A DNA stretch of 64,000 nt, taken from positions 64,218 through 128,217 of the forward strand of contig JACQXK010000001.1 of NCBI GenBank assembly GCA_016208765.1, written 5' to 3'. The DNA is from Candidatus Omnitrophota bacterium (GTDB lineage Bacteria > Omnitrophota > Gorgyraeia > Gygaellales > Profunditerraquicolaceae). Within the stretch, counting starts at the first letter, position 1. Every line of letters begins with the position of its first letter. The notes under the pieces are model-generated. The model worked only from the letters and a program-made list of their open reading frames with translations, had not been told where the DNA came from and did no database searches. Positions 1 to 64,000 of this stretch are shown here, piece after piece. A program made the position numbers and the translations under genes.

Positions 1-2438
1 ATATTAAGAATGCTTTACGCTATTTCGCCGAAGGTATTGGGTTATTCAGGACTGAACATATGTTTTACGGTGAAGGGAAAAAATCAAGAGAGGCGTTAGC
101 TCTTTTACGCGAAATGATTATTTTCCTGAAACAAGACGAACGCAGAGCGGCAACCCTAAAACAATTATTTCCTTATTTCAAAAATGATATTAAGGCTGCG
201 TTTAAGGAAATGAAGGGATTACCGGTTACGATTAGATTATTAGATCCGCCTTTACATGAATTCCTCCCGAATCCGGATAACAAAAAAGACAAGAAAGAAC
301 AGGAAAAGGCAGAACAGGAGTTAAAGGAACTATCAGAAAAACTGGGAGTTCCAGTAACAAAGATTCGCCAGATAACCAAGGATTTAAGTGAGGCAAATCC
401 GATGTTGGGCCTTCGCGGAGAGCGATTAGGCATAGTTTTCTCGGAAATAACTGAGATCCAAGTGAGAGCGATGTTTGAAGCTGCTGCGGAATTGATTATA
501 AAAAATAATACTGCTCCGCGCCTTGAAATTATGATTCCCTTAGTCAGTGAAGAAGGTGGGCTTAAAGACCAGAAAAAGATAGTTGAAAGAGTCCATGCTG
601 AGGTAGTAAAGAAATATGGACTGGAAAAGAAAAATAAAGAGCTGAAATATATGTTCGGCACGATGATTGAAACTCCTCGCGCGACAGCGATTGCCGGCAA
701 GCTTGCAGAGGATGCTGAATTTTTCTCCTTTGGTACTAATGACCTAACTCAGATGACTTTTGGTTATTCGCGCGATGATGCAGGCAGCTTTCTGCCTACT
801 TTTATTGAAAAGGAAATTCTACCTAATGATCCATTCGCGCAAGTAGACAAGGATGGAGTTGTTAAATTTATGAAAACCGCAGTTGATGATGGCCGTAAAG
901 TGCGCCGGAAACTAAAAGTAGGTATTTGTGGCGAACACGGGGGAGATCCGGATTCAATCAAGGAATTCCATGAGTTTCTTGATTATGTGAGCTGCTCAGC
1001 GTTTAGGGTGCCGCTTGCAATATGTGCCGCAGCTTGGGCTGAACTTGACTCTCCTCGCGGCGTGGTTCCTGCTGCACCGAGCGTACGCCTATCGTGGCAG
1101 GCAAGAGATAAATTACTGGGGATGATTTATTCAGTCACAACTGCCTTGAGTAGTGTTTGGGCAAAAATGCCTGTGGGAGATTTGCAGCGATCAGGAGAGG
1201 CTTTTAATTCTGTTATCGCCCTTAGTCATGTAGCGGTTCTATTGGAGGATAGTAAGAGTAAAGTAGACCTTCAGGAACTCTTTAGGACAATTGATGAGGA
1301 GTTATCCACCTTAGACAGGGTAATGAAACAGAGGATAAAGAATATTGGCAGAGAAGCTGCCAAGAATGACCCTGTGCTCAAACATTATTATACAGCTTTG
1401 GCGTCAATCAAAGGCATCAGGGCTGAAGTAGAGAAAATTATGGACAATAAGGGGATTCCTGCCATAGCCTCCAGCGCGGTGGAAAAAGCTTCCGCTGCAA
1501 AAGCAGAAACAGCCAGCTCAGCGCTTTTTAGGAACAACCCTGTGCCGGAAATCGGGGATGTCAGCAAATTTTCTAATTTAAAAGTCAATCCCAGCGGGAC
1601 CGCTGGAAGTTTTTCTGATATTAAAAGTTGGGACCTTGGTGGTGGTCGGAATTTTGATAAGGCTGTTGTTGGCGATTTGCATCGGACTGCTGATACTCTT
1701 ACATTTGAGTTCCGCCCTAAGGAGACTGTGGTAAGGACGACTCATAAGAAAGATTTTATCGGCAGCAAACCTACGGAGACTGAAGTTTTGGAAGCGAAAC
1801 TACCTGGTCAACACATTGTATCAATAACTACTAAAGAAATGCAAGGATCAAGTGAAGACGAAGAGAACCTATCGCTTGTTGTTGAGGTAACTCCTGAGTT
1901 TTTTGCTCAGCTTGGGCAGAAAGGAATCCCTCTGAACAATAAATTTACCCATACGGTACATAGCTATCCAGCAAATGATTATCCTTCCGTGATATCGTCT
2001 GCGCGTAACGTTGAATTCGTATCCGCAGGCACTGCCAGCAGCGCGGTAAAAGCCTCAAGCGCCATGCAAAAAGCTCCAGATACTACCGGCGGTATTGACT
2101 TCCGCGCGATGAACATCAAGTATCAAGCTATGGGTAGTTTTGCTAAGCTTGATTTGACTTTGCCGAAGTTGAGCAGGGTTGAATTGCAGAGTATGGATAT
2201 TGATAAGGAAATATTAAGTATTCAGCGTATGGCAAATAGTTCTATTGAGCCATCAGCAAAACGACTGGAAGAAGTTTTAGCAGCCTGTGTGCAAAAAGGA
2301 GAGCTTAATCAAAGAAGGGAAGCTTTAGCAGCTTGTGCTATGGATATCTGTCAGATACAGGAAATGCGAGCTACTGAAAGTTCTCCGGAGTTAAGAAGAG
2401 TAATAGTGTTACTTGACCAGATAAGTTCAGGGTCATAA
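1..2438 (+). CDS. ppdK: Pyruvate,phosphate dikinase, C-terminal part (5' truncated by window edge), continuing into a ~460-aa C-terminal extension of unknown function
   Basis: The frame reads through the window start (...GIGLFRTEHMFYGEG, the PEP-utilising TIM-barrel region). It carries the VGICGEHGGDP...YVSCSAFRVP motif that normally ends PPDK near aa ~330 of this ORF. The ORF then continues with no stop to 2438. Confidence 0.8.
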   Translation, partial: IKNALRYFAEGIGLFRTEHMFYGEGKKSREALALLREMIIFLKQDERRAATLKQLFPYFKNDIKAAFKEMKGLPVTIRLLDPPLHEFLPNPDNKKDKKEQEKAEQELKELSEKLGVPVTKIRQITKDLSEANPMLGLRGERLGIVFSEITEIQVRAMFEAAAELIIKNNTAPRLEIMIPLVSEEGGLKDQKKIVERVHAEVVKKYGLEKKNKELKYMFGTMIETPRATAIAGKLAEDAEFFSFGTNDLTQMTFGYSRDDAGSFLPTFIEKEILPNDPFAQVDKDGVVKFMKTAVDDGRKVRRKLKVGICGEHGGDPDSIKEFHEFLDYVSCSAFRVPLAICAAAWAELDSPRGVVPAAPSVRLSWQARDKLLGMIYSVTTALSSVWAKMPVGDLQRSGEAFNSVIALSHVAVLLEDSKSKVDLQELFRTIDEELSTLDRVMKQRIKNIGREAAKNDPVLKHYYTALASIKGIRAEVEKIMDNKGIPAIASSAVEKASAAKAETASSALFRNNPVPEIGDVSKFSNLKVNPSGTAGSFSDIKSWDLGGGRNFDKAVVGDLHRTADTLTFEFRPKETVVRTTHKKDFIGSKPTETEVLEAKLPGQHIVSITTKEMQGSSEDEENLSLVVEVTPEFFAQLGQKGIPLNNKFTHTVHSYPANDYPSVISSARNVEFVSAGTASSAVKASSAMQKAPDTTGGIDFRAMNIKYQAMGSFAKLDLTLPKLSRVELQSMDIDKEILSIQRMANSSIEPSAKRLEEVLAACVQKGELNQRREALAACAMDICQIQEMRATESSPELRRVIVLLDQISSGS

Positions 2439-2468
2439 GATATAGTTGTAGTATTTTGATAAAGTAAC

Positions 2469-2505
2469 AAAGAGGCGTTTTCTGTAAAATAGAAAACGCC
2501 TCTTT
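2469..2505 (+). terminator. Rho-independent terminator-like hairpin after ppdK (perfect 15-bp stem aaagaggcgttttct/agaaaacgcctcttt, 7-nt loop)
   Basis: A perfect inverted repeat seen directly in the sequence, 30 nt after the ppdK stop. T/A runs on both sides mean it could act in either direction. Confidence 0.6.
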
Positions 2506-2618
2506 AATTGTAGTCTAATATGGTGCGGGAGGAGGGAGTTTCCCGACGCTCGTTTTTGCTCGGTCGGGATCCCGCCTGCTATTAATTAGCTTGGCGGGAG
2601 AACTCTTGATAAATTTAG

Positions 2619-2700
2619 TGCGGGAGGAGGGAGTTGAACCCTCATGTCTTGCGACACTGGCTTCTGAGACCAGCGCGTCTGCCATTCCGCCACCCCCGCA
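2619..2700 (-). tRNA. tRNA-Leu (anticodon CAG), long variable arm
   Basis: The reverse complement reads GCGGGGGTGGCGGAATGGCAGACGCGCTGGTCTCAGAAGCCAGTGTCGCAAGACATGAGGGTTCAACTCCCTCCTCCCGCA. The acceptor stem pairs, the anticodon loop is CTCAGAA, the T-loop is GGTTCAACTCC, and the long extra arm is typical of Leu. The 3' end is CTA, not CCA. Confidence 0.8.
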
Positions 2701-2802
2701 AAAAGTAATTTAAAGTATAACTTAGCCTGCCTCATCTGTCAATTATAAAAGAATTGCTCCTCTTGGTTTTTGTTGGTATAATTATTTCAATTAGCTAATT
2801 AG

Positions 2803-2830
2803 GCTGGATTCCCGCTTTCGCGGGAATGAC
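2803..2830. repeat. Partial copy (one hairpin arm, gctggattcccgctttcgcgggaatgac) of the double-hairpin MITE-like repeat found in full at 41758 and 47541
   Basis: Near-identical to the 3' hairpin of the two full copies (ggattcccgcttacgcgggaatgac). It lies just upstream of the 2846 ORF. Confidence 0.6.
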
Positions 2831-2845
2831 ATAAGGGGTGCATAG

Positions 2846-3802
2846 ATGTTTTTGGAGTCATTTAAGATTACAAGTCTTGCCGTGCTGCAGAGTTTCATTT
2901 TGGGGGCAGTCGGCTATTTGTTAATGAAAAAGCAAATCCTTGGGCATGAAGGGCTTAGCACATTAAGCCGCTTGGTGGTTGAGGTAACTTTGCCGGTTTT
3001 AATTTTTTGCCAGCTGATCAAGGATTTTCGTTTTGATCTGTATCCAAATTGGTGGATTTTTCCTTTACTTAGTATCGCTATTACTGTTGCAGGTTTAATT
3101 TTTGGAGTAATATTTGTTGGATTTATAAAGGGCCAGCAGCATAAGTGGCAATTTTTGACTTTAGTGAGTTTTCAGAATTCAGGGTATCTGCCGCTTGCTT
3201 TAGTTGTGGCCATATTGCCTAAAGAAAGCGCTGCAGTTATTTTGACATATTTGTTTTTATTTCTTTTGGGATTTAATTTGCTGGTTTGGTCTGTGGGCGT
3301 GTATATGCTTTCGTTTCATGCTGTAAAGAAATTTGAATTGGGCACTTTGTTTAGCCCGCCGGTAATTGCGGTTTTGTTTAGTTTGGCATTGATTTTCTTT
3401 GGTTTAAATAAGTTTGTTCCGCTTACATTGCTAAAACCTTTGCGTATGATCGGCGATTGCACTCTGCCTTTGGCAATGTTTGTTGTCGGAGGTAATTTGG
3501 CTGCAGTGCGGCTTGAACAGATAAATAAACGGGCAGTAAGCTATATTGTTCTGGTAAAATTAATTATGCTTCCTATATTGGGATTGTGGCTGATCCTGAA
3601 ATTTAAAGCTCCCTATTTGATAGGGTTATTAATTTTAATTGAATTAGCAGTTCCTCCGGCGACTTCTTTGTCGGTAATTACCCGGCATTACAAGAAAGAA
3701 GATTTGCTGATTAGCCAAGGGGTATTTTTTGGACACATTATTAGCATCATTACTCTTCCGTTATTTTTAAGTATTTATTTTAGCTTATGCATGATAAAAT
3801 AA
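2846..3802 (+). CDS. AEC-family (auxin efflux carrier / malate permease-like) membrane transporter
   Basis: 318 aa and highly hydrophobic with about 10 predicted TM segments. The length and N-terminal organisation resemble the AEC/Mem_trans family. Confidence 0.5.
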   Translation: MFLESFKITSLAVLQSFILGAVGYLLMKKQILGHEGLSTLSRLVVEVTLPVLIFCQLIKDFRFDLYPNWWIFPLLSIAITVAGLIFGVIFVGFIKGQQHKWQFLTLVSFQNSGYLPLALVVAILPKESAAVILTYLFLFLLGFNLLVWSVGVYMLSFHAVKKFELGTLFSPPVIAVLFSLALIFFGLNKFVPLTLLKPLRMIGDCTLPLAMFVVGGNLAAVRLEQINKRAVSYIVLVKLIMLPILGLWLILKFKAPYLIGLLILIELAVPPATSLSVITRHYKKEDLLISQGVFFGHIISIITLPLFLSIYFSLCMIK

Positions 3803-4251
3803 CTATTCCAAGTATCAGTAACCGCAAGGCGCATCGGGATTATGAAATTTTAGAATCATTTGAATGCGGGATTGAATTAAAGGGCAGTGAAGTAAAAAGC
3901 TTGAGAGAGGGCAAAGCGAATTTAAATGACAGTTTTGCCCGTATAGATAAAGATGAAATTGTTCTGTTTAATTTGCATATAAGCCCTTATATAGAGGCGA
4001 GCTATTTGAATGTTGAGCCTGTGCGGCCAAGAAAGCTGCTGTTGCACAGGAAACAAATCTTGAGGCTCGCCGGGAGCCTTGCGCAAAAAGGACTGACCAT
4101 GGTGCCGCTTAAGATTTATTTCAACCAGCGCGGTTTTGCCAAGGTGGAATTAGCTCTTTGTAAAGGAAAGAAGTTGTATGATAAGCGCGAGGGCATAAAA
4201 AAGCGCGAAGAGGATTTGTCTTTGCGCAGGGTGATGAAGAATAGAAGATAG
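3787..4251 (+). CDS. smpB: SsrA-binding protein SmpB
   Basis: 154 aa. The NRKAHRDYEILESFECGIELKGSEVKSLR motif and a basic C-terminal tail are characteristic of SmpB. tmRNA follows immediately downstream. Confidence 0.9.
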   Translation: MHDKITIPSISNRKAHRDYEILESFECGIELKGSEVKSLREGKANLNDSFARIDKDEIVLFNLHISPYIEASYLNVEPVRPRKLLLHRKQILRLAGSLAQKGLTMVPLKIYFNQRGFAKVELALCKGKKLYDKREGIKKREEDLSLRRVMKNRR

Positions 4252-4291
4252 GTTGGAGTTTTTTCCAATAATGAAAAATAGCTGGAAATTT

Positions 4292-4687
4292 GGGGGTGAA
4301 AGGGTTCGACCTAAGTACATAGGGTAAGAGCAGCATGCCGCGGACGCGAGGTTAGCCGCGTTAACAATCCTTGCAAAAACTAAAAGCAAACACACCAGTG
4401 TTAAACCGGCTTGCAATGCCAGTAATGGCAATGCCAGCTGGCTGCTTAGTCACCCCTCACTAAGTGTAGGGGTGCCTCTACTCAGCTTGCCTACGGGCTG
4501 AAATAGAGCGCTAGTAGGATAGTCTCGCAGGGTTTGCCTTTGCATGCGGGATGAAATTCAAAAAGGCTGCGGCTTGCGCAATCTTGTTTAGCGGAGTGCG
4601 CAAGAGTAAGAATAAAAGATAAACTAAGCATGTAGCGGCTTTTATCAGATTGCTTGGGGACGGCGGTCCAATTCCGCCCACCTCCAC
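4292..4687 (+). ncRNA. ssrA: tmRNA (ssrA), one-piece
   Basis: The 5' end GGGGGTGAAAGGGTTCGAC is the tRNA-like acceptor/D-analogue. The 3' end GGACGGCGGTCCAATTCCGCCCACCTCCA has a T-arm GGCGG/CCGCC, and the acceptor CACCTCC pairs with the 5' GGGGGTG. An internal ...CAGCTGGCTGCTTAG (..LAA stop) is followed by a hairpin cacccct/aggggtg. The gene lies directly downstream of smpB. Confidence 0.85.
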
Positions 4688-4827
4688 TTAAATTTTCCGA
4701 CAAGGAAAATTTAAGTGGCACTCAAGCGAGCGTTAAACAGCCCGACAAGGGCTGTAGCGAGCGGAGTGCCACCAGGGCTAAGTGGATCCCAAAACAATGT
4801 GTTTTGAGATATTAAAACTAAATACAA

Positions 4828-5928
4828 ATGATTAAATCAAAATTAACTATATCTATCTTACGAATTACAAGTTATGTGTTACTGGTTACGGCTTTTATCG
4901 GTTGCGCTACTGTGCCCCAGAAGGAGCTTTTGACTGCTTATAATTTGAACGGCACAACTTATTATTCCTTAACAGATTTATGCAGCCTGAAAAATATTGA
5001 GTTAGAGCAGGATAAGTTTAATAATTCAATTATATTAACCAAGGATTCGCATCGTATTGTTTTAAAAGTTGGTGACAGTTTAGTGTTGGTAGATGACAGG
5101 GCAACTATGCTTAGTCATCCGGTTAAAATTCATAATGGTGCAGTTGTTGTTCCTGCCAGATTTAAGGAACAGGTTATTGACACTTTGTTTAAGCAAACAT
5201 GCCAGCTTTTAAGGCCGGGGTACTCTTTATCTAAAATCAGAAAAATCGTCATTGACGCCGGGCATGGTGGAAATGACCCGGGTGCAATTGGAAAGAATGG
5301 ATTACGGGAGAAGGATGTTAATTTGGATATTGCTCGTCGTCTTGCCGATATCCTGAAATGCCAAGGGGTGGATGTTGTTTTGGTGCGCTCATCCGATATA
5401 TTTGTGCCACTTCCAAGGCGTGTTGAAATTGCAAATAACTCCGGGGCGGATCTTTTTTTAAGCGTGCATTCTAATGCCAGTAAGTCACGGAGCCTAAGCG
5501 GATTTGAAGTTTATTATGTTGCTCCCAGTGTCAGCGATATCATACGCGCGAAGAGTTCAGCAAGAACATCAAAGCTAAATTTGAAAAATGCCTACTTTGC
5601 CAGCAGCTCACTTGATCTAAGAACGATTGTCTGGGATATGGTCTATACTTATTCACGCGCCGAGTCTATTAATTTATCCCGGGCTTTGTGTCAATCCGCC
5701 GGCGGTAATTTAGATACCCGCATAATTGGTGTTAAGAATGCGCGGTTTGCAGTTTTAAAAGGGGTAAGGATGCCTGCGGTTTTAATGGAGGTAGGTTTTG
5801 TTTCTAACCCTAACGAAGAGCGTTTATTAAAGACGAGTTCTTATCGGACAAAAATTGCGGAAAGCATTGCCGAAGGGCTTGCAAATTACGCACGGGATTC
5901 GGAGTTAATGGAGGCGCGCAATAAATGA
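4828..5928 (+). CDS. amiC: N-acetylmuramoyl-L-alanine amidase (Amidase_3, AmiC-like) lipoprotein
   Basis: It has a lipobox-like signal (LLVTAFIGCAT). The motifs IVIDAGHGGNDPGA...LFLSVHSNAS...PAVLMEVGFVSNPNEE match the Amidase_3 zinc-amidase signature. Confidence 0.85.
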   Translation: MIKSKLTISILRITSYVLLVTAFIGCATVPQKELLTAYNLNGTTYYSLTDLCSLKNIELEQDKFNNSIILTKDSHRIVLKVGDSLVLVDDRATMLSHPVKIHNGAVVVPARFKEQVIDTLFKQTCQLLRPGYSLSKIRKIVIDAGHGGNDPGAIGKNGLREKDVNLDIARRLADILKCQGVDVVLVRSSDIFVPLPRRVEIANNSGADLFLSVHSNASKSRSLSGFEVYYVAPSVSDIIRAKSSARTSKLNLKNAYFASSSLDLRTIVWDMVYTYSRAESINLSRALCQSAGGNLDTRIIGVKNARFAVLKGVRMPAVLMEVGFVSNPNEERLLKTSSYRTKIAESIAEGLANYARDSELMEARNK

Positions 5929-6716
5929 GGCCGATTGGAGTTTTTGATTCAGGCGTGGGCGGGTTGACTGTTGTTAAGGAATTGATCCATCAGCTCCCGC
6001 ACGAGGATATAGTTTATTTTGGTGATACTGCGCGCGTGCCTTACGGGATCAAATCAAGAGAAACAGTTATTCGTTTTTCCATTGAGAATATTTTATTTCT
6101 TCTTAAACAGGATGTGAAATTAATTTGTGTTGCCTGTAACACTGCTTCCAGTTTTGCTTTGCCGGTGATTAAGAATCATTTTAAAGTGCCTATCGTCGGG
6201 GTGATTAGCCCAGGAGTGCGCGAGGCGGTTTATGCCACGCAAAATAAAAGAATAGGGGTTATCGGCACCAAGGGCACCATTAAAAGTCGGACCTATGAAA
6301 TTGAAATTAATCAGCTTGAGCCGGAAGTCAAGGTTACTGCTGTTGCCTGCCCGTTGTTTGTGCCTTTTGTTGAAGAGGGGTGGCTTTCCGGGGATGTGGT
6401 TTTAGATGTTGCCCGTACCTATTTAAAGCCGCTAAAGGATGCCAGGGTGGATACTGTTATTTTAGGCTGCACGCATTATCCATTGCTTAGGCCGGTGATC
6501 AAGCAGGTGCTTGGCGAGAATGTAACCTTGATTGATTCTGCAAAACAGGTGGCTGTTGAGGTGAAAAAGATTTTGGGATCGGAGAATATTTTAAATACCA
6601 AGGGAAAAGGGAAGCATAGTTTTTACGTCAGTGATAATCCGGAGTGGTTTAGCGGTTTAGCAGAAAGGTTTTTAGGGAATTCTCTAAAAAAAAAAAAAAA
6701 GGCTGTTTCAGGATGA
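5925..6716 (+). CDS. murI: Glutamate racemase
   Basis: The motifs MRPIGVFDSGVGGLTV...CNTAS...GCTHYP are the MurI signature. Its start overlaps the amidase stop by 4 nt. Confidence 0.9.
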   Translation: MRPIGVFDSGVGGLTVVKELIHQLPHEDIVYFGDTARVPYGIKSRETVIRFSIENILFLLKQDVKLICVACNTASSFALPVIKNHFKVPIVGVISPGVREAVYATQNKRIGVIGTKGTIKSRTYEIEINQLEPEVKVTAVACPLFVPFVEEGWLSGDVVLDVARTYLKPLKDARVDTVILGCTHYPLLRPVIKQVLGENVTLIDSAKQVAVEVKKILGSENILNTKGKGKHSFYVSDNPEWFSGLAERFLGNSLKKKKKAVSG

Positions 6717-6731
6717 GAAATAGGGGATAAA

Positions 6732-7088
6732 ATGTATAGCATTAAAGTAGAAGCAAGTTTTAGCTCCGCGCATAATTTAAGAGAGTATAAAGGCAAGTGC
6801 GAAGAACTGCACGGGCACAATTGGAAAGTAGAAGTTGTGGTTGCCAGCGACAAATTAGACAAGGCCGGGATGGTAATGGATTTTAAACGCCTTAAAGAAA
6901 AACTGAATATAATTCTTGAGAAACTTGACCATAAATATATAAATAAAATTGCTTATTTTAAGAAAACAAATCCTACTTCTGAGAATATCTCCAAATATAT
7001 CTATGACTGCCTGAAGCCCGTGGCCCCAAATATTAAATCAGTGACGGTTTGGGAGAATCCTGCCAGTTGCGCAACCTATGAAGAGTAA
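6732..7088 (+). CDS. queD: 6-carboxy-5,6,7,8-tetrahydropterin synthase (QueD / PTPS family)
   Basis: 118 aa with the CEELHGHNW zinc-binding motif of the PTPS fold. It is followed directly by queE and queF. Confidence 0.85.
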   Translation: MYSIKVEASFSSAHNLREYKGKCEELHGHNWKVEVVVASDKLDKAGMVMDFKRLKEKLNIILEKLDHKYINKIAYFKKTNPTSENISKYIYDCLKPVAPNIKSVTVWENPASCATYEE

Positions 7089-7091
7089 ATA

Positions 7092-7763
7092 ATGAAAGCA
7101 AAAATCGCAGAGGTGTTTGAGAGCGTGCAGGGAGAAGGGCTCTATTTGGGGGAGAAGCAGATATTTGTGCGCTTCTTCGGGTGTAACCTTAGTTGCGGTT
7201 ACTGTGATACAAAATTAGACAGTTATACTGAGTATGAGCCTTTTGAATTATTTGAGGAAATAAAACTGTATCAGGATAAATATCATTCTGTTTCGTTTAC
7301 CGGCGGTGAGCCTCTTTTGCAGTCGGATTTTCTAAAAGAGATGATGAAATTTACTTACCGATACGGGCACAAGAATTATCTTGAGACTAACGGCACGCTT
7401 GTCCAGGAGTTAGAAAAGGTAATTGATTATGTAGATATTGTGGCTATGGATTTTAAGCTTCCCAGTTCAACCGGTTTGTTCGCATATTGGGACATACACA
7501 GGCAATTTTTAAAGGTCGCTTCTAAAAAAGAAGTTTTTGCTAAAATTGTTGTTTGCCCACAGACGAAAGAAGAAGACCTAAACAAATCCCTTTCTATTAT
7601 TAACAGTGAAAATAAATCAGCGATATTGGTTTTGCAGCCTAACAGTTTAGTTGCGATTGATTTGTTAAGCGAGAAATTGGAAAACTTTAAGAATATCTGT
7701 CGTAATGAAGGCGTGACCGCATTTGTTATCCCGCAGATCCATAAAATTGCAGGTGTAAGATGA
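7092..7763 (+). CDS. queE: 7-carboxy-7-deazaguanine synthase (radical SAM)
   Basis: It carries the GCNLSCGYCDT CX3CX2C radical-SAM cluster motif. The size fits QueE and it sits within the queD-E-F order. Confidence 0.85.
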   Translation: MKAKIAEVFESVQGEGLYLGEKQIFVRFFGCNLSCGYCDTKLDSYTEYEPFELFEEIKLYQDKYHSVSFTGGEPLLQSDFLKEMMKFTYRYGHKNYLETNGTLVQELEKVIDYVDIVAMDFKLPSSTGLFAYWDIHRQFLKVASKKEVFAKIVVCPQTKEEDLNKSLSIINSENKSAILVLQPNSLVAIDLLSEKLENFKNICRNEGVTAFVIPQIHKIAGVR

Positions 7764-8155
7764 AAAGAAAATCAAGTTATGAAAATTTGCAGAAGAATGT
7801 AAGACAGTTAAATACTCCGGAAATTGAAGTTTGGGAAAATCAGTATCCGGATAAAGATTATGCGATCTCTATTGAGATTACGGAATTCACCTGCATCTGC
7901 CCAAAGACCGGCCTGCCTGATTTTGCGCTGATCAAAATTGATTATGCTCCGGATAAATATTGCGCTGAATTAAAATCGCTTAAGATGTATACAATTTTCT
8001 TCAGGAATATAGGCATATTTCATGAGCATTTGACTAATAAGATACTTGATGATTTTGTGAAGGTATGTAAACCCCGTTGGGCAAAGATTATTACAGAGTT
8101 TAATCCCCGAGGCGGTATTAAAACAGTAGTTATGCGGGAGTATAAAAGAAGATGA
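7760..8155 (+). CDS. queF: NADPH-dependent 7-cyano-7-deazaguanine reductase (type I QueF)
   Basis: 131 aa with the FTCICPKTGLPDFA catalytic-Cys motif and the ELKSLKMY QueF motif. Confidence 0.85.
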   Translation: MKRKSSYENLQKNVRQLNTPEIEVWENQYPDKDYAISIEITEFTCICPKTGLPDFALIKIDYAPDKYCAELKSLKMYTIFFRNIGIFHEHLTNKILDDFVKVCKPRWAKIITEFNPRGGIKTVVMREYKRR

Positions 8156-8979
8156 GAGAGATTCCGGCAGATAAAATAAGGGTTGCCGTCAGCAATTTAT
8201 GCGCCAAGGCGAATTTTTCTTTGCGTAAAGACGTTTTGCAGCAGTTAAGACTTGCTTATAAAAAAGAAACAAATAAAAAAGCAAAAAAGTTCTTAGCTGC
8301 TGTTATCGCTAATGCCTTTGTGGCGGAAAAAGAGAAAATTGCGATTTGTCAGGATACTGGTTTACCGATAGTTTTTCTTGAGATTGGGCAGGATGTAAGG
8401 ATTGTTAGGGGAGATTTAAAGCAGGCAATAAATAAAGGTATTGAAGACGGATACAGAAAAGCATATTTGCGTAATTCCATTGTGTTAGATCCGCTTGCAA
8501 GAGGTGTTTCTAAGTTTGGCCCGGCTATTATTCATCTGGATCTGGTTAAAGGCAAGAAAATAAAAATCACAATTTTTCCTAAGGGTTTTGGATGTGAAAA
8601 CAAAAGCCAATTGAAGATGTTTAAGCCCACAGTTTCAATTGAAGAAATCAAGAAATTCATTGTTGAAGCGGTTAGGTCTGCCGGAGCGGATGCCTGCCCG
8701 CCGTATATAGTTGGCGTTGGTATAGGAGGAACTGCTGATTATTCAGGGTTGTTGGCAAAAAAGGCTTTGCTTAAGCCGGTCGCCGGTATCAAAATACGGA
8801 AGCTTGAATCAGAGCTTTTGAAAATGATTAATCGCCTGAACATCGGCCCGATGGGCTTAGGCGGAAAGGTTACTTGCTTGGGCGTAAATATTGAAACTGC
8901 TCCGACGCATATTGCAGGGCTTCCTGTTTCAGTAAATATCAGTTGTCATGCGCTAAGAAGCGCTACAACTGAGTTATAG
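8152..8979 (+). CDS. fumA: Fe-S hydro-lyase, class I fumarate hydratase / tartrate dehydratase alpha subunit
   Basis: It carries a CQDTG motif and cysteine ligands typical of the fumarate-hydratase class I alpha region. Confidence 0.8.
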   Translation: MREIPADKIRVAVSNLCAKANFSLRKDVLQQLRLAYKKETNKKAKKFLAAVIANAFVAEKEKIAICQDTGLPIVFLEIGQDVRIVRGDLKQAINKGIEDGYRKAYLRNSIVLDPLARGVSKFGPAIIHLDLVKGKKIKITIFPKGFGCENKSQLKMFKPTVSIEEIKKFIVEAVRSAGADACPPYIVGVGIGGTADYSGLLAKKALLKPVAGIKIRKLESELLKMINRLNIGPMGLGGKVTCLGVNIETAPTHIAGLPVSVNISCHALRSATTEL

Positions 8980-8997
8980 GGCTGCTTTGGTTAAAAG

Positions 8998-9516
8998 ATG
9001 AATATAAAAACACCTTTAGATGCAAAACAAATAAAGAAATTAAAATCCGGCGATGAAGTTTTATTATCAGGAGTGATTTATACTGCGCGTGATCAGGCGC
9101 ATAAAAGGTTGTGTGAGGTAATAAATTCCGGTAAAAAACTTTCCTTTGATTTAAAAGGCCAGGTGATTTATTATTGCGGCCCGTCCATGGCCCCTAAAGG
9201 TAAAATAATCGGCTCTTGCGGCCCGACTACAAGCAGGCGAATGGATGAATTTAGCGAGAAATTATTGGCTAAAGGCCTTAAGGGAATGATTGGAAAGGGC
9301 GGGCGTTCTCAAGATGTAAGAGCAGCGATAAAAAAACACTGTGCAGTTTATTTTTTAGCTTATGCAGGATGCGGGGCATTGTTGTCAAAATATGTAAAGA
9401 AGTCAGAGTTGATTGCCTACAAGGATTTGGGGCCGGAGGCAATTTTAAAACTGGAAGTAAAGAATTTCCCGCTTATTGTCGGGATAGATAGTTATGGAAG
9501 GAGTATTTATGATTAG
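8998..9516 (+). CDS. fumB: Class I fumarate hydratase beta subunit (C-terminal domain type)
   Basis: 172 aa. The [15 protein letters not shown]...GPT motifs match the fumarase-C/TtdB domain. It is adjacent to the alpha subunit. Confidence 0.8.
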
Positions 9517-10225
9517 GCTTGACGGACGTGAACACGGCCAGATGCGCAAGGTGCAAATACAACGCGATTATTTAAAATATCCCGAGGGATCATGCCTTAT
9601 TGAATTGGGCAATACCAAGGTTATCTGCACTGCTTCGGTTGATGAAAATGTCCCGCCATTTCTAAAAGGAAGCGGCACTGGGTGGGTAACTGCAGAATAC
9701 GGCATGCTTCCGCGTTCTTGTGCAACGCGCATTCAGCGTGGCAAGGATTCAGGCAGGACTTATGAAATTCAGCGACTGGTGGGAAGATCTTTGCGTTCAG
9801 TTACCGAGATGGCAAAAATAGGCGAGCGAACTATTTGGATTGATTGCGACGTAATTCAGGCAGACGGCGGAACGCGCACGGCATCTATTACAGGAAGTTT
9901 TGTCGCTTTGGTTGATGCGTTAAATAAATTAAAGAAGAATGGTTTGATTAGAGAAGTTCCGATACGCGATTATGTTGCTGCAACCAGCGTTGGTATTTTA
10001 GAGGGCGCACAATTGCTGGATTTGTGTTATGCCGAAGACTCAAAGGCAGAAGTGGATATGAATATTATTATGACCGGAAGTAACGAGTTTATTGAAATCC
10101 AGGGCACTGCGGAGAGGCAGCCTTTTAGCAAAGAAGATATGGATGCTATGCTTGGTTTGGCAAAAAAGGGGATTGAAGGATTATTCAGTATTCAGAGAAG
10201 ATTAATCGGGGACATTTTATTATAA
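9494..10225 (+). CDS. rph: Ribonuclease PH
   Basis: The motifs [11 protein letters not shown]..., [10 protein letters not shown] and [10 protein letters not shown] are RNase PH hallmarks. The true start is probably the internal M (MIRLDGR). Confidence 0.9.
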
Positions 10226-10227
10226 AT

Positions 10228-10836
10228 ATGTTTTTGGTAGTTGCTACTAAAAATCAGAAGAAACTCGGAGAGATCAAAGAAATCCTGCGAGGCTTTAATT
10301 TTAAGTTGCGTTCTTTGGCAGATTATGGAAAAACTCCGGATGTTGTGGAGAATGGCGATACTTTTAAGGAAAATGCCGTTAAGAAGGCGCTTAAGCTCGC
10401 GCGTTTTACCGGAGAGCTCACGTTGGGAGAGGATTCCGGGCTTTGTGTTGATGCCTTGGATGGCCGGCCAGGAGTTTACTCTTCGCGTTTTGCAGGAAGA
10501 TCAAAAAGCGATGAAAAGAATAATCAGAAACTCCTGCGTTTATTAAAGTGTGCGCCTTTAAAGAAAAGAAAAGCACATTATGTTTGTGCGGTGGCATTGG
10601 CAGATAAACAAGGTTTGATTGGCGTAGTTGAAGGCAAGTGCCATGGAAAAATTGATTTTGAGCTAAAAGGCAAACACGGTTTTGGTTATGACCCGTTATT
10701 TTTAATTCCTAAGTTTAAGAAGACTTTTGGCCAGCTTGATGAAAAAATAAAACACAAAATGAGCCACCGTTTCCGCGCCCTTATGAAGGCAAAGAAACTT
10801 TTAGTGAAATATATTGAGAAAAAGAAAAGTAATTGA
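10228..10836 (+). CDS. rdgB: dITP/XTP pyrophosphatase (RdgB/Ham1 family)
   Basis: It carries the VVATKNQKKLGEIKEIL and GEDSGLCVDALDGRPGVYSSRFAG Ham1 signature. rph-rdgB is a conserved gene pair. Confidence 0.85.
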   Translation: MFLVVATKNQKKLGEIKEILRGFNFKLRSLADYGKTPDVVENGDTFKENAVKKALKLARFTGELTLGEDSGLCVDALDGRPGVYSSRFAGRSKSDEKNNQKLLRLLKCAPLKKRKAHYVCAVALADKQGLIGVVEGKCHGKIDFELKGKHGFGYDPLFLIPKFKKTFGQLDEKIKHKMSHRFRALMKAKKLLVKYIEKKKSN

Positions 10837-10864
10837 TATAATTTAGGTTTGGAGTATTTAAAAG

Positions 10865-11128
10865 ATGTATTTTGTGTATGTGTTGAAAAGTGAAAAAGAT
10901 AGCTTGTTTTATACTGGTTTTACAAGTGATTTGGAAAGAAGAGTTTTAGAGCATAATCAGGGCCTTCAGGATTCAACCAGGAGCAGGGTACCTTTTAAGC
11001 TTGTTTATTACGAGTGGTGTTTAAATAAACAAGATGCTTTAAGCAGGGAAGAATATTTGAAGAGTGGTATGGGTAAGAAATATATAAGAAATCGTATTAA
11101 GTTGTTTTTAAGTTCTGATAATAAATAG
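10865..11128 (+). CDS. GIY-YIG nuclease-superfamily small protein (YhbQ/UPF0213-like)
   Basis: 87 aa with FYVYVLKS...LFYTGFTSDLERRVLEHN, a GIY-YIG motif. A paralog lies at 32113. Confidence 0.7.
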   Translation: MYFVYVLKSEKDSLFYTGFTSDLERRVLEHNQGLQDSTRSRVPFKLVYYEWCLNKQDALSREEYLKSGMGKKYIRNRIKLFLSSDNK

Positions 11129-11149
11129 TTTATTTTATATAATTTAAGC

Positions 11150-11267
11150 AATTTGTGATTGGGTGGGCGTGCCCCGTTACAAATTGCTGGCTCTCTAAAT
11201 TTTCGTACAATTTGTGATTGGGTGGGCGTGCCCCGTTACAAATTGCTGGCTCTCTAAATTTTCGTAC
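11150..11267 (+). repeat. Perfect 59-bp tandem duplication (2 units) immediately upstream of tRNA-Pro; each unit carries a sigma70-like promoter-like motif (TTGCTG-N16-TACAAT)
   Basis: Units 11150-11208 and 11209-11267 are identical. Each unit also contains an inverted copy (gggcgtgccccgttacaaatt) of the sequence spanning the tRNA-Pro 5' flank and start (aatttgtaacggggcgtgg). Confidence 0.8.
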
Positions 11268-11276
11268 AATTTGTAA

Positions 11277-11351
11277 CGGGGCGTGGCTCAGTTTGGCTAG
11301 AGCGCTTGCTTTGGGAGCAAGAGGCCACAGGTTCAAGTCCTGTCGCCCCGA
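11277..11351 (+). tRNA. tRNA-Pro (anticodon TGG)
   Basis: The sequence is CGGGGCGTGGCTCAGTTTGGCTAGAGCGCTTGCTTTGGGAGCAAGAGGCCACAGGTTCAAGTCCTGTCGCCCCGA. The acceptor 7-bp stem pairs, the anticodon loop is TTTGGGA, and the T-loop is GGTTCAAGTCC. No CCA is encoded. Confidence 0.85.
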
Positions 11352-11374
11352 TAAATTTGTAAAGGAGAAGATAA

Positions 11375-11818
11375 ATGAAAAAATTGAGTATTTTTCTTGT
11401 GGCAATCTTAAGTTTATCTTTTTTTACCTTTTCTTTTGCAGGGGACCTTGTTTCACCGGAGGCTGGCAGGTATTTTAATGAAGCCATTAAGGCGCAAAAA
11501 TCAGGTGATTTTGAAAAGGCAAAGATCGGGTATAATAAGACTCTGCTTCTTGACCCAAACAATTTGGATTGGCAGAAATTTATTTTGAATAATTATGGGA
11601 TCATGTTTGTTGAGTCGGGAGATTTTGAAAAGGCAGAATCAGCTTTTCTTGAAGTTCTGGAAATAGACCCGGATTATGAACCTGCTAAGATTAATCTTGG
11701 TATACTTTATGATAAAAGAAAATCAAGGCTTGAAGCATTGGAATATTGGGCTAAGCTGTATAATTGGGAAGCCGGCAAGCCAAGGAAATTAATTTTTTCT
11801 GAACAAGCTCAGAAATAA
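11375..11818 (+). CDS. Secreted tetratricopeptide-repeat (TPR) protein
   Basis: It has a signal peptide plus TPR-like repeats (AIKAQKSGDFEKAKIGYNKTLLLDPNN; GDFEKAESAFLEVLEIDPDYEPA). There is an RBS aaaggagaag upstream. Confidence 0.6.
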   Translation: MKKLSIFLVAILSLSFFTFSFAGDLVSPEAGRYFNEAIKAQKSGDFEKAKIGYNKTLLLDPNNLDWQKFILNNYGIMFVESGDFEKAESAFLEVLEIDPDYEPAKINLGILYDKRKSRLEALEYWAKLYNWEAGKPRKLIFSEQAQK

Positions 11819-11846
11819 TTGCTCTTTAATTGAATTTTAAGTTTTT

Positions 11847-11923
11847 GCGCCTGTAGCTCAATTGGATAGAGCACCTGCCTTCTAAGCCGGTGGTTGGCCG
11901 TTCGATTCGGCCCAGGCGCACCA
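11847..11923 (+). tRNA. tRNA-Arg (anticodon TCT)
   Basis: The sequence is GCGCCTGTAGCTCAATTGGATAGAGCACCTGCCTTCTAAGCCGGTGGTTGGCCGTTCGATTCGGCCCAGGCGCACCA. The acceptor pairs (GCGCCTG/CAGGCGC), the anticodon loop is CTTCTAA, and CCA is encoded. There is one mismatch in the anticodon stem. Confidence 0.8.
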
Positions 11924-11933
11924 AAATACAAAT

Positions 11934-13106
11934 ATGAATCTTCTAAAAAAAATACTTTCAATAACATTGGCAGCGGCTTTTGTTGTTTTTGCCATAATTT
12001 ATGTTTTCCTGGCTTTTAAGGGTAAGGCTGTGATTGTTTCTGAGCTTGAGAAATTAACTAAGAAAAAAGTCACTGTTGGTTATTTTGGAATAGCGTTTCC
12101 ATTGAATCTGGAGATCAAGAATCTCAATATAGAAGGTTTAGCCAATGTCGGCACCATTAATATTTCTCCCAGCCTTGTTTATTTGCTCGCCGGTAAGATT
12201 GCGCTAAATAAAGTTCTAATTGAAGATCCTGATTTTAGTTTTGAAGGAAAAGTTCCCGGTGCTGCAGATATAATTGCTGCTCCACTTGCAGATGTCAAAA
12301 AAGAAGAAGAGGATGTTGAGAAAACCGTTCCTTTGCGCTTAATTATTAAGAAATTAATAATTAAAGACGGCAGGATCCAGTTTACTGATCATGGCGTAAG
12401 TAAAGAAGGCCTTAAATTTACCGTCAAAGATATAAATTTGAATCTTTCTAACCTTTATATGTATCCTGTGTCTGTGATCACTAATTTTGAATTAAGCGGA
12501 AGGATCCCCTGGCGTAAAGGAGAAGAAGAAGGAAAAATTGAGGCCAGCGGCTGGATAAACTTGTACAAAAAAGATATTCAGGTCGCTTTGAGCATCCGCG
12601 ATATTGACGGGATTTATTTTTATCCGTATTATTCTAATTGGGTTGATTTAGAGGGCGCTCGCATTGAAAAAGCAAAGTTGTATTTTCTTAGTAATGTTCA
12701 GGGGTTAAATAATAATGTAACTGTTGATTGCCATCTTGAACTGGCAGATATTGTGCGTAAGCCGCATGAGGGTTCTGAATCAAAGGAAAAAGCAGAACGG
12801 ATCACTGATGCTGTGCTCGGTTATTTTAAGGCCCTTGATCAGGGTAAGATTACTCTAGATTTTACTTTTAAGACAAAAATGGACCGGCCAGAATTTAGTT
12901 TTAGCAATATCAAAATGGCCTTTGAAGATAAGCTTGCTGTTGCCCGTGGAAAAGGTTTTAAGCCGCAGGATGTTTTGATGCTGCCGACAAAGCTTATTGA
13001 AGGAAGTGTTAAAGGGGCAACCGAGCTTTCCAAGGCGGTAATTGACGGCACATTTGCTGTCGGGAATGAATTGAAAAAAGCTGTTGAAGAAGTTTTTAAG
13101 AAATAG
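11934..13106 (+). CDS. Membrane-anchored AsmA-like/DUF748-like protein (paralog of 53819..54901)
   Basis: It has an N-terminal TM helix followed by a long beta-rich domain. The architecture is shared with the 53819 ORF (N-terminal anchor, then ...KIVLxxxxIEDPxFxFEG...). The family assignment is approximate. Confidence 0.45.
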   Translation: MNLLKKILSITLAAAFVVFAIIYVFLAFKGKAVIVSELEKLTKKKVTVGYFGIAFPLNLEIKNLNIEGLANVGTINISPSLVYLLAGKIALNKVLIEDPDFSFEGKVPGAADIIAAPLADVKKEEEDVEKTVPLRLIIKKLIIKDGRIQFTDHGVSKEGLKFTVKDINLNLSNLYMYPVSVITNFELSGRIPWRKGEEEGKIEASGWINLYKKDIQVALSIRDIDGIYFYPYYSNWVDLEGARIEKAKLYFLSNVQGLNNNVTVDCHLELADIVRKPHEGSESKEKAERITDAVLGYFKALDQGKITLDFTFKTKMDRPEFSFSNIKMAFEDKLAVARGKGFKPQDVLMLPTKLIEGSVKGATELSKAVIDGTFAVGNELKKAVEEVFKK

Positions 13107-13124
13107 CTTTGGCAGTAGAATTAT

Positions 13125-13202
13125 GGTGGTTGTAGCTCAATTGGTTAGAGCGCTAGACTGTGGCTCTGGAGGTTGCGGGTTCGATCCCCGTCAGCCACCC
13201 CA
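13125..13202 (+). tRNA. tRNA-His (anticodon GTG) with extra 5' G(-1)
   Basis: The sequence is GGTGGTTGTAGCTCAATTGGTTAGAGCGCTAGACTGTGGCTCTGGAGGTTGCGGGTTCGATCCCCGTCAGCCACCCCA. G-1 pairs with discriminator C73, the anticodon loop is CTGTGGC, and CCA is encoded. Confidence 0.85.
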
Positions 13203-13415
13203 TTTTTTCGCTATTGCATAGCTGCAAAATCGATCGTTGTGAGTAAATAGAGAGCAATGACTTTAACGCTTTCGCATCTCTTGATCTATATTTATATAGT
13301 CAAAATGGCTGTATCCCTTAAATACAATTTGACAAAAAAGAGGCAAAAGTGTATTTTAAAATCAAATCAGGAGTGGTATTGTTTGAAGGGGGAACTGCCA
13401 CGTAAAAATAATTAA

Positions 13416-13446
13416 AACCTTCGCTCACAAGGCGAAGGTTTTTTGT
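13416..13446 (+). terminator. Rho-independent terminator (aaccttcgc / gcgaaggtt stem + T6)
   Basis: A perfect 9-bp stem with a 6-nt loop followed by TTTTTTG. It lies 215 nt downstream of tRNA-His, upstream of the restriction-enzyme island. Confidence 0.7.
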
Positions 13447-13466
13447 TTACGAGAAAGGCAGGGTGT

Positions 13467-13619
13467 ATGTTAAGTAAAAAAGTAGAGCAGGATATAAAGG
13501 CTGTTTTAGATTATCTTTGGCATGATGAAAAAAGGCATTATCAAGAAAGTAAATATTGTAGTAAACATATTTTTAGAACTTTGGTAAGATTAGCAAAGAC
13601 TATCAAATATGAACATTAG
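13467..13619 (+). CDS. Small ORF (50 aa, MLSKKVEQDIKAVLDYLWHDEKRHYQESKYCSKHIFRTLVRLAKTIKYEH) translationally coupled to the DpnI-like gene
   Basis: The ORF is below the ORF-track length cutoff. It has an RBS-like aaaggcaggg before the ATG, and its stop TAG overlaps the downstream ATG (ATGAACATTAG). Function is unknown; it occupies the position where R-M controller or antitoxin-like genes sit. Confidence 0.35.
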   Translation: MLSKKVEQDIKAVLDYLWHDEKRHYQESKYCSKHIFRTLVRLAKTIKYEH

Positions 13620-14376
13620 TTTAGATAAGGAAGTGGCTAGATTTTATATTAGTTCTTCACAGAAAAGTAGAGTCTTAACGGAGGATTGGGTCAATAGAGA
13701 AGTTTTTTGCCCTGCCTGCGGTTATAATATTAGGCACTATGAAAATAATAGGCCAGTTGCTGATTTTTATTGTTCTAAGTGTAGCGAAGATTATGAATTA
13801 AAAAGCAAGAAGGATGGCATTGGAAATAAAATCGTTGATGGCGCCTATAGAACGATGATTGAGCGTTTACAAACTAATAAGAATCCTAATTTCTTTTTGT
13901 TAAATTATAATTTAAGAAGTTTTGAAGTTCTAAATTTATTAGTTATACCGAAGCATTTTTTTGTACCACATATAATTGAGGAAAGGAAACCACTCTCACA
14001 ATCGGCAAGGCGCGCAGGTTGGGTTGGTTGTAACATTTCTTTGCAGAATATCCCACAAACAGGCAAAATTTATTACATTAAAGACAAGCAGGTTGAATCA
14101 AAAGAAGAAGTCTTGAGGACTTGGAAGAAAACTCTATTCTTAAGGGAAGAAAAAGAAACCCCAGCAAAAGGATGGGTATTGGATATTATGAATTGTATTG
14201 ATAAACTTGGAAAACGGAGATTTAATCTTGAGGAAGTTTATTTCTTTAAGGAATTTCTAGGAGAAAAGCATCCGCAAAATAGGCATATTAAAGATAAGAT
14301 AAGGCAACAGTTACAATTTCTGAGAGATAAGGGGTATTTGAGATTTATTGCTAGGGGAGAATATGAGCTTACTTAA
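13609..14376 (+). CDS. dpnC: Type IIM methyl-directed restriction endonuclease, DpnI family (cleaves G(m6A)TC in characterised members)
   Basis: 255 aa, near the length of S. pneumoniae DpnI. There are long colinear conserved blocks: SQKSRVLTEDWVNREVFCPACGYN, ENNRPVADFYCSKCSEDYELKSKK, GAYRTMIERLQTNKNPNFF, RKPLSQSARRAGWVGCNI, ILNCIDK-like DIMNCIDKL, and HIKDKIRQQLQFLRDKGYL. These span the catalytic PD-(D/E)XK domain and the C-terminal winged-helix domain. No adjacent methyltransferase is present, as expected for a type IIM enzyme. Confidence 0.85.
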   Translation: MNISLDKEVARFYISSSQKSRVLTEDWVNREVFCPACGYNIRHYENNRPVADFYCSKCSEDYELKSKKDGIGNKIVDGAYRTMIERLQTNKNPNFFLLNYNLRSFEVLNLLVIPKHFFVPHIIEERKPLSQSARRAGWVGCNISLQNIPQTGKIYYIKDKQVESKEEVLRTWKKTLFLREEKETPAKGWVLDIMNCIDKLGKRRFNLEEVYFFKEFLGEKHPQNRHIKDKIRQQLQFLRDKGYLRFIARGEYELT

Positions 14377-14551
14377 AAATTTTGCAATAAGGTTAAGTCC
14401 TTTTTGGGCAAAAATCATTCTGCGAGTTAATTCATTCGCGCGGTTAAAAGATATGTGTCGTGGTTATAGTGAAGATCTAGAGAATTTTACTGAGCTTGTA
14501 TGGGAAGATGTCAAGAAATTGAGCTTTTGTGATAGAAAAACATACCTATAG
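14363..14551 (+). CDS. Small hypothetical protein downstream of the DpnI-like gene (DpnD-position ORF)
   Basis: The ORF-track frame runs 14348..14551. The likeliest start is the internal ATG at 14363 (MSLLKNFAIRLSPFW...). It has no recognisable domain. In the pneumococcal DpnI cassette a small gene of unknown function (dpnD) follows dpnC. Confidence 0.35.
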   Translation: MSLLKNFAIRLSPFWAKIILRVNSFARLKDMCRGYSEDLENFTELVWEDVKKLSFCDRKTYL

Positions 14552-14605
14552 TTTCAGCTTTGGTATGTTTAAGAAAATACTAAAAAGTTTATAACTAGGG
14601 AACGC

Positions 14606-15121
14606 ATGCCAATAACTTTCATTAAAATTCTCCGTAGTAAAAAAAGAAGGCGCACGGTGAGTGCGCATGTGGTAAAAGATGTTCTTATTGTAAGGGCTCC
14701 GGAGAGTATTGCGGAAAGCCGTTTAGAGAAGGTGATTACCGAGCTTAAAACAAAGATCGAACGGAAGCAGTTAAAAGAAGAATTGAATAAAGATGAAAGC
14801 CTTAGACAGAGGGCAAAGGAGTTTAATCAGCAGTATTTTGGAAATCAGCTTAACATTAACTCTATTGAATACGTTACAGATCAGATTTCTAAATTCGGCT
14901 GCTGTAATTTTCGCACCGGATGCATCCGTATTTCCCACCGAATAAGTTTTATGCCGCAGTGGGTAAGGGATTATGTGATTATTCATGAATTGGCGCATTT
15001 AGCAGTTCCTGATCACAGCAAGGCATTCTGGGAGGTAGTAAGCCGTTATAAGTTTGCTGAAAGAGCAAGGGGATATCTTATTGCCGCTGGAACACAAGAC
15101 ATTTTATATAATAAACTGTAG
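14606..15121 (+). CDS. DUF45 / YgjP-like (M48/WLM-like) zinc metallo-hydrolase
   Basis: 171 aa with the HELAHLAVPDHSKAFW HExxH-type motif in the spacing typical of YgjP/DUF45 proteins. This family is frequently found beside restriction and defence genes. Confidence 0.6.
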   Translation: MPITFIKILRSKKRRRTVSAHVVKDVLIVRAPESIAESRLEKVITELKTKIERKQLKEELNKDESLRQRAKEFNQQYFGNQLNINSIEYVTDQISKFGCCNFRTGCIRISHRISFMPQWVRDYVIIHELAHLAVPDHSKAFWEVVSRYKFAERARGYLIAAGTQDILYNKL

Positions 15122-15124
15122 AAT

Positions 15125-15215
15125 CAGGAGTTACAAAATAAATATTTAAAGATAGAAACCCGGATTTGTTTTGTAATCTTTTGATAATTAGAGGGTTGTA
15201 TAAAGCGTCTTATGT
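15125..15215. repeat. Copy A of a ~95-nt conserved AT-rich intergenic element (family also at 21304 and 22338)
   Basis: It is about 75-80% identical to 21304-21398 (GTTACAAAATAAATATTT...AGAAACCCGGATTTGTTTTGTAAT...GATAATTAGA...TATAAA). It contains the internal inverted repeat TTACAAAA...TTTTGTAA and the palindrome AAATATTT. It sits about 55 nt upstream of the SIR2-like gene. Confidence 0.7.
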
Positions 15216-15268
15216 TCTCTAATTCTCAAAAGACAGAAAATGTTAGGATTAATATTTAAGGGATAAAA

Positions 15269-16414
15269 ATGGCGATAATTGTTTTGGGTGCCGGAGCTAC
15301 AAGAGGGGTAAGGTTTGTAGAAAATAATATATGCAAGCCCCCTTTAAATGACGACTTCTTTAGCCAGTTGCAGCATATAAATAATGAGAAACATTTTAAG
15401 ACGATTGAGCAAGCAATAAAAGATGCAATTTCATTATATGGTAAGAATTTCAAAGTAACCATGGAAGAGTTCTTTACGCAAATTGAATTTTTTGTTAAGG
15501 TGCTTCCATACGCGAAAGAAAGACACGGACTAACAAGAGCGGACTTTAACAAAATAAAAGATAACTTTATAAAATCAATATCTGCTGTTTTTGAAGAGTC
15601 AATAACTCAAAAGACTTGTGAATACCATACAGAAATTGTTAAGGCTTTAGTCAAGGATTCTACAATAGTATCATTTAATTATGACTGCCTGATAGATTAT
15701 GCACTGAAAGAAGCAGGAGCGCAGAAATGGAATGCTAGGTATGGATATAGTTTTCCTCTGCGGAAGTATAGACTTATAGGAGATCCATTTTGGAGTTCCT
15801 CTTTATTACATCCACTGGCTACAAGGGGAGAGACTATTAAATTATTGAAATTACATGGTTCGCTTAATTGGCATATACTTAATAAAGGGAAAGGAAATAA
15901 AGGTTCTATAAGGCTTAAGCAACATCTTTATCAAAATGTAGGCACACCACAGTTTACTATAATGCCTCCAGAATGGAATAAGGAGTTATTAAAAGAGCCT
16001 GCTTTTGAAGAGATATGGAAAGAAGCAGCCAGGAGAATTAGAAGAGAGAAAATTTTTGTATTTATTGGATTTTCCTTTGTTCCGACAGATTTGTTTGCTG
16101 CCTCGTTGTTTCAATTAAGTATTGGTAAAGAAAAAATAAAGAAATTAATTATAGTAAATCCAGATAGAGAAGCTAGAAGAAGGACTAGGGCAGTTTTAAA
16201 TAGAGGTATTTCTGATAAAACTCTTATAGTCCAATTTGATACTTTTAAAGATTTTTCACGAGCAGAATTAAAAACTTTATTCTCTGAAAAACGAGATATT
16301 GGAAAATTTGAAAAAATCGAAGAAAGCAAAGCTCCTTTTGGAACAGATTCAAAAACCGTTACTAATAAAGATACGCTAAATTCTCCAGAAGCAGATAAAG
16401 AAAAAAGCTCTTAA
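15269..16414 (+). CDS. Stand-alone SIR2_2-type (defence-associated sirtuin-like NADase fold) protein
   Basis: 381 aa. It has the N-terminal glycine-rich IIVLGAGATRG, the SFNYDCLID block and KLHGSLNWH. These are the conserved blocks of the SIR2_2 (PF13289-like) family seen in ThsA/DSR/SIR2-HerA effectors. There is no Cys4 zinc-ribbon like canonical CobB sirtuins, and no SLOG/HerA/APAZ/STAND partner domain. Confidence 0.7.
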   Translation: MAIIVLGAGATRGVRFVENNICKPPLNDDFFSQLQHINNEKHFKTIEQAIKDAISLYGKNFKVTMEEFFTQIEFFVKVLPYAKERHGLTRADFNKIKDNFIKSISAVFEESITQKTCEYHTEIVKALVKDSTIVSFNYDCLIDYALKEAGAQKWNARYGYSFPLRKYRLIGDPFWSSSLLHPLATRGETIKLLKLHGSLNWHILNKGKGNKGSIRLKQHLYQNVGTPQFTIMPPEWNKELLKEPAFEEIWKEAARRIRREKIFVFIGFSFVPTDLFAASLFQLSIGKEKIKKLIIVNPDREARRRTRAVLNRGISDKTLIVQFDTFKDFSRAELKTLFSEKRDIGKFEKIEESKAPFGTDSKTVTNKDTLNSPEADKEKSS

Positions 16415-16689
16415 TGATGAAAGCATATACGATCAATTATGATTTAAAAGCTCCAAACAGAAATTACGACGGTCTTTTCGTCGAGATAAAAAAATCTCCG
16501 AAATGGTGGCATTTTCTTGAATCGACTTGGATTATTGCGACAGATGAAACTCCTAGCCAAATATGGAATAGATTGATAGCCAATTTGGACAAAAATGATT
16601 ATTTGTTAATTATTGAAGTAAAAGATAATGTTCAAGGGTGGCTTCCTAAAGAAGCATGGGATTGGATCCATGCTAATGTTCCGAGTTAG
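16414..16689 (+). CDS. 91-aa protein of unknown function, translationally coupled to the SIR2-like gene (TAATGATG overlap)
   Basis: The sequence is MMKAYTINYDLKAPNRNYDGLFVEIKKSPKWWHFLESTWIIATDETPSQIWNRLIANLDKNDYLLIIEVKDNVQGWLPKEAWDWIHANVPS. It is Trp-rich with no motif I can assign. Its start codon overlaps the SIR2 stop. Confidence 0.5.
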   Translation: MMKAYTINYDLKAPNRNYDGLFVEIKKSPKWWHFLESTWIIATDETPSQIWNRLIANLDKNDYLLIIEVKDNVQGWLPKEAWDWIHANVPS

Positions 16690-16759
16690 TTTGTTTAAAT
16701 AGAAATATAATTATTAAACTATTTTTCGCCTCTTTGAACTTTTTAATTTTTGTTCTTTC

Positions 16760-17650
16760 TTTGAGTAAGGCGGCAAAATTTGCCCGAACCAAATTTTTCC
16801 GGAGCCAAGCGTAGTTGTGAGGCGGGCGTGCCCGCACCACGCCCGCCTCAAAGGTTTAGTCTTAAAATGTTAATCGGGAGAGGCGCATTATGCCGCATCG
16901 CTAGTCTTACTCGTAGATTGCGGCATAGCGGACGAACCTCTCTAAAAAAATTTTGTTTTTAGCTTGTAACAGAGTGTCGGGTGAGGACGCTGTGGCTTGC
17001 GCCGCCCACACCCGGCGCAAGCCACAGCTGCGCCGAACACGCATAAAAATTAGCAAGAAGCGAGCGGCTCCCTAAAGGGACTTCTTCGGCCTGAAGTAAA
17101 CAAAGGTCTTGGTCGCCGCGAGCGCCATTGCGCGCGAGATGTGGGAGTCTCGCCATTCGCCGCTACCGCGGAGAAATGGCGGGACGGTGCATTCTTAGCT
17201 ATTTCCTTATGAACCAGCTTTACCCCGGTATTAGATACAAGCACCCAACGCTAACAGGATTTGCGTTGGTGTCCCGCTGGTGGGGGAAACGGCAAGAGGC
17301 GGGGCAAGCACCTTTGCCTATCGGAAGGCAAAGTATCCCGCTTTCTGCGGGAAGCATTAACATAGCGGCCGAGGTTCTTTCCGGGAAAAGATGTTGTTTG
17401 TGGGGGGCATTAGGAGATGTTTCATTAGGGTTTTACCCCTGTGGATTTACTTGTGGGGAGAGAATCGAACGCTATTTCGCAAAATTCTTTCGAATGGAAG
17501 AATAACAATGACTCCATTTTTTATTTTGAGGACATAAAGCCTCCCAATCTGTCGTAGAATCAACGAGTTGCGCCGGTTCTAACCTGTTGTGGAGGCTTTG
17601 TACGTCTGGGGCGTTGTGGTAGGTGGGAAACGGAAATAATTCATTGAACT
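16760..17650. other. ~0.9 kb GC-rich, ORF-free, heavily hairpinned block (candidate large structured ncRNA or element terminus); strand unknown
   Basis: Base composition is visibly GC-rich against an AT-rich genome. Only short Arg/Gly-rich six-frame ORFs overlap it on both strands. There are multiple long perfect stems: 16819-16849 (12 bp, gaggcgggcgtg/cacgcccgcctc), 16887-16925 (9 bp, tatgccgca/tgcggcata), and 16993-17030 (16 bp, gctgtggcttgcgccg/cggcgcaagccacagc). No tRNA, RNase P (P4) or SRP motifs were found. Confidence 0.4.
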
Positions 17651-17678
17651 TTGCTAATTTTAATACGGAAATTAAATA

Positions 17679-18269
17679 ATGAACAAAAGTGTTTTTAATA
17701 CCGCACAATTCCATGCATGTGTTGACTCGGCGCATAAGCTTGATGATGCCCAGGCAGAAGTTGCTTTTGTGGGCCGATCTAATGTGGGAAAAAGCTCGCT
17801 TATAAATGCGCTTTGTGGCCGTCATTTGCTTGCTAAGGTTTCAAAAACTCCCGGTAAAACTCGCACAATAAATGTATTTTTTATACGCGATGGTAAATGG
17901 ATCGTTGATCTTCCTGGTTATGGTTTTGCTGCTGTTCCGATAAAAGAAAGAAATAACTGGAAGGATATGATTGAGTATTATTTGTCCAATCGGCCTTCAC
18001 TTAAAGCTATTTTTGTTTTAGTTGATGCTTGTGTTGGAGCAACAGCCCTTGACCGACAAATGTTAGCATGGTTAAAAAGTACGGGTATGCCGTATCATAT
18101 TATCGTTAATAAAATTGATCGTATTGCGCAAATAAAGCTTGTTGAACAACGCCAAATTTTGGCCGTAGATTTAAAAGTAATGCCGGAGAGTATTCTTTGG
18201 GTTAGCGCAAAAAAGGGCACAGGCATCAAGGAGTTATATACTATTATATCCAGTTTTCTTGCATTATAA
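17679..18269 (+). CDS. engB: Ribosome-biogenesis GTPase EngB/YihA
   Basis: It has the G1 motif VAFVGRSNVGKSSLINAL, G3 DLPGYG, and G4 NKID. Size is typical at 196 aa. Confidence 0.85.
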   Translation: MNKSVFNTAQFHACVDSAHKLDDAQAEVAFVGRSNVGKSSLINALCGRHLLAKVSKTPGKTRTINVFFIRDGKWIVDLPGYGFAAVPIKERNNWKDMIEYYLSNRPSLKAIFVLVDACVGATALDRQMLAWLKSTGMPYHIIVNKIDRIAQIKLVEQRQILAVDLKVMPESILWVSAKKGTGIKELYTIISSFLAL

Positions 18270-18305
18270 AAGATATCTGGATTAAGTTCTAAATAAAGGA
18301 ATACA

Positions 18306-19628
18306 ATGAAATTCAATGCCGACCAAACAACAACAAGTGATCATCTCCCTGCACATCTTGATATAAATGATGAATTCAAGTCAGCATTTAATCTTATGGA
18401 GTATACCAAAGAATGCCTTTTTATCACAGGTAAGGCTGGTACTGGTAAATCAACTCTTCTAAAATATTTTAAGGCCAATACGGGTAAAAAGATAATTGTG
18501 TTAGCCCCGACAGGTGTCGCGGCCATCAATGTAGGTGGCCAGACTATTCATTCCTTCTTTAGGTTGCCTCCAAAGTTCATTCAAAAAGATACCATAAAGC
18601 GCCTTAGAGACAGGGGCCTGATTGAGAACCTTGATATGGTAATAATAGACGAGGTATCAATGGTTCGCTCAGATCTTATGGATGGGATTGACCATGCATT
18701 ACGTCTCAACCGCGGTAAAATGAAGGCGCCGTTTGGCGGAGTACAAATGGTATTCTTTGGAGACCTTTTTCAGTTATCTCCCGTGGTTCAGAATGAAGCA
18801 AGGGAGATATTGGAAGAGCGATATTCAAGTCCTTATTTTTTTAGCGCTAAAGTGTTTGACGATTTCAATATCAGGCCCCTCGAGTTGTCGACTATATATA
18901 GACAAAAAGATAGTTCGTTCATGGAACTTTTAAATAGGGTTAGGAACAAGGAGCACACTAAAGAGGATCTGAAGATATTAAATAATAGGGTCCAAGAAAA
19001 TACAGCGGTTTTTAAGAAGGATGAGACGGTGATCCTGACAACGACGAACAGTTTGGCAAACGCAATAAATCAGGAGCGCTTATCAAAACTTCCCGGTAAA
19101 GAGATCACATACGAGGCTGTGGCATGCGGGAAATTTGAAGAGTCGGCATATCCGACTGATGCATCCTTAAAACTCAAAAAGGGCGCGCAGGTAATGCTCT
19201 TAAAAAATGATCCCGACAAACAATGGGTCAACGGTACGCTTGCCAAAGTCGCCGTTTTATCAAAAGGTTCAATAGTCGTGGATATCAACGGGAGTACATT
19301 TGATGTCCCCGTTGTCAAATGGCAGAAGATTGAGTATAGTTACAACGAGGATGAAGATAAGATAGAAGATAAGGTTGTGGGGGATTTCGCGCAATATCCC
19401 ATAAAGCTTGCTTGGGCCATAACTATCCACAAAAGCCAGGGTCAAACTTTCGATAGGGTCATAATTGACCTGGGGCATGGAGCATTTACTCATGGCCAGT
19501 TATATGTCGCACTTAGCAGATGCACCTGTTTGGATGGCATAAGGTTTAAGCGTCCGGTAATCCACGGCGACATCATATTTGACCGGCGTATCTATGAGTT
19601 TAAGGAGCGGTTCGTCAGTTTATTTTAA
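18306..19628 (+). CDS. pif1: PIF1-family (RecD-like) ATP-dependent DNA helicase
   Basis: It has Walker A ITGKAGTGKST, the PIF1 motifs LAPTGVAAINVGGQTIHS and IIDEVSMV, and C-terminal ITIHKSQGQTFD. It is 440 aa, as for bacterial Pif1. Confidence 0.75.
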   Translation: MKFNADQTTTSDHLPAHLDINDEFKSAFNLMEYTKECLFITGKAGTGKSTLLKYFKANTGKKIIVLAPTGVAAINVGGQTIHSFFRLPPKFIQKDTIKRLRDRGLIENLDMVIIDEVSMVRSDLMDGIDHALRLNRGKMKAPFGGVQMVFFGDLFQLSPVVQNEAREILEERYSSPYFFSAKVFDDFNIRPLELSTIYRQKDSSFMELLNRVRNKEHTKEDLKILNNRVQENTAVFKKDETVILTTTNSLANAINQERLSKLPGKEITYEAVACGKFEESAYPTDASLKLKKGAQVMLLKNDPDKQWVNGTLAKVAVLSKGSIVVDINGSTFDVPVVKWQKIEYSYNEDEDKIEDKVVGDFAQYPIKLAWAITIHKSQGQTFDRVIIDLGHGAFTHGQLYVALSRCTCLDGIRFKRPVIHGDIIFDRRIYEFKERFVSLF

Positions 19629-19697
19629 TTGTTCGTTTTTCTACATGATTGTTTTCCCTCTAGAATTCCAGGGATAAAATATTAAATTACAATACTT

Positions 19698-21008
19698 ATG
19701 AATACAAGAGCCCTGCTTTTTAATTTACCTCCTTTGGGAGGCGATCTTTTTCCTATATCTCTAGGTTATATTGCCGCAAGCCTGGCCAAGCATAACATTG
19801 ATTCAGTTATTGCTGAAATAGATTCGCTTACTATTTTTACGGATAAGTCGATCAGCAGGTTTGTGGTTAAATATAAACCTGCGGTAGTGGGTTTGGCGGT
19901 ATATCAAGTTAATATCCGTCTGGCAATGCAATTGACAAAGCTGATCAAAATGTGTGATCCGTCTATCGTGGTTGTTTTGGGTGGCCCTCAGGCGACTTTT
20001 ATGCCTGGCCGGGCATTAATGCAGATGCCTGATGTTGATGTGATCATTCGGGGAGAAGGGGAAGTGGTGATGCCTGCCCTTATTAATTGCTTGGAGAAGC
20101 AGGGAGATATCACAAAAGTAAAAGGTATAGCATTCCGACTAGAGGGTGAGGTCTATGAAACAGCCTCTCAGCCGTTTGTCCGTAACTTGGATACATTTCC
20201 TTCTCCTTATCAGACAGGCGTATTCCGTTGGAGCGATCATACCGGAGCGGCGATGCTCACTTCCCGCGGTTGCACTTATAACTGTAATTTTTGTTATACC
20301 CCGCGAGCTTTTAACCGGACTATCCGGGTGCATTCGACTCGCCGCGTGCTCGCAGATATGAATATCTGCGTTAAGAACGGGATCCGTAGATTTTTCTTTG
20401 CTGATCCTTCTTTTACCTTTGATAAGAAACGGGTCAGGGCGATCATGCGAGGCATCATTAAGAAACGCTGGGAAATTGAGATATGGTGTGAGACGCGCGC
20501 TGAATTAGTGGACGCGGACCTGCTTAATCTTATGGCCAGCGCAGGGGTGAAATATCTTGCTTATGGCCTGGAGTCAGTTGATCCGGTGGTAAACAGGGCG
20601 ATTAATAAACGGATCGATCTGCGTCAGTTTGAAGAGACCATTAAATTAACTCAATCCGCTGGTATTGAAGCTGAGGTTTTTACTTTGTATGGCCTGCCAA
20701 AACAGACGCGGCAGTCATGCCTTGAGACCTTGAATTTTTTGCAGGATTTAGGCGTTAAGATCATTGGTAATTCTGCCGGTCAGCAGTTAATTCTTTTTTT
20801 CGGCACGGATGTTCTGGATAATCCGCGGAAATACGGTATCCGTTTGTTCAAAAAATTCCGGCCGCTGTATTTTTCAGCGGGCGCTGATTTTGAGACCGAT
20901 TGGATGACAACTCGGGATATTGCTTTTGTAGCCAGAAAATACGAGTCTGCTTCTACGGGTAAAAATTCCCGCGGAAAAGGGTGTATAAGTTTGCTAACCG
21001 GTAAATGA
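19698..21008 (+). CDS. B12-binding-domain radical SAM protein
   Basis: It has an N-terminal cobalamin-binding Rossmann region (VVVLGGPQATF...) and a CTYNCNFC radical-SAM cluster motif. Confidence 0.75.
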   Translation: MNTRALLFNLPPLGGDLFPISLGYIAASLAKHNIDSVIAEIDSLTIFTDKSISRFVVKYKPAVVGLAVYQVNIRLAMQLTKLIKMCDPSIVVVLGGPQATFMPGRALMQMPDVDVIIRGEGEVVMPALINCLEKQGDITKVKGIAFRLEGEVYETASQPFVRNLDTFPSPYQTGVFRWSDHTGAAMLTSRGCTYNCNFCYTPRAFNRTIRVHSTRRVLADMNICVKNGIRRFFFADPSFTFDKKRVRAIMRGIIKKRWEIEIWCETRAELVDADLLNLMASAGVKYLAYGLESVDPVVNRAINKRIDLRQFEETIKLTQSAGIEAEVFTLYGLPKQTRQSCLETLNFLQDLGVKIIGNSAGQQLILFFGTDVLDNPRKYGIRLFKKFRPLYFSAGADFETDWMTTRDIAFVARKYESASTGKNSRGKGCISLLTGK

Positions 21009-21303
21009 AAAACAGCTGTTTATCGTCAATATCCGGACAAAACGGACATTCCTGCTTCGCCTTCGGCTTAGCAGGATTTTGCTAGATAGAAGCTTAATGT
21101 GCTCAATTTCGCGAGGAATTATTTCTATAGATTCAGAATATTCTTGATATATTGAGGTATTACGCATATAATTAGGCTAATAAATTTGTAGAGGTTTTGC
21201 TTCGGCTCATAAGAGAGGGATCTTGATACTTTCTCAAGTTTTAACTTATATCTAAGTAACCGAAAATTGCTATTTCCTTAAAATAAATTGGGAATAGAGA
21301 GTT

Positions 21304-21398
21304 GAAGAATTAGTAATTACAAAGCAAATATTTTAAGCCAGAAAGCCGGACTTGTTTTGCAATTCTGTGATAATTAGAAGTTTATATAAATCTTCTGT
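21304..21398. repeat. Copy B of the ~95-nt conserved intergenic element
   Basis: It aligns with 15125-15215 (ATTACAAAGCAAATATTTTAAGCCAGAAAGCCGGACTTGTTTTGCAAT...GATAATTAGAAGTTTATATAAA). It lies about 60 nt upstream of the FGE-domain gene. Confidence 0.7.
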
Positions 21399-21458
21399 TA
21401 TATTGTCGAGTCACGCCGAACACAGTAGTTTAGTTTTAGAGAAGGAGGGTTAAGCAAG

Positions 21459-22283
21459 ATGACAATAAGCATGCGGGAAAAAAAGTTAGTCTTAGATTTG
21501 GGTGATAGCGTAAAGATGGATTTGGTGCAGATTCCTGCGGGAAAGTTTCTGATGGGCTCTCCTGAAACTGAGAAGGGGCACAGCATTTATGAAGGGCCGC
21601 AGCACGAGGTAACTTTTGCTAAGCCTTTTTATATGAGTGCTTATCTGGTAACAAGGGCACAATGGGTCCAGATAATGGGTGGCGACCCTAGTGAATGTTC
21701 AAAACACCACAAAGCTCGTTTTCTTCATCCAGAGCATTTGGGGCAGATGGTGGCTGGCGACCCCAGCCAGATGCCGGGTAAATCTGATCAGCCGGTAGAT
21801 AGCGTAAGTTGGAAGGATGCCCAGGAATTTTGTTCAAAGGTAAGTGCTTTGATTGGTAAAAATGTCCGCCTGCCTAGTGAGGCAGAATGGGAATATGCCT
21901 GTCGGGCCGGGTCAACTACCCGTTTTTGCTTCGGAGATGATTCTGATGGCAGCAAGTTAACCGAATATGCCTGGTTTACCGCCAATAGCGACGATTATAC
22001 ATATCCCGTAGGCCAGAAGAAGCCCAATGCCTGGGGATTATACGATATGCATGGCAATGTCGTGGAGTGGTGCCAGGATGGGCTTCACTATACTTACGAT
22101 GGTGCGCCAAAGGACGGCAGCGTTTGGGAGATTGATGCAAAAGTAACTCCATCGGGGGTTTGCCGCATGATGCGCGGCGGGTGCAACAATAGCCATGCCG
22201 AGGGTTGCCGTTCAGCAGGTCGCGACTGGGGCCCTTGTAAAAACCGCTGTGGCGATGTTGGTTTCAGAGTAGTCGTCTGGTAA
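21459..22283 (+). CDS. Formylglycine-generating-enzyme (FGE/SUMF1)-sulfatase-domain protein
   Basis: The DMHGNVVEWCQD (GNVxEW) motif, the RGGS/RGGC region, and the WKDAQEFCSK...RLPSEAEWEYACRAG motif are hallmarks of the FGE-sulfatase domain. The gene is visibly more GC-rich than its neighbours. Confidence 0.75.
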   Translation: MTISMREKKLVLDLGDSVKMDLVQIPAGKFLMGSPETEKGHSIYEGPQHEVTFAKPFYMSAYLVTRAQWVQIMGGDPSECSKHHKARFLHPEHLGQMVAGDPSQMPGKSDQPVDSVSWKDAQEFCSKVSALIGKNVRLPSEAEWEYACRAGSTTRFCFGDDSDGSKLTEYAWFTANSDDYTYPVGQKKPNAWGLYDMHGNVVEWCQDGLHYTYDGAPKDGSVWEIDAKVTPSGVCRMMRGGCNNSHAEGCRSAGRDWGPCKNRCGDVGFRVVVW

Positions 22284-22337
22284 CTTCTAATTTCGGAATA
22301 CTAAGAATATAAGGCGTTTTAAATAACCAACTGTAAA

Positions 22338-22397
22338 GTCAGGAATTACAAAACAAATATTTAGAAATAGAAAGTTGTGTTTGAATAGTTAGCAAGA
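22338..22397. repeat. Copy C (degenerate/partial) of the ~95-nt intergenic element
   Basis: GTCAGGAATTACAAAACAAATATTTAGAAATAGAAA matches copy A at 30 of 33 positions. The remainder is eroded. Confidence 0.55.
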
Positions 22398-22506
22398 AGC
22401 CAGCCGTCCAAGGCTGACGGATCGGCTTGGTTATTTCCCTCCGTAAATATTAATTTCCAACTTAATCTTAAGATTGTCTTGACATAGGGCCAGTGTTAAT
22501 GTACAC

Positions 22507-22527
22507 TATATGTATATCTCACATATA
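22507..22527 (+). promoter_or_regulatory. Perfect inverted repeat TATATGT-N7-ACATATA between a promoter-like TTGACA-N17-TACACT and the padR RBS; candidate PadR autoregulatory operator
   Basis: The palindrome is seen directly. PadR regulators bind ATGT-N(7-8)-ACAT-type inverted repeats overlapping their own promoters. Confidence 0.5.
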
Positions 22528-22556
22528 TGAAAGAATAATTAAAAGGAGAAAACAAT

Positions 22557-22958
22557 ATGTTTGAAAATGGCCATCTGGCGAAGAAATATAAAATTAAGAA
22601 GTGCGAATGCCCGAGTGGGAAGATGATGCGGTTTGTGGAGCCGTGCCTTTTGTTTTTTATTTCTCAACATGTTTCTTACGGCTACGAGTTAATGGCTAAA
22701 CTGGATAGGTTCGGATTCCCTAAAGCTAATCCTGACCCGGCGATGGTGTATAGAACGCTTCGTTACCTGGAAAAGGAAGGTTTTGTTTTATCAAGGTGGG
22801 ATACAAAGGGCGCAGGTCCCGCAAAAAGGATTTATGAGTTAACGCAGAAAGGCTTAGGGCTACTTCATCTGTGGGCGCAGAGCATTGCAACGAGAAAGAA
22901 GGTCCTAGGAAAGTTTCTGGCGCTATATGATGAGCGTTTTAAAGATAAAAAGAAATAA
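22557..22958 (+). CDS. padR: PadR-family transcriptional regulator
   Basis: It has a winged-HTH with the PadR signature (SYGYELMAKL...MVYRTLRYLEKEGFV...RIYELTQKG). Confidence 0.7.
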   Translation: MFENGHLAKKYKIKKCECPSGKMMRFVEPCLLFFISQHVSYGYELMAKLDRFGFPKANPDPAMVYRTLRYLEKEGFVLSRWDTKGAGPAKRIYELTQKGLGLLHLWAQSIATRKKVLGKFLALYDERFKDKKK

Positions 22959-22980
22959 ACCAGGGACCAAGGAGGTTTAC

Positions 22981-24096
22981 GTGAAAAAATTGATTTTTGC
23001 CTTGTTTTTAGTCATCTCGCTATCCGGGATAGCATTTGCAGGCAGTTTCTTATTCCGCGGTAAAACAGAAAATAAATTTTCATACGAGACAGTGGATGTA
23101 AAAAAGAAAAATATCGGCTCATCTATTCTTGCAACCGGCTCGGTAAAGCCCATTATTGGCGCAGAGGTTAAAGTGGGCGCACGTATTTCTGGAAAGGTTG
23201 AGCACCTTTATGCCAATATCGGAGATAAGATTGAAAAAGATCAAGTCATAGCTGAATTAGAAAAAAGAGATCTGGAGGCTCAAGTAGCTTTAGGCGAAGC
23301 TAATCTTAAGGCGTCAGAGGCCGGGGTTGGCGTGTCCAAGGCGTCATTCTGGCCAGCGTTAAGTGCTGAGACAGATTATGGAGCGCAAGGCACAACATAT
23401 TTTCCCCAAACGGGCCAGAATTTTGCCGGCCTAAAAGTAACCATGCCGATTTTTAACGGTCAGGATTTATATACAATTAAACAGTCAAAGGCAACTAAAG
23501 AAGCTACCAAGGCCGCACTTGATTACGCTAAAGTTCAATTATCGTATGCGACTATTACGAGCCCTATTTCCGGAGTTATCGCTTCAGTAAGCACTCAGGA
23601 AGGAGAGACCGTTGCTGCCGGACTTCTTGCGCCTACGTTTGTCACAATAATCGACCTTTCAAGACTTCAAGTTGATGCCTTTGTGGATGAGACTGATATC
23701 GGCCGGGTTAAGGTGGGACAGAAGGCGGTATTTACTGTTGATACTTATCCGGATAAAGAATTTACCGGCAAAGTAAGGGCAATTTATCCAAAAGCTATTA
23801 TTCAGGAGAACGTGGTTAACTTTGACGTCGTCATTGAGATTGATGATCCGGATATTGAGCTTCTGCGGCCTGATATGACTACTAGTGTGACCATCTATCA
23901 GGAAGAAAGAACAGGGGTATTGGTGATTCCTCGTTCGGCAGTTGTTAAGGAAGAGAATGAAAAGTTTGTTTTTGTAAAGGAGCCTTCCGGATATTTTGAG
24001 AAAAAAGAGATTAAAACCGGCATACAAAGCGGAAAAGATATTGAGGTGATCTCCGGCCTTAAAGAAGGTGACGTTATCGGTATTAAACGGGAATAA
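22981..24096 (+). CDS. macA: Efflux membrane-fusion protein (HlyD/MacA family periplasmic adaptor)
   Basis: It has an N-terminal TM anchor and a biotinyl-lipoyl-like hairpin region. The GTG start at 22981 has a strong RBS (aaggagg). The ORF-track ATG at 22927 lies inside padR and lacks an RBS. Confidence 0.75.
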   Translation: MKKLIFALFLVISLSGIAFAGSFLFRGKTENKFSYETVDVKKKNIGSSILATGSVKPIIGAEVKVGARISGKVEHLYANIGDKIEKDQVIAELEKRDLEAQVALGEANLKASEAGVGVSKASFWPALSAETDYGAQGTTYFPQTGQNFAGLKVTMPIFNGQDLYTIKQSKATKEATKAALDYAKVQLSYATITSPISGVIASVSTQEGETVAAGLLAPTFVTIIDLSRLQVDAFVDETDIGRVKVGQKAVFTVDTYPDKEFTGKVRAIYPKAIIQENVVNFDVVIEIDDPDIELLRPDMTTSVTIYQEERTGVLVIPRSAVVKEENEKFVFVKEPSGYFEKKEIKTGIQSGKDIEVISGLKEGDVIGIKRE

Positions 24097-24110
24097 GAAG
24101 GGGGATTTCG

Positions 24111-24788
24111 ATGATAGAGTTTAACGATATTGCCAAATCTTTTACGAGCGGCGCGATAAAAACAGAAGTTCTTAAGGGGGTTTCTTTTAAGGTAGATAAG
24201 GGAGAGTTTGTTTCTATTATGGCGCCTTCAGGGACAGGCAAGACTACTTTGTTGAATGTCCTTGGATGTTTAATGAAAGCAACGAGCGGTTCATATTTAT
24301 TTGAGGGGCGGGATATTGAGACTTTAAATGACGATCAGCTTTCCGAAATCAGGAATAAGAAGATAGGCTTTGTTTTTCAGACATTCAATCTTTTGGAGAA
24401 AACAAGCGCGCTTGATAATGTGCTTTTGCCTCTTGTGTATTCGGATATATATCCTGCCGACGCCTCAAAAAAAGCCGTGGGGCTTTTAGAAGCAGTAGGC
24501 TTAAAAGAAAGGGTTCATTATAAACCGAATGAGCTTTCCGGAGGCCAGCAGCAGAGAGTTGCGATTGCCCGCGCCCTTATCAATGATCCTGCGGTTATTT
24601 TTGCAGATGAGCCTACGGGTAATTTGGATAGCGCATCAGCAAAGGAAATTATGGAAATATTTAAGTCATTGCACAGCCAGGGCAGGACGATCATTGTGGT
24701 TACGCATGATAGCGGTATTGCCCGGCAGGCCGAAAGGGCTATATATTTAAAAGACGGCAGGGTTGATAAGGAAGAGGTGCTGAAATGA
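24111..24788 (+). CDS. macB: ABC transporter ATP-binding protein, MacB/LolD family
   Basis: It has Walker [10 protein letters not shown], the signature [15 protein letters not shown], and Walker [12 protein letters not shown]. Confidence 0.85.
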
Positions 24789-24818
24789 CCCGTTTGATTA
24801 CGCTCAGGGCCATCCTGA

Positions 24819-26051
24819 GTGACTGAAAGGAATCGAAGGATGAAAATATTCAGGATTACCAGTGTCTCTTTGGGTGCCGTAGTAAAGCATAAGGTGCGCA
24901 CGCTTCTTATTGTATTAGCTATTGTGGTCGGTATTGCCACACTTACCGTGATCGTGGCTTTGACGCAAGGCGCCAATAAAACAATCTTACAGCGTATAAA
25001 TAATTTCGGTCCGGATGCGATCATGATTCATTCCGGTGGCGGGCAGATGCGGGGGCCTTCAACAGTTTCTGAGGCCAACCTGACAAAAAAAGATATAGCT
25101 GACATTGAGAATATCGACGGGGTAAGGCTGGTTTCACCTTTCCAAGTATCTCTGGATATGCCGGTAAAATACGGCAACAAGTTTACTACCTCGTGGGTTT
25201 TTGGGGTTGAACAAAACTGGCAGGAGACATGGAGAAGGGGCGCCTTAAAGGGGGATTTTATTTCCGATTCGGACAATGAGCAGCTTTCCAAGGTTTGTGT
25301 TATTGGACAAACGGCGGCAAGGGACCTCTTTGGTGATGTCAACCCAATTGGCGAAGATATCATGATTGAGAATGTTTCTTTTAAGATTGTCGGGATTTTG
25401 AAGAAAGCGGGACAATCTCCTATCGGGACTGATTTTGATAATCTTATTCTTATTCCATTTACAACGGCTTCCCGAAGGCTGATGAACCAGTCCCTTTATA
25501 TCAGTATGGCAAGGACGGTTGTTTATCGTTCCTCACAGATAAAAAATGTTACTAAAAAGATACGAGAAATTCTTCGGGAGAATCACCATCTTTCTGTTAC
25601 AGAAGAGGATGACTTTAAGATTACAAGCCCTGAGGAAATAACCAAAATGATTAAAAGCACTTCCGAGACCCTTGCTTTATTTTTGTGGCTTGTGGGAATT
25701 ATCTCGCCACTTGTCGGAGGCATTGTACTTATGAATATTATGCTCATGGCGGTTTCGGAGCGTAAAAGAGAGATTGGTTTAAGAAGGGCAGTGGGTGCCA
25801 AGAAAAAACATATTATTTTTCAATTTCTCGCAGAGTCTCTTATGCTTACCTTTACTGGCGGTTTATTCGGGGTTGTTATCGGTTTTGCGGTTTCCTTTAT
25901 ATTTAGCTTTTTCGGCAAACCTATTAGCATCAGCTGGCAGCCGTTTGCGGTCGCATTTATATTTTCAAGCCTTATCGGGTTGATTTTTGGTATTTATCCG
26001 GCAAGAAAAGCGGCATCTCTTGATCCGGCAAGCGCCTTAAGCCAAAAATGA
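24819..26051 (+). CDS. ABC transporter permease, MacB-like (periplasmic core domain + FtsX 4-TM domain)
   Basis: It has an N-terminal TM, a large periplasmic domain, and a C-terminal FtsX-like TM bundle. It lies in an operon with macA and the ATPase. Confidence 0.75.
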
Positions 26052-27268
26052 AGATTGCCAAGAATATACTTATATCCAAGAAAATATTGCTTGAACGAAA
26101 AGTAAGGACAATTTTATCTCTTTCGGGGATTATCGTTGGTGTTTCAGCTGTTATCGTTATGGTGGCTTTAGGTAAGGGGACGGAAGAAAAAGTCACATCC
26201 CAGATTACAAGAATGGGAAGCAATCTTTTGTTTGTTAATGCGGGACAAGTCAGAATTATAGCAGGAAGAGCCAGGCAGACAAAGATTGTAACCACACTTG
26301 AGTTAAAAGATGCTGATTATATTGCAGAAAACGCATCAGCCGCGCAATATGTTGCTCCAGCCCAGCAAAAGAAAATGAAGGTTAAATACGGCAACTTAAG
26401 CACAAGCACCAGTATTGTAGGAACGACTTCTGATATCACGGCAATTCAGAGCCACTCTTTATTAGAAGGGAGATTCTTTGACGATGCCGAGGATAAAGGC
26501 TTGAGAAGAGTCGCAGTTATTGGGAAAACAGTCGTAAAAAATATATTTGAGAACCAAGAGCCGACGGGGGAGACAATACTGATAGGTAAGGTGCCTTTTG
26601 AAGTCATCGGAGTTTTATCTCCCAAGGGGCTTGACCTTTACGGATCTGACCAGGATGACCGGATTTTTATTCCGGTTAGAACAGCTTTACGCAGGCTTTT
26701 TAACCTGGACTATATTAATACGATTTATGTGAAAGTTAAAAACGAAAGATTAATGGATGTGGCTTCAAAGGAAATAGATTCTATTTTACGGGAAAGGCAT
26801 CATATAAAGGAAGGCAAAGAAGCCGACTTTACTATTTTGAATCAAGACGCAATTTTAGAAGCACAAAAAGAAAGCAGCAGGACTTTTACTCTTCTTATCG
26901 GTAGTATCGCTGGATTGTCGCTTGTAGTCGGTGGCATTGGAGTTCTGGCGGTTATGCTTATTTCCATCCGGGAAAGAATTAAGGAGATCGGCATAAGAAG
27001 GGCTGTCGGAGCCAAAAGGAAAGATATCCTCGCTCAGTTTTTATCCGAGGCATTGTTGTTAAGTATGGGAGGCGGCTTAATCGGGATTGTTTTAGGCATT
27101 GTTGTAACAGTTATTACGGCAATTTTTGCCAAGGTACCTTTGATTATTCCTCTTGAGACGGTCGCATTGTCATTTTTTGCAACATTTATCATCGGGATGT
27201 TCTTCGGGGTTTATCCGGCAAGGAAGGCGGCGTTTTTGGATCCTATCAAAGCGCTACAAACTGAATAG
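26048..27268 (+). CDS. Second ABC transporter permease, MacB-like (FtsX domain)
   Basis: It is a paralog of the preceding ORF with the same architecture. There is a 4-nt overlap. Confidence 0.75.
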   Translation: MKIAKNILISKKILLERKVRTILSLSGIIVGVSAVIVMVALGKGTEEKVTSQITRMGSNLLFVNAGQVRIIAGRARQTKIVTTLELKDADYIAENASAAQYVAPAQQKKMKVKYGNLSTSTSIVGTTSDITAIQSHSLLEGRFFDDAEDKGLRRVAVIGKTVVKNIFENQEPTGETILIGKVPFEVIGVLSPKGLDLYGSDQDDRIFIPVRTALRRLFNLDYINTIYVKVKNERLMDVASKEIDSILRERHHIKEGKEADFTILNQDAILEAQKESSRTFTLLIGSIAGLSLVVGGIGVLAVMLISIRERIKEIGIRRAVGAKRKDILAQFLSEALLLSMGGGLIGIVLGIVVTVITAIFAKVPLIIPLETVALSFFATFIIGMFFGVYPARKAAFLDPIKALQTE

Positions 27269-27308
27269 AGATTTTTATGAATTTAAATCTGAAGAAAGGA
27301 GCAGCAAA

Positions 27309-27674
27309 ATGAAACTATGTATTCCCACAGAAACAAATGAAGGCAAGAGTGCAAAAGTTTATGGCCATTTCGGCAGCGCACCGTATTTTACCGTTGTTGA
27401 CACAGAGAAAGATTCCGTAGAGATTATTGATAATGCAAATCAACATCATGCGCATGGGATGTGTCAGCCAATGAATTCGTTAGTCGGTATGAAGATTGAT
27501 GCTGTGGTTACCGGCGGAATGGGTGGTAGGGCGGTCCAAAAGCTTAACGAAGGCGGAATTAAGGCTTATCGGGCTATCCCTGGAACAGTCGCGGATATTG
27601 TTAAGCAGTTTACAAAAGGCGGACTTGAGGAGATAACTGTATCAAATGCCTGCTCCCAGCACGGATGCCATTAG
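27309..27674 (+). CDS. NifX/NifB-like dinitrogenase FeMo-cofactor-biosynthesis-domain protein (PF02579-like)
   Basis: Translation from the internal ATG with RBS aaggagc gives MKLCIPTETNEGKSAKVYGHFGSAPYFTVVD..., the family N-terminal pattern. The ORF-track start at 27153 overlaps the upstream permease. Confidence 0.6.
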   Translation: MKLCIPTETNEGKSAKVYGHFGSAPYFTVVDTEKDSVEIIDNANQHHAHGMCQPMNSLVGMKIDAVVTGGMGGRAVQKLNEGGIKAYRAIPGTVADIVKQFTKGGLEEITVSNACSQHGCH

Positions 27675-27686
27675 AGATATTTCTAT

Positions 27687-27875
27687 ATGAATAATATAGT
27701 GTTGATTAATGAGGGTTTGTGTATAGGTTGCGCAAAGTGCGTTGAGTTATGCCCCAAGAAGATTTTATATATAGATGTAAAGACCGGTAAATGCAAGGTG
27801 AGCGATGAATCTAAATGCGATCGCCTGCGTGGATGCGAAAGGATTTGTCCTGTTGATGCCATAAAGATTATTTAA
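27687..27875 (+). CDS. Small 4Fe-4S ferredoxin
   Basis: 62 aa with two Cys clusters (CIGCAKCVELCP and CDRLRGCERICP). Confidence 0.7.
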   Translation: MNNIVLINEGLCIGCAKCVELCPKKILYIDVKTGKCKVSDESKCDRLRGCERICPVDAIKII

Positions 27876-27893
27876 AATTAGAGGAGGATTAAA

Positions 27894-28214
27894 ATGAAAA
27901 TAGGAGTTATAATCTCAAGTAACGATGCCGAGACAAGCTGGAATGCATTGCGATATGCGAATTTCTGCCTTGGGCAGAAAGATGAAGCGAAGGTATTTTT
28001 GACCGGTAAAGGCGTTGAATACCAGAACATAAGCACTGAGAAATTTAACACAATTGAGCAGGCAGAAAAATTTCTTCAGGGGGGTGGCAAGATGTTTGCT
28101 TGCGGTACTTGTATAAAATCCCGCAATCAAGAAGGCACAGAAATGTGCCCGATCAACACGATGAAGGATATGTATGAAATAATCAAGGAAAGCGATAAGG
28201 TTGTAACATTTTAA
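27894..28214 (+). CDS. DsrE/DsrF-like (sulfur-relay fold) small protein
   Basis: 106 aa. The pattern MKIGVIISS...FACGTC is consistent with the DsrE/DsrF family. The assignment is tentative. Confidence 0.4.
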   Translation: MKIGVIISSNDAETSWNALRYANFCLGQKDEAKVFLTGKGVEYQNISTEKFNTIEQAEKFLQGGGKMFACGTCIKSRNQEGTEMCPINTMKDMYEIIKESDKVVTF

Positions 28215-28358
28215 ATATTAAGTTGGATTTCTATAATATCTGGACTTCAAACAATTTTTAATGTAAGATTTGTTTGCGTTATTACCCGGCTATCCATATT
28301 TTTTAAAACCGGGCAGATGGATATCGTGAAGCAGAGAAATTTATAGAGGTAGATATTC

Positions 28359-28772
28359 ATGGACAGAAAAAAACACGTTACGTTTAAGATCCTTGTAGCT
28401 TTGGCAGGAACCGACCTCTTAGAAACATTTGCGCAATTTTGTTTTAAGAAAAGCGCCCTCTCATTAGAGTTTCTAAAAATTAATTCTTTTGGTGCAGGGT
28501 TTGAATTTATCGGAATGCTTATCCGTTCGCCTTTTTTATGGCTGGGCTTGTCTTCAGTCTTTGTTATATTCGTCCTTTGGTGTGCAATCCTTTCAAAGAT
28601 TGATTTATCTGTTGCTGTTCCGGTGGCCAGTATTAGTTACATTACCATTCCGCTTGTTTCTGTAATATTTTTGGGTGAGAAAATATCTCTTATGCAGTGG
28701 TCAGGGATATCATTTATATTGTTTGGAATAATTCTTGTGTCACTTAGCACTAAAACAAGCCAGGAGACATAA
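28359..28772 (+). CDS. Small 4-TM DMT/EamA-like membrane protein (first of an adjacent pair; ArnE/ArnF-like heterodimer candidate)
   Basis: 137 aa with four hydrophobic segments. It is paired with the next ORF by a 1-nt overlap. Confidence 0.5.
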   Translation: MDRKKHVTFKILVALAGTDLLETFAQFCFKKSALSLEFLKINSFGAGFEFIGMLIRSPFLWLGLSSVFVIFVLWCAILSKIDLSVAVPVASISYITIPLVSVIFLGEKISLMQWSGISFILFGIILVSLSTKTSQET

Positions 28773-29158
28773 TGGTGCGTGGATTTTTCTTCATTTTAAG
28801 CTTAATATTTTTAACTGACCTTATTGATACAGTAGGCCAGTTGATTCTCAAAAGGTCAATTAACAGTTTGGATTTTCATATTGATAGTTTTTCAAAAGCC
28901 TTTAAGTTAGTTGTTCAATTATTAAGAATTCCCCGCGTATGGTTTGGTTTTTTATTAAGCGGAGTTTCGCTGGTCATCTGGCTTTTTGTTTTAACAAAGG
29001 CAGAGTTAGGGTTTGCCTTTTCTTTAGATAGCATGCGTTATATTCTTATTGCGATAGCTTCGGCAATTTTTCTTAAAGAAAAAATCGTTCCTATCCGTTG
29101 GCTGGGTATATTTTGTGTAATCTTAGGGATTGTTCTGGTTGCTGCAGGGCAACATTAA
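28772..29158 (+). CDS. Small 4-TM DMT/EamA-like membrane protein (second of pair)
   Basis: 128 aa with the same topology as the upstream partner. Confidence 0.5.
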   Translation: MVRGFFFILSLIFLTDLIDTVGQLILKRSINSLDFHIDSFSKAFKLVVQLLRIPRVWFGFLLSGVSLVIWLFVLTKAELGFAFSLDSMRYILIAIASAIFLKEKIVPIRWLGIFCVILGIVLVAAGQH

Positions 29159-29164
29159 TCAGTC

Positions 29165-30304
29165 GTGGAAATACATCCAAATCTAACCGTTAAAATAACA
29201 AAGGCAATTAAAGATATTCCAATTCAGGATTGGGATAGGGCTTTTTTGCCGGTACTGGAAAACTATCATTTCTTTAAAGCTTTGGACGAGTCAAATTTTG
29301 AACAGTTTTCGTTTTTTTATATAATTGTTTATAAGGATGGCGTGCCTGTTGGGGCAACAAGTTGTTTTACTATGCGTTTTTCGCTTGATATGACGGTGAA
29401 CGGGTTTTTAAGGCATGTTTTTAGTGCAGTAAAAAAGATTGTGCCGAATATTCTAAGCCCAAAAGTGTTGATATGCGGTTTGCCCATGGGGCAAGGCCGT
29501 ATAGGGATTACAGATGATACCTTGCCTGTAATGGATGTAATTCGGAATTCGGTAGAGCAACTGGCGCAGGAAGAAAAAGCGGCAATGGTTATTTTTAAAG
29601 ATTTCATCAGTGTCTATGATAATTTATTTAAGCCGTTCTTAAAAATCGGATATTTTAAAATTGAGAGCATTCCTTCAACAGAAATGCAGATTAACTTCAC
29701 AAGCTTTGAAGAATACCTTAAAGCCTTGAGCCGGGCTTCGCGGGAAGGCTTAAAAAGAAATCTTAAAAAGACTGACAACCTGGTGAAGGTGGATTTTCAG
29801 GTTAAAGATAAATTAGATGAAGAAGAACTATCGCAGGTTCATGAGCTTTATTTGCAGACGTATAGAAAACAAGATATCGGATTAGAAAAACTGCCTATTG
29901 AATTCTTCAGGAGCATGTCAAGAAATATGCCAAATGAGGTTAAATATTTTCTGTGGAAAATTGACTCTAAAATTGCAGCATTTGCCTTTTGTTTGTTCAA
30001 AGGAGATTATTTTATAGACTATTATCTTGGTTTTGATTACACAATATCGCATAAGTACAATCTTTACATTGTGCGTTTTCGCGATCTGTTAAAATGGTGC
30101 ATAGAGCACGGAATTAAGAAATATGAGATGGGAGTTACCAGCTACGAGGCAAAGAGGCGCTTAGGATTCAGCTTTATTCGCCTTTATTTTTATATGAAGC
30201 ATCGTAATCCAATTATTAATAAATGTGTTCCTTTGTTGAAATTCTTTTTTGCTCCTGAATATTTTGATCCTGTTTTTAAAGAAATGCATGCAGATGTGAA
30301 ATAA
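29165..30304 (+). CDS. GNAT-fold FemAB-like / PF04339 (DUF482)-like protein
   Basis: Its size of about 380 aa and sequence pattern resemble the 'peptidoglycan biosynthesis/recognition' acyltransferase-fold family. The assignment is tentative. Confidence 0.4.
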   Translation: MEIHPNLTVKITKAIKDIPIQDWDRAFLPVLENYHFFKALDESNFEQFSFFYIIVYKDGVPVGATSCFTMRFSLDMTVNGFLRHVFSAVKKIVPNILSPKVLICGLPMGQGRIGITDDTLPVMDVIRNSVEQLAQEEKAAMVIFKDFISVYDNLFKPFLKIGYFKIESIPSTEMQINFTSFEEYLKALSRASREGLKRNLKKTDNLVKVDFQVKDKLDEEELSQVHELYLQTYRKQDIGLEKLPIEFFRSMSRNMPNEVKYFLWKIDSKIAAFAFCLFKGDYFIDYYLGFDYTISHKYNLYIVRFRDLLKWCIEHGIKKYEMGVTSYEAKRRLGFSFIRLYFYMKHRNPIINKCVPLLKFFFAPEYFDPVFKEMHADVK

Positions 30305-30319
30305 AAGGAGGGTATCGGT

Positions 30320-31147
30320 ATGAGAAAAATATATTTTTTATTATCATTAGTAATAATGCTATCTGGCTGTGCTACAAAAATGGCTTATCTGAATTCGAAA
30401 AAGCCGCCTGAAGTGGTAAAAAAAGATAAAGATGATTGTCAGACGGTAGTTGATGCTTCTGATTTTAAAGATGCCGGTTTAAAGCAAAAGAAATTCAATC
30501 AGTGCATGAAGGATAAAGGGTATAATGTTGTTTCCGAAGATAAAGCGGAAAAGATCCAGGGGTTTAAACAGCTTTGGATAAATCAGGGGGTTGATTTTAA
30601 GGTTTACGAAGCAATTTTTATTGACAAAGTGGATTTAGAGCAGGTAAAAGTTAATAATCTGCATATTCCCGGTACCAAAGTAACTGATGAGGATATAAAT
30701 AATCTGGGTGAAGAAATGTTAAAGCGTTTTTCCAAGGCATTAAGCGTTGTGATGCCGGTTATCTCTGACATTGAAGAAGCCGCAGGAAAAAAAATTCTTT
30801 ATATCAGTTTAAAACTGAATAATATTTCTCAAACTAATGTTTGTGTTAATGCAGCGTTAGGAGTAGCAGGGCATTTCTCGCCTGTGCCTTTGCCCGGAGG
30901 CCCGGAAGGCACATTTTCTTTTGATGGAACGGTAACTGATTATTCCAGTAAAGAAAAATTGATCACTATTTCAGATGAGTGCAAAGAAAACAAAAATGCT
31001 TCTCTGGCAGGGTTGGAGAGTTTTGAGAAATGGAAGCATGCTTATAATATCATGGATTATTGGGCAGATCATTTGGCGGCATTGCTTGCCAAAGAACGCG
31101 GACAGAAATATAAATCACAGCTTGGAATTAAATTAATTGATTTTTAA
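30320..31147 (+). CDS. Hypothetical lipoprotein
   Basis: It has a lipobox MLSGCAT. No recognisable domain was found. Confidence 0.5.
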   Translation: MRKIYFLLSLVIMLSGCATKMAYLNSKKPPEVVKKDKDDCQTVVDASDFKDAGLKQKKFNQCMKDKGYNVVSEDKAEKIQGFKQLWINQGVDFKVYEAIFIDKVDLEQVKVNNLHIPGTKVTDEDINNLGEEMLKRFSKALSVVMPVISDIEEAAGKKILYISLKLNNISQTNVCVNAALGVAGHFSPVPLPGGPEGTFSFDGTVTDYSSKEKLITISDECKENKNASLAGLESFEKWKHAYNIMDYWADHLAALLAKERGQKYKSQLGIKLIDF

Positions 31148-31186
31148 TAAAGAGCTTTACTATTCGTTGTTAATATTAGTATCGGA

Positions 31187-32089
31187 GTGATTTCTATGGA
31201 TAGGGAGTTAATGAATTTAGGCCTTAATGCTTGTTCACGAGGTATGTGTGAAGAAGACAGGGTTTGGTCACGTTATAGCCATGATAAGGTTGATATTGGA
31301 GAAGAGCTTGCTAAAGTAATAAGAACACTGAATAAGGGGCTTTCGCTTTCTGAGCCTATTCGTGCGTTGTCAATTGGCTCAAGTATCGAGCCGCAGTTTC
31401 GCATACTTGAGACTGCTTGTAGAGGAGGACTGTATCTTCTGGATATAGATAAAGCTGCTCTGGGAGTTGTTAAAGAGCGTATTAAACGCCAGTGTACAAG
31501 TTACGTGTCAGCTATTCATGGAGATTATAATAGAATATTGTTAAATACCAGCCATGCAAGAGCGTTTTTGAAAAAATATCTTGGTGGGGAGAAGGTCCGG
31601 CTTATAACTTTGCATCATTCGCTTTACTATTCTAAGGAATCAGACTGGATGCAGATATTTAATAATCTTTATAATAATATTTTGCAGCAAGAAAGCGCGA
31701 TTCATACTGTGCTTATGGCGTCTGAAACAAATAATGAATACACTACTACTTGGCTTTATAACCATTTCGCAGGTAAATTCTTCAACTGTTATAATGACCA
31801 AAATTTGCGCGAGTTTGGCCGTAAACTAAAAAGAAACTCTTTGTTTAAAAAGGCTCAAGTTCTTGTAGATACTCATTCTGTCAGGTTTTTTGTAAGCGAC
31901 TTTTCTAAATTTATGTCTGTAGTCTGGATGATACTTTTGTATCCGAATGTCCACAAATATGCCCTTGCCCAAAGAGAAGAAATTACCGAGTATGTGTATA
32001 ATAAATTTTGGCTTAAAAAGAAACCTTTAATACAAATGCAGGATCATCTTGTAATTTATAATGGTATTCGTTTTAAAGGGCTTATATAA
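31187..32089 (+). CDS. Hypothetical protein, possibly SAM-methyltransferase-fold
   Basis: ALSIGSSIEPQF...LYLLDIDKAAL loosely resembles MTase motif I/II. The call is weak. Confidence 0.3.
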   Translation: MISMDRELMNLGLNACSRGMCEEDRVWSRYSHDKVDIGEELAKVIRTLNKGLSLSEPIRALSIGSSIEPQFRILETACRGGLYLLDIDKAALGVVKERIKRQCTSYVSAIHGDYNRILLNTSHARAFLKKYLGGEKVRLITLHHSLYYSKESDWMQIFNNLYNNILQQESAIHTVLMASETNNEYTTTWLYNHFAGKFFNCYNDQNLREFGRKLKRNSLFKKAQVLVDTHSVRFFVSDFSKFMSVVWMILLYPNVHKYALAQREEITEYVYNKFWLKKKPLIQMQDHLVIYNGIRFKGLI

Positions 32090-32112
32090 AATAGTTCAAA
32101 AATCATCTATCC

Positions 32113-32379
32113 ATGCCTTGGCACGTATATATAGTTGAATGTAACGATAGCAGGTTGTATACGGGAATTACTAATAATCTTGACCGAAGGATTAAGGCCC
32201 ACAACAGCGGCAAGGGCTGCAATTTTACAAAATATCGCACGCCAGTAAAATTAGTTTATAGCGAGGATGTCTTAAGCCGGTCGCAGGCTCTAAAAAGGGA
32301 AGCGCGAATTAAGCAGTTGCCAAGAGAAAAGAAATTGGCATTAATTGATAATGGCCATTGTGTTGAAAAGAAAAAATAA
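32113..32379 (+). CDS. GIY-YIG nuclease-superfamily small protein (paralog of 10865)
   Basis: It carries HVYIVECNDSRLYTGITNNLDRRIKAHN, a GIY-YIG motif. Confidence 0.7.
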   Translation: MPWHVYIVECNDSRLYTGITNNLDRRIKAHNSGKGCNFTKYRTPVKLVYSEDVLSRSQALKREARIKQLPREKKLALIDNGHCVEKKK

Positions 32380-32440
32380 TAAACATTGAAAAATAATATT
32401 ATTGTGATATACTTAATTCAGTAAAAGTTTAGAAGTCTTA

Positions 32441-32477
32441 GCCGCGAGGACAGGATAACTGACCTTGCGGTTTTTTG
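32441..32477 (+). terminator. Terminator hairpin (ccgcgagg...ccttgcgg + T7) preceding the csp 5' UTR
   Basis: An 8-bp stem with a 13-nt loop is followed by TTTTTTG. A near-identical hairpin and T-run recur at 53393. Confidence 0.6.
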
Positions 32478-32671
32478 TTGCCGCAGATAGCGGCACAACA
32501 ATCCTTTTTATTGGATTGGGTGTTGAGTCATTGTTTGTCCCGCTAGGAATCCAAAAATTCTAAGCAGGCACCCCGTCTTAAAGGATAGACGGGCGTGTCC
32601 TTTTTGGACAAGTGAAGATAATGCGGATTTCTAGAAATTTACTAAATTTAGAGAAAAGGAGGTAACAAACA

Positions 32672-32872
32672 ATGGCAAGAGGAACAGTAAAGTGGTTTAG
32701 TGATCAGAAAGGTTATGGATTCATCACACCGGAAAACGGAAAAGATGTTTTTGTGCATCATTCCATGATTCAGGGTGAAGGCTATAAGTCTTTAGCTGAA
32801 GGCGCCCAGGTTGAGTTTGATATTGAACAGGGCCCTAAAGGCGAACAGGCTACAAATGTAGTCAAACTTTAA
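32672..32872 (+). CDS. cspA: Cold-shock protein (CspA family)
   Basis: 66 aa with the motif [28 protein letters not shown] (RNP1/RNP2). Confidence 0.9.
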
Positions 32873-32888
32873 TCAATAACTAAAAAAA

Positions 32889-32925
32889 TAGAGCCCGGCA
32901 TCTTTTTTAGATCCGGGCTCTTACT
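32889..32925 (+). terminator. Rho-independent terminator after csp (agagcccgg/ccgggctct)
   Basis: A 9-bp perfect stem with a T-rich loop. Confidence 0.6.
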
Positions 32926-33039
32926 TTTCGCAGAAAGCGAACACCCGCCAATCCGCCCAGAAGGGCGCACTTGGCAACCTTTTTTGCCAAGGTGCGATAT
33001 GGAGAGGTGTATTATATCAGAAGTAGAGATAACTAATCT

Positions 33040-34932
33040 ATGGCATTAATAAGCATACAAGAAGCTACTCTTAAATTCAGCGGCCCGCTTATCTTTGATC
33101 AGCTTGATCTGCAGTTGGAGCCTGGGGAGCGTGTTGCCTTGCTTGGCCGAAACGGAGCAGGGAAAACTACTCTCATGAAAGTTATGGCTGGCCAGCTCGA
33201 GCTTGATGAGGGAAGGATTATCTTTCAAAAAGGAATTCAGGTTACGCATCTTCCTCAGGAAGTGCCTGTTGATGTGGAAGGGAGTGTTTTTGATATTGTT
33301 CTTTCCGGTTTAGGAGAACGCGCTAATCTTTTAAGCAAATACCATCAGTTAACCCATCGACTTCATACAGAACACACCTCTGAATTACTAAAACAACTTG
33401 ATGAACTGCAGGGTGAATTAGATCACACTAACAGCTGGGACGTGAATAGTCAGGTTGAAGATGTTATTGAGCGGATGAAGCTTGATGGGGAAATGGATTT
33501 CAAGAGCCTTTCCGGAGGGCAGAAACGCAGGGTGTTTTTAGCCAGGGCTCTTGTTTTAAAACCCGAGGTTTTGCTTCTTGATGAACCTACTAATCATCTG
33601 GATATTGATTCAATTAATTGGCTGGAGGGATTTCTTTCTAACTACCCGGGAACAATTTTCTTTGTTACGCATGATCGGATGTTTATGACGCATTTAGCGA
33701 CCAGGATCGTAGAGCTTGACCGCGGGAAGATTTATAGCTGGGCCTGTGATTACAATACTTTTCTTGAACGTAAGCAAGCAGCGCTGGATATTGAAGAATC
33801 ATCGTGGAATCATTTTGATAAAAAATTAGCTGAAGAAGAAGTATGGATCCGTCAGGGGATTAAGGCCAGGAGATGTCGTAATGAGGGCCGAGTCAAGGCT
33901 TTGGAACGATTAAGAGAAATTAAGAAAACTCAGCGTAAGCAGGAAGGTAAAGTGCGCATGCTCGCGCAAAAATCAGTTATTTCCGGCCATAGAGTGATTA
34001 AGGTTAGTGAGTTGGATTTTAGTTACGCTGATAAGTGTTTGATTAGGGATTTTTCTACTCAAATCATGCGTCAGGATAAAATCGGAGTGATTGGCCCTAA
34101 CGGCAGCGGTAAGACTACGTTGCTGCGTATTTTATTAGGGAAACTTAGTCCTCAAGCAGGTAAGGTTTCCTTGGGAACCAACTTAGAGATTGCTTATTAC
34201 GATCAGCTGCGTGAGCAGTTAGATGAAGAAAAAACAGTTGCCGAGAATATTAACGGTGAAAGTGAGTTTATAATCATTAACGGCAAGCCTAAACATATTT
34301 TGGGATATTTGCATGATTTTCTTTTTGCTCCTGACCGGTCCCGTACGAAGGTAAAAGTTCTTTCCGGAGGAGAACGAAACCGCCTATTTTTGGCAAAGTT
34401 ATTTTCTAAGCCTTCTAATGTGCTGGTGATGGATGAACCAACTAATGATTTAGATATTGAAACTTTGGAGCTTCTTGAGGAATTGCTTCTTGAGTATCCT
34501 GGAACGCTACTTTTAGTAAGCCACGACCGGGCATTCTTAAATAATGTGGTTACTTCCACTATTGTTTTGGAAGGTGACGGTATTATCAATGAATATCCTG
34601 GAGGTTATGATGATTGGTTAAGCCAGCGTCAGTTAATATCAAAACCTGAGCCGCCAAAGAATAAAGCTAAGGTAGATCATGTAAAAATAAAAAAACCTAT
34701 TATTCAGCGCAAGCTTACTTATAAAGAACAGCAGGAGTTAGACAACTTTCCTTTAAAAATTGAAGAATTGGAAGAAGAGCAGAAAAATCTCTATAGTTTG
34801 TTTGCGGACATTTCTTTTTACCAACGGGATCCCGCGGAAATCAGCCAAGCTAAAGACAGGTCTGCGTCTTTGTCTGAGCAGCTCCAAAAGGCATATGAGC
34901 GATGGGATTATTTGGCAGAATTAGCAGAATGA
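33040..34932 (+). CDS. uup: ABC-F family ATPase (Uup-like), two ABC domains + C-terminal coiled-coil
   Basis: It has two Walker A motifs (GRNGAGKTT, GPNGSGKTT), two LSGG signatures, and a charged C-terminal extension. Confidence 0.8.
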   Translation: MALISIQEATLKFSGPLIFDQLDLQLEPGERVALLGRNGAGKTTLMKVMAGQLELDEGRIIFQKGIQVTHLPQEVPVDVEGSVFDIVLSGLGERANLLSKYHQLTHRLHTEHTSELLKQLDELQGELDHTNSWDVNSQVEDVIERMKLDGEMDFKSLSGGQKRRVFLARALVLKPEVLLLDEPTNHLDIDSINWLEGFLSNYPGTIFFVTHDRMFMTHLATRIVELDRGKIYSWACDYNTFLERKQAALDIEESSWNHFDKKLAEEEVWIRQGIKARRCRNEGRVKALERLREIKKTQRKQEGKVRMLAQKSVISGHRVIKVSELDFSYADKCLIRDFSTQIMRQDKIGVIGPNGSGKTTLLRILLGKLSPQAGKVSLGTNLEIAYYDQLREQLDEEKTVAENINGESEFIIINGKPKHILGYLHDFLFAPDRSRTKVKVLSGGERNRLFLAKLFSKPSNVLVMDEPTNDLDIETLELLEELLLEYPGTLLLVSHDRAFLNNVVTSTIVLEGDGIINEYPGGYDDWLSQRQLISKPEPPKNKAKVDHVKIKKPIIQRKLTYKEQQELDNFPLKIEELEEEQKNLYSLFADISFYQRDPAEISQAKDRSASLSEQLQKAYERWDYLAELAE

Positions 34933-34948
34933 TGTCAAAAAGGAGGGC

Positions 34949-35107
34949 ATGTTGACAAGGGATAATTATTCATATAAAAAATATCAGAAAGAATTGGCAA
35001 AGAAAAAGAAGATGGAAGAAAAGAAACAAAGAAAGTTGGAGAAAAAAGCAGCCGAGGCTGCGCCTGAGCCTGAACAGGTTTCTAATGACCAGGTTATTTT
35101 AGAGTAA
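34949..35107 (+). CDS. Possible small Lys/Glu-rich protein (52 aa)
   Basis: There is a strong RBS aaaaaggaggg before the ATG. The sequence is low-complexity basic and it has no homolog I can name. Confidence 0.25.
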   Translation: MLTRDNYSYKKYQKELAKKKKMEEKKQRKLEKKAAEAAPEPEQVSNDQVILE

Positions 35108-35229
35108 AGAAACACTTGAAGTCTTTTTTAAAAGCATTATAATTACAAATTGAGGTAAATAATTAGCAGAAGCGGCATTTGGCGCTAAACGGATTTGCGC
35201 CGTGTTGTGTCTGCACACAAGGAGGAAGC

Positions 35230-35394
35230 ATGGGGTATCAAGGTGGTGGTGGTGGATTTGGCGGGCCAAGGGAGATGCATAAGGCGGTTTGTTCTGAATG
35301 TAAAAAAGAGTGTGAGGTACCGTTTAAGCCCAGAGATGACCGTCCGATTTATTGCAAAGATTGTTATTCAAAGAGAAAAAACGAAGGACGTTAA
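35230..35394 (+). CDS. Small zinc-ribbon protein (MGYQGGGGGFGGP...CSECKKEC...CKDCY)
   Basis: 54 aa starting at the internal ATG with RBS aaggagg. It has two CxxC pairs and a terminator-like T-run downstream. Confidence 0.45.
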   Translation: MGYQGGGGGFGGPREMHKAVCSECKKECEVPFKPRDDRPIYCKDCYSKRKNEGR

Positions 35395-35594
35395 AAGTAA
35401 AGACGAGGAGAGGGGTTTCTGTTGCTGAAACTGAGAGGCCCCTTTTTTCTTTCTCTCAAGCTTCATCTATCTGAAACTCTCCTCAGTATTTCTGCTTTTT
35501 AGCCCATGCCTTGGGCTGTTTACTTTATACCTTCTAATGAAACAAGTTTTACATTGGCGTCATTAAAATCTCTGGCTTATAAAAAGGATTAATT

Positions 35595-35954
35595 ATGAAA
35601 AAGATTGATTGCGTAAAATGCAAACAGCAGGATTCCTGTTGTGATTTTGGCGCATGGGTGGATTTAGAAGAAGCGAAGAAAATATTGCTTCTTGGTCTTA
35701 AGGGGGACTTTTATCATCTTGAAAGGGATAAGGATTTTCCTTCAGGCTATAGAGTCGGAACGAGCTACGAAGATAACGGCTGTTCTTTCCTTACCCCTGA
35801 AGGACTCTGTGCAATTCATAAGGTTGATTATAGTTTGAAGCCGGCCCACTGCAAAGAATTTCCCTATGAAGATAAGAAATTATCTCCGCTTGCAAGCGTG
35901 TTGTGCCCGGTGCTTAAATCAAAAAGAAAAACAAAAAAGTCCAAGAAAAGTTGA
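35595..35954 (+). CDS. YkgJ-family (CxxCxxCC Zn/Fe-chelating domain, PF03692-like) protein
   Basis: It carries [11 protein letters not shown]...C at the N-terminus. Confidence 0.55.
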
Positions 35955-35976
35955 TACTTTTCGTATAAACAGGTAT

Positions 35977-37017
35977 ATGGAGAAAAGATCAATAGTTAAA
36001 ACTAAAATAATCTGCACTTTAGGTCCTGCATCATCAAGCGAAAAAGTATTAAGAAACATGATCCGGGCAGGTATGGATGTTGCCCGCCTGAATTTTTCCC
36101 ACGGTAAACCGCAAGAATTATTTAAAAAAATAAAACTTATCAGGTCGCTGAATTTAAAATACCATCGGAGCATTAAGCTTCTTGGGGATCTGCAGGGACA
36201 TCGTATAAGAGTAGGTGACCTTACGGCTCCTGTTTTACTCAAGAAAAATCAGATATTCTGGCTTACCCAGAAAAAGATAAAAGATGTGTATGAAAATATC
36301 CCTTTTGATTATCAAGGAGCGTTAAGCAGCATTAAGAACGGCCATCAAATATTTATAGATGATGGAAACATCGCATTAGAAGTAATTGGCAGGGTTAAAT
36401 ACAGGCTTAAAGTTAAAGTTGTCGTTGGCGGTTTATTAAAGGAGCATAAGGGTATAAATATCCCGGAGGCAAGGCTTGAATTTGGCGACATAAATCAGAA
36501 GGATATACAGGATATATCTTTCTGTGAAAAACACAATGTTGAATACCTTGCTCAGTCATTTGTACGCACCAAGAACGACATTTTGGATGTAAGAAAACTG
36601 CTTAAGCCAAGTTCGCGGTGCAGGGTTATCGCTAAAATAGAAAATAGAGAAGGCATAAAGAATATTGATGAAATCATTAATGTGTCAGACGGTATTATGA
36701 TAGCGCGCGGGGATATGGGGGTATCACTGCCAATTTATGAAATTCCCGTTATTCAGAAAATGATAATAAGAAAATGTAACCGCGCAGGAAAATTTGTTAT
36801 TACCGCCACACAGATGCTTGAAAGCATGACTGAAAATCTCCGGCCTACGCGCGCGGAGGTGACAGATGTGGCAAATGCCATAATTGACGGAACTGATTTT
36901 GTTATGCTCTCGGCAGAATCTGCTGTGGGAAAATACCCGGTTGAAACGGTTGCCATGATGAATAATATAATCAAATTTACAGAGAGCAGTTTCAGGAAAA
37001 GCGGCAGCTATTTTTAA
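35977..37017 (+). CDS. pyk: Pyruvate kinase, barrel (A+B) domains only, lacking the usual C-terminal regulatory domain
   Basis: Translation from the internal ATG gives [35 protein letters not shown]...MIARGDMGV...[10 protein letters not shown]. The protein ends after about 347 aa, whereas typical PK is about 470 aa. Confidence 0.75.
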
Positions 37018-37037
37018 GATAATAAACAGAATAATTC

Positions 37038-37532
37038 ATGGAGGTGCTTATGCAGGTCATGGTAATGTATTATTCGCGGTCGGGAAATACTGAGAAATTA
37101 GCACATGAAATAGCAAAGGGTGTAAGTGAGATAAAAGATGTTACTTGTCTTGTGAAATCTGCACAGGATGTCTCAAAAGATGATTTTCTAAATTCAGACG
37201 GTATTATTGCCGGTTCTCCGGTTTATTTTGGCACTATGAGTTCAGGGCTTAAGGAAGTTTTTGATAAGTTTGTTGGTTTGCGCCAGAAGATGGGTGATAA
37301 GATAGGCGCTGCATTTGCGACTTCAGGAGATATTTCAGGCGGCAAAGAGACTACTCTTATTTCTATAATTCAGGCAATGCTTATTTATGGTATGATCATT
37401 GTTGGAGACCCTCTTGAAGCTACCGGGCATTATGGCACGTCTTGTGCCGGTTCTCCCGATGTTCAAGTATCTAAAAATGCAATTAAACTGGGCAGGCGGG
37501 TAGCGAGCCTTGTTAAAAAGCTTAAGAGTTAG
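37038..37532 (+). CDS. Flavodoxin-like fold protein (NADPH-dependent FMN reductase/WrbA-like)
   Basis: MVMYYSRSGNTEKLA...IIAGSPVYFGTMS is a flavodoxin-type FMN-binding loop pattern. Confidence 0.6.
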   Translation: MEVLMQVMVMYYSRSGNTEKLAHEIAKGVSEIKDVTCLVKSAQDVSKDDFLNSDGIIAGSPVYFGTMSSGLKEVFDKFVGLRQKMGDKIGAAFATSGDISGGKETTLISIIQAMLIYGMIIVGDPLEATGHYGTSCAGSPDVQVSKNAIKLGRRVASLVKKLKS

Positions 37533-37563
37533 CGCTAAATTTTGTAAAACGAAAGGAACTGTT

Positions 37564-38112
37564 ATGTCTGGAGTATTTTTAAAAAATAAAAAAGCAGCAA
37601 TAGTTGTTGCTTTCCGGGATTTTCGCGATGCGGAATATTTTACTCCGAGAGAAATCATGGAGAAAGCAGGGGTTAGTGTTAAAACTGCTTCTAACAAAAT
37701 TGGCAGGGCTATTGGTGCTGACGGAGGTGAAGTTGAGATTGAGCTTTTATTGGAGAATTTAAACCCTGCTGATTTTGATGTTGTTGTATTTATCGGCGGT
37801 CCAGGGTGCCTGGAAAACCTTGATAATGAAAAATCATATAAGATTGTCAGGGGCGTAATTTCTGAAAACAAGATTTTAGCTTCAATTTGCATTAGTCCTG
37901 TTATTTTAGCTAAAGCGGGAGTTTTAAAAGGAAAGAAGGCTGTTGTTTGGAGCTCTGTATTAGACAAGAGCCCGGTTAAAATATTAAAAGAAAACGGGGC
38001 GCTCTATGAATCAAGGCCGGTGGTTCGTGACGGTAAAATTATAACTGCTGCTGGCCCGGTTGCTGCCAAAGAATTTGGGCAGGAAATTTTAGAAATACTG
38101 GCAGAAGAATAA
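37564..38112 (+). CDS. DJ-1/PfpI-family protein
   Basis: VVFIGGPG...ICISPVILAKAG shows the nucleophile-elbow Cys of the DJ-1/PfpI fold. The start is the internal ATG (MSGVFLK). Confidence 0.65.
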   Translation: MSGVFLKNKKAAIVVAFRDFRDAEYFTPREIMEKAGVSVKTASNKIGRAIGADGGEVEIELLLENLNPADFDVVVFIGGPGCLENLDNEKSYKIVRGVISENKILASICISPVILAKAGVLKGKKAVVWSSVLDKSPVKILKENGALYESRPVVRDGKIITAAGPVAAKEFGQEILEILAEE

Positions 38113-38190
38113 TGCTATGAATTAATTTTATATAAATATAAAGGTGTTATTCTAAAAATACAAGTAGAATTCTGTTTAGATAGAAAAATT

Positions 38191-39507
38191 ATGAACAGGA
38201 AGTTTAAATTTAAATTTACCGTCGGAGCACTGATAATATTCCTGATTAGTGTTATTTTGCCATCTCTTGGCTGGGCGCAGCAAGATCATACGGGGCATAT
38301 GATGTACGAAGAAGCTGCGGTTCCTATGCAGCAGATGCATATGAAAGGGCCAATTAGTTTCTATGGACAGTATCTGCATACGCGTGAGTCAAGCGGCACA
38401 AGTTGGCAGCCGGATTCTTCGCCTATGGAAGGTACGTATTTTAGCCGCGGCGGATGGGATATCATGCTTCATGGTTATGTATTCGGCATATACGATAATC
38501 AGGGAGGAAAGAGAGGCAAAGATAAAACTTTCAGCTCAAGTATGTTCATGTTGATGGCTGATCACAAGACCTCTGTTGGGACTTTTGGATTTAGAAACAT
38601 GCTTTCTCTTGATCCGTTAATGGGTAAAAAGGGTTATCCGCTGTTATTTCAAACAGGAGAGACATACGATGGCATCCATCCTTTAATAGACAGGCAGCAT
38701 CCGCATGATTTTTTTATGGAAGAGGCTTTGACATATAGTTTACCGCTTTCTGAAAAAAGTTCTTTGTTTGGATATTTTGGGCTGCCCGGAGAGCCGGCTT
38801 TGGGCCCTCCTGCTTTTATGCACCGTTTTTCTGCGATGGATAATCCTGAGGCTCCGCTTGGACACCATTGGCCGGATTCAACGCATATCACTTTTGGGGT
38901 TATTACTTTGGGTTATGTCCTTGATAAATTTAAAGTTGAAAGTTCTGTTTTTCGTGGCAGAGAGCCTAATCAAAACCGTTGGGATATAGAATCTCCTAAG
39001 TTTGATTCTTATTCCGGCAGGATTACGTTTAACCCTGATAAAAACCTTTCTTTCCAGGCAAGTTATGGCTATCTTGATAGCCCTGAGCAACTTGAGCCAA
39101 ATGTAAACGTCGGAAGAACCACAATTTCTGCGATGTATAACCGTGATATAAAAAACGGTAATTGGCAGACGACATTTGCCTGGGGTTACAATAATAAATT
39201 GCCCGGCCTTGCTACAAATGCATTCCTTCTTGAGTCGGCAATTAATTTTATGAAATCGCATACTGTATTTTCACGTTTTGAATACGTTCAGAAGGATGAA
39301 CTTTTTGTAGAGGATGATCCGATGGCTGGGAAAAGTTATGATGTCAAGAAATTTACATTAGGATATATTTATGATTTTCTGCACTTAAAAGGAATTGATG
39401 CCGGTATCGGTAGTTCTTTTGATCTGCATTTTATATCGGATGCTTTAGAAGAAGTATATTCACATACCCCTAAATCTTTTATGGTATTTGTACGGGTAAA
39501 ATTATAA
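38191..39507 (+). CDS. Secreted protein of unknown function (possible outer-membrane beta-barrel)
   Basis: It has a signal peptide and alternating-hydrophobicity beta-rich C-terminal region. No named domain was found. Confidence 0.3.
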   Translation: MNRKFKFKFTVGALIIFLISVILPSLGWAQQDHTGHMMYEEAAVPMQQMHMKGPISFYGQYLHTRESSGTSWQPDSSPMEGTYFSRGGWDIMLHGYVFGIYDNQGGKRGKDKTFSSSMFMLMADHKTSVGTFGFRNMLSLDPLMGKKGYPLLFQTGETYDGIHPLIDRQHPHDFFMEEALTYSLPLSEKSSLFGYFGLPGEPALGPPAFMHRFSAMDNPEAPLGHHWPDSTHITFGVITLGYVLDKFKVESSVFRGREPNQNRWDIESPKFDSYSGRITFNPDKNLSFQASYGYLDSPEQLEPNVNVGRTTISAMYNRDIKNGNWQTTFAWGYNNKLPGLATNAFLLESAINFMKSHTVFSRFEYVQKDELFVEDDPMAGKSYDVKKFTLGYIYDFLHLKGIDAGIGSSFDLHFISDALEEVYSHTPKSFMVFVRVKL

Positions 39508-39520
39508 AACTAAAGGCGGT

Positions 39521-40174
39521 TTGATTAGGATGAGATGTGTAGACTTGATAATTTTTGATTTAGATGGCACGCTTGTTGATTCAAGGTCCCAGATAGCCAA
39601 CGCTGTCAATTTTACCTTAAGGGCCTTAAACATTGAGGAGCGGCCATTTGAAGAGATAACTTCTTTTATAGGCATGGGTGCGAGAGATTTGCTAAGAAGA
39701 TCCCTTAGAAAAGAGAATGCACAATTATTGAATGAAGCAGTTATTACGTTTCAGAATTATTACAAAATTCACTCTCCGGGCCATGCGTCGCTTTACCCGC
39801 ATGTAATAGAGACTCTGGAATATTTTAAAGATAAAATAAAGATTATCATCACAAATAGCCCAAAGGCAACGGCTGAGCAGATTTTGTTTAATTCCGGCAT
39901 TGATAAATATTTTAAGGATATTATCGGAGGGGATGATGAATCCTGCCAGAAACCATCTGCTTGTTCTCTTAACAAGTCCTCGTATTATTTAAAAAACAGC
40001 AAGGACAAAATTATTATCGTAGGAGACATGGATATAGATGTTATAACGGGGAAAAGTGCTGGAATATTAACTTGCGCGGTAACTTATGGTATAGGTAAAA
40101 AGAAAGATTTGGTAAAAGCCGGCCCTGATTATATGATAGATGATATTATCCAGCTTAAGGAAATCATAAAATGA
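39521..40174 (+). CDS. HAD-superfamily hydrolase (phosphoglycolate-phosphatase-like)
   Basis: It has motif I IIFDLDGTLVDS and motif IV GDMDIDV. Confidence 0.7.
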   Translation: MIRMRCVDLIIFDLDGTLVDSRSQIANAVNFTLRALNIEERPFEEITSFIGMGARDLLRRSLRKENAQLLNEAVITFQNYYKIHSPGHASLYPHVIETLEYFKDKIKIIITNSPKATAEQILFNSGIDKYFKDIIGGDDESCQKPSACSLNKSSYYLKNSKDKIIIVGDMDIDVITGKSAGILTCAVTYGIGKKKDLVKAGPDYMIDDIIQLKEIIK

Positions 40175-40608
40175 ATGAATATTTAAAAATAGCTGTTGAA
40201 GAAGCAAGGATTGGGTTAAAAGAGGGAGGCGTCCCCATAGGCTCAGTTATTGTCTATGAGGGTAAAATAATTGGGCACGGGCATAACAGGCGCGTTCAAA
40301 ATGGCAGTGCAATCTTGCACGCTGAAATGGCTGCTTTAGAAAATGCCGGACGCCTGACGGCATCTGTATATAAACATTGTACGCTCTATACAACTCTTTC
40401 TCCTTGCGCAATGTGTTCAGGAGCTATAATCCTTTATAAAATTCCGCGTGTTGTTATCGGGGAAAATAAAACATTTATGGGCGAGGAAGATCTTTTGCGT
40501 GAAAAAGGTATAAATGTTGAGGTTTTACAAGATGAAACCTGCATTTTACTTATGAGGAATTTTATTAAGGATAACCCTGGGCTTTGGAATGAAGATATCG
40601 GTATATAG
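40171..40608 (+). CDS. Cytosine deaminase, yeast FCY1-type (CDA-fold zinc deaminase)
   Basis: GGVPIGSVIV...GHNRRVQNGSAILHAEMAALENAGRL...TLYTTLSPCAMCSGAIILYKIPRVVIGEN...NPGLWNEDIGI is colinear with Fcy1 (HxE...PCxxC) including the C-terminal ...W.EDIG tail. Confidence 0.7.
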   Translation: MNEYLKIAVEEARIGLKEGGVPIGSVIVYEGKIIGHGHNRRVQNGSAILHAEMAALENAGRLTASVYKHCTLYTTLSPCAMCSGAIILYKIPRVVIGENKTFMGEEDLLREKGINVEVLQDETCILLMRNFIKDNPGLWNEDIGI

Positions 40609-40716
40609 GCTTAAGGACAGTAGAAACATTTGTTTGGGATTTTTTTGTAGTGGATTAAGGTTCGGAAAATCGGTCGATTTTCGCAATCGGTTGGATAATT
40701 AACAAGGAGGTGTAAA

Positions 40717-41112
40717 ATGGCAGATTTTAAAGATTTGCTTCAAAGCGCGGATTGGAAAACAGAGAAACATGTTCCAGTGGTGGAGTCTCCGGTTGCCGTA
40801 AAAAAGGGAGAGTTTTTCAGGATTACGGTGAAAGTTGGCAAGGAAATTCAGCATCCAAATAAGACTGAACATCATATTCGCTGGATAGCGGTTTATTTCC
40901 AGCCTGAAGGGGAGAAATTCCCATATCAAATCGGCAAGGCAGAATTCAGCGCTCACGGGGAGTCTGTTAATGGGTCGGATACAAGTACAGTATATACGCA
41001 TCCTGAAGTGGTTTTGAATTTTAAAACGGACAAATCCGGCACGATTTTTGCATCCAGCTATTGCAATATACACGGATTATGGCAGAGCGTTAAAGAGCTT
41101 AAGGTTGGGTAA
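40717..41112 (+). CDS. sor: Superoxide reductase (1Fe-SOR, neelaredoxin/desulfoferrodoxin centre-II type)
   Basis: It has the EKHVPVV motif and CNIHGLW, with H...H...C.H ligands. Confidence 0.8.
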   Translation: MADFKDLLQSADWKTEKHVPVVESPVAVKKGEFFRITVKVGKEIQHPNKTEHHIRWIAVYFQPEGEKFPYQIGKAEFSAHGESVNGSDTSTVYTHPEVVLNFKTDKSGTIFASSYCNIHGLWQSVKELKVG

Positions 41113-41241
41113 TTGTTACCATGCTAAAAACTTAGCCAAACAATCTATTTTATTGAATTACTATAAATTTGTGCTATTTTATTTAAATCTGGCCATGTCT
41201 TAAATCAAGCCAGAATAAATCCAAATAATGGAAAAGAGGAG

Positions 41242-41652
41242 GTGAGACGAATGAAAAAAGCGTTGTTAATTGCAGTAGTTTTTTGTTTTATTGCAGCTTT
41301 AGCTTTTGCTCAAGGTGATACAACGTCAGCTCCTGTAACTGCATCTGTGCCTGTTGCTGGCCAAACCCTGATACTTAAGGGAGATATTATTGATAATATG
41401 TGCGCGGATGCACATAAAGATTCTTTGGCAGATTTTGTAAAGACCCATACAAAGCAATGTGCTATAGCTCCCGGATGTATTGAGAGCGGGTATTCTATTT
41501 TTGCCGATGGCAAGCTTTATAAGTTTGACAAGGATTCAAGCGCAAAAGTAGCAGAATTCCTGAAGAAAGAAGACAGCAATTTACAGGTAATGATAAACGC
41601 TAAAGACGTGAATGGAGAGCTCAGCTTAATTTCCATAGAAAACCAGAAATAA
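41242..41652 (+). CDS. Secreted hypothetical protein
   Basis: It has a signal peptide (MKKALLIAVVFCFIAALAFAQ) and no known domain. Confidence 0.45.
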   Translation: MRRMKKALLIAVVFCFIAALAFAQGDTTSAPVTASVPVAGQTLILKGDIIDNMCADAHKDSLADFVKTHTKQCAIAPGCIESGYSIFADGKLYKFDKDSSAKVAEFLKKEDSNLQVMINAKDVNGELSLISIENQK

Positions 41653-41757
41653 TTGTAATAATTAGCTGATATACAAAAGGCCGTTTTTCTATTTTAGAGA
41701 AATGGCCTTTTTGTTGTACTTCCAGCAATCGTAACCAGTTAGTAAACGGGGATAATA

Positions 41758-41845
41758 TTGTCATGCCCGCGAAAGCGGGCATCCAGGCGTTCCTGTAGCT
41801 GGATTCCCGCTTACGCGGGAATGACTTACCCCCCCCAGTAACTGA
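41758..41845. repeat. Full copy 1 of a ~85-nt double-hairpin MITE-like repeat (ttgtcatgcccgcgaaagcgggcat...ggattcccgcttacgcgggaatgac...cccccccagtaactga)
   Basis: It is near-identical to 47541-47628 and is flanked on both sides by related sequence (agtaaacgggg ... agtaactga). It consists of two GC-rich stem-loops that are imperfect inverted copies of each other. Confidence 0.75.
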
Positions 41846-41983
41846 TACAAATCAAAGATTATGATTGTAAAAACCAGAGAATATGGTAAACTTAATAAGT
41901 CGTGTTAAGTTTAGCGAATCTTAAGCCGTAAAGGGGCAGGTCTTCTAACCTTTACGGTTTCTTTATGTGGAAAAGGATTAAGC

Positions 41984-42700
41984 ATGAAACAAAGCATTCA
42001 ATCACTGGTTATTTGGTTTGTGGGTATTTTTCTAACAGTATTGTTATTTTTTGTCATGGCATTCATTTCGCTGGTACTTTTTCCTTTTGACAGAAAACGC
42101 AAGCTTGCGCATGCGCAATGTTTCTGGTGGACAGACGCAGTTACTGCTTTAAACCCTTATTGGGATGTTAAAATTGAAGGGCTTGATAATATTGATAATA
42201 AAAAGACATACGTAGCTGTTTCTAATCATCAGAGTTTGGCGGATATTGTGTTAATGTATAAGACCAGGATGCAGTTTAAGTGGGTTGCTAAAGAGAGCCT
42301 TTTTAAGATCCCTGTTTTAGGCTGGAATATGCAGCTTGCTAAGCATATTATGTTAAAGAGGGGCGAATTTTCAAGCATAAAAAAAGTTTATCAGGAGGCG
42401 AGCGATTGGCTTCGCGGGGGTGTTTCAGTGGTGTTTTTCCCTGAGGGGACAAGAAACGATAATTTAGGGATAGGTGAATTCCACAACGGGGCATTTAAAT
42501 TAGCCATAAAGGAAAAGGTTTCAATTTTACCTATACTCATACAGGGAACGCGAGATGCTATCCCAAAAGGAAGCTGGCGTTTTACAACAAAAGTTTCTTG
42601 TTTGATTAAAGTTTTACCTCCGGTAGATACTTCTACGTATCTTTCTTCTGATTGTAATCTTTTGCGCGATTTTGTACGTAGTCAGTTATGTGAAAATTAA
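41984..42700 (+). CDS. plsC: 1-acyl-sn-glycerol-3-phosphate acyltransferase
   Basis: It has an N-terminal TM, the NHQS (HX4D-region) motif VSNHQSLADIV, and the FPEGTR motif. Confidence 0.8.
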   Translation: MKQSIQSLVIWFVGIFLTVLLFFVMAFISLVLFPFDRKRKLAHAQCFWWTDAVTALNPYWDVKIEGLDNIDNKKTYVAVSNHQSLADIVLMYKTRMQFKWVAKESLFKIPVLGWNMQLAKHIMLKRGEFSSIKKVYQEASDWLRGGVSVVFFPEGTRNDNLGIGEFHNGAFKLAIKEKVSILPILIQGTRDAIPKGSWRFTTKVSCLIKVLPPVDTSTYLSSDCNLLRDFVRSQLCEN

Positions 42701-42835
42701 TAATTAGTTTATTTTTACAGAGAATAAACTTGATAATATTCTGCATTGCGTTATAATTAATGCAATTGTAAGAAACTTCATATATTCCTACCTAGTTCTA
42801 ATGTCCGGTAAAATCTTGAATTAAATAGATTTACT

Positions 42836-43243
42836 ATGATTAGCCCAGTGAAGGAAAATTTTTTACGGGAACAGATACTGAGGCTGGGAGTGCGAGAAGA
42901 AGATATAACAGAGAAGTTTGTTCGCTCCCGCGGCCCGGGTGGGCAGAATGTTAATAAGGTCTCAACCTGTGTGCACTTAAAGCATCTTCCGACCGGAATA
43001 GAGGTTAAATGCCAGGAGGGCCGTTCTCAGGCGCAGAACAGGCTTTTGGCCCGGCAGATTTTATTAAATAAAATTGAAGCCGTATTTTCCAAGAATGTTT
43101 CTGAAGAAAAAAGCCGCCTTGAAAAAATCCGCAGGCAGAGCCGCAAAAGGAGCCTTCGGGCAAAAATAAAGATTTTGGAATCAAAGCGCAGGCATTCTAT
43201 GAAAAAGTCTTTTCGCGCCCGGGTAAGTGAATTTTCCGAGTGA
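42836..43243 (+). CDS. arfB: Alternative ribosome-rescue factor ArfB (GGQ-domain peptidyl-tRNA hydrolase, YaeJ-like)
   Basis: 135 aa with SRGPGGQNVNKVSTCVHLKH (GGQ motif) and a long basic C-terminal tail. Confidence 0.75.
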   Translation: MISPVKENFLREQILRLGVREEDITEKFVRSRGPGGQNVNKVSTCVHLKHLPTGIEVKCQEGRSQAQNRLLARQILLNKIEAVFSKNVSEEKSRLEKIRRQSRKRSLRAKIKILESKRRHSMKKSFRARVSEFSE

Positions 43244-43294
43244 TGCCGGTATAGTAATTTTAAAAATGAAATCGTAAAAGAGAAAGGGTTTAGG

Positions 43295-44341
43295 ATGAAC
43301 ATTTTTGTCGGTAATTTGTTGTTTGATGCTGTTGAAGCTGATGTAAAGAAACTTTTTGAAGGTTTTGGAAAAGTTGATTCAGTGGTGATCGTGATGCAAA
43401 AGGATGGCAAGAAATCAAGGGGTTTTGCTTTTGTGGAGATGCTTGATGAGCAGGAAGCTCGGGCTGCAATAGCTGCATTAAACGGAAATGAATTTATGGG
43501 AAGGGTGCTTAATGTTGAGGCAGGCAGGCCTAAATCAGAATCAGATGGCCAAGATAGAAAGAAGAGAAAAAAGCCGGTTAATGCTGATGTTGAATTTCAG
43601 CAGCAAGGTACGGAGCCCGAAGGTAAAGAAGAAATAAATTATAATAAGGCTCAATTTAATCAGGCCCGCCCGAATAAAAGCGGTTATAGCAGGTATAAAG
43701 AAGGAAGGCGTTCGCGTGGATATATGATGCGCAGGAGTGCGGCTGGGGCAACTGAGCTGGCTGCGCCTGAGCGTAAAAGGAAAGATAATCCTATGCGTTG
43801 GCGTAAGAATTCAACATATTCATCTTCAAGGCCTTGGAAAAAGACCTCTGGTGAGGCTGGGTCTTTTCAGAAGGATCAGGGTGAGCGCAAGCCATTGGGT
43901 AAACCTGTTGGTGAACATGGGCCTTATCAGAAAAACCAAGGTGAACGCCGGCCTTGGAGCAAGCCTGCCGGAGAACCCAGGCCATTTGGAAGGCCTTCTA
44001 CTGGTGAGCATAGGCCTTTTCGCAAAGATCAGGGTGAACGCAGGCCTTGGAGTAAACCTGCCGGAGAATCCAAATCGTTTGGAAAGCCGACTGCTGGAGA
44101 GTTTAAGCCCTGGAGAAGAAGTGAAGCTGGGGATAGGCCTTGGAAAAGAGCTGAAGGAGAAGCAAAGCCCTGGAGAAAGACCGAAGGAGAAGCAAGGCCT
44201 TGGAGAAAGACCGAAGGAGAAGCAAAGCCTTGGAGAAAAGCTTCAGGAGATTCTGCAGCAAGGCAAAAGCCTAAAGGTGGCTCTGGATTTAGGGGCCCCA
44301 GGAGGTCTTCTGGAATCAAAAGAAGTTGGAATAAGAGTTGA
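43295..44341 (+). CDS. RRM-domain RNA-binding protein with long C-terminal low-complexity repeat array (PW/KP-rich 11-13-aa repeats)
   Basis: The N-terminus has RNP2 IFVGNL and RNP1 RGFAFVEM. The C-terminal ~230 aa consist of GERRPWSKPAGE / EGEAKPWRKT-type repeats, encoded by near-perfect 33-bp nucleotide tandem repeats at ~44150-44243. Confidence 0.75.
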   Translation: MNIFVGNLLFDAVEADVKKLFEGFGKVDSVVIVMQKDGKKSRGFAFVEMLDEQEARAAIAALNGNEFMGRVLNVEAGRPKSESDGQDRKKRKKPVNADVEFQQQGTEPEGKEEINYNKAQFNQARPNKSGYSRYKEGRRSRGYMMRRSAAGATELAAPERKRKDNPMRWRKNSTYSSSRPWKKTSGEAGSFQKDQGERKPLGKPVGEHGPYQKNQGERRPWSKPAGEPRPFGRPSTGEHRPFRKDQGERRPWSKPAGESKSFGKPTAGEFKPWRRSEAGDRPWKRAEGEAKPWRKTEGEARPWRKTEGEAKPWRKASGDSAARQKPKGGSGFRGPRRSSGIKRSWNKS

Positions 44342-44625
44342 CAAGGCACGGTAATGTGCTAATATATAGGTAATGAAAGATTAGAAGATAATAGGCCGCA
44401 AAGGGCATATACGCTAACCTTTGCGGCTTTTCTTTTGGGTTAGTTTAATTAAGATGCGTAAATTAAAGGAGTAGCTATTAAAAAGGTGAGAGTTTCGGCT
44501 AAGGGCAGAAAATGTAAATATCCGCTTTGTAAGCACATCTTAAGTATTTACAATCATGAAACCTATTGTCATGTTCATCTCGGTATGGCTGTTCAGAAGC
44601 AAAAAGTTAAGGGAGCTTAAGAAAT

Positions 44626-45882
44626 ATGATGCAAAAACAAAGTAGTCAGAATAATCCTTCGCAAAATCACAATCAAGGAGAGCACAGTTTTTATGGGTTG
44701 GGTATTGCGCCTAAGATCCTTGAGATTTTAGGTTCTATTAAATTTAAGGTACCGACACCGATTCAGTTTAAGGCGATACCTTTGGCGCTTGAAGGTAAAG
44801 ATGTAATTGGTATTGCTCAGACCGGAACAGGAAAGACGCATTCATTTGCTATACCTATGGTGCAGCGTCTTATGCAGGTAAAAGGAATTGGTTTAGTTTT
44901 AGCGCCTACGCGTGAATTGGCGATTCAGATTGAAGAGGCTTTTCAGGGCATAGCTCATGCACTCGGGATTAAAACAGCTTGCCTTATTGGCGGGGCTTCT
45001 ATGCATGATCAAGTGCAGGCCTTACGAAGAAATCCACGAGTGGTAATAGCTACTCCCGGTAGGTTATTGGATCATGCTTCACATTGGAATTTTATGCCGG
45101 ATACTGTGTCCATGCTTGTGCTTGATGAGGCTGACCGTATGCTTGATATGGGTTTCGCTCCTCAGATAGACAAGATCCTGCGCTTCTTGCCAAAGGACAG
45201 GCAGACGATGCTTTTTTCAGCGACTATTCCCAAGGAAATTATGGAAATGGTGTCTCGCCATATGAGGCTTCCTGTTAGTGTTGAGATTGCGCCCTCCGGG
45301 ACTACTGCCGAACATTTGACCCAAGAATTATTCATTGTTAAAAAAGAAGAGAAACTAAAACTTTTAGGAAGACTGTTGTTGCAGTATCACGGGTCAGTGC
45401 TTTTGTTTTCACGTACAAAACATAATGCAAGAAAAATTGCCATTGCAGTAAGAAGCATGGGGCATAGTTCTTCAGAAATACACTCTAACCGTTCGTTGAA
45501 CCAGCGTCGTGAGGCATTAGAGGGATTTAAAACCGGAAAATACAAGGTATTAGTTGCAACTGATATTGCAGCAAGAGGCATTGATGTCAGCGGGGTTGAG
45601 CTGGTGATCAATTTTGACCTTCCTGAAGACCCTGAGAATTATGTACATAGGATTGGGCGTACTGCCCGGGCAGGGCACAAGGGGCATGCGATTTCTTTTG
45701 CTACCCCTGACCAGAGTTCTGATGTCAGGGATATTGAGAAGTTGATCCGGACCACGCTTCCTATTTCAAAACATCCTGCGATATCCGCAGAACAATTTTC
45801 AAAATCTACAGTTCATTCCTCGGAAAGAAAGCATAAATTCCACGGCTTTCGTCACAAAGGGCACAGGAATAACCGCCGCTAA
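44626..45882 (+). CDS. DEAD-box ATP-dependent RNA helicase
   Basis: It has motif I AQTGTGKT, PTRELA, DEAD, SAT and HRIGRTAR. Confidence 0.9.
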   Translation: MMQKQSSQNNPSQNHNQGEHSFYGLGIAPKILEILGSIKFKVPTPIQFKAIPLALEGKDVIGIAQTGTGKTHSFAIPMVQRLMQVKGIGLVLAPTRELAIQIEEAFQGIAHALGIKTACLIGGASMHDQVQALRRNPRVVIATPGRLLDHASHWNFMPDTVSMLVLDEADRMLDMGFAPQIDKILRFLPKDRQTMLFSATIPKEIMEMVSRHMRLPVSVEIAPSGTTAEHLTQELFIVKKEEKLKLLGRLLLQYHGSVLLFSRTKHNARKIAIAVRSMGHSSSEIHSNRSLNQRREALEGFKTGKYKVLVATDIAARGIDVSGVELVINFDLPEDPENYVHRIGRTARAGHKGHAISFATPDQSSDVRDIEKLIRTTLPISKHPAISAEQFSKSTVHSSERKHKFHGFRHKGHRNNRR

Positions 45883-45986
45883 TTTATTTATAGAAATAAT
45901 TGGCAAGTAGTGTGTAATCCATATCTAGTCATTCTGAACGAGCCACGCGCGTGAAGAATCTAGATAATTGAGATTCTTTGCTTCAA

Positions 45987-47378
45987 TTAAGCAGGTTGTT
46001 TTTTGTGTTTTTGTTGGCCTTTTGCAATCATGCTGATGATAATGCGTGGTGCGGTTGAGAATAGTGAAATAATCTCTGCAGGTGAAAAGAATTTTACAAT
46101 AAAGATGTTTTTCCAAAGGATTTTTACATATCTATAAGGAGTATAAAAGGTGCCTTTGATTTTCTTGCCGATTTTCTTTAATTTAGCATGGCTGAACATA
46201 TCCGAATATAGCTCGCCTCTTTCAGTAACATGATACCCGGGAGTTTCTTCGGCAATCTTTTTTAACGGGGAAAACTTCTCAATCCTTAATTTATTGCAGG
46301 TAATTGCATCAACGCCGATTTCTTTGGCAAATTTTCCGATATAAAGCATTTCTTGTTCTGTTTCGCCGATATTGCCGTAAATAAAATAACCATTGAAGAA
46401 GATGGGGTATTTTCTAAGCACGGCAAATGATTTGCGCACTGTATCTTGATCAAATCCTTTGTTAAGTTGAGTTAAAATCCAGTTGTGCGGAGATTCTATC
46501 CCGATTAAAAGTGCTTTAAAACCGGCTTTAACCATTTTTTCTAATAATCTCGGATGTTTGGCAATCTCAATTCTTGCCTGGGCGAGAAAACGTTTCTTTA
46601 TTTTACGCGCAATAATTAAATCACAAATTTCTTCCGCTCTTTTAGGGATGGCGAAAAGATTGTCATCGCTAAAAAGAACCACTCCTGCCTCTAAATTCTG
46701 GATTTCGTTTACTACGGATTCTACATTTCGGCAAACATAATTTCTTTTTTGCCCTAAGGGGTTCAAACTGAAAGTGCAAAATTTACAGTCAAAAGGGCAG
46801 CCCCGGGCGCTAAGCACTGAATCAAACATCAGATTTGCCACTTGAATGCCGTTTATGGAAAGCGGGTATTTATTGTGCCTTAAAGAACGGTCCGGGGACT
46901 CAATCGTGTTAATGTCAGGGAATGGGCGGTTGGCATTGTGGGTGATTTTTCCGTTTTCACGGTAAGAAATTCCCGGGATATCTTTCAGGTTGAGCCCGTT
47001 TAATATATCTTTTATGGTTTCTTCGCCTTCGCCTCTGACGATAATATCAATTGTGTGGCAGAGTTTAAAGAGCTCTTCAACTTTTTCAGTAGCTTTATAT
47101 CCACCGACGACTAAGGGAATATCAGCCGGCATGAGGTTTAAAAGGTGGCAGATTTCCGCGAATTGCCTGTCCCAGCCAATGGTGACGCAAATAATATCAA
47201 CATCTTTTGAGATAAAGGAAATAAGTTTGTCTGTGTCGGCGATTTCAGTTTCGTAACGCAGGTCTAAAAGGGTGATTTTCTCCACGCAACCTTTGGCGCT
47301 GGTGGCTACGTATTCTAAGCCAACAGGAGGAAAGAGCATCATCGTGTTGGTGGCGTTTCGTTCAATGTAAGGATTCAA
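45987..47378 (-). CDS. B12-binding-domain radical SAM protein (paralog class of 19698)
   Basis: It has an N-terminal cobalamin-binding region and the CPFDCKFC cluster motif. Confidence 0.75.
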   Translation of the reverse strand: MNPYIERNATNTMMLFPPVGLEYVATSAKGCVEKITLLDLRYETEIADTDKLISFISKDVDIICVTIGWDRQFAEICHLLNLMPADIPLVVGGYKATEKVEELFKLCHTIDIIVRGEGEETIKDILNGLNLKDIPGISYRENGKITHNANRPFPDINTIESPDRSLRHNKYPLSINGIQVANLMFDSVLSARGCPFDCKFCTFSLNPLGQKRNYVCRNVESVVNEIQNLEAGVVLFSDDNLFAIPKRAEEICDLIIARKIKKRFLAQARIEIAKHPRLLEKMVKAGFKALLIGIESPHNWILTQLNKGFDQDTVRKSFAVLRKYPIFFNGYFIYGNIGETEQEMLYIGKFAKEIGVDAITCNKLRIEKFSPLKKIAEETPGYHVTERGELYSDMFSHAKLKKIGKKIKGTFYTPYRYVKILWKNIFIVKFFSPAEIISLFSTAPRIIISMIAKGQQKHKKQPA

Positions 47379-47507
47379 GAAAAGCGCGTGCCGGTATTTG
47401 ATTTTATCCTCTTTGGTTAGAAAATGTTTAATTTGACGTTAAACTTTACCATTAATTGCCGGATAAAGCAAGGTAAATCTGAAGTGAAATGTAATGCGTC
47501 AGTAAAC

Positions 47508-47540
47508 GGGGGGGTGGGGGGGGTGGGGGTGGTGGTGGTG
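47508..47540. repeat. G-rich simple-sequence tract G7TG8TG5T(GGT)4 inserted at the 5' edge of MITE copy 2
   Basis: It is seen directly. The corresponding position in copy 1 reads only ggggataat. The tract lies about 130 bp upstream of the minus-strand radical-SAM gene start. Confidence 0.8.
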
Positions 47541-47628
47541 GATATTGTCATGCCCGCGAAAGCGGGCATCCAGGCGTTCCCGTGGCTGGATTCTTGCTTG
47601 CGCGGGAATGACTTACCCCCAGTAACTG
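47541..47628. repeat. Full copy 2 of the ~85-nt double-hairpin MITE-like repeat
   Basis: It is near-identical to 41758-41845. Confidence 0.75.
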
Positions 47629-47711
47629 ACCTGTTATAGTGAAACAGAAAATGATTGATTTGGGGTCGTATAGTGGGATAATAGAAAGAAATAAAATTAG
47701 CTGATAAGGCG

Positions 47712-47966
47712 TTGATAAAACCAATGAGATTAAAATTAAATTTGTATCCGGTAATTCCGGATATGGATGATAAACTTGAAGAGATTATTAAGAAGGCAGT
47801 AGAAGGCCGTGCTAAAGTTGTTGAGATTGCTTATGGTGAAGCCGGCGAGACTGTCAAGAAACGCATTCTTAATTTCTTAAATAGAAAAGATATCAAGAAG
47901 CTTTATTCGCGTATTGAGAAAACGGATAAGGGTTGGGGGAGAGTTTATGTGCATTTTCGCTGGTAG
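47712..47966 (+). CDS. Hypothetical small protein (84 aa)
   Basis: It is an ORF with plausible spacing upstream of yciH. No domain was recognised. Confidence 0.3.
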   Translation: MIKPMRLKLNLYPVIPDMDDKLEEIIKKAVEGRAKVVEIAYGEAGETVKKRILNFLNRKDIKKLYSRIEKTDKGWGRVYVHFRW

Positions 47967-47981
47967 ATTCAGTTATAAATT

Positions 47982-48338
47982 ATGAAAAGTGATAAGCCAG
48001 ATTCTCGTTTAGTATATTCTACTTCGCAGGGGCAGGCCTGCCCGGAGTGTGCTAAGCCGATTAAAAGCTGTGTGTGCCGTGAAATAAAAATGGCAGCTGT
48101 GCCTGTTGCTGATGGAGTTGTGCGTTTGAGCTACGACACTAAGGGCAGAAAAGGCAAGGGGATGACGCTAATTACAGGTTTAGCCTTAAGCGAACAAGGC
48201 CTTTTAGATTTAGCTAAGCAGCTAAAACAAATGTTTGGCACTGGCGGGTCTGTGAAAGATTATATTATTGAATTGCAAGGAGATCATCGTAAGCTGGCGG
48301 CAGAGGAGTTGCGTAAGTTAGGTTACTGTGTCAAATAG
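47982..48338 (+). CDS. yciH: Translation initiation factor SUI1/YciH family
   Basis: It carries LVYSTSQG... and VRLSYDTKGRKGKGMTLITGL, the SUI1-fold signature. Confidence 0.75.
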   Translation: MKSDKPDSRLVYSTSQGQACPECAKPIKSCVCREIKMAAVPVADGVVRLSYDTKGRKGKGMTLITGLALSEQGLLDLAKQLKQMFGTGGSVKDYIIELQGDHRKLAAEELRKLGYCVK

Positions 48339-48382
48339 ATCAAACTAATAGCCTTGTTTCTACTCAACCGGAGGAGATTATT

Positions 48383-48829
48383 ATGTTAAAATTTCTAAGG
48401 ATGTTATTATTGTTGTTTTTTCTTTTAGCTGCGCAAAAAACATTTGCTCAACAGTCAGAGCCAGGTGAATTTGATAAATTTATAAATAATGATACTGACG
48501 GAAGCAGCTTTGATCAGTCGGTAGTACTTGACAATGCATGTGATTATAGCAAATGTAAAACAAAGGATTGCCTTCTGGATGTTTTTAATAAGACAGTATT
48601 TGGCCAGGAGCTGCAGTATGTTTCAGATAATTATGGGCAAAGAGGCGAAGATTGGGAAGTAACAGGTTATGATAGTGTAGCTGCGTATGTTTTTGATGAC
48701 GATAAATATTATGATGATTTGGGAATTCAAATAATGGGGACCGGGCAAATAATCGTGTTGCATTTTGATATTACCAGTCCTGTTAACGTGTTTGAAGAGA
48801 AGAAATTTAATTTTAAACAAAGTAAATAA
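48383..48829 (+). CDS. Secreted hypothetical protein
   Basis: It has a signal peptide (MLKFLRMLLLLFFLLAAQKTFAQ). Confidence 0.4.
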   Translation: MLKFLRMLLLLFFLLAAQKTFAQQSEPGEFDKFINNDTDGSSFDQSVVLDNACDYSKCKTKDCLLDVFNKTVFGQELQYVSDNYGQRGEDWEVTGYDSVAAYVFDDDKYYDDLGIQIMGTGQIIVLHFDITSPVNVFEEKKFNFKQSK

Positions 48830-48884
48830 CAAGCCCGGATGCGAAGATTATTGAGATTTTAGAGAAGGCTGAGTTATATTTATT

Positions 48885-49121
48885 ATGGATACTAAGATAG
48901 ACACAGGGCTTGGAGAACAGCCGATTGCAAAGATTATGGTTGAGCATGGGCTTAAGCCTAATGATTTGGTAAGCAACTCAAGCGAGCAAATTACGCATAA
49001 AATGGTTAGCCGCTCAGTTAAGGGCAGGCGCTTGAATTTAAGTATCCAGTATAAGGTTCTTAGAGCATTGAATAAAGCTTCGGGGAAGAATTATTTATTA
49101 AAAGATATTTTTAATTATTGA
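48885..49121 (+). CDS. Hypothetical small protein (78 aa)
   Basis: It is an ORF immediately upstream of, and abutting, the SDR gene. Confidence 0.3.
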
Positions 49122-49122
49122 T

Positions 49123-50673
49123 ATGCAAGAAGAATTAATTCAGACAAAATATACCAAGGAGCAGATTGAAGAGTGTATTCCTTTGATTGAGAGCTTGGTT
49201 GAAGATAGCGCGCAGTTATTGCGTTTGCCGGAAGAGCAACGTATCAAGTTAATCAGGGCGGCAGGACAGCTTTCCCGCCCTGACCGCGAGGAAATACGTA
49301 AACGCAACAGCGATCTTAGAAAAACTAAGCGCCAAAGAGTGGTCAAGTTTGAGCGGACTGCACGTGCCCAGACAGGAATTCGTAAAGCCCGCGAGGATGC
49401 TGTTTTTATTGCGCCAAAACAAATCGCAGATTCAAATGTTGATAAGAACAGCTGTTTTAGTGAATTAGATTCTCCCCGGAATTGTTATATCTGCAAGGCT
49501 GAATATAAAAAGCTGCATTTTTTTTATGATTCCATGTGCCCGGAATGCGCAGAATTCAATTATCAAAAAAGATTCCAGACAGCTTCGCTTGATGGCCAAG
49601 TTGCATTGATCACTGGTTCAAGATTAAAGATTGGTTATCAGGCAACTTTAAGGATGTTGCGTGCGGGAGCAAGGGTTATTGCTACGACGAGGTTCCCTGT
49701 TGATTCTGCGCTGAGGTTTTCTAAAGAAGAGGATTTTTGTAAGTGGTCTGATCGGCTGCATATCTACGGCCTTGATTTACGCCATACTCCAAGCGTAGAA
49801 ATCTTTTGTGCGTATTTTGAGAAAAAGTATGAGCGTTTAGATTTATTGATTAACAATGCTGCTCAGACTGTGCGGCGCCCGCCTGGCTTTTACGCGCATA
49901 TGATTGCAAATGAAACTTCAAGCTTTAAGAGCCTGCCTGATAACGCGCAATTGCTCTTGGGCCATTTTGAAGAATGTAAAAGAAAGCTTTTAAATTTCTT
50001 TGAATCAAATCTTGCAACAGAATTAGCGCTCCCCATAACCTGGAATGGCTTAGCTCCGGGGATCGGGCTGCGCGCTTCTGCCCAGCTTTCGCAGGTGCCT
50101 TATGCGTATGACCACGCGTTATCAACGGAAGAAGTTTTTCCTGCGGGGGAATTGGATGTGGATTTGCAACAAGTGGATTTGCGAAAAACTAACAGCTGGC
50201 GGTTGAGGTTAGGAGAGATCCTGACATCTGAGATGTTGGAGCTGCATCTTGTTAATGCGGTTGCGCCTTTTGTATTATGTAATAAATTATCAAACATGAT
50301 GAAGCGCGGCAACACAGGCTGCAAACATATTGTAAATGTGTCGGCGATGGAAGGCAAGTTCCTGCGTTTTAAAAAAGACGGCCGTCATCCGCATACTAAT
50401 ATGGCTAAGGCTGCTTTAAATATGTTGACGCATTCTTGCGCAGGTGATTTGGCGAAATACGGTATTTTTATGAATGCGGTAGATACGGGTTGGGTTACTG
50501 ATGAGGACCCTGCTGAGCTTGTTTTGCATAAACAGAAACACCATGATTTTCAGCCTCCTTTAGATATTGTGGATGGAGCAGCAAGGGTTTGTGACCCGTT
50601 TTTTAACGGTATCCTCACCGGCAAGCACTGGTGCGGCAAGTTTTTAAAAGATTATTTTCCGATTGACTGGTAA
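49123..50673 (+). CDS. Short-chain dehydrogenase/reductase (SDR) family oxidoreductase with ~150-aa N-terminal extension containing a CxxC...CxxC zinc-ribbon
   Basis: It has [13 protein letters not shown] (TGxxxGxG-like), NNAA and a catalytic Y/K region. The N-terminus carries CYICKAEY...CPECAEF. Confidence 0.6.
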
Positions 50674-50742
50674 ATAAGCAAAGCTTACAAATAAAACTAA
50701 ATGAGATAAAAATAATATTAATGGTTCAATAATATTATTAAA

Positions 50743-53310
50743 ATGGCTAACTTAACTTTAAATACTAATAAGAATTTTCAGGAGCAGGATTTTGATTATG
50801 CAGGTATTCCTGTTGATTTAGTTTTTAATAAATTAAAAACTTCTTCAAAAGGCCTGACTGAGAATGAGGCTCAGGAGCGCCTTAAGGAATTTGGCTACAA
50901 TGAGCCCGCCAAAAAAAAGAAAAGAACAATACTTCTTCAAATTCTTTCCAAGTTTATCAATCCCCTTGTAATAGTGCTTTTGGTCATTGCCGGTTTCTCG
51001 CTTTTCTTCGGGCAGGAGATAAGTGCGGCATTGGTTATTTTAATGGCAGTATTGAGCGTTTTTTTATCATTTTTTCAGGAATACCGGGCTGGCAAAGAAG
51101 CAGAGAAGCTTGGTGAAATGGTGCGTGCCACTGCCACGGTTTATCGTAACGGTAAGCCCAAGGAAGTAAAAATCAGGGAGATTGTGCCCGGAGACATTGT
51201 TGATTTATTTGCCGGAGACATGATCCCGGCAGACCTGCGGATTGTTTCCTGCAAGGACCTTTTTATTAATCAGGCAACTTTGACCGGAGAATCTTTCCCA
51301 GTTGAAAAAGTAGCAGAAACCATAAAGCCAAAAGAGGGCGCTTCTGCTGATTTATCAAATATTGTATTTATGGGCTCAAGCGTTGTAAGCGGGACAGCTT
51401 TGGGAGTGGTAATAAAAACCGGCCTTGCTACGCAGTTTGGAGAGCTTTCGCGCAAACTTGCCTCAGTAACAATAGAGAGTGGCTTTGATAAAGGGATACG
51501 CAAATTTACCTGGTTTATGATCAGGGCGATGTTGGTATTAGTAATGGTAATTTTTGCGATAAATGCTTTTAATAAAGGGCAGATTATCCAGGCCTTGATG
51601 TTTTCTTTGTCAGTTGCAGTGGGCCTTACTCCGGAAATGCTTCCTATGCTGGTTGCTATTAATCTTTCAAAAGGCGCAATTGCCATGTCAAAGAAAGATG
51701 TAATTGTCAAACGGTTAAATGCCATACAAAATTTCGGAGCAATGAATGTGCTTTGTACGGATAAAACCGGCACCTTGACATTAGACAAAATAATCCTTGA
51801 AAGGCATTGCGATGTGGTTAAAAAAGAAGATGAAGGTGTTTTAAGATTAGCGTATGTGAATAGCTTTTATCAAACCGGCCTTAAAAACATCCTGGATCGC
51901 GCTATCCTTAAGCATGAAAAACTGCTTGTGAAACAATATAAGAAATTTGATGAAGTGCCTTTTGATTTCTCAAGAAAGATAATGTCTGTTGTTGTTGAGT
52001 TTGAAGGCAAACACAGAATAATCACAAAGGGCGCTCCGGAAGAAGTTTTTAAGAGGTGTGCAAAGTATGAATTGGAAGGCGAGGTGCTGGATATTGACCA
52101 GCTTATAATCGCAGATTTAAAGAGCGAATGCGACGAGTTAAGCTCTGAGGGTTTCAGGGTTTTGGCAGTTGCCTATAAAGATTTTGAAAATAATAAAGAG
52201 AAGTATTCAAAAGATGACGAGCAGGGGCTTATTTTAAAAGGGTATATTGCATTTTTAGACCCGCCAAAGTCTTCGGCAAAAAAGACGATTGAAATGTTAA
52301 AAGGCCTGGGGATAGATTTTAAGGTATTGACCGGTGACAATGAATTGGTTACTAAAAAAATATGCGGCGAAGTGGGCCTTGATGTGAAAGGAATAGCTAA
52401 TGGTGAAGAAGTGGAGAAGGCTACTGATGCCCAGTTGCAGGAACTTGTGAAAACAACTTCTGTTTTTGCCAGGCTTTCACCGCTACAAAAAGAAAAGGTG
52501 ATCCGTGCGCTGCACAAAAATAATCATATAGTAGGTTATCTTGGGGATGGTATAAATGATGCGCTTGCTTTAAAGGCTGCTGACGTCGGGATTTCGGTAA
52601 ATAATGCTGTTGATATTGCTAAAGAATCTGCTGATATTATTCTCTTAAAGAAAAGCCTTTTGGTGTTAGGAGACGGTGTTATAGAAGGAAGAAAGACTTT
52701 TGGAAATATATTAAAATATATCAAGATGGGTTCAAGTTCTAATTTTGGGAATATGCTTAGCATGACCGGGGCGAGTATCTTCCTGCCGTTTTTACCGATG
52801 CTTCCTATTCAGATCCTTTTAAATAATTTCCTTTATGATTTATCGCAGATAGCTATTCCTTCTGATGATGTGGATAAGGAATATATTCTAAAATCCAGGC
52901 CTTGGAATGTAGCCTACATAAAGAAATTTATGCTTGCCCTTGGGCCGGTGAGCTCGCTGTTTGATTTTATCACCTTTGGAGTATTGCTATGGGTTTTTCG
53001 CGCCCCTGAATCGTTGTTCCACACAGGGTGGTTTTTGGAATCACTTTGCACTCAGACGCTGGTAATATATGTAATCAGGACAGGAAAGATCCCATTTATT
53101 GAAAGCAGGCCCAGCCAGTTCTTGATGTTTACCTCTATTTACATTGTAACTATAGGTATGGTGCTGCCTTTTACCCCCTTAGGGAAATATTTTGGCTTTG
53201 TTGCTCCTCCTCCGGTTTATTTTATATTTCTTATTTTTATAGTCGGACTGTATCTATTAATGGTGCAAAAAGCAAAGAATTGGTTCATTAAAAAATACGG
53301 GTACGAATAA
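50743..53310 (+). CDS. mgtA: Mg2+-importing P-type ATPase
   Basis: 855 aa with the motifs TGES, DKTGTLT and GDGINDALAL. The overall size and layout are typical of MgtA/MgtB. Confidence 0.85.
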   Translation: MANLTLNTNKNFQEQDFDYAGIPVDLVFNKLKTSSKGLTENEAQERLKEFGYNEPAKKKKRTILLQILSKFINPLVIVLLVIAGFSLFFGQEISAALVILMAVLSVFLSFFQEYRAGKEAEKLGEMVRATATVYRNGKPKEVKIREIVPGDIVDLFAGDMIPADLRIVSCKDLFINQATLTGESFPVEKVAETIKPKEGASADLSNIVFMGSSVVSGTALGVVIKTGLATQFGELSRKLASVTIESGFDKGIRKFTWFMIRAMLVLVMVIFAINAFNKGQIIQALMFSLSVAVGLTPEMLPMLVAINLSKGAIAMSKKDVIVKRLNAIQNFGAMNVLCTDKTGTLTLDKIILERHCDVVKKEDEGVLRLAYVNSFYQTGLKNILDRAILKHEKLLVKQYKKFDEVPFDFSRKIMSVVVEFEGKHRIITKGAPEEVFKRCAKYELEGEVLDIDQLIIADLKSECDELSSEGFRVLAVAYKDFENNKEKYSKDDEQGLILKGYIAFLDPPKSSAKKTIEMLKGLGIDFKVLTGDNELVTKKICGEVGLDVKGIANGEEVEKATDAQLQELVKTTSVFARLSPLQKEKVIRALHKNNHIVGYLGDGINDALALKAADVGISVNNAVDIAKESADIILLKKSLLVLGDGVIEGRKTFGNILKYIKMGSSSNFGNMLSMTGASIFLPFLPMLPIQILLNNFLYDLSQIAIPSDDVDKEYILKSRPWNVAYIKKFMLALGPVSSLFDFITFGVLLWVFRAPESLFHTGWFLESLCTQTLVIYVIRTGKIPFIESRPSQFLMFTSIYIVTIGMVLPFTPLGKYFGFVAPPPVYFIFLIFIVGLYLLMVQKAKNWFIKKYGYE

Positions 53311-53392
53311 TGTTCATTAAATACTGGCTATAAAAGAGCTTGACAAAACAGAAATAGATGGTAAACTTATTTTTGTAGTAAATAGGATTAGA

Positions 53393-53437
53393 AGTCGTAG
53401 GCCGCAAGGAGGATGATTACTAACCTTGCGGTTTTTT
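53393..53437 (+). terminator. Terminator hairpin (ccgcaagg...ccttgcgg + T7) after mgtA, near-duplicate of 32441
   Basis: An 8-bp stem with a T-run. It shares the stem sequence with the element upstream of the other csp gene. Confidence 0.6.
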
Positions 53438-53486
53438 TCTATGTCGTTATTTACTATAATTTTTAAAGAAAAGGAGGTAGTAAATA

Positions 53487-53687
53487 ATGGCAAGAGGTAA
53501 AGTGAAGTGGTTCTCGAATCAGAAAGGTTATGGGTTCATTACTCCAGAGTCTGGTAGTGATGTATTTGTGCATCATAGCGCCATACAAGGCGATGGATAT
53601 AAAACACTAGACGAGGGTCAGGAAGTTGAGTTTGAAATTGAAAAAGGCCCCAAAGGTGAGCAGGCAACAAAAGTTGTAAAACTTTAA
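53487..53687 (+). CDS. cspA: Cold-shock protein (CspA family), second copy
   Basis: It carries [28 protein letters not shown]. Confidence 0.9.
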
Positions 53688-53701
53688 TTTGCTGATAACC
53701 A

Positions 53702-53738
53702 AAAGCCCGGTTTATGAAAATAAGCCGGGCTTTTTTTC
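53702..53738 (+). terminator. Rho-independent terminator after csp (agcccgg/ccgggct + T7)
   Basis: A hairpin with a T-run, seen directly. Confidence 0.6.
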
Positions 53739-53818
53739 TGCCTAAAATCTCTTGTGGCCTTGCCGGGTTAAGGATATAATCAGCTTGAGGCTAAATTTTA
53801 TCAGAACGAAAGAGAGGA

Positions 53819-54901
53819 ATGGCAATCATGATAAGGAAAATTATAATCGGGATTCTCCTGGTAGCAGCTATATTTTTTGTTGTTGCCAGCGTTTTTGTTG
53901 CTATTTATGGAAAGAAAATTGTCCAAGAACAAATAGAGCAAAATCTTAAACTAAAAACGAATATCGGAAGTATTCGTTTGAACCTGCCGATAAAAGTTGT
54001 TATAAACAAAATTCAACTGGGAGAACTTTTTAAGGCTGAGCAAATTTCTTTTTCCCCTGATATTTTAGGCCTTGTTGCAGGAAAGATTGTATTAGCAGAT
54101 TTGCGCGTTGTTCAGCCAGTAATTAATCTGGAACAATCTGCTGAAGGTAAGCTTAACCTGCTTGAGTTAAATAAGCAGGGAAAGCCGCCTGCCATTTATA
54201 TCACCAGCATTGAGATACAAAACGGAAGATTTAATTTCTTAGACAGGAAAGTAACTCCGGACGGTTTGTTGGTAATGTTAGATAAAATAAATATCACTGT
54301 TTCTAAGGTTATGTTTCCACCAACATCACTTAATGTAAAATTTAAGGCTAGGGCAGAAATACTTAATCAGGATGCAAAACAAATCGGGCAACTTGTGTCT
54401 TCCGGTTGGGTAGATTTTAGGCCAAAGAATATGGATGCTACGTTTGAACTAAAGGACCTGCAGGTGCTTTATTTTGAGCCTTATTATGGAGAATTTCTTT
54501 CCAAAAAGAAGCTTCTATCCGCTAATTTAGATTTGGCCTCAACGTTGAAGGCCAAGAATAATGATTTGGTAATTGGAGTGGATTTTAAGCTTTCCGGCCT
54601 GGTTTATGCTAAAGACGAGCCTCAGCAAGAGAGCTCTCTCCCAAGTTTTGACTTAGTAAAAAATACCCTGGATTTATTTACAGATAGAAAAGGTAATCTT
54701 GACCTTAATTTTACTATCAATACGAAATTGGATAAACCAGAAATCAGTATTTCGGATTTGAAGAAAACAATTCTTCAAGCTGCGTTGAATAATTTATCAA
54801 ACCAGCCTCCTCAGGATATTATTGAAAAAGTTACCGATACAATTCAGCAGTTTAAGGATTTTGGCGAAAAAATGGGGGATATATTTAAGAATAAGCAGTA
54901 A
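53819..54901 (+). CDS. Membrane-anchored AsmA-like/DUF748-like protein (paralog of 11934)
   Basis: It has an N-terminal TM and shares an architecture and motif pattern with the 11934 ORF. Confidence 0.45.
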   Translation: MAIMIRKIIIGILLVAAIFFVVASVFVAIYGKKIVQEQIEQNLKLKTNIGSIRLNLPIKVVINKIQLGELFKAEQISFSPDILGLVAGKIVLADLRVVQPVINLEQSAEGKLNLLELNKQGKPPAIYITSIEIQNGRFNFLDRKVTPDGLLVMLDKINITVSKVMFPPTSLNVKFKARAEILNQDAKQIGQLVSSGWVDFRPKNMDATFELKDLQVLYFEPYYGEFLSKKKLLSANLDLASTLKAKNNDLVIGVDFKLSGLVYAKDEPQQESSLPSFDLVKNTLDLFTDRKGNLDLNFTINTKLDKPEISISDLKKTILQAALNNLSNQPPQDIIEKVTDTIQQFKDFGEKMGDIFKNKQ

Positions 54902-54962
54902 TTTGTTTAAATTCCCCAGAATCTGCTTGAAATAATAAAGCATTGCAGCTATAATTGCCATT

Positions 54963-56105
54963 GTGAATAAAGAAATACCTTCCGAAAAACTCACCTTTAA
55001 TTATTTACCTGATAAAAAAACTCTTGAGTTTAAATTCATTTCTGACTGGCGCATTAGCGCCGGGCTTCCTGAATTAAAAGAAGCTGTTTTGCAGCTGTCT
55101 GCCCATCAAGACATTAAACAAATTACATTTGATTCCTTTGGATTAACTGCCTGGGATAGCGGTTTTATTTCTTTTTTAATGCAGTTGGTGAAAGAGTGCC
55201 AGCATAGAAAGATTGATGTTTCCTGCCAGGGCCTTCCTGAGGGAGCGGAAAAATTGTTGAAACTTGCCTTGCAGGTAAGAGAAAACGTTACTCTAAAGCC
55301 GGAGCGGGAAGAAAAGCTTTTCCCAAAAATCGGAAGTTTGGTTTTACAGAGGATTGACAGTGCGCATTTGTTTTTGAATTTTCTGGGAGACCTTGTACTT
55401 TCTTTCACTAAACTAATCAGAGGAAAATCTATTATGCGTTGGGATGATTTTCTATTGATTGTACAAAAAAGCGGCGCTAATGCATTTGGCCTTGTTTCTT
55501 TGATCAGTGTTTTAGTGGGTATGATACTTGCTTTTGTCGGAGCAATACAACTTCAATTATTCGGAGCACAGGTTTTTATCGCAGATATTGTAGGTATTGC
55601 CATGGTGCGGGTAATGGGCGCGGTAATGGCTGCTGTTATAATGGCCGGCCGCACCGGAGCTTCTTTTGCAGCAGAGCTCGGCATTATGCAGGTAAATGAA
55701 GAGATAGATGCCTATAAAACTCTCGGCGTTGACCCGATTGAGTTTTTAGTTTTACCGCGGGTAATGGCGCTTGTGTTAATGATGCCGCTTCTAACTATTT
55801 ATGCTGATCTAATGGGTATATTAGGCGGGTTTATTATTGGCACCGGGATGCTTGGTTTAAATCCCGTAGAATACCTGAATCGCACCCAGCAGGCTGTAAA
55901 GCTTAATAATCTTTGGGTTGGGCTTGTGCATAGTGTTGTTTTTGGCATTATCATTGCGCTTGCCGGGTGTTTCCGCGGGATACGTTGTAGCAGGAGCGCG
56001 GCTGGGGTTGGCGAGGCGACTACTTCGGCTGTGGTTACCGGGATTACCAGTATCGTAATCGCCACTGCAATTATTACTTTTGTTTGTCAGGTTTTGGGAG
56101 TTTAA
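54963..56105 (+). CDS. mlaE: MlaE-family ABC permease with N-terminal STAS-like domain
   Basis: The C-terminal 260 aa match the MlaE 5-TM permease (…GAQVFIADIVGIAMVRVMGAVMAAVIMAGRTGASFAAELGIMQVNEEIDA…). The N-terminal ~120 aa form a soluble STAS/anti-sigma-antagonist-like extension. Confidence 0.75.
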   Translation: MNKEIPSEKLTFNYLPDKKTLEFKFISDWRISAGLPELKEAVLQLSAHQDIKQITFDSFGLTAWDSGFISFLMQLVKECQHRKIDVSCQGLPEGAEKLLKLALQVRENVTLKPEREEKLFPKIGSLVLQRIDSAHLFLNFLGDLVLSFTKLIRGKSIMRWDDFLLIVQKSGANAFGLVSLISVLVGMILAFVGAIQLQLFGAQVFIADIVGIAMVRVMGAVMAAVIMAGRTGASFAAELGIMQVNEEIDAYKTLGVDPIEFLVLPRVMALVLMMPLLTIYADLMGILGGFIIGTGMLGLNPVEYLNRTQQAVKLNNLWVGLVHSVVFGIIIALAGCFRGIRCSRSAAGVGEATTSAVVTGITSIVIATAIITFVCQVLGV

Positions 56106-56108
56106 TCT

Positions 56109-56870
56109 ATGGAGAAAAATTCTCAGCCGGTTATTGAGGTGCGCGGCCTTGATGTTGGTTATGATGATGATATTGTGATGCAGGGGCTTAATTTTAAAGT
56201 TAACAAGGGAGATATTTTTATTGTAATGGGAATGAGCGGGTGCGGAAAAAGCACTTTATTAAAAGCCATGATTGGATTACAACAGCCGTTTAAAGGCCAG
56301 GTTCTTTATGACGGAAAAGATTTTTGGCTGGATGCAGAACAGCAGTCAATTATGCAGCGTTTTGGCGTGCTTTATCAGTCGGGGGCTTTGTGGAGTTCTT
56401 TAACATTGGCAGAAAATGTCGCGCTTAGCCTGCAGTTATATACTAAATTATCCCGGGAACAAATCCGGGAAGTGGTGGCATTAAAACTTTCTTTGGTTGG
56501 TTTGGAAGGCTATGAAGATTTGTATCCGTTTGAAATAAGCGGGGGAATGCGTAAAAGGGCCGGCCTTGCGCGGGCAATTGCCCTTGATCCGGACATTATT
56601 TTTTTTGATGAGCCATCGGCCGGGCTTGATCCGGTAAACGCGAAAATGCTTGATGATTTGATTTTGCAATTAAGGGATGTTTTAGGAGCTACGATTGTGG
56701 TAGTGACGCATGAACTTGCCAGCATCTTTGCTATAGGGAATAATTCTATATTTCTTGATGCGGATACAAAAACTATGATTGCTTCGGGCAGCCCTAAAGA
56801 TTTACTGGCTGATTCCAAAGATCCGCGGGTAATTCAATTCTTAACCAGAGGCAATAAGCCGGGAGCATAA
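56109..56870 (+). CDS. mlaF: MlaF-family ABC ATPase
   Basis: It has Walker A GMSGCGKST, the signature ISGGMRKRAGLARAI, and Walker B IFFDEPSAGLD. Confidence 0.85.
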   Translation: MEKNSQPVIEVRGLDVGYDDDIVMQGLNFKVNKGDIFIVMGMSGCGKSTLLKAMIGLQQPFKGQVLYDGKDFWLDAEQQSIMQRFGVLYQSGALWSSLTLAENVALSLQLYTKLSREQIREVVALKLSLVGLEGYEDLYPFEISGGMRKRAGLARAIALDPDIIFFDEPSAGLDPVNAKMLDDLILQLRDVLGATIVVVTHELASIFAIGNNSIFLDADTKTMIASGSPKDLLADSKDPRVIQFLTRGNKPGA

Positions 56871-56872
56871 AG

Positions 56873-57589
56873 ATGACTAAAAAAGCAAATAGGACAGTTA
56901 TAGGAGTATTTGTTGTAGGGGCGGTAGCATTATTTATTACTGGATTGATAGTTTTTGGTTCGGGAGTAATTTTCAATCAAGCAGATGAATATGTTTTATT
57001 TTTTGATGGCTCTATCAAAGGGCTTTCAGTAGGAGCTCCGGTTATTTTTCGTGGAGTAAGGATCGGAAGTGTTAAAGGTATTAGTTTGGTTTATGACCAC
57101 AAGGTGAAGGACTTGGTTATCCCTGTAGTTATTGAGATAATTCCCGGCCGTGTTAAGGGGGCGCCAAAGAAGTGGGGACATAGTAGCTATGAACTGTTGA
57201 TAAAAGAAGGGTTGAGGGCGAAATTAGAGGTTCAGAGTTTTATTACCGGGCAACTAATGATTTCATTTGATTTCTATCCTGATACTATTGCAAACTTGCG
57301 CGGAATTATGAAAAATTACCACGAGTTGCCCACACTTCCTACTACGCCTGATATTTTTGGTGCAATGGAGGATGTGCCTATTAAAGAAATCGCGCAGAAT
57401 TTGGATATTACGGTGAAAGGGATCAACAGCCTGCTTGATTCCGGTTATTTGCAGGAAACTTTTTATGAATTAAAGGGCGCTTTACAGGAGATAACCCAGT
57501 CGGCACGATCTTTCCGCATGCTTGTTGATTATCTTGAACAGCATCCGGAAGCCTTTTTAAAAGGCAAGCCAATTATTAAAGGAGAATAA
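56873..57589 (+). CDS. mlaD: MlaD-family MCE-domain protein
   Basis: It has an N-terminal TM followed by an MCE domain (FDGSIKGLSVGAPVIFRGVRIGSV). Confidence 0.75.
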   Translation: MTKKANRTVIGVFVVGAVALFITGLIVFGSGVIFNQADEYVLFFDGSIKGLSVGAPVIFRGVRIGSVKGISLVYDHKVKDLVIPVVIEIIPGRVKGAPKKWGHSSYELLIKEGLRAKLEVQSFITGQLMISFDFYPDTIANLRGIMKNYHELPTLPTTPDIFGAMEDVPIKEIAQNLDITVKGINSLLDSGYLQETFYELKGALQEITQSARSFRMLVDYLEQHPEAFLKGKPIIKGE

Positions 57590-57590
57590 G

Positions 57591-58220
57591 ATGACTCGCT
57601 TTAAGAATGATTTTTGCAATGTTGTAGTTATTATGTTTTTTGTTTTTATTATGGGAGGGTGTTTATCTGTTCCGGAAAGCCAAAATCCGCATTTTTATAT
57701 GTTGCAGCCATTAGAGAATGACCAGATAATACAAAAGTTCAACCTTCTTCCTGAGGCTATTATCGGGATCGGGCCGGTAAAGATTCCTGAATATTTGAAT
57801 CGCCCGCAAATCGTAACTTTGAATAAAGATGCTACGATGAGATTTTCTGAATTTGACCGTTGGGCAGAGTCGCTGAATTTTCTGTTGGCAGGTGTTGTGA
57901 GAGAGAATCTTATATTGATGCTTCCGGGAGCAAAATTTGAAATATATCCATGGAATGTGGCTATTCCGGTTAAGTATCAGGTGATGATAGAAGTAGTGCA
58001 ATTTGATGCCAGGCTTGAAAAAGATTTATTTTTTGTGGTACAATGGTCAGTGTTTGATATTAATAATAAACGGATGTTGGCTATAAAGAGGTCAGAGTTT
58101 CGGCAGGCAATTGATCAGCATAATTATTCTGCTTTAGTTAGTGCGTTTAACCTTGAGTGCGGTTCATTAAGCAGCCAGATCGCTGAAGAAATAGCAGGTT
58201 TTGAAAATAAGAAGGAATAG
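57591..58220 (+). CDS. ABC-transport auxiliary lipoprotein (PF03886/YmbA-like)
   Basis: It has a lipobox (IMGGCLS) and the size and position typical of Mla-associated lipoproteins. Confidence 0.55.
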   Translation: MTRFKNDFCNVVVIMFFVFIMGGCLSVPESQNPHFYMLQPLENDQIIQKFNLLPEAIIGIGPVKIPEYLNRPQIVTLNKDATMRFSEFDRWAESLNFLLAGVVRENLILMLPGAKFEIYPWNVAIPVKYQVMIEVVQFDARLEKDLFFVVQWSVFDINNKRMLAIKRSEFRQAIDQHNYSALVSAFNLECGSLSSQIAEEIAGFENKKE

Positions 58221-58229
58221 GAGGGAGAT

Positions 58230-58355
58230 ATGGGAGTTGAGAAATCTGGAGAAAAATATAGATGCAATGTATGCGGGAACGAAGTTGTGGTTACTAAAGC
58301 AGGCGGTGGAGAATTAGTTTGTTGTAAGCAGCCAATGGAAAAGATTGAAGGATAA
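58230..58355 (+). CDS. Desulforedoxin-like small protein (41 aa)
   Basis: The sequence is [41 protein letters not shown]. The C-x2-C...GGGxLVCCxxxM pattern is that of desulforedoxin. There is a strong RBS aggaggga. The ORF is below the ORF-track cutoff. Confidence 0.55.
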
Positions 58356-58373
58356 AATCAGGGAATTTTAACT

Positions 58374-59579
58374 ATGCTTAATTACAGAAAAGTTTATCTT
58401 GACCACAATTCAACCACACCAATACATCCAGAAGTAAGAAAAGCAATGATTGCTGCTATGAATACTTTCGGTAATCCTTCCAGTTTGCATGAATTTGGCA
58501 GGGTTGCCAGGTCCTTAGTAGAAAAATCGCGCGAAAAGCTGGCCTTATTTGTCGGGGCTGACCCTAAAGAAATTGTTTTTATGGGAAGCGGCTCCGAGGC
58601 GAATAATACCGTGCTTAATTTATTTTCTTGTGCGGGTTTTAGAAAGTGCGAGGTTTTAGGTTGCAGTTTAGCCAAAAAAGAAGTGATAACTACCAGGATT
58701 GAGCATCCGTGTGTTTTGGAATCCGCAGCTTGTCTTGCTGAGCGCGGAGTAGTGGTGCATTCAATTGGTGTTGACCAATATGGCAAAATTAATCTGGAAG
58801 AATTTAAAAAAAGATTATCCGGTGATACAGGTTTAGTTTCAATTATGGCGGCAAACAATGAAATAGGTACTATTCAGGATATTAAAGAGCTGGTTAAAAT
58901 AGCCCATGGTAAAGGAGCACTATTTCATACGGATGCGGTGCAGGCAATAGGTAAATTTCCCATGAATGTAAAAGACCTTGATGTGGATTACCTTTCTTTG
59001 TCGGGGCATAAAATTTACGGGCCTAAAGGAGTGGGTGCATTGTATGTGAAAAAAGGAGTGCAATTCTGTCCGTTTATCTGCGGCGGCCATCAGGAGCACG
59101 GCAGGCGCGCAGGAACTGAAAATACTTTAGGGATTGTAGGGTTAGCTAAGGCCATTGAAATGCGGGAAAAAGAAATGGCAGACGAGTACGAAAGAATGTT
59201 TAAGCTAAAGAAGCTTCTCAAACAAGGAATTGAAGAGAATATCCCGGATATTTTGTTTAACGGGCATCCTATAGAAAGCCTTGCAAGCACTCTAAATGTT
59301 TCTTTCTTGGGCGCTGAAGGAGAGGCAATCCTGTTGTATCTTGATTTAGAAGGGATTGCTGTTTCAACTGGTTCTGCCTGCGCCTCTTCGTCTTTGGATC
59401 CTTCGCATGTGCTTATGGCAACCGGCATTTCTCAGGAACAAGCACACGGATCCATCCGCATGAGTATGGGCAGGGAAACTACCAAGAAAGATATTAATTA
59501 TGTTATAAAAAAACTTACCAAGGTAATTAAGCATGTAAGGGATATTTCTACGGTTGTATCAGGAGAAAAACATGGATAG
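58374..59579 (+). CDS. nifS: Cysteine desulfurase (NifS/IscS class)
   Basis: It has the PLP-lysine region SLSGHKIYGPKGVGALYV and the active-site loop GSACASS. Confidence 0.85.
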   Translation: MLNYRKVYLDHNSTTPIHPEVRKAMIAAMNTFGNPSSLHEFGRVARSLVEKSREKLALFVGADPKEIVFMGSGSEANNTVLNLFSCAGFRKCEVLGCSLAKKEVITTRIEHPCVLESAACLAERGVVVHSIGVDQYGKINLEEFKKRLSGDTGLVSIMAANNEIGTIQDIKELVKIAHGKGALFHTDAVQAIGKFPMNVKDLDVDYLSLSGHKIYGPKGVGALYVKKGVQFCPFICGGHQEHGRRAGTENTLGIVGLAKAIEMREKEMADEYERMFKLKKLLKQGIEENIPDILFNGHPIESLASTLNVSFLGAEGEAILLYLDLEGIAVSTGSACASSSLDPSHVLMATGISQEQAHGSIRMSMGRETTKKDINYVIKKLTKVIKHVRDISTVVSGEKHG

Positions 59580-60180
59580 TATTAATTGGCTGTATACTGA
59601 TAAGGTTAAAGATCATTTTATGCATCCGCGTAATGTGTTGATGGATGAGTCAGGATTTGAAGCAGACGCAAAAGGGATAATCGGCAATATTAAATGTGGT
59701 GATGAAATGTTGATTTTTATTAAAGTTGACAAGGAGAAAGAGATAATCACTGATTGTAAATGGAAAACTTTTGGTTGTGCAAGCGCAATTGCCAGCACGT
59801 CAGTGCTTTCTGAGATGGCAATTGGAAAAACGCTTGAAGAGGCTTACAAAATCACCTCGCATGATATTGCCAAGGCCCTGGGAAGCTTGCCGGAGCATAA
59901 GATACATTGTTCGGTTTTAGGAGATAAAGCTCTAAGGGCGGCTATTGATGATTATTATATGCGTCATGGTATGGATGATAAAGTTAAGAAAGAAAAGGAA
60001 CACATTATTTGCCAGTGTTTAGGTATTACGGATAAAGAAATAGAAAATGCTGTGCTTGAGGGGGCGAGGACATACATAGAGCTTCAGGAGCATACTAAAA
60101 TCGGAACGGTCTGCGGTAAATGCAAGGAAAAATCTCTTGAATTGATGCAGCAATATATGGAGAAATATTTTAAGAAATAA
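59572..60180 (+). CDS. nifU: NifU-like Fe-S scaffold (IscU-like N-domain + BFD-like [2Fe-2S] domain)
   Basis: It carries HPRNVLMDE...GNIKCGDEM...FGCASAIAS (three scaffold Cys) and a central ICQCLGITD...GTVCGKC BFD-like motif. It overlaps the nifS stop. Confidence 0.8.
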   Translation: MDSINWLYTDKVKDHFMHPRNVLMDESGFEADAKGIIGNIKCGDEMLIFIKVDKEKEIITDCKWKTFGCASAIASTSVLSEMAIGKTLEEAYKITSHDIAKALGSLPEHKIHCSVLGDKALRAAIDDYYMRHGMDDKVKKEKEHIICQCLGITDKEIENAVLEGARTYIELQEHTKIGTVCGKCKEKSLELMQQYMEKYFKK

Positions 60181-60386
60181 TTGTGTGTAAATAAGTAACT
60201 GCTTCAGGGGTAACAAAACGTTTCGGGAGGGAGGTGAGGCAGAGATGAGTTGCGGATCATGCGGGCCAAAAAAGGCAAAGAAAAAAGTTAAGAAAGCAAA
60301 AAAGAAATAGGTTTTAAGATGGGGCAGGTATAAATGTATCTGCCCCATCTTGTTTAACCCGAAATCATATTGCAAAATTCGGGTTT

Positions 60387-62075
60387 ATGGAGGAAATTAT
60401 GATTGATTTTTCTATTCTTATCGGGGGTAAGGCAGGTTTTGGCATTGATAAATCCGGCAGCATAATCGGCAGGTTATTGAACCAGCTTGGATACCGGGTT
60501 TTTATCTATAGGGATTATCCTTCAATTATCAGGGGTGGACATACCTTTTCTATTATCCGCGCGCATGAGAGTAAAATTGCAGCTTATCAGGATAAAGTGG
60601 ATTTTGTTATTGCGTTAAATCAGGAAACGCTTGATTTGCATAAGAGCCGGTTAAAGAAAGAATGTTTTTATATATTTGATTCAGATCAGCTTAAGCTGGA
60701 TGCCGGCCAGGCTTGCGGTATTGGTGCTCCTTTAGGTAAAATTCTTAAAGAGGAAAATGCTCCGGAGATAATGCGCAATAGTTGTATTATCGGGGCATTG
60801 GCAAAAGCTATAGGTATTGATTTTGGAATTTTGGAGAATGTCCTTAAAAAAGAATTTAGCAAAGAAGTTGAGTTAAATATAAAGGTGGCCCGGAGGGGAT
60901 TTGATGAAGCAAAAGAGTTAATAAAAATTGAAAGTTTAAAACAGGAAATCTTGCCGTTAGTTTCCGGAAATGAGGCGGTTGCGCTCGGCCTGATTAAAGG
61001 CGGGCTTAGTGCGTTTATTGCTTATCCGATGACCCCTACCTCTCCGGTCTTGCATTATCTTGCCGAAGTTGCCGATAATTTTTTATTAGATGTGATTCAT
61101 CCGGAAAGTGAAATCTCTGTAATTTTGATGGCCCTCGGGTTTTCTTATATTGGCAGGAAAGTGGCTGTGGGCACTTCTGGCGGAGGGTTCTGTCTTATGA
61201 CAGAAGGCTTAAGTTTTGCTGCAATGGCAGAGTTGCCGGTTGTTATAATCTTAGGCCAACGTCCCGGCCCTTCAACAGGGCTTCCGACGTATTCTGCGCA
61301 AACTGAGTTAAGCTTTGCTTTGAGCGCCGGGCAGGGAGAATTTACGCGTTTTATTGCTGCTCCTGGAGATGCAGAAGAGGCATATTACTGGTCGGCTGTT
61401 TCCATGAATGTGAGCTGGAAATACCAAATACCTTCAATAATCCTTACAGATAAAAATTTAGGGGAGAGTGTTTCTAATTTTGATATAAATTCAGTTGATG
61501 AGATAAAAGAAGAAAAACCAATTCTTTGGGATGGCAAATCTCCTTATAAAAGATATGCGTTTACTGAAAACGGAGTTTCGCCGTTGGCTTTTGTGCCGGC
61601 TAAAGATGCGATAGTTAAAATAAATAGTTATGAACATGATGAATCCGGCATTACTACTGAAGATCCGGAGCTCTCAAGGTTAATGCAGGAAAAACGGTTG
61701 AGAAAAAAGGAATTTCTTATTGAAGACTTAGAAGCCCTTGGGTTAGTTAAAGTTTATGGCAATAAAGATGCGCAAGTTTCTTTAGTTTGTTGGGGTTCTA
61801 ATAAAGGGGTTTGTATTGAGGTTGCTCAAAAAATGGGATTAAGGCTTATACAGCCTTTGGTCATTGAGCCATTCCCAATTAAACAATTTAATGCAGCTCT
61901 TTCAGGAGTAAATAAAATTATTTTGGTAGAATGCAATGCCACTGCTCAGCTTGCAGGCCTTCTTAAGGGGTATGGGATTAATGCGGACAGCCTGATATTA
62001 AAATACGACGGCAGGCCATTCTCTCTTGAAGAGCTTGAGAAAAAAATAAGCGAGGTCTTAATATGGGTCAGATAA
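60387..62075 (+). CDS. korA: 2-oxoacid:ferredoxin oxidoreductase alpha subunit (gamma-alpha fusion, KorA/PorA-like)
   Basis: It has the N-terminal gamma-domain IGGKAGFGIDKSGSIIGRL, followed by an alpha domain (GNEAVALGLIKGGLSAFIAYPMTPTS). Confidence 0.8.
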   Translation: MEEIMIDFSILIGGKAGFGIDKSGSIIGRLLNQLGYRVFIYRDYPSIIRGGHTFSIIRAHESKIAAYQDKVDFVIALNQETLDLHKSRLKKECFYIFDSDQLKLDAGQACGIGAPLGKILKEENAPEIMRNSCIIGALAKAIGIDFGILENVLKKEFSKEVELNIKVARRGFDEAKELIKIESLKQEILPLVSGNEAVALGLIKGGLSAFIAYPMTPTSPVLHYLAEVADNFLLDVIHPESEISVILMALGFSYIGRKVAVGTSGGGFCLMTEGLSFAAMAELPVVIILGQRPGPSTGLPTYSAQTELSFALSAGQGEFTRFIAAPGDAEEAYYWSAVSMNVSWKYQIPSIILTDKNLGESVSNFDINSVDEIKEEKPILWDGKSPYKRYAFTENGVSPLAFVPAKDAIVKINSYEHDESGITTEDPELSRLMQEKRLRKKEFLIEDLEALGLVKVYGNKDAQVSLVCWGSNKGVCIEVAQKMGLRLIQPLVIEPFPIKQFNAALSGVNKIILVECNATAQLAGLLKGYGINADSLILKYDGRPFSLEELEKKISEVLIWVR

Positions 62076-62914
62076 ACTTAGGTACTTATGCGCAAAATAC
62101 ATGGTGCCCCGGGTGCGGAAATTTTGCGATTTTAAATGCCATAAAGTCAGTGCTGAATGATTTATGCGCCGAGGGGCTTCTTTTGGAAAATGTAGTTTTG
62201 GTTTCCGGTATTGGTTGTCACGCAAAGATAGTTGATTATATTAATGTAAACAGTTTTTATTCTATCCACGGGAGGGCAGTACCTGCGGCAGAGGGAATAA
62301 AATTAGCGGATCCTAAATTAAAAGTAATCGGTTTTGCCGGTGACGGCGATGCCTACGGAGAGGGAATTGAGCATTTGATTTTTGCCGCCAAGCGTAACAT
62401 TGATATTACAATGATTATCCATAATAACCGTGTTTACGGCCTTACTACAGGCCAGTATACCCCTACTTCGCCTCTGGGCTTCCGGGGCCGTTCTACTCCG
62501 CGCGGCACAAGCGAACTTCCTATAAATCCTCTTGAAGTTATGTTGGCAAGCGGCGCTACTTATTTGGCTCGCGGCACATCCCACGGCATTGAGCTTTTAA
62601 AAAATATTTTCAAAGAAGCTATTTTGCATAAGGGTTTTTCTTTAGTTGATGTCTTGCAGGTTTGCGTTACGTATTTTAATATGTATGAATATTATGATAA
62701 GCACGCCTACGAATTAAAAGATCATAACTCAGGCGATTATCTTCAGGCCTTAAACAAAATCAGGGAGTGGGATTATAATAAAGAATCACCGATTGCCCTG
62801 GGCACACTTTATAAAAATCAAGCCACTATATTTGAAGAAAGATTTATTTCTCCTAAAACAGAAGTGAAAGAAATAGATACAAAAATAAAGGCTATATTAT
62901 CGGAAGCCCGATAG
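62063..62914 (+). CDS. korB: 2-oxoacid:ferredoxin oxidoreductase beta subunit (TPP-binding)
   Basis: It has WCPGCGNFAIL and GDGDAYGEG (TPP motif). It overlaps korA. Confidence 0.8.
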   Translation: MGQINLGTYAQNTWCPGCGNFAILNAIKSVLNDLCAEGLLLENVVLVSGIGCHAKIVDYINVNSFYSIHGRAVPAAEGIKLADPKLKVIGFAGDGDAYGEGIEHLIFAAKRNIDITMIIHNNRVYGLTTGQYTPTSPLGFRGRSTPRGTSELPINPLEVMLASGATYLARGTSHGIELLKNIFKEAILHKGFSLVDVLQVCVTYFNMYEYYDKHAYELKDHNSGDYLQALNKIREWDYNKESPIALGTLYKNQATIFEERFISPKTEVKEIDTKIKAILSEAR

Positions 62915-62929
62915 AGGCAAGTGAATAAA

Positions 62930-64000
62930 ATGCAAAAGCGGCGTTTCATAAGATTAGCTATAGCCCAGATAAACAGCTGCGTGGGAGATTTTTCAGGTAA
63001 CTCTGAGAAAATAATAAGTTGCCTTGGGCGCTCTGTGCAAAGCGGTTGTGATATCGTTATTTTTCCAGAACTGGCGGTCTGCGGATATCCACCGGAGGAC
63101 CTGCTTTTTAAGAAAAACTTTATTGCACAGAACCAGAGGCAGATAGATCTTATAAAAAAGCATACCTCTGGAATAACTGCAATTGTCGGTTTTGCCTCCA
63201 AAGTTAAAGGAAAGCTTTATAATAGTGCTGCGATGTTGTCCGGCGGCAAGGTCTTAGATGTTTATCATAAGATGCACCTGCCGAATTACGGGGTTTTTGA
63301 TGAGAAAAGATATTTCTCCGCAGGTACTTCCTTTTGTTTGTATAGGATTATTGACAGGTATTTTGCCATTAATATCTGCGAGGATATCTGGGTTGATGAT
63401 GGCCTCGTTGCCCGCCAGGCAAAAGCCGGGGCAAGCCTCGTCATTAATATCAATGCCTCGCCGTATCATATAAATAAAATCTACCAGCGTCAGAAAATGA
63501 TCAAGGCGCAGGCCAGAAAACACAGGATTTTTGTGGCATATGCAAATTTAATAGGAGGCCAGGATGAACTGGTTTTTGACGGCCAGAGTATGTTAATTTC
63601 TTCGCGCGCAAGAGTGCTTTTTACCGCACCTGCCTTTGAAGAAGATTTATCTTTTATAGATATTGATTTAGATGCTTTACCTAAGAAAAAATACTCTAAG
63701 GGTGTTAAGATAATTTCTTTAGGGCTAAAAGATAAGGAATTGCATCCGCTTTCAAAAGCACCTAAACCGCAGAAATTGAATGTTACCGATGAGGTTTTTA
63801 AGGCCTTGGTCTTAGGGACAAAAGATTATTTCTTAAAGAATGGATTTAGCAAGGCTGTCTTAGGCCTAAGCGGAGGTATTGACTCTGCGCTTGTGGCAGT
63901 GGTTGCTAAAGAGGCATTGGGCAGCCAGAATGTTCTGGGAGTAGCGCTTCCTTCGCAGTTCAATGCGCCTGAAAGTTTGGAGGATGCAAAAAGCCTGGCG
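62930..64000 (+). CDS. nadE: Glutamine-dependent NAD+ synthetase (N-terminal nitrilase domain + PP-loop synthetase), 3' truncated by window edge
   Basis: Manual translation gives MQKRRFIRLAIAQINS...FPELAVCGYPPEDL (CN-hydrolase) and later GLSGGIDSALVA (PP-loop). The ORF is absent from the ORF track because it runs off the window. Confidence 0.8.
   Translation, partial: MQKRRFIRLAIAQINSCVGDFSGNSEKIISCLGRSVQSGCDIVIFPELAVCGYPPEDLLFKKNFIAQNQRQIDLIKKHTSGITAIVGFASKVKGKLYNSAAMLSGGKVLDVYHKMHLPNYGVFDEKRYFSAGTSFCLYRIIDRYFAINICEDIWVDDGLVARQAKAGASLVININASPYHINKIYQRQKMIKAQARKHRIFVAYANLIGGQDELVFDGQSMLISSRARVLFTAPAFEEDLSFIDIDLDALPKKKYSKGVKIISLGLKDKELHPLSKAPKPQKLNVTDEVFKALVLGTKDYFLKNGFSKAVLGLSGGIDSALVAVVAKEALGSQNVLGVALPSQFNAPESLEDAKSLA

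Follow-up and report, generated by a model that had tools for sequence, protein, structure and literature searches.

Gene content and borders of the segment

The window, that is, the whole 64-kb stretch of DNA that was analysed, carries behind a tRNA-His gene a compact segment with a promoter, a conserved RNA element, a DpnI homologue between two small ORFs, a DUF45 hydrolase gene, a SIR2 gene with an overlapping 91-aa partner and a GC-rich block (Table 1). All segment genes point the same way as the + strand genes around them. In the original prediction, the island followed directly on tRNA-Arg and tRNA-His genes and ended at the GC-rich block (16760). The left border holds for tRNA-His, which follows a DUF748 gene in relatives too, but not for tRNA-Arg, which lies 1.2 kb upstream with the DUF748 gene in between. 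The GC-rich block is present, but the inserted segment probably runs through it to 17513. The 100-nt element that begins thereafter is 91% identical to L104 3024-3126 and 75% identical to L096 12156-12257, and in both contigs its homologue directly abuts the CCA of tRNA-His. The right flank (EngB, Pif1) is non-syntenic in every relative, so that the right border rests on this 100-nt element in two contigs. No integrase or transposase was found in the segment, and long att repeats are likewise absent. The sole flanking repeat is the 9-nt direct repeat, which is T-rich and may have arisen by chance.

The GC-rich block, which probably belongs to the inserted segment, has a predicted fold with z-scores of -7.4 (+ strand) and -7.5 (- strand) against shuffles, and gave no match in an Rfam search. 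Pieces related to it are present in L084, L085, L087 and L118, and its long hairpin is kept via compensatory changes.

Table 1 Coordinates of the segment, its features and its flanks within the window
Feature	Position	Strand	Basis or remark
tRNA-Arg	11847-11923		upstream of the DUF748 gene
DUF748 gene, 390 aa	11934-13106		between tRNA-Arg and tRNA-His
tRNA-His (GTG)	13126-13202	+	ARAGORN; Rfam tRNA 65 bits; left border of variable segment
CCATTTTTT, 9-nt direct repeat, left copy	13200-13208	+	right copy 17514-17522
Sigma-70-like promoter	13329-13357	+	TTGACA-17 nt-TATTTT; promoter scan 10/12 matches
Conserved 80-nt RNA element	13370-13448	+	two hairpins, A/U-rich spacer, terminator
50-aa ORF	13468-13619	+	ATG start, 50 aa; TTG start (13443), 58 aa
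DpnI-family type IIM (m6A-dependent) restriction endonuclease, 255 aa	13609-14376	+	Pfam, PADLOC, PDB matches
62-aa ORF (67 aa from TTG at 14348)	14363-14551	+	overlaps DpnI stop
DUF45/YgjP-like HExxH metallohydrolase, 171 aa	14606-15121	+	PF01863 E=2.7e-19; HELAH motif
SIR2_2-family protein, 381 aa	15269-16414	+	PF13289 (SIR2_2) E=7.7e-7; PADLOC SIR2 models
91-aa protein, Cas2-like fold	16414-16689	+	start in TAATG overlap with SIR2 stop
GC-rich, hairpin-rich non-coding block	16755-17513	.	52% GC vs 40% for window
100-nt conserved element	17514-17613	+	right border of insert; homologue directly after tRNA-His in 2 relatives

Accessory status of the segment

The segment is an accessory, foreign-looking stretch of 4.3 kb, in agreement with the accessory or defence cluster that had been predicted. 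The upstream order tRNA-Pro/Arg/DUF748/tRNA-His is kept in 24 relatives, none of which (0/24) has the DpnI, DUF45, SIR2 or 91-aa gene after tRNA-His. The DNA 3' of tRNA-His differs in every relative compared and holds serine recombinases (four relatives), a toxin-antitoxin/AbiE/Fic island, a methyltransferase or unrelated genes. When GC deviation was computed, as had been suggested, the part of the island that bears genes came out lowest (33.9%) of 606 sliding 3.5-kb windows (mean 40.1%, sd 2.0), about 3 sd below the mean; GC3 is 0.30 for DpnI and 0.24 for SIR2. The nearest relatives of the DpnI homologue belong to other phyla (Patescibacteria), with 65-70% identity.

The DpnI homologue, its small ORFs and the RNA element

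The 255-aa protein is, as claimed, colinear with DpnI including the catalytic domain and the C-terminal winged helix, on which Pfam (DpnI, E=2.8e-79; DpnI_C, E=2e-30), PADLOC (mREase_II, E=6e-111, 253/256 profile positions covered) and the PDB entry 4ESJ of R.DpnI (E=3e-84, 51% identity, colinear over residues 3-253) agree. Studies of R.DpnI (PMC4117772, PMC3424567) supplied the roles of the residues that act in catalysis, bind zinc, read out G:C or sense the m6A methyl group. In R.DpnI numbering, with the number in the window protein after the arrow where it differs, the conserved residues comprise the catalytic E25, D53->D52, E64->E63 and K66->K65, the zinc cysteines C34/C37/C55/C58, and N48->N47, D78->D77, R126, L129, R135, W138 and G140; all four residues in each of the sets for catalysis, zinc (the cysteines), G:C readout and the methyl pocket match R.DpnI exactly. 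Four of the five winged-helix contacts are identical as well (K229->K230, R231->R232, Q232->Q233, Q235->Q236), and the fifth differs by the conservative exchange E228->D229. The protein is an intact DpnI-like enzyme that would be expected to cut methylated invader DNA. The island lacks a methyltransferase, as had been noted, and the methyltransferase motif [DNS]PP[YFWH] was not found in any ORF of >=100 aa in the 64-kb window. GATC occurs 164 times in the window against 169 expected, and at this frequency an active enzyme requires a host without GATC methylation.

Both small ORFs around DpnI were called by an independent gene caller on a Logan contig. The 50-aa ORF overlaps the DpnI start (13609) by 11 nt in ATGAACATTAG, which confirms the overlap on which translational coupling had been proposed. 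Its product is one of a family of small proteins marked by the motif DYLWxDExxHYxE...HIFxxLxRL, for which 86 cluster representatives scored E<=1e-3; homologues lie directly upstream of DpnI genes in L008, L009, L010 and L119-L121. Among loci fetched as DpnI, DUF748 or 91-aa-protein neighbourhoods, the family HMM detected homologues solely immediately upstream of DpnI genes, overlapping or <=10 nt away; the exception is L010, with a second copy downstream of DpnI. In P0261 and P0275 the family domain is fused to DpnD/PcfM. The family is real, and it is this upstream ORF, not the downstream one, that has a link to DpnD. The 50-aa ORF is missing from streptococcal, Firmicutes and CPR DpnI loci, so it is dispensable for DpnI function in general; most DpnI loci lack it.

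The downstream ORF had been predicted, as a 60-67-aa ORF, in the position of dpnD. It is present, with a GGGGAG Shine-Dalgarno-like sequence, but it is not a DpnD homologue: it matches neither PF23117 nor PF14207, both of which streptococcal ORFs match strongly. A Pfam search gave no match, and its sole relative found is an ORF that immediately follows DpnI in L006 (tblastn E=5e-4, 29% identity).

Upstream of the coupled genes lies the RNA element, in which hairpin 1 (13373-13401, loop GAAGGGG) is followed by an A/U-rich spacer, a terminator hairpin (13414-13442) and a T run, with a fold energy of -26.5 kcal/mol (z=-3.7). Six nearly invariant copies were found (covariance model scores 93-102 bits), each preceding, in the same orientation, a DpnI, methyltransferase/endonuclease or Dcm operon, and TTGACA is present in five of them. 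The structure is without covariation support because the copies show almost no sequence variation. Folding yields no alternative antiterminator conformation, and none of the Rfam families searched matches. An overlapping 52-aa ORF was ruled out as a gene by single-base indels between the copies. Common to several restriction-modification operons, the element would act either as a 5' leader/attenuator or as a small RNA.

The DUF45 hydrolase and the SIR2 pair

The DUF45 HExxH hydrolase and the SIR2 pair were found after DpnI as predicted. The SIR2 protein ends in the C-terminal tail KAPFGTDSKTVTNKDTLNSPEA; most of its 1023 homologues found are about 345 aa long and have no tail. The tail matches those of two-transmembrane proteins which at other loci stand ahead of the 91-aa family, and the shared motif is conserved as a peptide rather than as a nucleotide sequence. 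A Pfam search assigned no family to the 91-aa protein, which has 117 homologues across phyla and matches phrog_1090 (E=3e-27); the top PDB fold matches of its AlphaFold2 model (pLDDT 92.6) are Cas2 proteins (TM 0.6-0.66). A SIR2 protein 69% identical to that of the island is again followed by an overlapping, divergent homologue of the 91-aa protein. The Vibrio copy adjoins a DUF4297-HerA defence system. The Cas2-like protein is often solitary in viral contigs, so that pairing with SIR2 is optional. In a tblastn search of 80 other DpnI loci, no DUF45, SIR2 or 91-aa homologue lay within 6 kb of DpnI; the island holds independent modules.

Proposed model and alternative explanations

We consider it likely that 13203-17513 is a horizontally acquired defence islet at a variable hotspot just 3' of tRNA-His in a Candidatus Omnitrophica MAG, made up of independent modules: a solitary DpnI, DUF45 and the SIR2 pair. 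It is an ordinary kind of defence island, yet one with three uncharacterised conserved helper elements. In module 1, a solitary DpnI-family type IIM restriction enzyme, the operon would run from the sigma-70-like promoter through the 80-nt two-hairpin RNA with its intrinsic terminator to the 50-aa ORF, DpnI and the 62-aa ORF. Translation of DpnI would be started by coupling to the 50-aa ORF, whose product may be a lineage-specific DpnI partner. The DpnI homologue would bind fully methylated Gm6ATC via its PD-(D/E)XK domain and C-terminal winged helix and cut incoming Dam-methylated phage or plasmid DNA, and GATC sites of the host would be safe because, as we propose, they are unmethylated. The DUF45 metallohydrolase would form module 2. 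In module 3, a SIR2 effector predicted to consume NAD+ may be coupled by its C-terminal tail to the overlapping Cas2-like 91-aa protein, and the two are most likely a toxin/antitoxin-like or abortive-infection pair.

If the segment were instead core genome, with a gene order ancestral in the lineage and a low GC that merely reflects gene functions, the absence of an integrase and long att repeats and the shared + orientation with the neighbours would fit. This is nevertheless extremely improbable, with the five genes absent from all relatives that keep the upstream synteny, content after tRNA-His that varies in every relative and includes serine recombinases in four, GC about 3 sd under the window mean, and closest DpnI relatives in another phylum, the Patescibacteria. 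We give equally little credence to all five genes forming one multi-gene defence system, with DpnI as sensor/nuclease, DUF45 as protease and SIR2 with its partner as effector. The genes are contiguous, closely spaced and on the same strand, and DUF45-type metallohydrolases often lie near restriction systems; but the 80 DpnI loci have no such neighbours, the SIR2/91-aa pair is found again in the absence of DpnI, members of the 91-aa family turn up in many unrelated contexts, and intergenic gaps of about 55 and 150 nt divide the three units.

Two further explanations concern the DpnI homologue itself. Identity to R.DpnI is just 51%, and R.DpnI has star activity on other m6A contexts (PMC3424567), as might suit a specificity other than Gm6ATC or an inactive relic; with an ORF complete in length, the catalytic, zinc, G:C-readout and methyl-pocket residues all identical and the winged-helix contacts nearly so (four of five, the fifth conservative), this is very unlikely. 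It is also unlikely that DpnI is the toxin of an addiction or abortive-infection module, in a host that methylates GATC, perhaps conditionally. There the product of the 50-aa ORF would be an unstable antitoxin that keeps the nuclease inhibited as long as no infection stops antitoxin synthesis, and phage homologues of this small protein would be anti-DpnI factors. Consistent with such a role, in at least five lineages the small ORF precedes DpnI in translation and is tightly coupled to it, a distant member of its family is found within a phage-like array of tiny genes on one strand, as is typical of early/anti-defence regions, and the terminator-containing leader would hold expression low; one relative has DpnI fused to a self-cleaving Peptidase_S24 domain of the LexA/UmuD type, which suggests that activation is regulated. 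However, DpnI and Drg are plain restriction enzymes in Dam-free hosts (PMC3424567, PMC4269198, PMC516771), the small ORF is missing from most DpnI loci, window ORFs of >=100 aa lack a Dam-type motif, and an interaction between DpnI and the 50-aa protein is purely hypothetical.

Comparison with known systems

The DpnI homologue shares with R.DpnI of Streptococcus pneumoniae the PD-(D/E)XK domain with two CXXC motifs, the winged helix, 51% identity with all functional residues kept, and a solitary state in which the cognate methyltransferase is absent. Like the pneumococcal dpnC-dpnD cassette, it sits in a replaceable cassette at a fixed chromosomal site, and the DpnI/DpnII cassette swap is echoed by the relative L090, in which tRNA-His and the RNA element are followed by a methyltransferase gene. 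Here, however, DpnD is absent (neither flanking ORF matches DpnD_N or DpnD-PcfM), a 50-aa ORF absent from streptococci precedes and translationally couples to DpnI, and the cassette lies beside tRNA-His in an uncultured Omnitrophota bacterium. Drg, the 'dam-replacing gene' of Neisseria meningitidis and N. gonorrhoeae, encodes a GmeATC-specific endonuclease on a low-GC insert in hosts without Dam activity (PMC4269198, PMC516771). The present gene belongs to the same Pfam family and also lies in a low-GC insert, but Drg physically replaces dam at the leuS/dam locus, whereas the insert here lies beside a tRNA and shows no remnant of a disrupted dam gene.

With the SIR2 anti-phage systems (Thoeris ThsA, DSR1/DSR2, SIR2-HerA, SIR2-pAgo), the SIR2 protein has in common the SIR2_2 domain, GAGxxxG and KLHGS motifs, weak PADLOC SIR2/Aga_SIR2 matches (E=1e-12 to 1e-9) and a defence-island context. 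It differs from them in that the island has no TIR ThsB, HerA, pAgo or long DSR sensor regions, and its partner is a 91-aa Cas2-like protein found in no PADLOC model. That partner resembles the GhoS/GhoT type V toxin-antitoxin system and stand-alone Cas2/VapD-like proteins in its Cas2/GhoS-like ferredoxin fold, and the commonest partner of its family elsewhere is, as in GhoS/GhoT, a small two-transmembrane protein. In contrast to GhoS/GhoT, the effector gene comes first, the effector here is SIR2 and sequence similarity to GhoS is absent; the effector tail, conserved as peptide, points to protein-protein contact rather than GhoS-type mRNA cleavage.

As in C-protein or antisense-RNA control, a dedicated regulatory element stands ahead of the restriction genes, and its architecture of hairpin, A/U-rich stretch and Rho-independent terminator is that of Hfq-type small RNAs. 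Yet it is an RNA element rather than a C-protein operator, is antisense to no gene and has no Rfam family, and it serves, in almost invariant form, restriction-modification types that are unrelated to each other (DpnI, BcnI-like, Dcm-linked).

Organization and boundaries of the island

The segment had been predicted from sequence to be an accessory island starting directly after the tRNA-Arg and tRNA-His genes. It does start directly after tRNA-His, while tRNA-Arg is separated from it by a DUF748 gene. The predicted overlap of the 50-aa ORF with the start of the 255-aa ORF, ATGAACATTAG, was confirmed in the sequence, the SIR2 and 91-aa genes were read to overlap via TAATG, and the same small genes were called independently on a 2.7-kb Logan contig of identical sequence. 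Across the whole window (1-64000), nearly all plausible-gene ORFs of at least 120 aa lie on the + strand and the GC skew is positive. Just right of the island, an EngB GTPase gene is followed by that of a Pif1-like helicase.

Features of the island, its surroundings and related loci (L-handles denote fetched relative loci or contigs)
Feature	Sequence	Position	Strand	Remark
tmRNA gene	Window	4292-4689
tRNA-Pro	Window	11277-11351		ARAGORN and Rfam
tRNA-Arg	Window	11847-11923		ARAGORN and Rfam
DUF748 gene, 390 aa	Window			Between tRNA-Arg and tRNA-His
tRNA-His	Window	13126-13202		ARAGORN and Rfam
80-nt RNA element	Window	13370-13448		Promoter from 13329
50-aa ORF	Window	13468-13619	+	58 aa with TTG start at 13443
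255-aa ORF (DpnI homologue)	Window	13609-14376	+
62/67-aa ORF	Window	14363/14348-14551	+
171-aa ORF (DUF45)	Window	14606-15121	+
381-aa ORF (SIR2)	Window	15269-16414	+
91-aa ORF	Window	16414-16689	+
GC-rich block	Window	16755-17513		Long hairpin at 16989-17028
9-nt repeat CCATTTTTT	Window	13200-13208 and 17514-17522
100-nt element	Window	17514-17613		GCCTCC...GGAGGC stem inside
100-nt element	L104	3024-3126
100-nt element	L096	12156-12257
Pif1-like helicase gene	Window	18306-19628
Toxin-antitoxin/AbiEi-AbiEii/Fic island	L087	4019-8734		After tRNA-His
Post-DpnI ORF	L004	6826-7107		Example from Patescibacteria
DpnI-Peptidase_S24 fusion gene	L119 and L120	4143-5459 in both		438 aa
Array of tiny genes	L122	1-8150
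Second Omnitrophota defence island	L010	4386-11020		Adjoins tRNA-Ser
Two-transmembrane/Cas2-like pair and DUF4297-HerA	L108	2444-6245		Vibrio parahaemolyticus

Scanning metagenomes with the DUF748 protein, which had no exact match in a sequence look-up, recovered 24 relatives (42-57% identity) that share the upstream order of two conserved genes, tRNA-Pro, sometimes a TPR gene, tRNA-Arg, DUF748 and tRNA-His, yet in none of them was DpnI, DUF45, SIR2, the 91-aa gene, EngB or Pif1 present downstream of tRNA-His. What follows tRNA-His is different in every relative: large serine recombinases just after the tRNA in L097, L100, L101 and L104, the toxin-antitoxin island in L087, an N6_N4 methyltransferase in L090, and unrelated genes in L093, L096 and L102. 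In addition, the gene-bearing part of the island (13203-16700) has a GC content of 33.9%, the lowest among 606 sliding 3.5-kb windows (mean 40.1%, sd 2.0), with GC3 values of 0.30 for DpnI and 0.24 for SIR2. Because the gene order is not conserved in the relatives, the island is accessory and not core, as had been proposed, and it shows both the variable presence at a conserved tRNA site and the deviant composition of a tRNA island. Within this Omnitrophota clade, the region just 3' of tRNA-His is a hotspot for insertions.

The right end probably lies further out than originally placed. Immediately 3' of the tRNA CCA, L104 and L096 carry DNA homologous to window 17514-17613 (91% and 75% identity, respectively), and in the window 4.3 kb flanked by CCATTTTTT lie between tRNA-His and this 100-nt element. 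The predicted gene content of 13203-16760 stands, and the insert probably runs to 17513. The 100-nt element shares 91% identity with that of L104 even though the DUF748 proteins encoded nearby share just 43%; a small RNA and a recombinase attachment site are possible identities for it. No integrase or recombinase gene was found in the segment, and direct repeats of the tRNA-His 3' end, sought as att sites, were limited to the 9-nt CCATTTTTT. A classical integrative element was rejected, since the island has neither a recombinase nor a long att repeat; serine recombinases do occur at the same site in relatives.

The last part of the insert would be a GC-rich block (~760 nt, 52% GC) in which no credible ORF was found. 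Its fold has a z of about -7.4 against shuffles on either strand, with the lower energy on the + strand. Rfam searches of the island and of the block at E ≤ 1-10 gave only scores far below threshold, and in the whole window only tRNAs and the tmRNA passed the gathering thresholds. L084 and L085 carry pieces of the block upstream of tRNA-Arg, L087 has related sequence at the distal end of its tRNA-His island, and in the viral contig L118 it lies inverted beside the 80-nt RNA element. Compensatory changes maintain pairing of the long hairpin in four sequences. The block may be a large structured RNA, or a family of repeats, that is new and associated with variable regions.

The DpnI homologue and host methylation

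The 255-aa protein is colinear with DpnI, as predicted: crystallised pneumococcal R.DpnI (PDB 4ESJ) aligned with it over residues 3-253 at 51% identity (E = 3e-84). Pfam identified DpnI (PF06044, residues 1-180, 265.5 bits, cut-off 26.7, E = 2.8e-79) and DpnI_C (PF17726, residues 186-253, 105.2 bits, cut-off 23, E = 2e-30), so that the two-domain architecture of the family is complete above curated thresholds, and the PADLOC model for type II methyl-directed REases was matched along its whole length (E = 6e-111). The roles of individual R.DpnI residues have been assigned in two structure papers (PMC3424567, PMC4117772). In the alignment, the catalytic residues E25, D53, E64 and K66 (window E25, D52, E63 and K65), both CXXC zinc motifs (C34/C37/C55/C58), the methyl pocket (L129, R135, W138 and G140) and the G:C readout residues N48, D78, R126 and R135 (window N47, D77, R126 and R135) are all identical. 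In the recognition helix of the winged helix, E228, K229, R231, Q232 and Q235 correspond to window D229, K230, R232, Q233 and Q236, four identical and one a conservative E-to-D change. Since the catalytic, zinc, G:C, methyl-cleft and winged-helix residues are conserved, the 255-aa enzyme is, judged by its sequence, an intact DpnI-family member, and cleavage of Gm6ATC is predicted as strongly as sequence allows. The closest relatives, taking one genome per species, belong to Patescibacteria and Omnitrophota and share only 60-70% identity. With the window enzyme, the DpnI/Drg family reaches into Omnitrophota; our literature search found nothing specific on DpnI in Omnitrophica.

The island contains no methyltransferase, in agreement with the original prediction, and no ORF of 100 aa or more within the 64-kb window has a [DNS]PP[YFWH] motif. 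GATC occurs 164 times in the window against 169 expected; because this is near the expected frequency, the chromosome is rich in potential targets. If the enzyme is active, the chromosome must therefore be unmethylated at these sites, and the host would be expected to lack Dam methylation at GATC. This prediction matters for introducing DNA into the organism or reading its methylome.

Small ORFs flanking the DpnI gene

The upstream 50-aa ORF is a real gene. A word-indexed search returned only the query itself, while HMMER, run in full against 1.84 billion representatives, recovered 86 families at E ≤ 1e-3, mostly of 45-65 aa, with the common motif DYLWxDExxHYxE...HIFxxLxRL. Among the neighbourhoods retrieved for DpnI, DUF748 or the 91-aa protein, the family HMM matched only ORFs just upstream of DpnI (the window, L008, L009, L010 and L119-L121), overlapping it or at most 10 nt away, with one additional copy downstream in L010. 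No such ORF was present in the streptococcal, Firmicutes and CPR DpnI loci. The closest relative, the representative P0239, precedes a gene fusing DpnI, DpnI_C and Peptidase_S24 (LexA/UmuD-like), and the fusions in L119 and L120 suggest a self-cleavage-regulated DpnI variant. In two other representatives the domain comes after a DpnD/PcfM domain (P0261) or after a PLD nuclease and DpnD/PcfM (P0275). A distant member, P0260, lies in L122 among ~30 very small genes that are closely spaced on one strand and lack Pfam matches, a phage-like array of the kind typical for phage early regions.

The downstream ORF had been placed in the position of dpnD, and DpnD itself proved to be absent. Streptococcal ORFs after DpnI matched DpnD_N (PF23117, 2e-49) and DpnD-PcfM (PF14207, 3e-23); the 62/67-aa ORF matched neither, and no Pfam family matched it or the 50/58-aa ORF at E ≤ 0.01. 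Profile-profile comparison by hhalign gave a probability of 0.2% for the 50-aa family against the streptococcal DpnD_N ORF. DpnD homology of both small ORFs was thus rejected by Pfam and hhalign. A plausible ribosome-binding site precedes the 62-aa ORF, whose sole detectable relative is an ORF in the equivalent position in L006. In the Patescibacteria loci L002, L003, L004, L005 and L007, a conserved 85-150-aa ORF (MKISRELAIKILKYL...) lies directly 3' of DpnI; this ORF belongs to no Pfam family and bears no relation to DpnD. Similarity between the 62-aa ORF and the conserved CPR ORF downstream of DpnI was marginal.

A near-invariant RNA element upstream of restriction genes

Upstream of the small ORF, at window 13329-13448, lies an arrangement that the original prediction had not noted: a promoter (TTGACA-17 nt-TATTTT), then a hairpin with the loop GAAGGGG, an A/U-rich spacer, and finally a strong terminator hairpin followed by a T run. 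Five further near-invariant copies were found: in L006 ahead of DpnI, in L010 ahead of NYN/small-ORF/DpnI and again ahead of RadC/Dcm/endonuclease, in L090 between tRNA-His, which the copy follows directly, and the methyltransferase, and in the viral contig L118 before an N6_N4 methyltransferase and MvaI/BcnI endonuclease, where the 3' arm GGAGG is also a Shine-Dalgarno sequence 6 nt before the ATG. The L010 copies each head an operon of its defence island. The six copies scored 93-102 bits with a covariance model, which found no others in 150 other sources; scanning viral contigs with 14-mers yielded chance matches only, and an Rfam search of the leader at E ≤ 1-10 gave results far below threshold.

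An overlapping 52-aa ORF was excluded as a gene by single-base indels among the copies. Constrained folding gave no riboswitch-like antiterminator, as forcing the terminator 3' arm open produced no competing helix, and an attenuation switch is therefore not proposed. The copies barely vary and hence offer no covariation evidence. The element would thus be either a leader or an independent small RNA.

The SIR2 gene and its 91-aa partner

The predicted DUF45/YgjP-like HExxH hydrolase is present (PF01863, 70.5 bits, cut-off 26, HELAH motif); the match covers only the C-terminal third of the profile, and the 171-aa protein is a short YgjP-like form. DUF45 was never found near DpnI in the DpnI loci examined, and the reading of the island as one five-gene system was rejected because its genes do not co-occur in those loci.

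The predicted SIR2 pair is likewise present (PF13289, 29.7 bits, cut-off 24.5; PADLOC SIR2 models, 1.5e-12). The SIR2 family has 1023 matches, most of ~345 aa, and some members adjoin DISARM-like methylase/helicase genes; the window protein has an additional C-terminal tail, KAPFGTDSKTVTNKDTLNSPEA. The 91-aa partner has 117 close homologues in many phyla and matches phrog_1090, with no Pfam family and no PADLOC match, and the pair is not a PADLOC system. Its AlphaFold2 model (pLDDT 92.6) gave Cas2 as the top Foldseek matches (TM 0.60-0.66, E only ~6e-3) and also resembled GhoS; Cas2 has a ferredoxin-like fold with an acidic residue near the N-terminus, and D10 is nearly invariant in the 91-aa family. 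Neither cas1 nor a CRISPR array was found at 11.5-20 kb of the window or in the other 91-aa contexts examined.

Elsewhere, the gene ahead of the 91-aa family usually encodes a ~115-aa two-transmembrane protein with the same C-terminal tail motif, which is kept as peptide though the nucleotide sequences differ greatly. A SIR2 protein 69% identical to that of the window has a different tail and is followed by an overlapping, divergent 91-aa homologue (28% identity). We infer that a Cas2-like protein is coupled by a peptide tail to interchangeable effectors, and the SIR2/91-aa genes would most simply be a toxin/antitoxin-like or abortive-infection pair. In viral contigs the 91-aa-type protein is often solitary, and in L108 a two-transmembrane/Cas2-like pair lies just upstream of DUF4297-HerA with a resolvase nearby. 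Nothing specific on Cas2-like/SIR2 pairs was found in the literature.

Discussion

The observation underlying the original prediction is confirmed as a whole, and its interpretation is supported with corrections concerning DpnD, the right end and the lack of an integrase. At first sight the island is another example of defence DNA with a lone restriction enzyme directed at methylated sites. Its wider value comes from three uncharacterised accessories, the conserved small partner, the RNA element and the SIR2/Cas2-like module: the small protein is coupled to DpnI genes in repeated cases, the near-invariant RNA stands ahead of several kinds of restriction-modification operon, and the Cas2-like partner is common to SIR2 and membrane effectors. 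None of the three is described by Pfam, Rfam or PADLOC. As a speculative and rather unlikely reading, these might be three reusable defence-gene accessories: the 80-nt RNA with its own promoter a dedicated leader or small RNA for unrelated Omnitrophota restriction-modification operons; the ~50-aa family a cognate DpnI modulator, possibly an inhibitor or antitoxin, with anti-restriction relatives in phages; and the Cas2-like protein a controller of interchangeable effectors (SIR2 NADase or two-transmembrane) via the shared C-terminal tail. The three offer testable handles on how restriction and abortive-infection genes are restrained.

Thoeris, DSR, SIR2-HerA and SIR2-pAgo have the SIR2 domain in common with the window protein, but the defining partner (ThsB TIR, HerA or pAgo) or fused sensor region is absent here, the neighbours being DUF45 and the 91-aa protein. 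As for the restriction gene, L090 has the same tRNA and the same RNA element with a different restriction-modification gene, a methyltransferase that has no PDB relative and hence allows no specificity inference. In pneumococci, DpnI and DpnII cassettes are exchanged, and the two loci compared here, L090 and the window, would recall that exchange.

What the first reader, a model, noticed from the sequence alone, without database searches (positions are those of the whole stretch)
15269..16689. Stand-alone SIR2_2-type protein translationally coupled to an uncharacterised 91-aa partner: candidate undescribed two-gene defence module
ORF 15269..16414 carries the three blocks that define the defence-type SIR2 (SIR2_2) fold: the glycine loop IIVLGAGATRG, SFNYDCLID, and KLHGSLNWH. 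It lacks the Cys4 zinc-ribbon of housekeeping CobB sirtuins, which argues against a deacetylase role. In characterised systems this domain is fused or paired with a sensor: SLOG in ThsA, the DSR2 C-terminal region, HerA, APAZ/pAgo, or STAND NTPases. None of these is present here. The stop of the SIR2 gene instead overlaps (TAATGATG) the start of a 91-aa Trp-rich ORF. That ORF (…YTINYDLKAPNRNYDGLFVEIKK…WWHFLESTWIIATDE…LLIIEV…GWLPKEAWDWI) has no motif I can assign. The tight coupling, the neighbourhood (DpnI-like REase and DUF45 hydrolase upstream, a conserved intergenic element just 5', and tRNA genes flanking the island) and the absence of a known partner together suggest a NAD+-depleting effector controlled by a new small sensor or adaptor.
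Basis: partly seen in the sequence, partly recalled or inferred. Interest (0 to 1): 0.85.

Follow-up and report, generated by a model that had tools for sequence, protein, structure and literature searches.

The report
SIR2 enzyme with portable tail-and-partner cassette
A predicted NAD-destroying defence enzyme (SIR2) ends in a short floppy tail and is coupled to a 91-residue Cas2-shaped protein. The same "tail plus small protein" unit sits behind several unrelated proteins in other bacteria, which suggests an undescribed plug-in control module, although no binding or function has been tested.

Summary
ORF 15269-16414 is a defence-type SIR2 with no zinc ribbon. Its stop overlaps the start of a 91-aa ORF (16414-16689).

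In unbiased samples SIR2 is next to it in 0 of 74 genome loci and 2 of 80 metagenome loci. The usual upstream partners are unrelated: 2-TM membrane proteins, HicB antitoxins of complete hicAB modules, and PDC-S01 ATPases.

These partners share a disordered C-terminal tail with a roughly 18-residue motif. In the window it is P356-FGTDSKTVTNKDTLNS-P373. The strict motif occurs in 45 of 106 coupled partners and in 1.8% of control ORFs.

DNA similarity between the window and a 2-TM locus begins at the tail and ends at the small gene's stop. One SIR2 clade (cores 66-75% identical) carries three different small-protein lineages. Tail-less SIR2 relatives lack the small gene.

I infer a portable tail-plus-reader cassette that controls the SIR2 effector. 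It resembles the ChAD/SecB cassette of toxin-antitoxin-chaperone systems. Binding, direction of control, NADase activity and defence are all untested.

The parts
15269..16414 (+). SIR2_2-type gene, 381 aa, stop codon included. The confidently folded core spans residues 1 to about 340.
   Evidence: ORF. Pfam SIR2_2 above its gathering score and PADLOC SIR2 models. AF2 mean pLDDT 87.5. Foldseek PDB top hits are SIR2-HerA, DSR2 and ThsA. G7, G9, N137, D139 and H196 are invariant in 45 homologs.
16289..16411 (+). Disordered C-terminal tail of the SIR2 protein (residues 341-381). Most SIR2 homologs lack it.
   Evidence: 10-residue blocks covering residues 351-381 average pLDDT 41-45. Most homologs are about 340-350 aa and cover only 86-87% of the query. 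P0123 (333 aa) and P0124 (339 aa) end before it.
16334..16387 (+). Tail motif P356-FGTDSKTVTNKDTLNS-P373, the proposed docking peptide.
   Evidence: The motif is shared with partners from unrelated families. It is nearly identical to the tail of the 116-aa 2-TM protein of L075 (KAPFGTDSTTVLNRDKLLP), with synonymous codon differences.
16414..16689 (+). 91-aa Cas2-fold small protein, a phrog_1090 family member, translationally coupled to the SIR2 gene through TAATG.
15177..15233 (.). Imperfect inverted repeat (17-nt arms, 23-nt spacer) in the 147-nt gap before the SIR2 start. It could be an operator or a hairpin. Its role is unresolved.
   Evidence: It is only partly conserved in L082 and not recognisable in L083.
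13609..15121 (+). Upstream island genes: DpnI-like methyl-directed restriction enzyme (13609-14376) and YgjP/DUF45-like metallopeptidase (14606-15121). These are context, not part of the module.
   Evidence: The island from 13250 to 16700 has GC 0.31-0.36, against 0.40-0.44 in the flanks. It starts just 3' of tRNA-His at 13126-13202.

Best explanation
The locus is a two-gene operon. The first gene encodes a defence-type SIR2, a predicted NAD+ glycohydrolase with catalytic Asn137 and His196. It carries an extra disordered tail of about 40 residues that contains a motif of about 18 residues (PFGTDSKTVTNKDTLNSP). The second gene is translationally coupled and encodes a 91-aa Cas2-fold protein.

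The tail and the small gene together form a portable cassette that evolution has attached to unrelated proteins.

I infer that the small protein binds the tail motif of the protein encoded just upstream and so controls it. Cas2-fold proteins are typically homodimers, so it probably acts as a dimer. For the SIR2, I think it most likely holds the enzyme inactive, or keeps it stable but restrained. When infection or stress disturbs the complex, the SIR2 would deplete NAD+ and stop growth, following abortive-infection or toxin-antitoxin logic.

The nearest functional parallel is the ChAD tail plus dedicated SecB chaperone cassette of toxin-antitoxin-chaperone (TAC) systems.

Shown here: the genes, the folds, the shared tail motif, movement of the tail with the small gene, and repeated cassette replacement on one SIR2 backbone. 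Inferred only: physical binding, the direction of control, NADase activity and a defence role.
For: 1. SIR2 identity. Pfam and PADLOC hits. Invariant N137 and H196. AF2 core is confident. Only defence SIR2s appear among significant structure matches.

2. The tail is an add-on. It is disordered and absent from the bulk of 1,080 homologs.

3. Linkage follows the tail. The five nearest SIR2 homologs all carry a tail with a hydrophobic-Gly motif, and each locus inspected has an 87-95-aa family member downstream at -4 to +7 nt. Tail-less relatives L078 and L079 have none.

4. Same tail, unrelated partners. The strict motif [FYLWM]G[TSD][DEK] occurs in the last 55 aa of 45 of 106 coupled upstream ORFs, against 1.8% of 1,155 control ORFs. 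The broad motif occurs in 68 of 106 against 10.8%. Positions not used for anchoring are also conserved: Pro at -1 in 34%, Pro at +6 in 37%, a hydrophobic residue at +7 in 69%, and Asp/Glu at +11 in 55%.

5. Partner families. These are 2-TM proteins (27 + 9 + 4 loci), HicB-RHH antitoxins (13, most preceded by HicA), AAA_14-DUF4143 ATPases matching PADLOC PDC-S01 at E 1.2e-54 (3 by N-terminal clustering, 4 by whole-protein clustering), SIR2 (7), and others.

6. Cassette boundary. DNA similarity between the window and L075 starts at the tail codons and stops at the small gene's stop. The upstream SIR2 and 2-TM parts are unrelated. Tail codons differ synonymously.

7. Swapping. SIR2 cores 66-75% identical carry small proteins of three lineages, 29-47% identical between lineages. 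The window's small protein is 79-80% identical to partners of 2-TM proteins. Tail identity tracks small-protein identity across unrelated partner families (Spearman 0.29; 8 of 300 within-family permutations reach it).

8. Solo copies exist in temperate phages, small plasmids and chromosomes. This suggests the small protein is not toxic by itself.

9. Precedent. A transferable C-terminal ChAD tail read by a dedicated downstream chaperone exists in TAC systems, including HicAB-type ones (PMC5105189).
Against: - No binding evidence exists.
- The partner set mixes likely toxins (SIR2, 2-TM) with an antitoxin (HicB). One direction of control does not fit all of them easily.
- One partner family (c15, 4 loci) and a viral group (L195-L200) lack the motif.
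- About a third of family members have no coupled partner, so the small protein also has a partner-independent role.
- The permutation support for tail and small-protein co-variation is modest (8 of 300).
- The locus searches used the peptide pattern GWLPK[ED]AW, so the census favours canonical family members.
- NADase activity and phage defence are extrapolated from homologs that are only 13-16% identical in structure alignments.
Confidence: 0.5

Rival explanations
1. The small Cas2/VapD-like protein is the toxin, a nuclease. The upstream proteins are antitoxins that neutralise it with their disordered C-terminal tail, as in classical type II toxin-antitoxin pairs.
Against: Solo copies without any tail-bearing partner are common in phages, 4.8-kb plasmids and chromosomes, which a free toxin would not tolerate. 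The HicB loci already encode their own HicA toxin. The Asp is not invariant, whereas the invariant residues lie in the GWLPxxAW loop and helix. A SIR2 enzyme, an ATPase or a membrane protein acting as an antitoxin is unparsimonious.
Confidence: 0.13
2. The small protein is a positive factor. It could be an assembly or oligomerisation adaptor, or a stabilising chaperone, that the tail-bearing SIR2 needs in order to be active. In that case it switches the effector on, not off.
For: The evidence for tail docking is the same as for the best explanation. Defence SIR2s work as oligomers or filaments; the top structural matches are dodecameric SIR2-HerA and helical ThsA. Some tails carry the motif twice (L004, L090), which would suit a dimeric reader that bridges partners. 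In TAC the chaperone is needed for its client to function.
Against: No direct data exist. Phage-borne solo copies are harder to explain if the protein activates host suicide effectors.
Confidence: 0.17
3. The small protein is a GhoS-like (type V) RNase that cleaves the upstream gene's mRNA. The conserved 'tail' would then be an RNA recognition site.
Against: Tail conservation is at the amino-acid level, with synonymous codon changes (CCT/CCC, TTT/TTC, GAT/GAC, TCA/TCT) between the window and L075. The motif is degenerate in sequence but keeps residue classes across families.
Confidence: 0.04
4. There is no functional link. The small gene is a mobile 'moron' that happens to land downstream of assorted genes, and the SIR2 works alone.
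For: The family is promiscuous and often solo. More than 1,000 SIR2 homologs appear to be stand-alone.
Against: The tail motif travels with the small gene. Stop and start overlap or nearly abut in most pairs. One SIR2 clade kept a family member through at least two cassette replacements.
Confidence: 0.1
5. The 381-aa protein is a housekeeping protein deacylase (CobB-like sirtuin).
For: It shares the SIR2 superfamily Rossmann fold.
Against: It has no zinc ribbon. It hits Pfam SIR2_2 and not the classical SIR2 family. No classical sirtuin is among the significant fold matches. It lies in a low-GC island beside a restriction enzyme.
Confidence: 0.02

Closest known systems
SIR2 subunit of SIR2-HerA (Nezha) anti-phage systems
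   Same: It is the best structural match (8suw_B, E 6.5e-10, TM 0.55). It is a defence-type SIR2 without a zinc ribbon and of similar size (about 340-400 aa).
   Different: No HerA gene lies next to the window's SIR2. Aligned identity is only about 15%. The partner here is a 91-aa Cas2-fold protein, and the SIR2 carries a C-terminal docking-type tail.
ThsA (Thoeris) and DSR2 SIR2 effectors
   Same: The SIR2 NADase fold matches significantly (8bto_A, 8wya_E, 8xfe_A). The Asn and His catalytic positions are conserved.
   Different: There is no SLOG domain and no TIR ThsB neighbour. There is no large DSR2 C-terminal sensor region. The protein is 381 aa with a disordered tail.
Toxin-antitoxin-chaperone (TAC) systems: ChAD tail plus dedicated SecB-like chaperone (Bordes et al. 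2016, PMC5105189)
   Same: A C-terminal extension of about 40 residues on the upstream protein is read by the product of the next gene. That tail-plus-reader unit is transferable between unrelated clients, including HicAB systems. Here hicA-hicB(+tail)-small operons have the same gene order.
   Different: Clients include SIR2, 2-TM proteins and ATPases, not only antitoxins. These tails share a recognisable motif, whereas the paper says ChAD regions show no significant similarity to one another. Binding is untested here.
Cas2 / VapD / GhoS small ferredoxin-fold proteins
   Different: No cas1 was seen among the neighbours I scanned, and CRISPR arrays were not searched for. The family-defining residues are a Trp-rich hairpin (WWHFLxSTW) and a C-terminal GWLPKEAWDWI loop and helix. 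I did not look for these in Cas2. Identity to Cas2 is 17-20%.
Panacea (PanA) hyperpromiscuous antitoxin domain (from my own knowledge: Kurata et al. 2022; not checked here)
   Same: One conserved small component is paired with many unrelated partners, including membrane proteins.
   Different: Here a shared tail motif on the partners would explain the promiscuity, and the fold is different. This comparison rests on memory and not on a test.

Membership tests
Pfam SIR2_2 / defence-type SIR2 | Profile match above the curated threshold | tested here: met
   PF13289 scores 29.7 bits against GA 24.5, E 7.7e-7. PADLOC SIR2 models reach E 1.5e-12.
Pfam SIR2_2 / defence-type SIR2 | N-terminal Gly-rich NAD loop plus catalytic Asn and His | tested here: met
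   GAGATRG at residue 7, N137 in FNYD and H196 in KLHGS. G7, G9, N137 and H196 are invariant in 45 homologs.
Pfam SIR2_2 / defence-type SIR2 | NAD+ glycohydrolase activity | not testable with these tools
   This needs an enzyme assay.
Classical CobB/Sir2 deacylase | Cys4 zinc-ribbon module | tested here: not met
   Only three Cys and no CxxC. No classical sirtuin is among the significant fold matches.
Thoeris (ThsA/ThsB) | SLOG or Macro domain on the SIR2 protein, and a TIR ThsB gene nearby | tested here: not met
   No such domains are found in the SIR2 protein or in the neighbours scanned.
SIR2-HerA | Adjacent HerA ATPase gene | tested here: not met
   The window neighbours are DpnI, YgjP, an EngB-like GTPase and Pif1. 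A HerA-like gene occurs two genes upstream only in the related locus L083.
DSR2 / SIR2-APAZ-pAgo / SIR2-STAND | Large fused or adjacent sensor (DSR2 C-terminal region, APAZ plus pAgo, or STAND NTPase) | tested here: not met
   The protein is 381 aa with a disordered tail. There are no such Pfam or PADLOC hits.
PHROG phrog_1090 (small protein) | Profile match | tested here: met
   E 3.2e-27 over residues 2-89. The phage, plasmid and L076 homologs match it too. The family is annotated 'unknown function'.
Cas2 (CRISPR adaptation) | Ferredoxin-like beta-alpha-beta-beta-alpha-beta fold | tested here: met
Cas2 (CRISPR adaptation) | Pfam CRISPR_Cas2 match above threshold | tested here: not met
   The window protein gives no hit. 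11 of 40 relatives give only weak hits, best E 0.0017.
Cas2 (CRISPR adaptation) | Genomic association with cas1 and a CRISPR array | tested here: inconclusive
   No Cas1 was seen among the neighbours I scanned in the window. No neighbour family other than the upstream partners recurred across the genome loci, but I did not search with a Cas1 profile or scan for CRISPR arrays.
TAC (toxin-antitoxin-chaperone) | Dedicated SecB-like chaperone as third gene | tested here: not met
   The small protein has a Cas2 fold and no SecB match.
TAC (toxin-antitoxin-chaperone) | C-terminal extension on the client that is recognised by the downstream gene product | tested here: inconclusive
   A shared, transferable tail is shown.
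Known PADLOC-defined defence system | All required components match one system's models | tested here: not met
   Only generic SIR2 models hit, and the small protein has no model.

The most novel reading that the evidence does not exclude
The tail motif plus the Cas2-fold small protein is a general, portable 'handle-and-reader' cassette. Fusing the roughly 40-residue tail to any protein, with the small gene behind it, would put that protein under the control of one common reader. Bacteria would use this to wire interchangeable effectors (SIR2 NADases, membrane-disrupting 2-TM proteins, whole HicAB modules, PDC-S01 ATPases) to one switch. The many solo copies in temperate phages and small plasmids would be decoys or antidotes that disarm such effectors. 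This would be a new organising principle for defence and toxin-antitoxin modules and a non-CRISPR role for the Cas2 fold.
Probability: 0.3. Interest if true: 0.85.

Novelty: new variant of a known kind. Interest (0 to 1): 0.7.

Why it matters
If the small protein reads the shared tail, this locus is one instance of a widespread module of at least 5,000 clusters at 50% identity. The module has not been described in any paper I could find.

It would explain how unrelated effectors are placed under one regulator. It would add a SIR2 system with a new kind of partner and give the Cas2 fold a role outside CRISPR.

It would also offer a small, transferable tag-and-reader pair that can be tested directly by grafting. 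Phage-borne solo copies would become candidate anti-defence proteins.

Tried and rejected
1. SIR2-specific partnership is rejected. tblastn with the SIR2 protein found no homolog within 6 kb of the small-gene homolog in any of 74 genome loci. It found one in only 2 of 80 metagenome loci.

No natural tail-small fusion turned up among longer family members. Those are TM-anchor fusions, C-terminal extensions or a beta-propeller fusion.

3. Sequence search of solved structures gave nothing useful for either protein. Only fold comparison was informative.

4. NCBIfam gave no hit for either protein. PADLOC and NCBIfam gave nothing for the 2-TM partners.

5. Five literature searches found no description of this pairing. 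This covers only the held library.

6. The upstream inverted repeat as a conserved operator is not supported by comparison with L082 and L083.

7. A Rfam identity for the GC-rich stretch downstream was not found.

8. Many singleton 'upstream ORFs' in GC-rich alphaproteobacterial loci look like spurious reading frames (Arg/Pro/Ser-rich). I did not count them as partners.
Full report
**1. Observation**

The two ORFs are real: 15269..16414 (+, 381 aa) and 16414..16689 (+, 91 aa). The junction is TAATGATG, where TAA (16412-16414) shares its last base with ATG (16414-16416).

The quoted SIR2 blocks are at residues 7 (GAGATRG), 136 (FNYD) and 194 (KLHGS). The protein has three Cys and no CxxC pair. 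Pfam SIR2_2 is above its gathering score (29.7 against 24.5 bits), and PADLOC's generic SIR2 models reach 1.5e-12. The 91-aa protein has no Pfam, PADLOC or NCBIfam match.

Upstream lie a DpnI-like methyl-directed restriction enzyme and a YgjP/DUF45-like metallopeptidase. The stretch 13250-16700 has GC 0.31-0.36 against 0.40-0.44 in the flanks, and it begins just after tRNA-His. All three tRNA genes are on the 5' side, so they do not flank the island.

**2. The SIR2 protein**

A search of 5.8 billion proteins gave 1,080 homologs. Most are about 340-350 aa and cover only 86-87% of the query. In an alignment of 45 of them, G7, G9, N137, D139 and H196 are invariant.

The AlphaFold model built on that alignment is confident for residues 1 to about 340 (mean pLDDT 87.5). 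It is disordered at the end, with 10-residue blocks from 351 to 381 averaging pLDDT 41-45.

The 18 best Foldseek matches (probability 0.91 or higher) against solved structures are all defence SIR2s. They are SIR2-HerA (best E 6.5e-10, TM 0.55), DSR2 and ThsA. No classical sirtuin appears among them.

This is therefore a defence-type SIR2 with an extra disordered C-terminal tail. NADase activity is inferred from family membership only.

**3. The small protein**

It has 117 close homologs of about 90 aa in very diverse bacteria. A profile search of 1.84 billion cluster representatives finds 5,013 at E 0.001 or better and 1,397 at 1e-10 or better. It matches phrog_1090, annotated 'unknown function', at 3.2e-27.

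The most conserved residues are a Trp-rich hairpin (WWHFLxSTW) and the C-terminal GWLPKEAWDWI segment.

The Asp at the end of strand 1 (YDL) sits where Cas2 has its catalytic Asp. It is not invariant.

**4. Is the small gene linked to SIR2?**

In general it is not. I fetched 74 loci from species-representative genomes and 80 from metagenomes using the small protein as the query. A SIR2 homolog lies within the fetched flanks in 0 of 74 and 2 of 80 (L082, L083). Even an 81%-identical small protein (L075) follows a 116-aa membrane protein and not a SIR2.

Within the SIR2 family the picture reverses. The five nearest SIR2 homologs (P0119-P0122 and the identical MAG copy) all carry a C-terminal tail. 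Every such locus I could read (L076, L077, L080, L081, L082, L083 and the window) has an 87-95-aa member of the small family at -4 to +7 nt.

Tail-less relatives do not have it. Examples are P0123 (333 aa), P0124 (339 aa), and L078 and L079 at 43-47% identity.

**5. What the small gene is linked to**

Of 155 loci with a family member, 106 have a same-strand ORF ending within 60 nt of its start. After setting aside singleton ORFs that look spurious, I clustered partners by their N-terminal parts alone. The families are:

| Partner family | Loci | Notes |
|---|---|---|
| 2-TM proteins, about 114 aa | 27 | commonest partner |
| HicB-RHH antitoxins | 13 | most preceded by a HicA gene |
| 2-TM proteins, about 128 aa | 9 | Bacteroidota and Patescibacteria |
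| SIR2 | 7 | 4 of these loci were fetched with SIR2 as query |
| Another 2-TM family | 4 | |
| AAA_14-DUF4143 ATPases | 3 (4 by whole-protein clustering) | match PADLOC candidate PDC-S01 at 1.2e-54 |
| 400-aa membrane protein | 2 | |
| Singles | 8 | |

Most HicB genes are preceded by a HicA gene, confirmed by PF07927 in L005. These are therefore hicA-hicB-small operons.

**6. The shared tail**

These unrelated partners end in similar tails. Examples:

- Window SIR2: KAPFGTDSKTVTNKDTLNSPE
- L075 2-TM: KAPFGTDSTTVLNRDKLLPTE
- L031 2-TM: MKMFGTEGHLITGRDLEALSP
- L069 2-TM: EMLGDKDNNLNPHVKNIVFIASP
- L009 HicB: AIYGTKKSPKKFAEIARLP
- L010 ATPase: RIFGTEQTPSATPP
- L089: SYGTESKPVNNLDSLT

The strict pattern [FYLWM]G[TSD][DEK] occurs in the last 55 residues of 45 of 106 coupled partners, against 1.8% of 1,155 other ORFs from the same loci. 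A broader pattern gives 68 of 106 against 10.8%.

After anchoring on the Gly, positions that the pattern does not constrain are also conserved. Pro at -1 occurs in 34%, Pro at +6 in 37%, a hydrophobic residue at +7 in 69% and Asp/Glu at +11 in 55%, followed by Leu/Ile and Pro. The motif lies 20-52 residues from the C-terminus, mostly 21-40. Two partners carry it twice in tandem (L004, L090).

One family (c15) and a viral group (L195-L200) lack it.

**7. Tail and small gene move together**

Aligning the window with L075 at the DNA level, similarity starts at the tail codons (around 16320) and ends at the stop of the small gene. The SIR2 and 2-TM coding parts upstream are unrelated. Identical tail residues often use different codons, which points to selection on the peptide and not on the RNA.

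SIR2 cores that are 66-75% identical carry small proteins of three lineages:

- Window type: 79-91% identical to each other.
- L080/L081: 72% identical to each other and 45-47% to the window type.
- L076: 29-39% identical to all others.

The window's small protein is 79-80% identical to the partners of 2-TM proteins in L075 and L084. The tails differ in step with the small proteins.

Across all pairs of loci whose partners belong to different families, tail identity rises with small-protein identity (Spearman 0.29). Shuffling tails within partner families reached this value in 8 of 300 trials. That is modest but consistent.

I conclude that the tail plus the small gene is a cassette. It has been attached to different proteins and replaced at least twice on this SIR2 backbone.

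**8. Solo copies**

About a third of the loci have no coupled partner. Family members occur alone in several settings:

- On 4,863-bp ColE1-type plasmids of Enterobacteriaceae.
- As opposite-strand inserts in the replication regions of Staphylococcus phages and Bacillus phage phi4B1.
- In 60 phage records and 91 plasmid records overall.
- In 36 viral contigs, where most are solo and two (L181, L182) follow a tail-bearing protein.

Frequent solo occurrence argues that the small protein is not toxic by itself.

**9. Mechanism**

The arrangement matches a known logic. In toxin-antitoxin-chaperone systems the antitoxin carries a C-terminal ChAD extension of about 40 residues. The product of the next gene, a SecB-like chaperone, reads it. 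That tail-plus-reader pair is transferable to other clients, including HicAB systems (PMC5105189).

My best-supported reading is that the Cas2-fold protein docks on the tail motif of the protein encoded upstream and controls it. For the SIR2 I favour restraint or stabilisation until infection or stress breaks the complex, followed by NAD+ depletion.

Several results fit a defence or addiction role but do not prove it. Other tail-bearing partners are typical abortive-infection effectors or defence candidates: 2-TM proteins, the PDC-S01 ATPase and HicAB. The locus also sits in a low-GC island beside a restriction enzyme.

The direction of control is uncertain. The small protein could instead be required for activity, and the HicB case (an antitoxin client) does not fit a simple 'inhibitor of a toxin' picture.

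I rate the other readings lower, for the reasons given under rival explanations. They are: small protein as toxin, a GhoS-like RNase acting on mRNA, chance adjacency, and a housekeeping sirtuin.

**10. Comparison with known systems and novelty**

The SIR2 belongs to the defence-type SIR2_2 family. It is not a member of Thoeris, SIR2-HerA, DSR2, SIR2-APAZ or SIR2-STAND systems, because each defining partner or domain was looked for and not found.

The small protein has a Cas2 fold but fails the Cas2 profile threshold. I saw no cas1 among the neighbours I scanned, but I did not search with a Cas1 profile or for CRISPR arrays.

Five literature searches in the held library found no description of this pairing.

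I class it as a new variant of a known kind: an effector plus a small regulator in a defence or toxin-antitoxin-like operon. There is a real chance that the cassette principle is new.

**11. Limits**

- No binding, activity or phenotype data exist.
- The docking prediction could not be run.
- The locus census used the peptide pattern GWLPK[ED]AW, so it favours canonical family members.
- ORF calling was mechanical.
- Four of the seven SIR2 loci were fetched with SIR2 as the query, so only the 0 of 74 and 2 of 80 figures are unbiased.

Noticed in passing
window 16780-17500: A GC-rich stretch (0.52-0.58 in a 0.33-0.40 background) with no convincing ORF. It has perfect 16-nt (16989-17028) and 13-nt (16818-16850) hairpins. 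Predicted RNA folding is stronger than shuffles on both strands (z -3.7 on + and -5.9 on -). No Rfam family matches. It may be an unannotated structured RNA or a mobile-element remnant between the small gene and the EngB-like GTPase gene.
   Followed up: partly
window 13250-16700: A low-GC island starts right after tRNA-His (13126-13202). It holds a DpnI-like methyl-directed restriction enzyme (13609-14376), a YgjP/DUF45-like metallopeptidase (14606-15121) and the SIR2 pair. No integrase was seen in it.
   Followed up: partly
window 15177-15233: A 17-nt imperfect inverted repeat (TCTTTTGATAATTAGAG / CTCTAATTCTCAAAAGA, 23-nt spacer) in the gap before the SIR2 start. It is only weakly conserved in L082 and absent in L083. 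Its role as operator or hairpin is unknown.
   Followed up: partly
L005 5227-6255; also L008, L009, L096, L101, L108-L113: Three-gene operons hicA, hicB (RHH plus tail motif) and the small protein. The gene order is the same as in toxin-antitoxin-chaperone systems, but a Cas2-fold protein sits where SecB would be.
   Followed up: partly
L164 3001-3282 (Staphylococcus phage P1105 gp49); L163 2995-3276 (Bacillus phage phi4B1); L162 805-1092 (4,863-bp ColE1-type plasmid): Solo family members without a tail-bearing partner. In the phages the gene lies on the opposite strand inside the replication module. In phi4B1 it is not annotated at all, and a probably spurious opposite-strand gene is annotated over its start.
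   Followed up: partly
L004 5620-5985; L090 385-681: The upstream partner carries the tail motif twice in tandem (for example IFGTETHRLRDLSQLPPTG ... PFGTESHQVRDLSELTPTG). This would suit a dimeric reader.
   Followed up: no
proteins P0290, P0342: The small domain is fused directly to an N-terminal transmembrane anchor, with no separate partner. Other members carry long Pro-rich C-terminal extensions (P0277, P0313).
   Followed up: no
L083 226-5596: In the 85%-identical SIR2 locus, the pair is preceded by a HerA-like ATPase (DUF87) and a GHKL-type ATPase. An IS3-family transposase follows it. The surroundings look like a defence island but differ from the window's.
   Followed up: no
L080 281-490: A 69-aa Xre-type HTH gene ends 1 nt before the SIR2 start in this related locus. 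This suggests a three-gene regulator-SIR2-small arrangement there.
   Followed up: no
window 10865-11128 and 4292-4689: An 87-aa ORF with a sequence that looks GIY-YIG-like (not tested with any profile) sits next to tRNA-Pro. A tmRNA gene lies at 4292-4689 (153 bits).
   Followed up: no

Follow-up and report, generated by a model that had tools for sequence, protein, structure and literature searches.

Large structured noncoding elements are seldom found, and new biology has followed from each new class. GOLLD and ROOL are large ornate RNAs, both represented by Rfam families, that are associated with prophages and often reside near tRNA genes. Integron attC sites are imperfect palindromes with R''/L'' and L'/R' boxes, and they are accompanied by an adjacent gene for the tyrosine integrase IntI and by attI. 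In the integration-dependent immunity of mycobacteriophages, attP lies inside an ORF, and integration changes the C terminus of the encoded protein. Large serine recombinases are prized in genome engineering on the view that short sites suffice for them. We took an attachment site of such an enzyme to span ~40 to 50 bp, with imperfect dyad symmetry around the crossover and a core shared between partners. Here we compare these systems with a GC-rich block from Omnitrophota, to our knowledge a phylum without a cultured model organism. The block, at positions 16700 to 17522 of the window (the whole 64-kb stretch of DNA that was analyzed), is one copy of an undescribed, modular, hairpin-rich noncoding family. 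We use the name E for this unannotated family. Copies of E stand at the recombination end of defense-gene islands at tRNA-His.

The GC content of the block is 0.54 to 0.55 in 300-nt segments between 16800 and 17400 and peaks at 0.60 in 200-nt segments (overall range, 0.52–0.60), versus ~0.33 in the flanks and a mean of 0.40 for the window. Each of the six reading frames contains 10 to 18 stops per 329 codons, near the random expectation of one per ~25 codons (a hand estimate for this composition), and no stop-free run exceeds 136 codons. No Pfam match at the cut-off comes from any of the seven longest such runs (58–136 codons). A sequence-only reading of this DNA had described a GC-rich, ORF-free, hairpin-dense block, and the composition, the lack of an open frame, and the perfect palindromes described below bear this out. 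The extent given there, 16760 to 17650, needs correction: the conserved element starts at 16700 and ends at 17522, and the last ~125 nt (17524–17650) are not part of E. They comprise a recombinase remnant, ~30 nt without assignment, and, from 17644, the engB upstream region common to relatives.

Family E was first reached by a phmmer search with a spurious ORF of the block, which returned six small “proteins” (53–118 aa). These matches are themselves spurious ORFs on homologous noncoding DNA, with frame-breaking indels between the conserved motifs. A protein-coding gene or pseudogene was therefore rejected, on the random stop density in six frames, the lack of a Pfam match, and the finding of spurious-ORF homologs only. 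A broader idea is that the block has no function and represents eroded coding sequence or random GC-rich DNA of foreign origin; it draws on the place of the block in a horizontally acquired island with an adjoining recombinase remnant. In addition to the coding evidence, ~100 copies with 75 to 95% identical modules and compensated stems stand against this idea; the conservation pattern refutes it and leaves it almost no probability.

When the window was searched against Rfam 15 at the gathering threshold, only tmRNA and tRNAs were found, all outside the block. At an E value ≤ 10, the block itself gives chance-level fragments only, the best scoring 17.8 bits against a threshold of 80, and 12 other members of the family give no match at an E value ≤ 1. 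By these searches, E belongs to no Rfam 15 family, including GOLLD, ROOL, HEARO, OLE, RNase P, tmRNA, group II intron, and the int-alpA and DUF3800 motifs. The suggested membership in a GOLLD/ROOL/HEARO class is thus not supported, and nothing points to a ribozyme, which had also been offered as an option.

A metagenome scan for motif A of the element, followed by blastn, identified ~100 instances of E in 76 metagenomic loci; because motif A was used to pick the sample, these counts are biased toward copies that keep it. All sources with a named taxon are Omnitrophota. Copies range from 0.4 to 0.9 kb and share, in variable number, long covarying hairpins with a CCCGCAC loop, an H3-type domain, and motifs A, B, and C; some copies lack H1, H4, or B. 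Several contigs carry two to three copies together, and E is frequently found at contig ends, where assemblies break. The window contains one full copy and two fragments (22389–22419 and 32929–33010). No match to E was found in phage and plasmid collections with blastn in its distant mode, and none to the H4 palindrome in viral contigs. Three viral matches to motif A were rejected as chance because no further similarity surrounds them. Upstream of engB, the block is not conserved in the relatives L004, L005, and L006.

The window copy, read on the plus strand, opens with a 5′ leader (TTCGCC.CTTTGAA..TTTTTGTTCTTTC) and hairpin H1, which together span 16700 to 16817 and were delimited by the family alignment and a loop census. 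H1 itself (16771–16801, loop CCCGAAC) has one mismatch relative to other copies. Hairpin H2 (16818–16850) has a perfect 13-bp stem (16818–16830/16838–16850) closed by a CCCGCAC loop, and in its stem, GAGGCGGG/CCCGCCTC, a G-C pair of the family majority has become A-T by a compensated change. The H3-type domain (16877–16960), defined from alignment A3 and pair counts, is formed by an outer helix (GGGAGAGG/CCTCTCT) and a 9-bp inner helix (16889–16897/16919–16927) and also contains a conserved AGCGGACGAA and the linker AAAAAAATTTTGTTTTT. It is followed at 16974 to 17068 by hairpin H4, with a perfect 16-bp stem (16989–17004/17013–17028), the loop CCCACACC, and an outer GTGTCGG/CCGAACAC pairing, together with a conserved TTAGCAAGAAGCGAGCGGC. 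The hairpins noted in the sequence-only reading are thus real; their positions were a few bases off, and the first stem has 13 bp.

The region from 17069 to 17240 includes variable hairpins, hairpin P_a (17147–17157/17175–17185), whose stems differ among copies yet stay paired, and motif A (17185–17240), the most conserved stretch of the family among 67 distinct aligned copies. Beyond it, at 17241 to 17447, are hairpin h_a (17241–17278), a second H3-type domain holding h_b (17312–17333), h_c (17336–17352), and motif B (17361–17400), and a degenerate second A (17405–17447). This part was defined by blastn module matches of 84 to 97% in many loci and by alifold with pair types. Module C and the terminal core ACTCCATTTTTT complete the element at 17453 to 17522, with the core at 17511 to 17522 and a conserved, family-wide boundary exactly there. 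Hairpins are inserted in the loops of other hairpins, giving the whole a nested architecture.

Perfect hairpins with stems of at least 10 bp number eight in the 64-kb window, and among these only the H2 and H4 palindromes have a GC content of at least 0.75. By a rough estimate, ~1e-6 perfect 16-bp inverted repeats would arise by chance in 900 nt. Relative to dinucleotide shuffles, the folding energy of the block is in excess on either strand (z = −4.5 and −4.6), with most of the excess in 16760 to 17050 and only z ~ −2 in 17050 to 17650. The CCCGCAC loop occurs on 14 distinct stems of two unrelated sequence classes, versus 0 to 2 for four control loops, and at the H4 position other copies have at least seven different, fully complementary stems of 11 to 17 bp. 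RNAalifold applied to a plain MAFFT alignment of H2 plus H3 yielded a poor structure because an H1-type hairpin replaces H2 in some copies, and it was replaced by a hand-set structure on the shorter alignment A3. With this structure, 84.9% of the H3 domain is paired versus 37 to 49% in slid controls, and its covariation score of 0.177 (versus 0.110) is reached by 0 of 500 shuffles. The expectation of conserved structure finds support in homologous copies with compensated stems.

These stems could in principle serve as RNA or as DNA, and strand assignment from wobble pairs and folding energy is neutral. In long hairpins that have just one mismatch, G.T and A.C occur equally often (seven each), and H4 folds equally well on both strands (−35.8 versus −35.4 kcal/mol); the H3 domain shows a mild lean (23 G.U versus 14 A.C). 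A TTGAC(A/T) −35 box with a spaced −10 element lies upstream on the E strand in ~12 of 28 copies. Equally many sites are found on the opposite strand, and the promoter scan thus does not discriminate between strands; no convincing promoter belongs to the window copy itself. Hints of transcription also come from intrinsic terminators co-oriented with E, which follow the core in L180/L203, L162, and L144 and the E-like hairpins at 32929 to 33010, and from the mapping of 19 large loci, in none of which E converges with the neighbor upstream.

The long stems are perfect Watson–Crick duplexes and so are also compatible with selection on DNA palindromes. Accordingly, E might act purely as DNA, either as a palindromic-repeat mosaic (REP/BIME/BOX-like, or a nonautonomous mobile element) that builds up at island junctions or as cruciform or single-strand hairpin sites for recombination or replication. 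The equal stability on both strands and the equality of G.T and A.C mismatches are consistent with this possibility, as are the multicopy, modular character of E, its frequent location at contig ends, the dispersal of module fragments in the window, and a 35-bp palindrome in L200 that resembles a serine-recombinase site. However, double-stranded binding sites keep their sequence, whereas E stems are replaced wholesale under constant loops, a pattern indicative of extruded hairpins. The neighbors examined (in the window, L126, L150, L172, and L220) include no gene for a rolling-circle Rep, a relaxase, or conjugation, so a single-stranded DNA stage is unsupported; an sso, ssi, or Frpo single-strand DNA origin or promoter was rejected on the same ground. 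Moreover, E is modular as REP, BIME, and BOX elements are, but it is little dispersed: the 64 kb surveyed contain one full copy plus two fragments, below REP-type density. The orientation of E relative to neighboring genes is also strictly kept. On balance, we consider an exclusively DNA-level role rather unlikely.

Evidence of a different kind comes from the 3′ end of the element. A tRNA-His gene, identified by ARAGORN, the Rfam tRNA model, and its sequence, is located at 13126 to 13202 on the plus strand. The terminus of E is a copy of the 3′ end of this gene plus the T-run after it (13197–13208, ACCCCATTTTTT). All complete copies end at ..GGACCCCA plus an A/T run, such that the last 12 to 15 nt of E match the tRNA-His 3′ end. 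The window core differs by one substitution from the family ..GGACCCCATTTT, and 11 of its 12 positions agree with the tRNA-His 3′ end. All 30 distinct 3′ ends switch sequence exactly at the core. In 18 of the 30, the final codons of a large serine recombinase, encoded on the opposite strand, lie past it; 11 continue into other DNA, and one continues into tRNA-His in mirror orientation to E. The adjacent enzyme has Resolvase, Recombinase, and Zn_ribbon_recom domains.

Its ORF ends inside tRNA-His in L217, L110, L161, L132, and L221, and more generally the end varies with the junction, reading ..KWGG* in tRNA-His or ..GSRYSRNRIKF* in E. The crossover core would thus be placed inside the recombinase ORF. 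The recombinase cassette occurs in both orientations; in L222, tRNA-His, recombinase, and E are arranged in mirror symmetry. Two cores lie 5 nt apart in L200 with no recombinase between them, and it is the terminal 15 nt of E and the tRNA end that form the 35-bp palindrome there. In the window, a 34-codon remnant of the C terminus of a large serine recombinase (APDVQSLHNRLEPAQLVDSTTDWEALCPQNKKWS) starts at the core on the minus strand (17511–17612) and is 91% identical by blastx to P0247, one of five homologs (P0247–P0251). P0250 aligns to recombinase residues 444 to 464 and ends KKWGG* within a tRNA-His gene, like full recombinases. The tail at 17524 to 17612 had been considered a transposase fragment from a comparison with L130; this was rejected because its database matches are a C-terminal variant of the recombinase. 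A tblastn search of the window with one full recombinase found nothing beyond the remnant. Pairing of the CCCGCAC loop with the tRNA-His T-arm was also considered. It fits the window tRNA (TTGCGGG) and fails in L217, where a T-arm of CGCGAG accompanies CCCCCAC loops, and there is thus no covariation between loop and T-arm.

The window copy closes a DpnI/SIR2 island that has lost its recombinase. This 4.4-kb island (13213–17643, plus strand), delimited by blastn and tblastx of L006 and L004 against the window, junction sequences, Pfam, and PADLOC, replaces ~95 nt of the closest relative, L006, in which engB directly follows tRNA-His. It contains an sRNA-like module, DpnI, a YgjP-like peptidase, SIR2_2 with a 91-aa partner, E, and the recombinase remnant. 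The suggestion that the block is the recombination end of an integrated element thus finds good support: it forms the distal end of a tRNA-His island, carries a copy of the core, and adjoins the remnant. An association with the SIR2 pair does not hold, since the contigs of close SIR2-pair homologs that were examined lack the block. E was likewise rejected as a component of a module of SIR2 plus a ~95-aa protein because contigs L084 to L092, found for the homologs P0002 and P0004 (69% identical), carry the pair and have no E-like sequence downstream.

At the tRNA-proximal end of the island, the sRNA-like module (13329–13449, plus strand) comprises TTGACA-17-TATTTT, a GTGGTA..TGCCAC hairpin with a conserved loop, and an intrinsic terminator (13414–13442) with a T-run. 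It is 86 to 92% identical in eight E-bearing loci, where its neighbor is an XRE gene or tRNA-His, and has no Rfam match at the gathering threshold. Pairing between this module and E was rejected, given duplex energies within those of shuffles in five of six loci (z = +0.1 to −1.8); the L208 duplex reaches z = −2.5 at a site that the other loci do not share.

Related islands carry different genes in the same setting. L172 holds a syntenic island with the same end modules and different cargo, and the cargo of related islands is always defense (type I, II, and III restriction–modification, GmrSD, HEPN/MNT). Several cargo-plus-E units stand in a row beside a recombinase in L126. E follows cargo operons, in their orientation, in the window and in ten loci (L172, L126, L150, L220, L180, L159, L161, L155, L206, and L122). 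This arrangement suits a transcript boundary block, a BIME/REP-like hairpin stack that would stop or stall read-through into recombinase or host genes and shield cargo mRNA from 3′ exonucleases. The same can be said of the recombinase gene that converges on E at 18 of 30 ends, of the mosaic architecture, and of smaller clusters of like hairpins before a terminator elsewhere in the window, as at 32929 to 33010, where E-like hairpins precede a co-oriented terminator. However, H1, H2, and H4 lack, on either strand, the T-run that directly follows the GC-rich hairpin of an intrinsic terminator, and a terminator scan lists none of the three. In at least six loci, E is not behind cargo at all, but lies divergent to an XRE operon and runs into the recombinase gene. 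Furthermore, a barrier needs neither constant loops nor the long conserved single-stranded motifs A, B, and C. We therefore regard a boundary function as quite unlikely.

Another possibility is that E is a free-standing, trans-acting ornate ncRNA, carried as island cargo much as GOLLD and ROOL are in prophages, whose position at the att core is incidental. Its size, its GC-richness in an AT-rich genome, its nested multidomain build, and its covarying stems with constant loops are what such an RNA would show; upstream promoters in some copies, terminators after the core in others, and the mobile island setting near a tRNA are also in keeping with it. Yet the number of modules varies (0.4–0.9 kb, with copies lacking H1, H4, or B), which is unusual for one defined fold, and in all complete copies the 3′ limit of E falls, to the base, at the recombination core. 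Together with the absence of a strand-specific wobble signal, these features make a trans-acting RNA unlikely.

Both the function of E and its working form, RNA or DNA hairpins, are matters that we infer. The reading we prefer, tentatively and with somewhat less than even confidence, is that E is a structure-dependent, probably transcribed arm beside the att site of recombinase-mobilized defense islands. E would act as a folded single strand, most likely RNA, with transcription toward the core starting at a divergent promoter under XRE control or reading through out of the cargo operon. The constant CCCGCAC loops, three per copy on freely varying long stems, may be protein contact points. Acting in cis, E would serve as an accessory arm of the island's recombination site: it could mark where the cassette ends, regulate the recombinase gene that is convergent with it or downstream of it, or do both. 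Such a role would explain why E is kept in islands that have lost the recombinase. The att-site-like core would account for the end of E only and does not cover the remaining ~800 nt. Against this reading, serine recombinases are reported to need only ~50-bp sites and no accessory arm (PMC1470463), and a cis role for 800 nt is without known precedent. We consider it improbable that E and its core together form the structured site of a serine-recombinase cassette system, in which defense cassettes, each ending in a folded E, would be captured and shuffled at tRNA-His, with E (as RNA or extruded hairpins) recognized by or guiding the recombinase through its CCCGCAC loops. If true, this would be an integron-like or RNA-assisted mode new to serine recombinases.

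With ~100 copies in hand, clear modules, and compensated helices, E occupies an unusual position: its end falls, to the base, on the crossover core of a large serine recombinase, it mirrors the tRNA-His end across the recombinase cassette, and it is retained in islands that have lost the recombinase. An accessory structured element or regulatory RNA that controls large serine recombinases would, if true, be of practical interest, and the family provides a sequence marker for defense islands in Omnitrophota.

Compared with described systems, E resembles GOLLD and ROOL in its length of several hundred nucleotides, its GC-richness relative to the host, its many nested helices, and its location in mobile DNA near tRNA genes; neither they nor E have a known partner gene product. 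E differs in matching no covariance model, in its repeated modules of variable number, in its exact termination at a recombination core, in its link to a serine recombinase, and in being known from DNA alone. BIME/REP elements of enterobacteria and BOX elements of pneumococci are likewise mosaics of short palindromic modules, variable in number and order, in noncoding DNA at operon ends and co-oriented with transcription, with single modules elsewhere in the genome. These elements are under 300 nt with hundreds of dispersed copies, whereas E, with one full copy in these 64 kb, stands in a fixed relation to an att core and contains long, unique, conserved motifs (A, B, and C). XRE-linked copies of E, which lie between a promoter and a recombinase gene, recall the bridge RNA of IS110. 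However, the enzyme here is a serine rather than a DEDD recombinase, many copies of E have no downstream recombinase, and the sole candidate target pairing, that of the CCCGCAC loop with the tRNA-His T-arm, does not covary between hosts.

The likeness to integron attC lies in the association with a recombination site at the 3′ end of cassettes and in stems that vary while pairing is kept. Indeed, attC is recognized by structure rather than sequence, and the row of cargo-plus-E units beside a recombinase in L126 adds to the parallel. This likeness is one of arrangement, and the excision and insertion of cassettes here are events that we infer. An attC site is 60 to 140 nt long, folds as single-stranded DNA, and is used by a tyrosine recombinase, whereas E is 400 to 900 nt long, has many domains, and stands beside a large serine recombinase; E was rejected as an attC site on its length and on the identity of the adjacent enzyme. 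Finally, the E-linked recombinase resembles the integration-dependent immunity of mycobacteriophages in that the crossover core would lie within an ORF whose C terminus is set by the junction. In the phages, this ORF is a repressor gene and the enzyme a tyrosine integrase, whereas in the E system it is the recombinase's own ORF.

The block at 16760-17650, which the sequence-only reading had singled out as GC-rich, ORF-free and rich in long perfect stems, proved to be all three. Its GC content is 0.54-0.55 across 16800-17400 (300-nt windows) and peaks at 0.60 (200-nt windows), compared with ~0.33 in the flanking DNA and 0.40 in the whole window. Each of the six frames carries 10-18 stops per 329 codons, the longest stop-free run is 136 codons, and the seven longest such runs all stay below the Pfam cut-offs. 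Perfect inverted repeats of 13, 9 and 16 bp are located at 16818-16850, 16889-16927 and 16989-17028, and among the eight perfect hairpins in the 64 kb with stems of at least 10 bp, both GC-rich ones lie inside the block. On either strand the block folds more stably than dinucleotide-shuffled sequence (z ~ -4.5), chiefly owing to 16760-17050. The 64-kb window holds no second copy of the block.

Gene callers frequently produce spurious ORFs on GC-rich non-coding DNA, and for this reason the block's 136-codon stop-free stretch was used as a protein query against 1.8 billion representative proteins. The search returned six small "proteins" that share short motifs separated by spacers of variable length. 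At the DNA level, several separate pieces of the block have counterparts in the contigs that carry these ORFs (L093-L097), which, placed beside it, exhibit the same hairpins with different stem sequences. When the core GCTTTACCCSGGTATTA of the best-conserved stretch, motif A (17185-17240), served as query, at least 120 metagenomic stretches were recovered. Further parts of the block were present in 76 of 128 loci, giving ~100 instances altogether of an element, termed E, that spans 16700-17522 in the window. All relatives are metagenomic, and the sample was gathered through motif A; in several cases two or three copies share a contig, and many sit at a contig end. The Logan assembly of SRR12113406 breaks within E, where contigs L002 and L003 have 30 nt in common as motif A ends (17237-17266), and the SRR12113402 assembly is continuous through it. 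The break may reflect repeated modules or strain variants in the population.

The suggested likeness of the block to the GOLLD/ROOL/HEARO class of structured RNAs was not borne out by Rfam 15, which recognizes only one tmRNA and four tRNAs in the window, yields nothing credible for the block even at E <= 10, and gives no match for twelve E members at E <= 1. Phage and plasmid collections likewise hold nothing resembling the block. It is not a conserved upstream region of engB, as similarity to the closest relatives, the Candidatus Omnitrophota MAGs L006 and L004 (engB 89-91% identical in nucleotides), stops exactly at 17644. Nor is it a partner of the neighboring SIR2 pair, a co-occurrence raised earlier: L084-L092, which carry 69%-identical pairs, have no such block downstream.

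In the window, E begins with a 5′ leader (16700-16770), followed by H1 (16771-16801), H2 (16818-16850), an H3-type domain (16877-16943) with a U-rich linker after it, and H4 (16974-17040). Variable hairpins separate a conserved 19-mer (17050-17068) from P_a (17147-17185), after which come motif A, h_a (17241-17278), a second H3-type domain (~17288-17400) containing h_b, h_c and motif B, a degenerate second A, module C (17453-17510) and the terminal core (17511-17522). Module number varies among copies, wherein L097 has three A units and L172 is without H1, H4 and B, and an H1-type hairpin replaces H2 in some copies.

The loop CCCGCAC(C), carried on long perfect stems, is common to H1, H2 and H4. 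CCCGCAC occurs on 14 distinct stems, which fall into two classes with no sequence relationship to each other (GGGGCGGGCGTG-type and GGCAAAATTTG-type), versus 0-2 distinct stems for four control loops of the same composition. H4 alone uses at least seven different stems of 11-17 bp, all fully complementary. With a hand-set 15-pair structure for H3 and an alignment of 21 sequences, 84.9% of domain cells are paired; shifting the partners by 1-3 columns lowers this to 37-49%. The H3 covariation score (0.177 versus 0.110 in shuffles) was reached by none of 500 shuffles, and the pair switches seen are GC to CG, AU to CG and GC to AU. Pairing is also kept despite sequence change in P_a, h_b and h_c, where extra hairpins are inserted in loops; the variable modules align imperfectly, an error that depresses pair counts instead of inflating them. 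A site read on double-stranded DNA is expected to keep its sequence. Loops that stay constant while their stems change freely are the mark of hairpins that really do extrude, and these comparisons show E to be a conserved modular element that, as judged from its sequences, is selected for hairpins with constant loops.

A large serine recombinase of ~480 aa, with the domains Resolvase, Recombinase and Zn_ribbon_recom, is encoded within a few hundred nucleotides of the 3′ end of E at 32 loci, and its named homologues are almost all from Omnitrophota. Every complete copy of E terminates in ..GGA(C/A)CCCCA and then an A/T run. Downstream sequence is sufficient for 30 distinct ends: recombinase C-terminal codons on the opposite strand take over at precisely that base in 18, an inverted tRNA-His in one, and unrelated DNA in 11. 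In L217, L110, L161, L132 and L221 the recombinase ORF overlaps the tRNA-His 3′ end by 12-38 nt and closes with ..KWGG*, the reverse complement of ..GCCACCCCATTT. It follows that the last bases of E reproduce the tRNA-His 3′ end, the place of the recombinase-linked junctions, and that the crossover core would lie within the recombinase ORF.

The recombinase between tRNA-His and E is directed at the tRNA in L132, L217, L110 and L161 and at E in L222; L192 and L150, contigs without tRNA-His, have the same convergence with E. Depending on orientation, the protein ends in ..KWGG*, within tRNA-His, or in ..GSRYSRNRIKF*, within E, and in either state its last 45-70 codons recur as an inverted duplicate on the other side. 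Given these duplicates and both orientations, the cassette looks invertible, apparently by its own recombinase, and the E end looks like the mirror partner of the tRNA end. In L200, without recombinase, tRNA-His faces E, with two inverted 15-nt cores 5 nt apart and a junction that is a 35-bp palindrome. A lone E end with recombinase-tail sequence (92% identical to window 17520-17595) and no E body is present at L130 1860-1975, 500 nt upstream of a separate partial E with A, B and C (2420-2700); core-plus-tail is thus able to occur alone.

The window core, ACTCCATTTTTT (17511-17522), shares 11 of 12 positions with ACCCCATTTTTT, the tRNA-His end (13197-13208). The minus strand of 17511-17612 codes for a 34-residue stretch with 91% identity to the C-terminal end of a recombinase variant (P0247-P0251). 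Among these variant sequences, P0250 terminates as KKWGG* within a tRNA-His gene, and its alignment to the recombinase covers residues 444-464. A tblastn search with one full recombinase as query found nothing else in the 64 kb. The window thus reads as E, core, recombinase stump, ~30 nt and host DNA from 17644, for which recombinase deletion, or tandem accretion and then decay, are possible histories.

The gene order in L006 is tRNA-Arg, DUF748 gene, tRNA-His, ~95 nt and engB. In the window, a 4.4-kb island (13213-17643) replaces the ~95 nt and comprises a small conserved module (13329-13449), DpnI, a YgjP-like peptidase, the SIR2 pair and the block; its left junction (13211-13214) is 9-12 nt beyond the tRNA end, outside the core. 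A second Omnitrophota contig, L172, shares the gene order tRNA-Pro, tRNA-Arg, DUF748, tRNA-His with the window, and its island at the same site has the same first module and a compact block copy at the far end, with unlike cargo (a TdeIII restriction-modification (R-M) pair, a TPR protein and a DUF6338 protein). Given the same end modules and different cargo, the block is a conserved end-piece of the island type, not of the cargo. A second variable spot beside engB is indicated by L004, where ~5 kb (1177-6144) separate engB from a PIF1-type helicase gene; the two are adjacent in the window (insert site 18275-18295).

The first module (plus strand) is a compact sRNA-like gene with a TTGACA-17-TATTTT promoter, a GTGGTA..TGCCAC hairpin with conserved loop TGTTTGAAGGGGGAAC, and an intrinsic terminator; Rfam at gathering threshold does not recognize it. 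Eight E-bearing loci have it at 86-92% identity, directly after an XRE repressor gene or tRNA-His.

Nameable genes adjoining E are defence or addiction genes in every case: type I R-M with DUF3800 and RadC (L126), type III R-M, GmrSD and a further methylase (L150), a type I R subunit, HEPN and an MNT/HEPN pair (L220), TdeIII R-M (L172), and DpnI and SIR2 (window). Three E copies separate blocks of such genes in L126. The SIR2_2 gene (381 aa) and its overlapping 91-aa gene (15269-16689, plus strand) form a conserved two-gene module, also found in L084-L092, with a 64-aa XRE gene ahead in L086-L092. SIR2 homologues number 1023 at E <= 1e-5, and every contig examined has the small partner as well; PADLOC returned only generic SIR2 matches, and the small protein falls into no family. 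A promoter-like intergenic repeat (..TTACAAA..AAATATTT.AAG..AGAAA.CCGGA.TTGTTTTG..) lies upstream of the SIR2 gene (15117-15210) and of an FGE-sulfatase gene (21303-21396; 79% identity over 94 nt), with a partial third copy after the sulfatase gene (22340-22375).

Several features point to RNA. Good sigma-70-type promoters precede ~12 of 28 copies on the E strand, mostly copies diverging from an XRE repressor gene; co-oriented intrinsic terminators lie directly past the E end in L180/L203, L162 and L144; E is never convergent with its upstream neighbor in 19 large loci mapped; and no island examined carries genes of a single-stranded-DNA lifestyle. A mini-cluster of h_b-like, CGCCC/GGGCG and h_c-like elements, intergenic at 32929-33010 (minus strand), also ends with a co-oriented intrinsic terminator. 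Against RNA, or neutral, are the equal numbers of G.T and A.C (seven each) among one-mismatch long hairpins, the equal stability of H4 on both strands, the merely mild G.U lean of the H3 domain (23 versus 14), promoter sites on the opposite strand as well, and the lack of a clear promoter for the window copy. A further E-type cluster outside E, at 22389-22419 (plus strand), resembles the TTAGCAAGAAGC.. motif together with a hairpin. On balance we lean toward E acting as RNA, and a mosaic repeat functioning solely as DNA, to which the strand-symmetric features would be no obstacle, is unlikely.

E is kept in islands without recombinase. The recombinase gene, where present, is downstream of E or convergent on it, its last ~40 nt overlapping module C. 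We propose that E has its role in cis, probably as a transcript, at the recombination site or close to it, where it would mark the cassette end for the recombinase or control the recombinase gene. An ornate RNA acting in trans, which the promoters and terminators would also suit, is doubtful, though worth bearing in mind, and a transcript barrier or stabilizer is unlikely. Variable loci rich in recombinase and R-M genes appear in two recent Omnitrophota genome preprints, neither of which mentions an E-like element.
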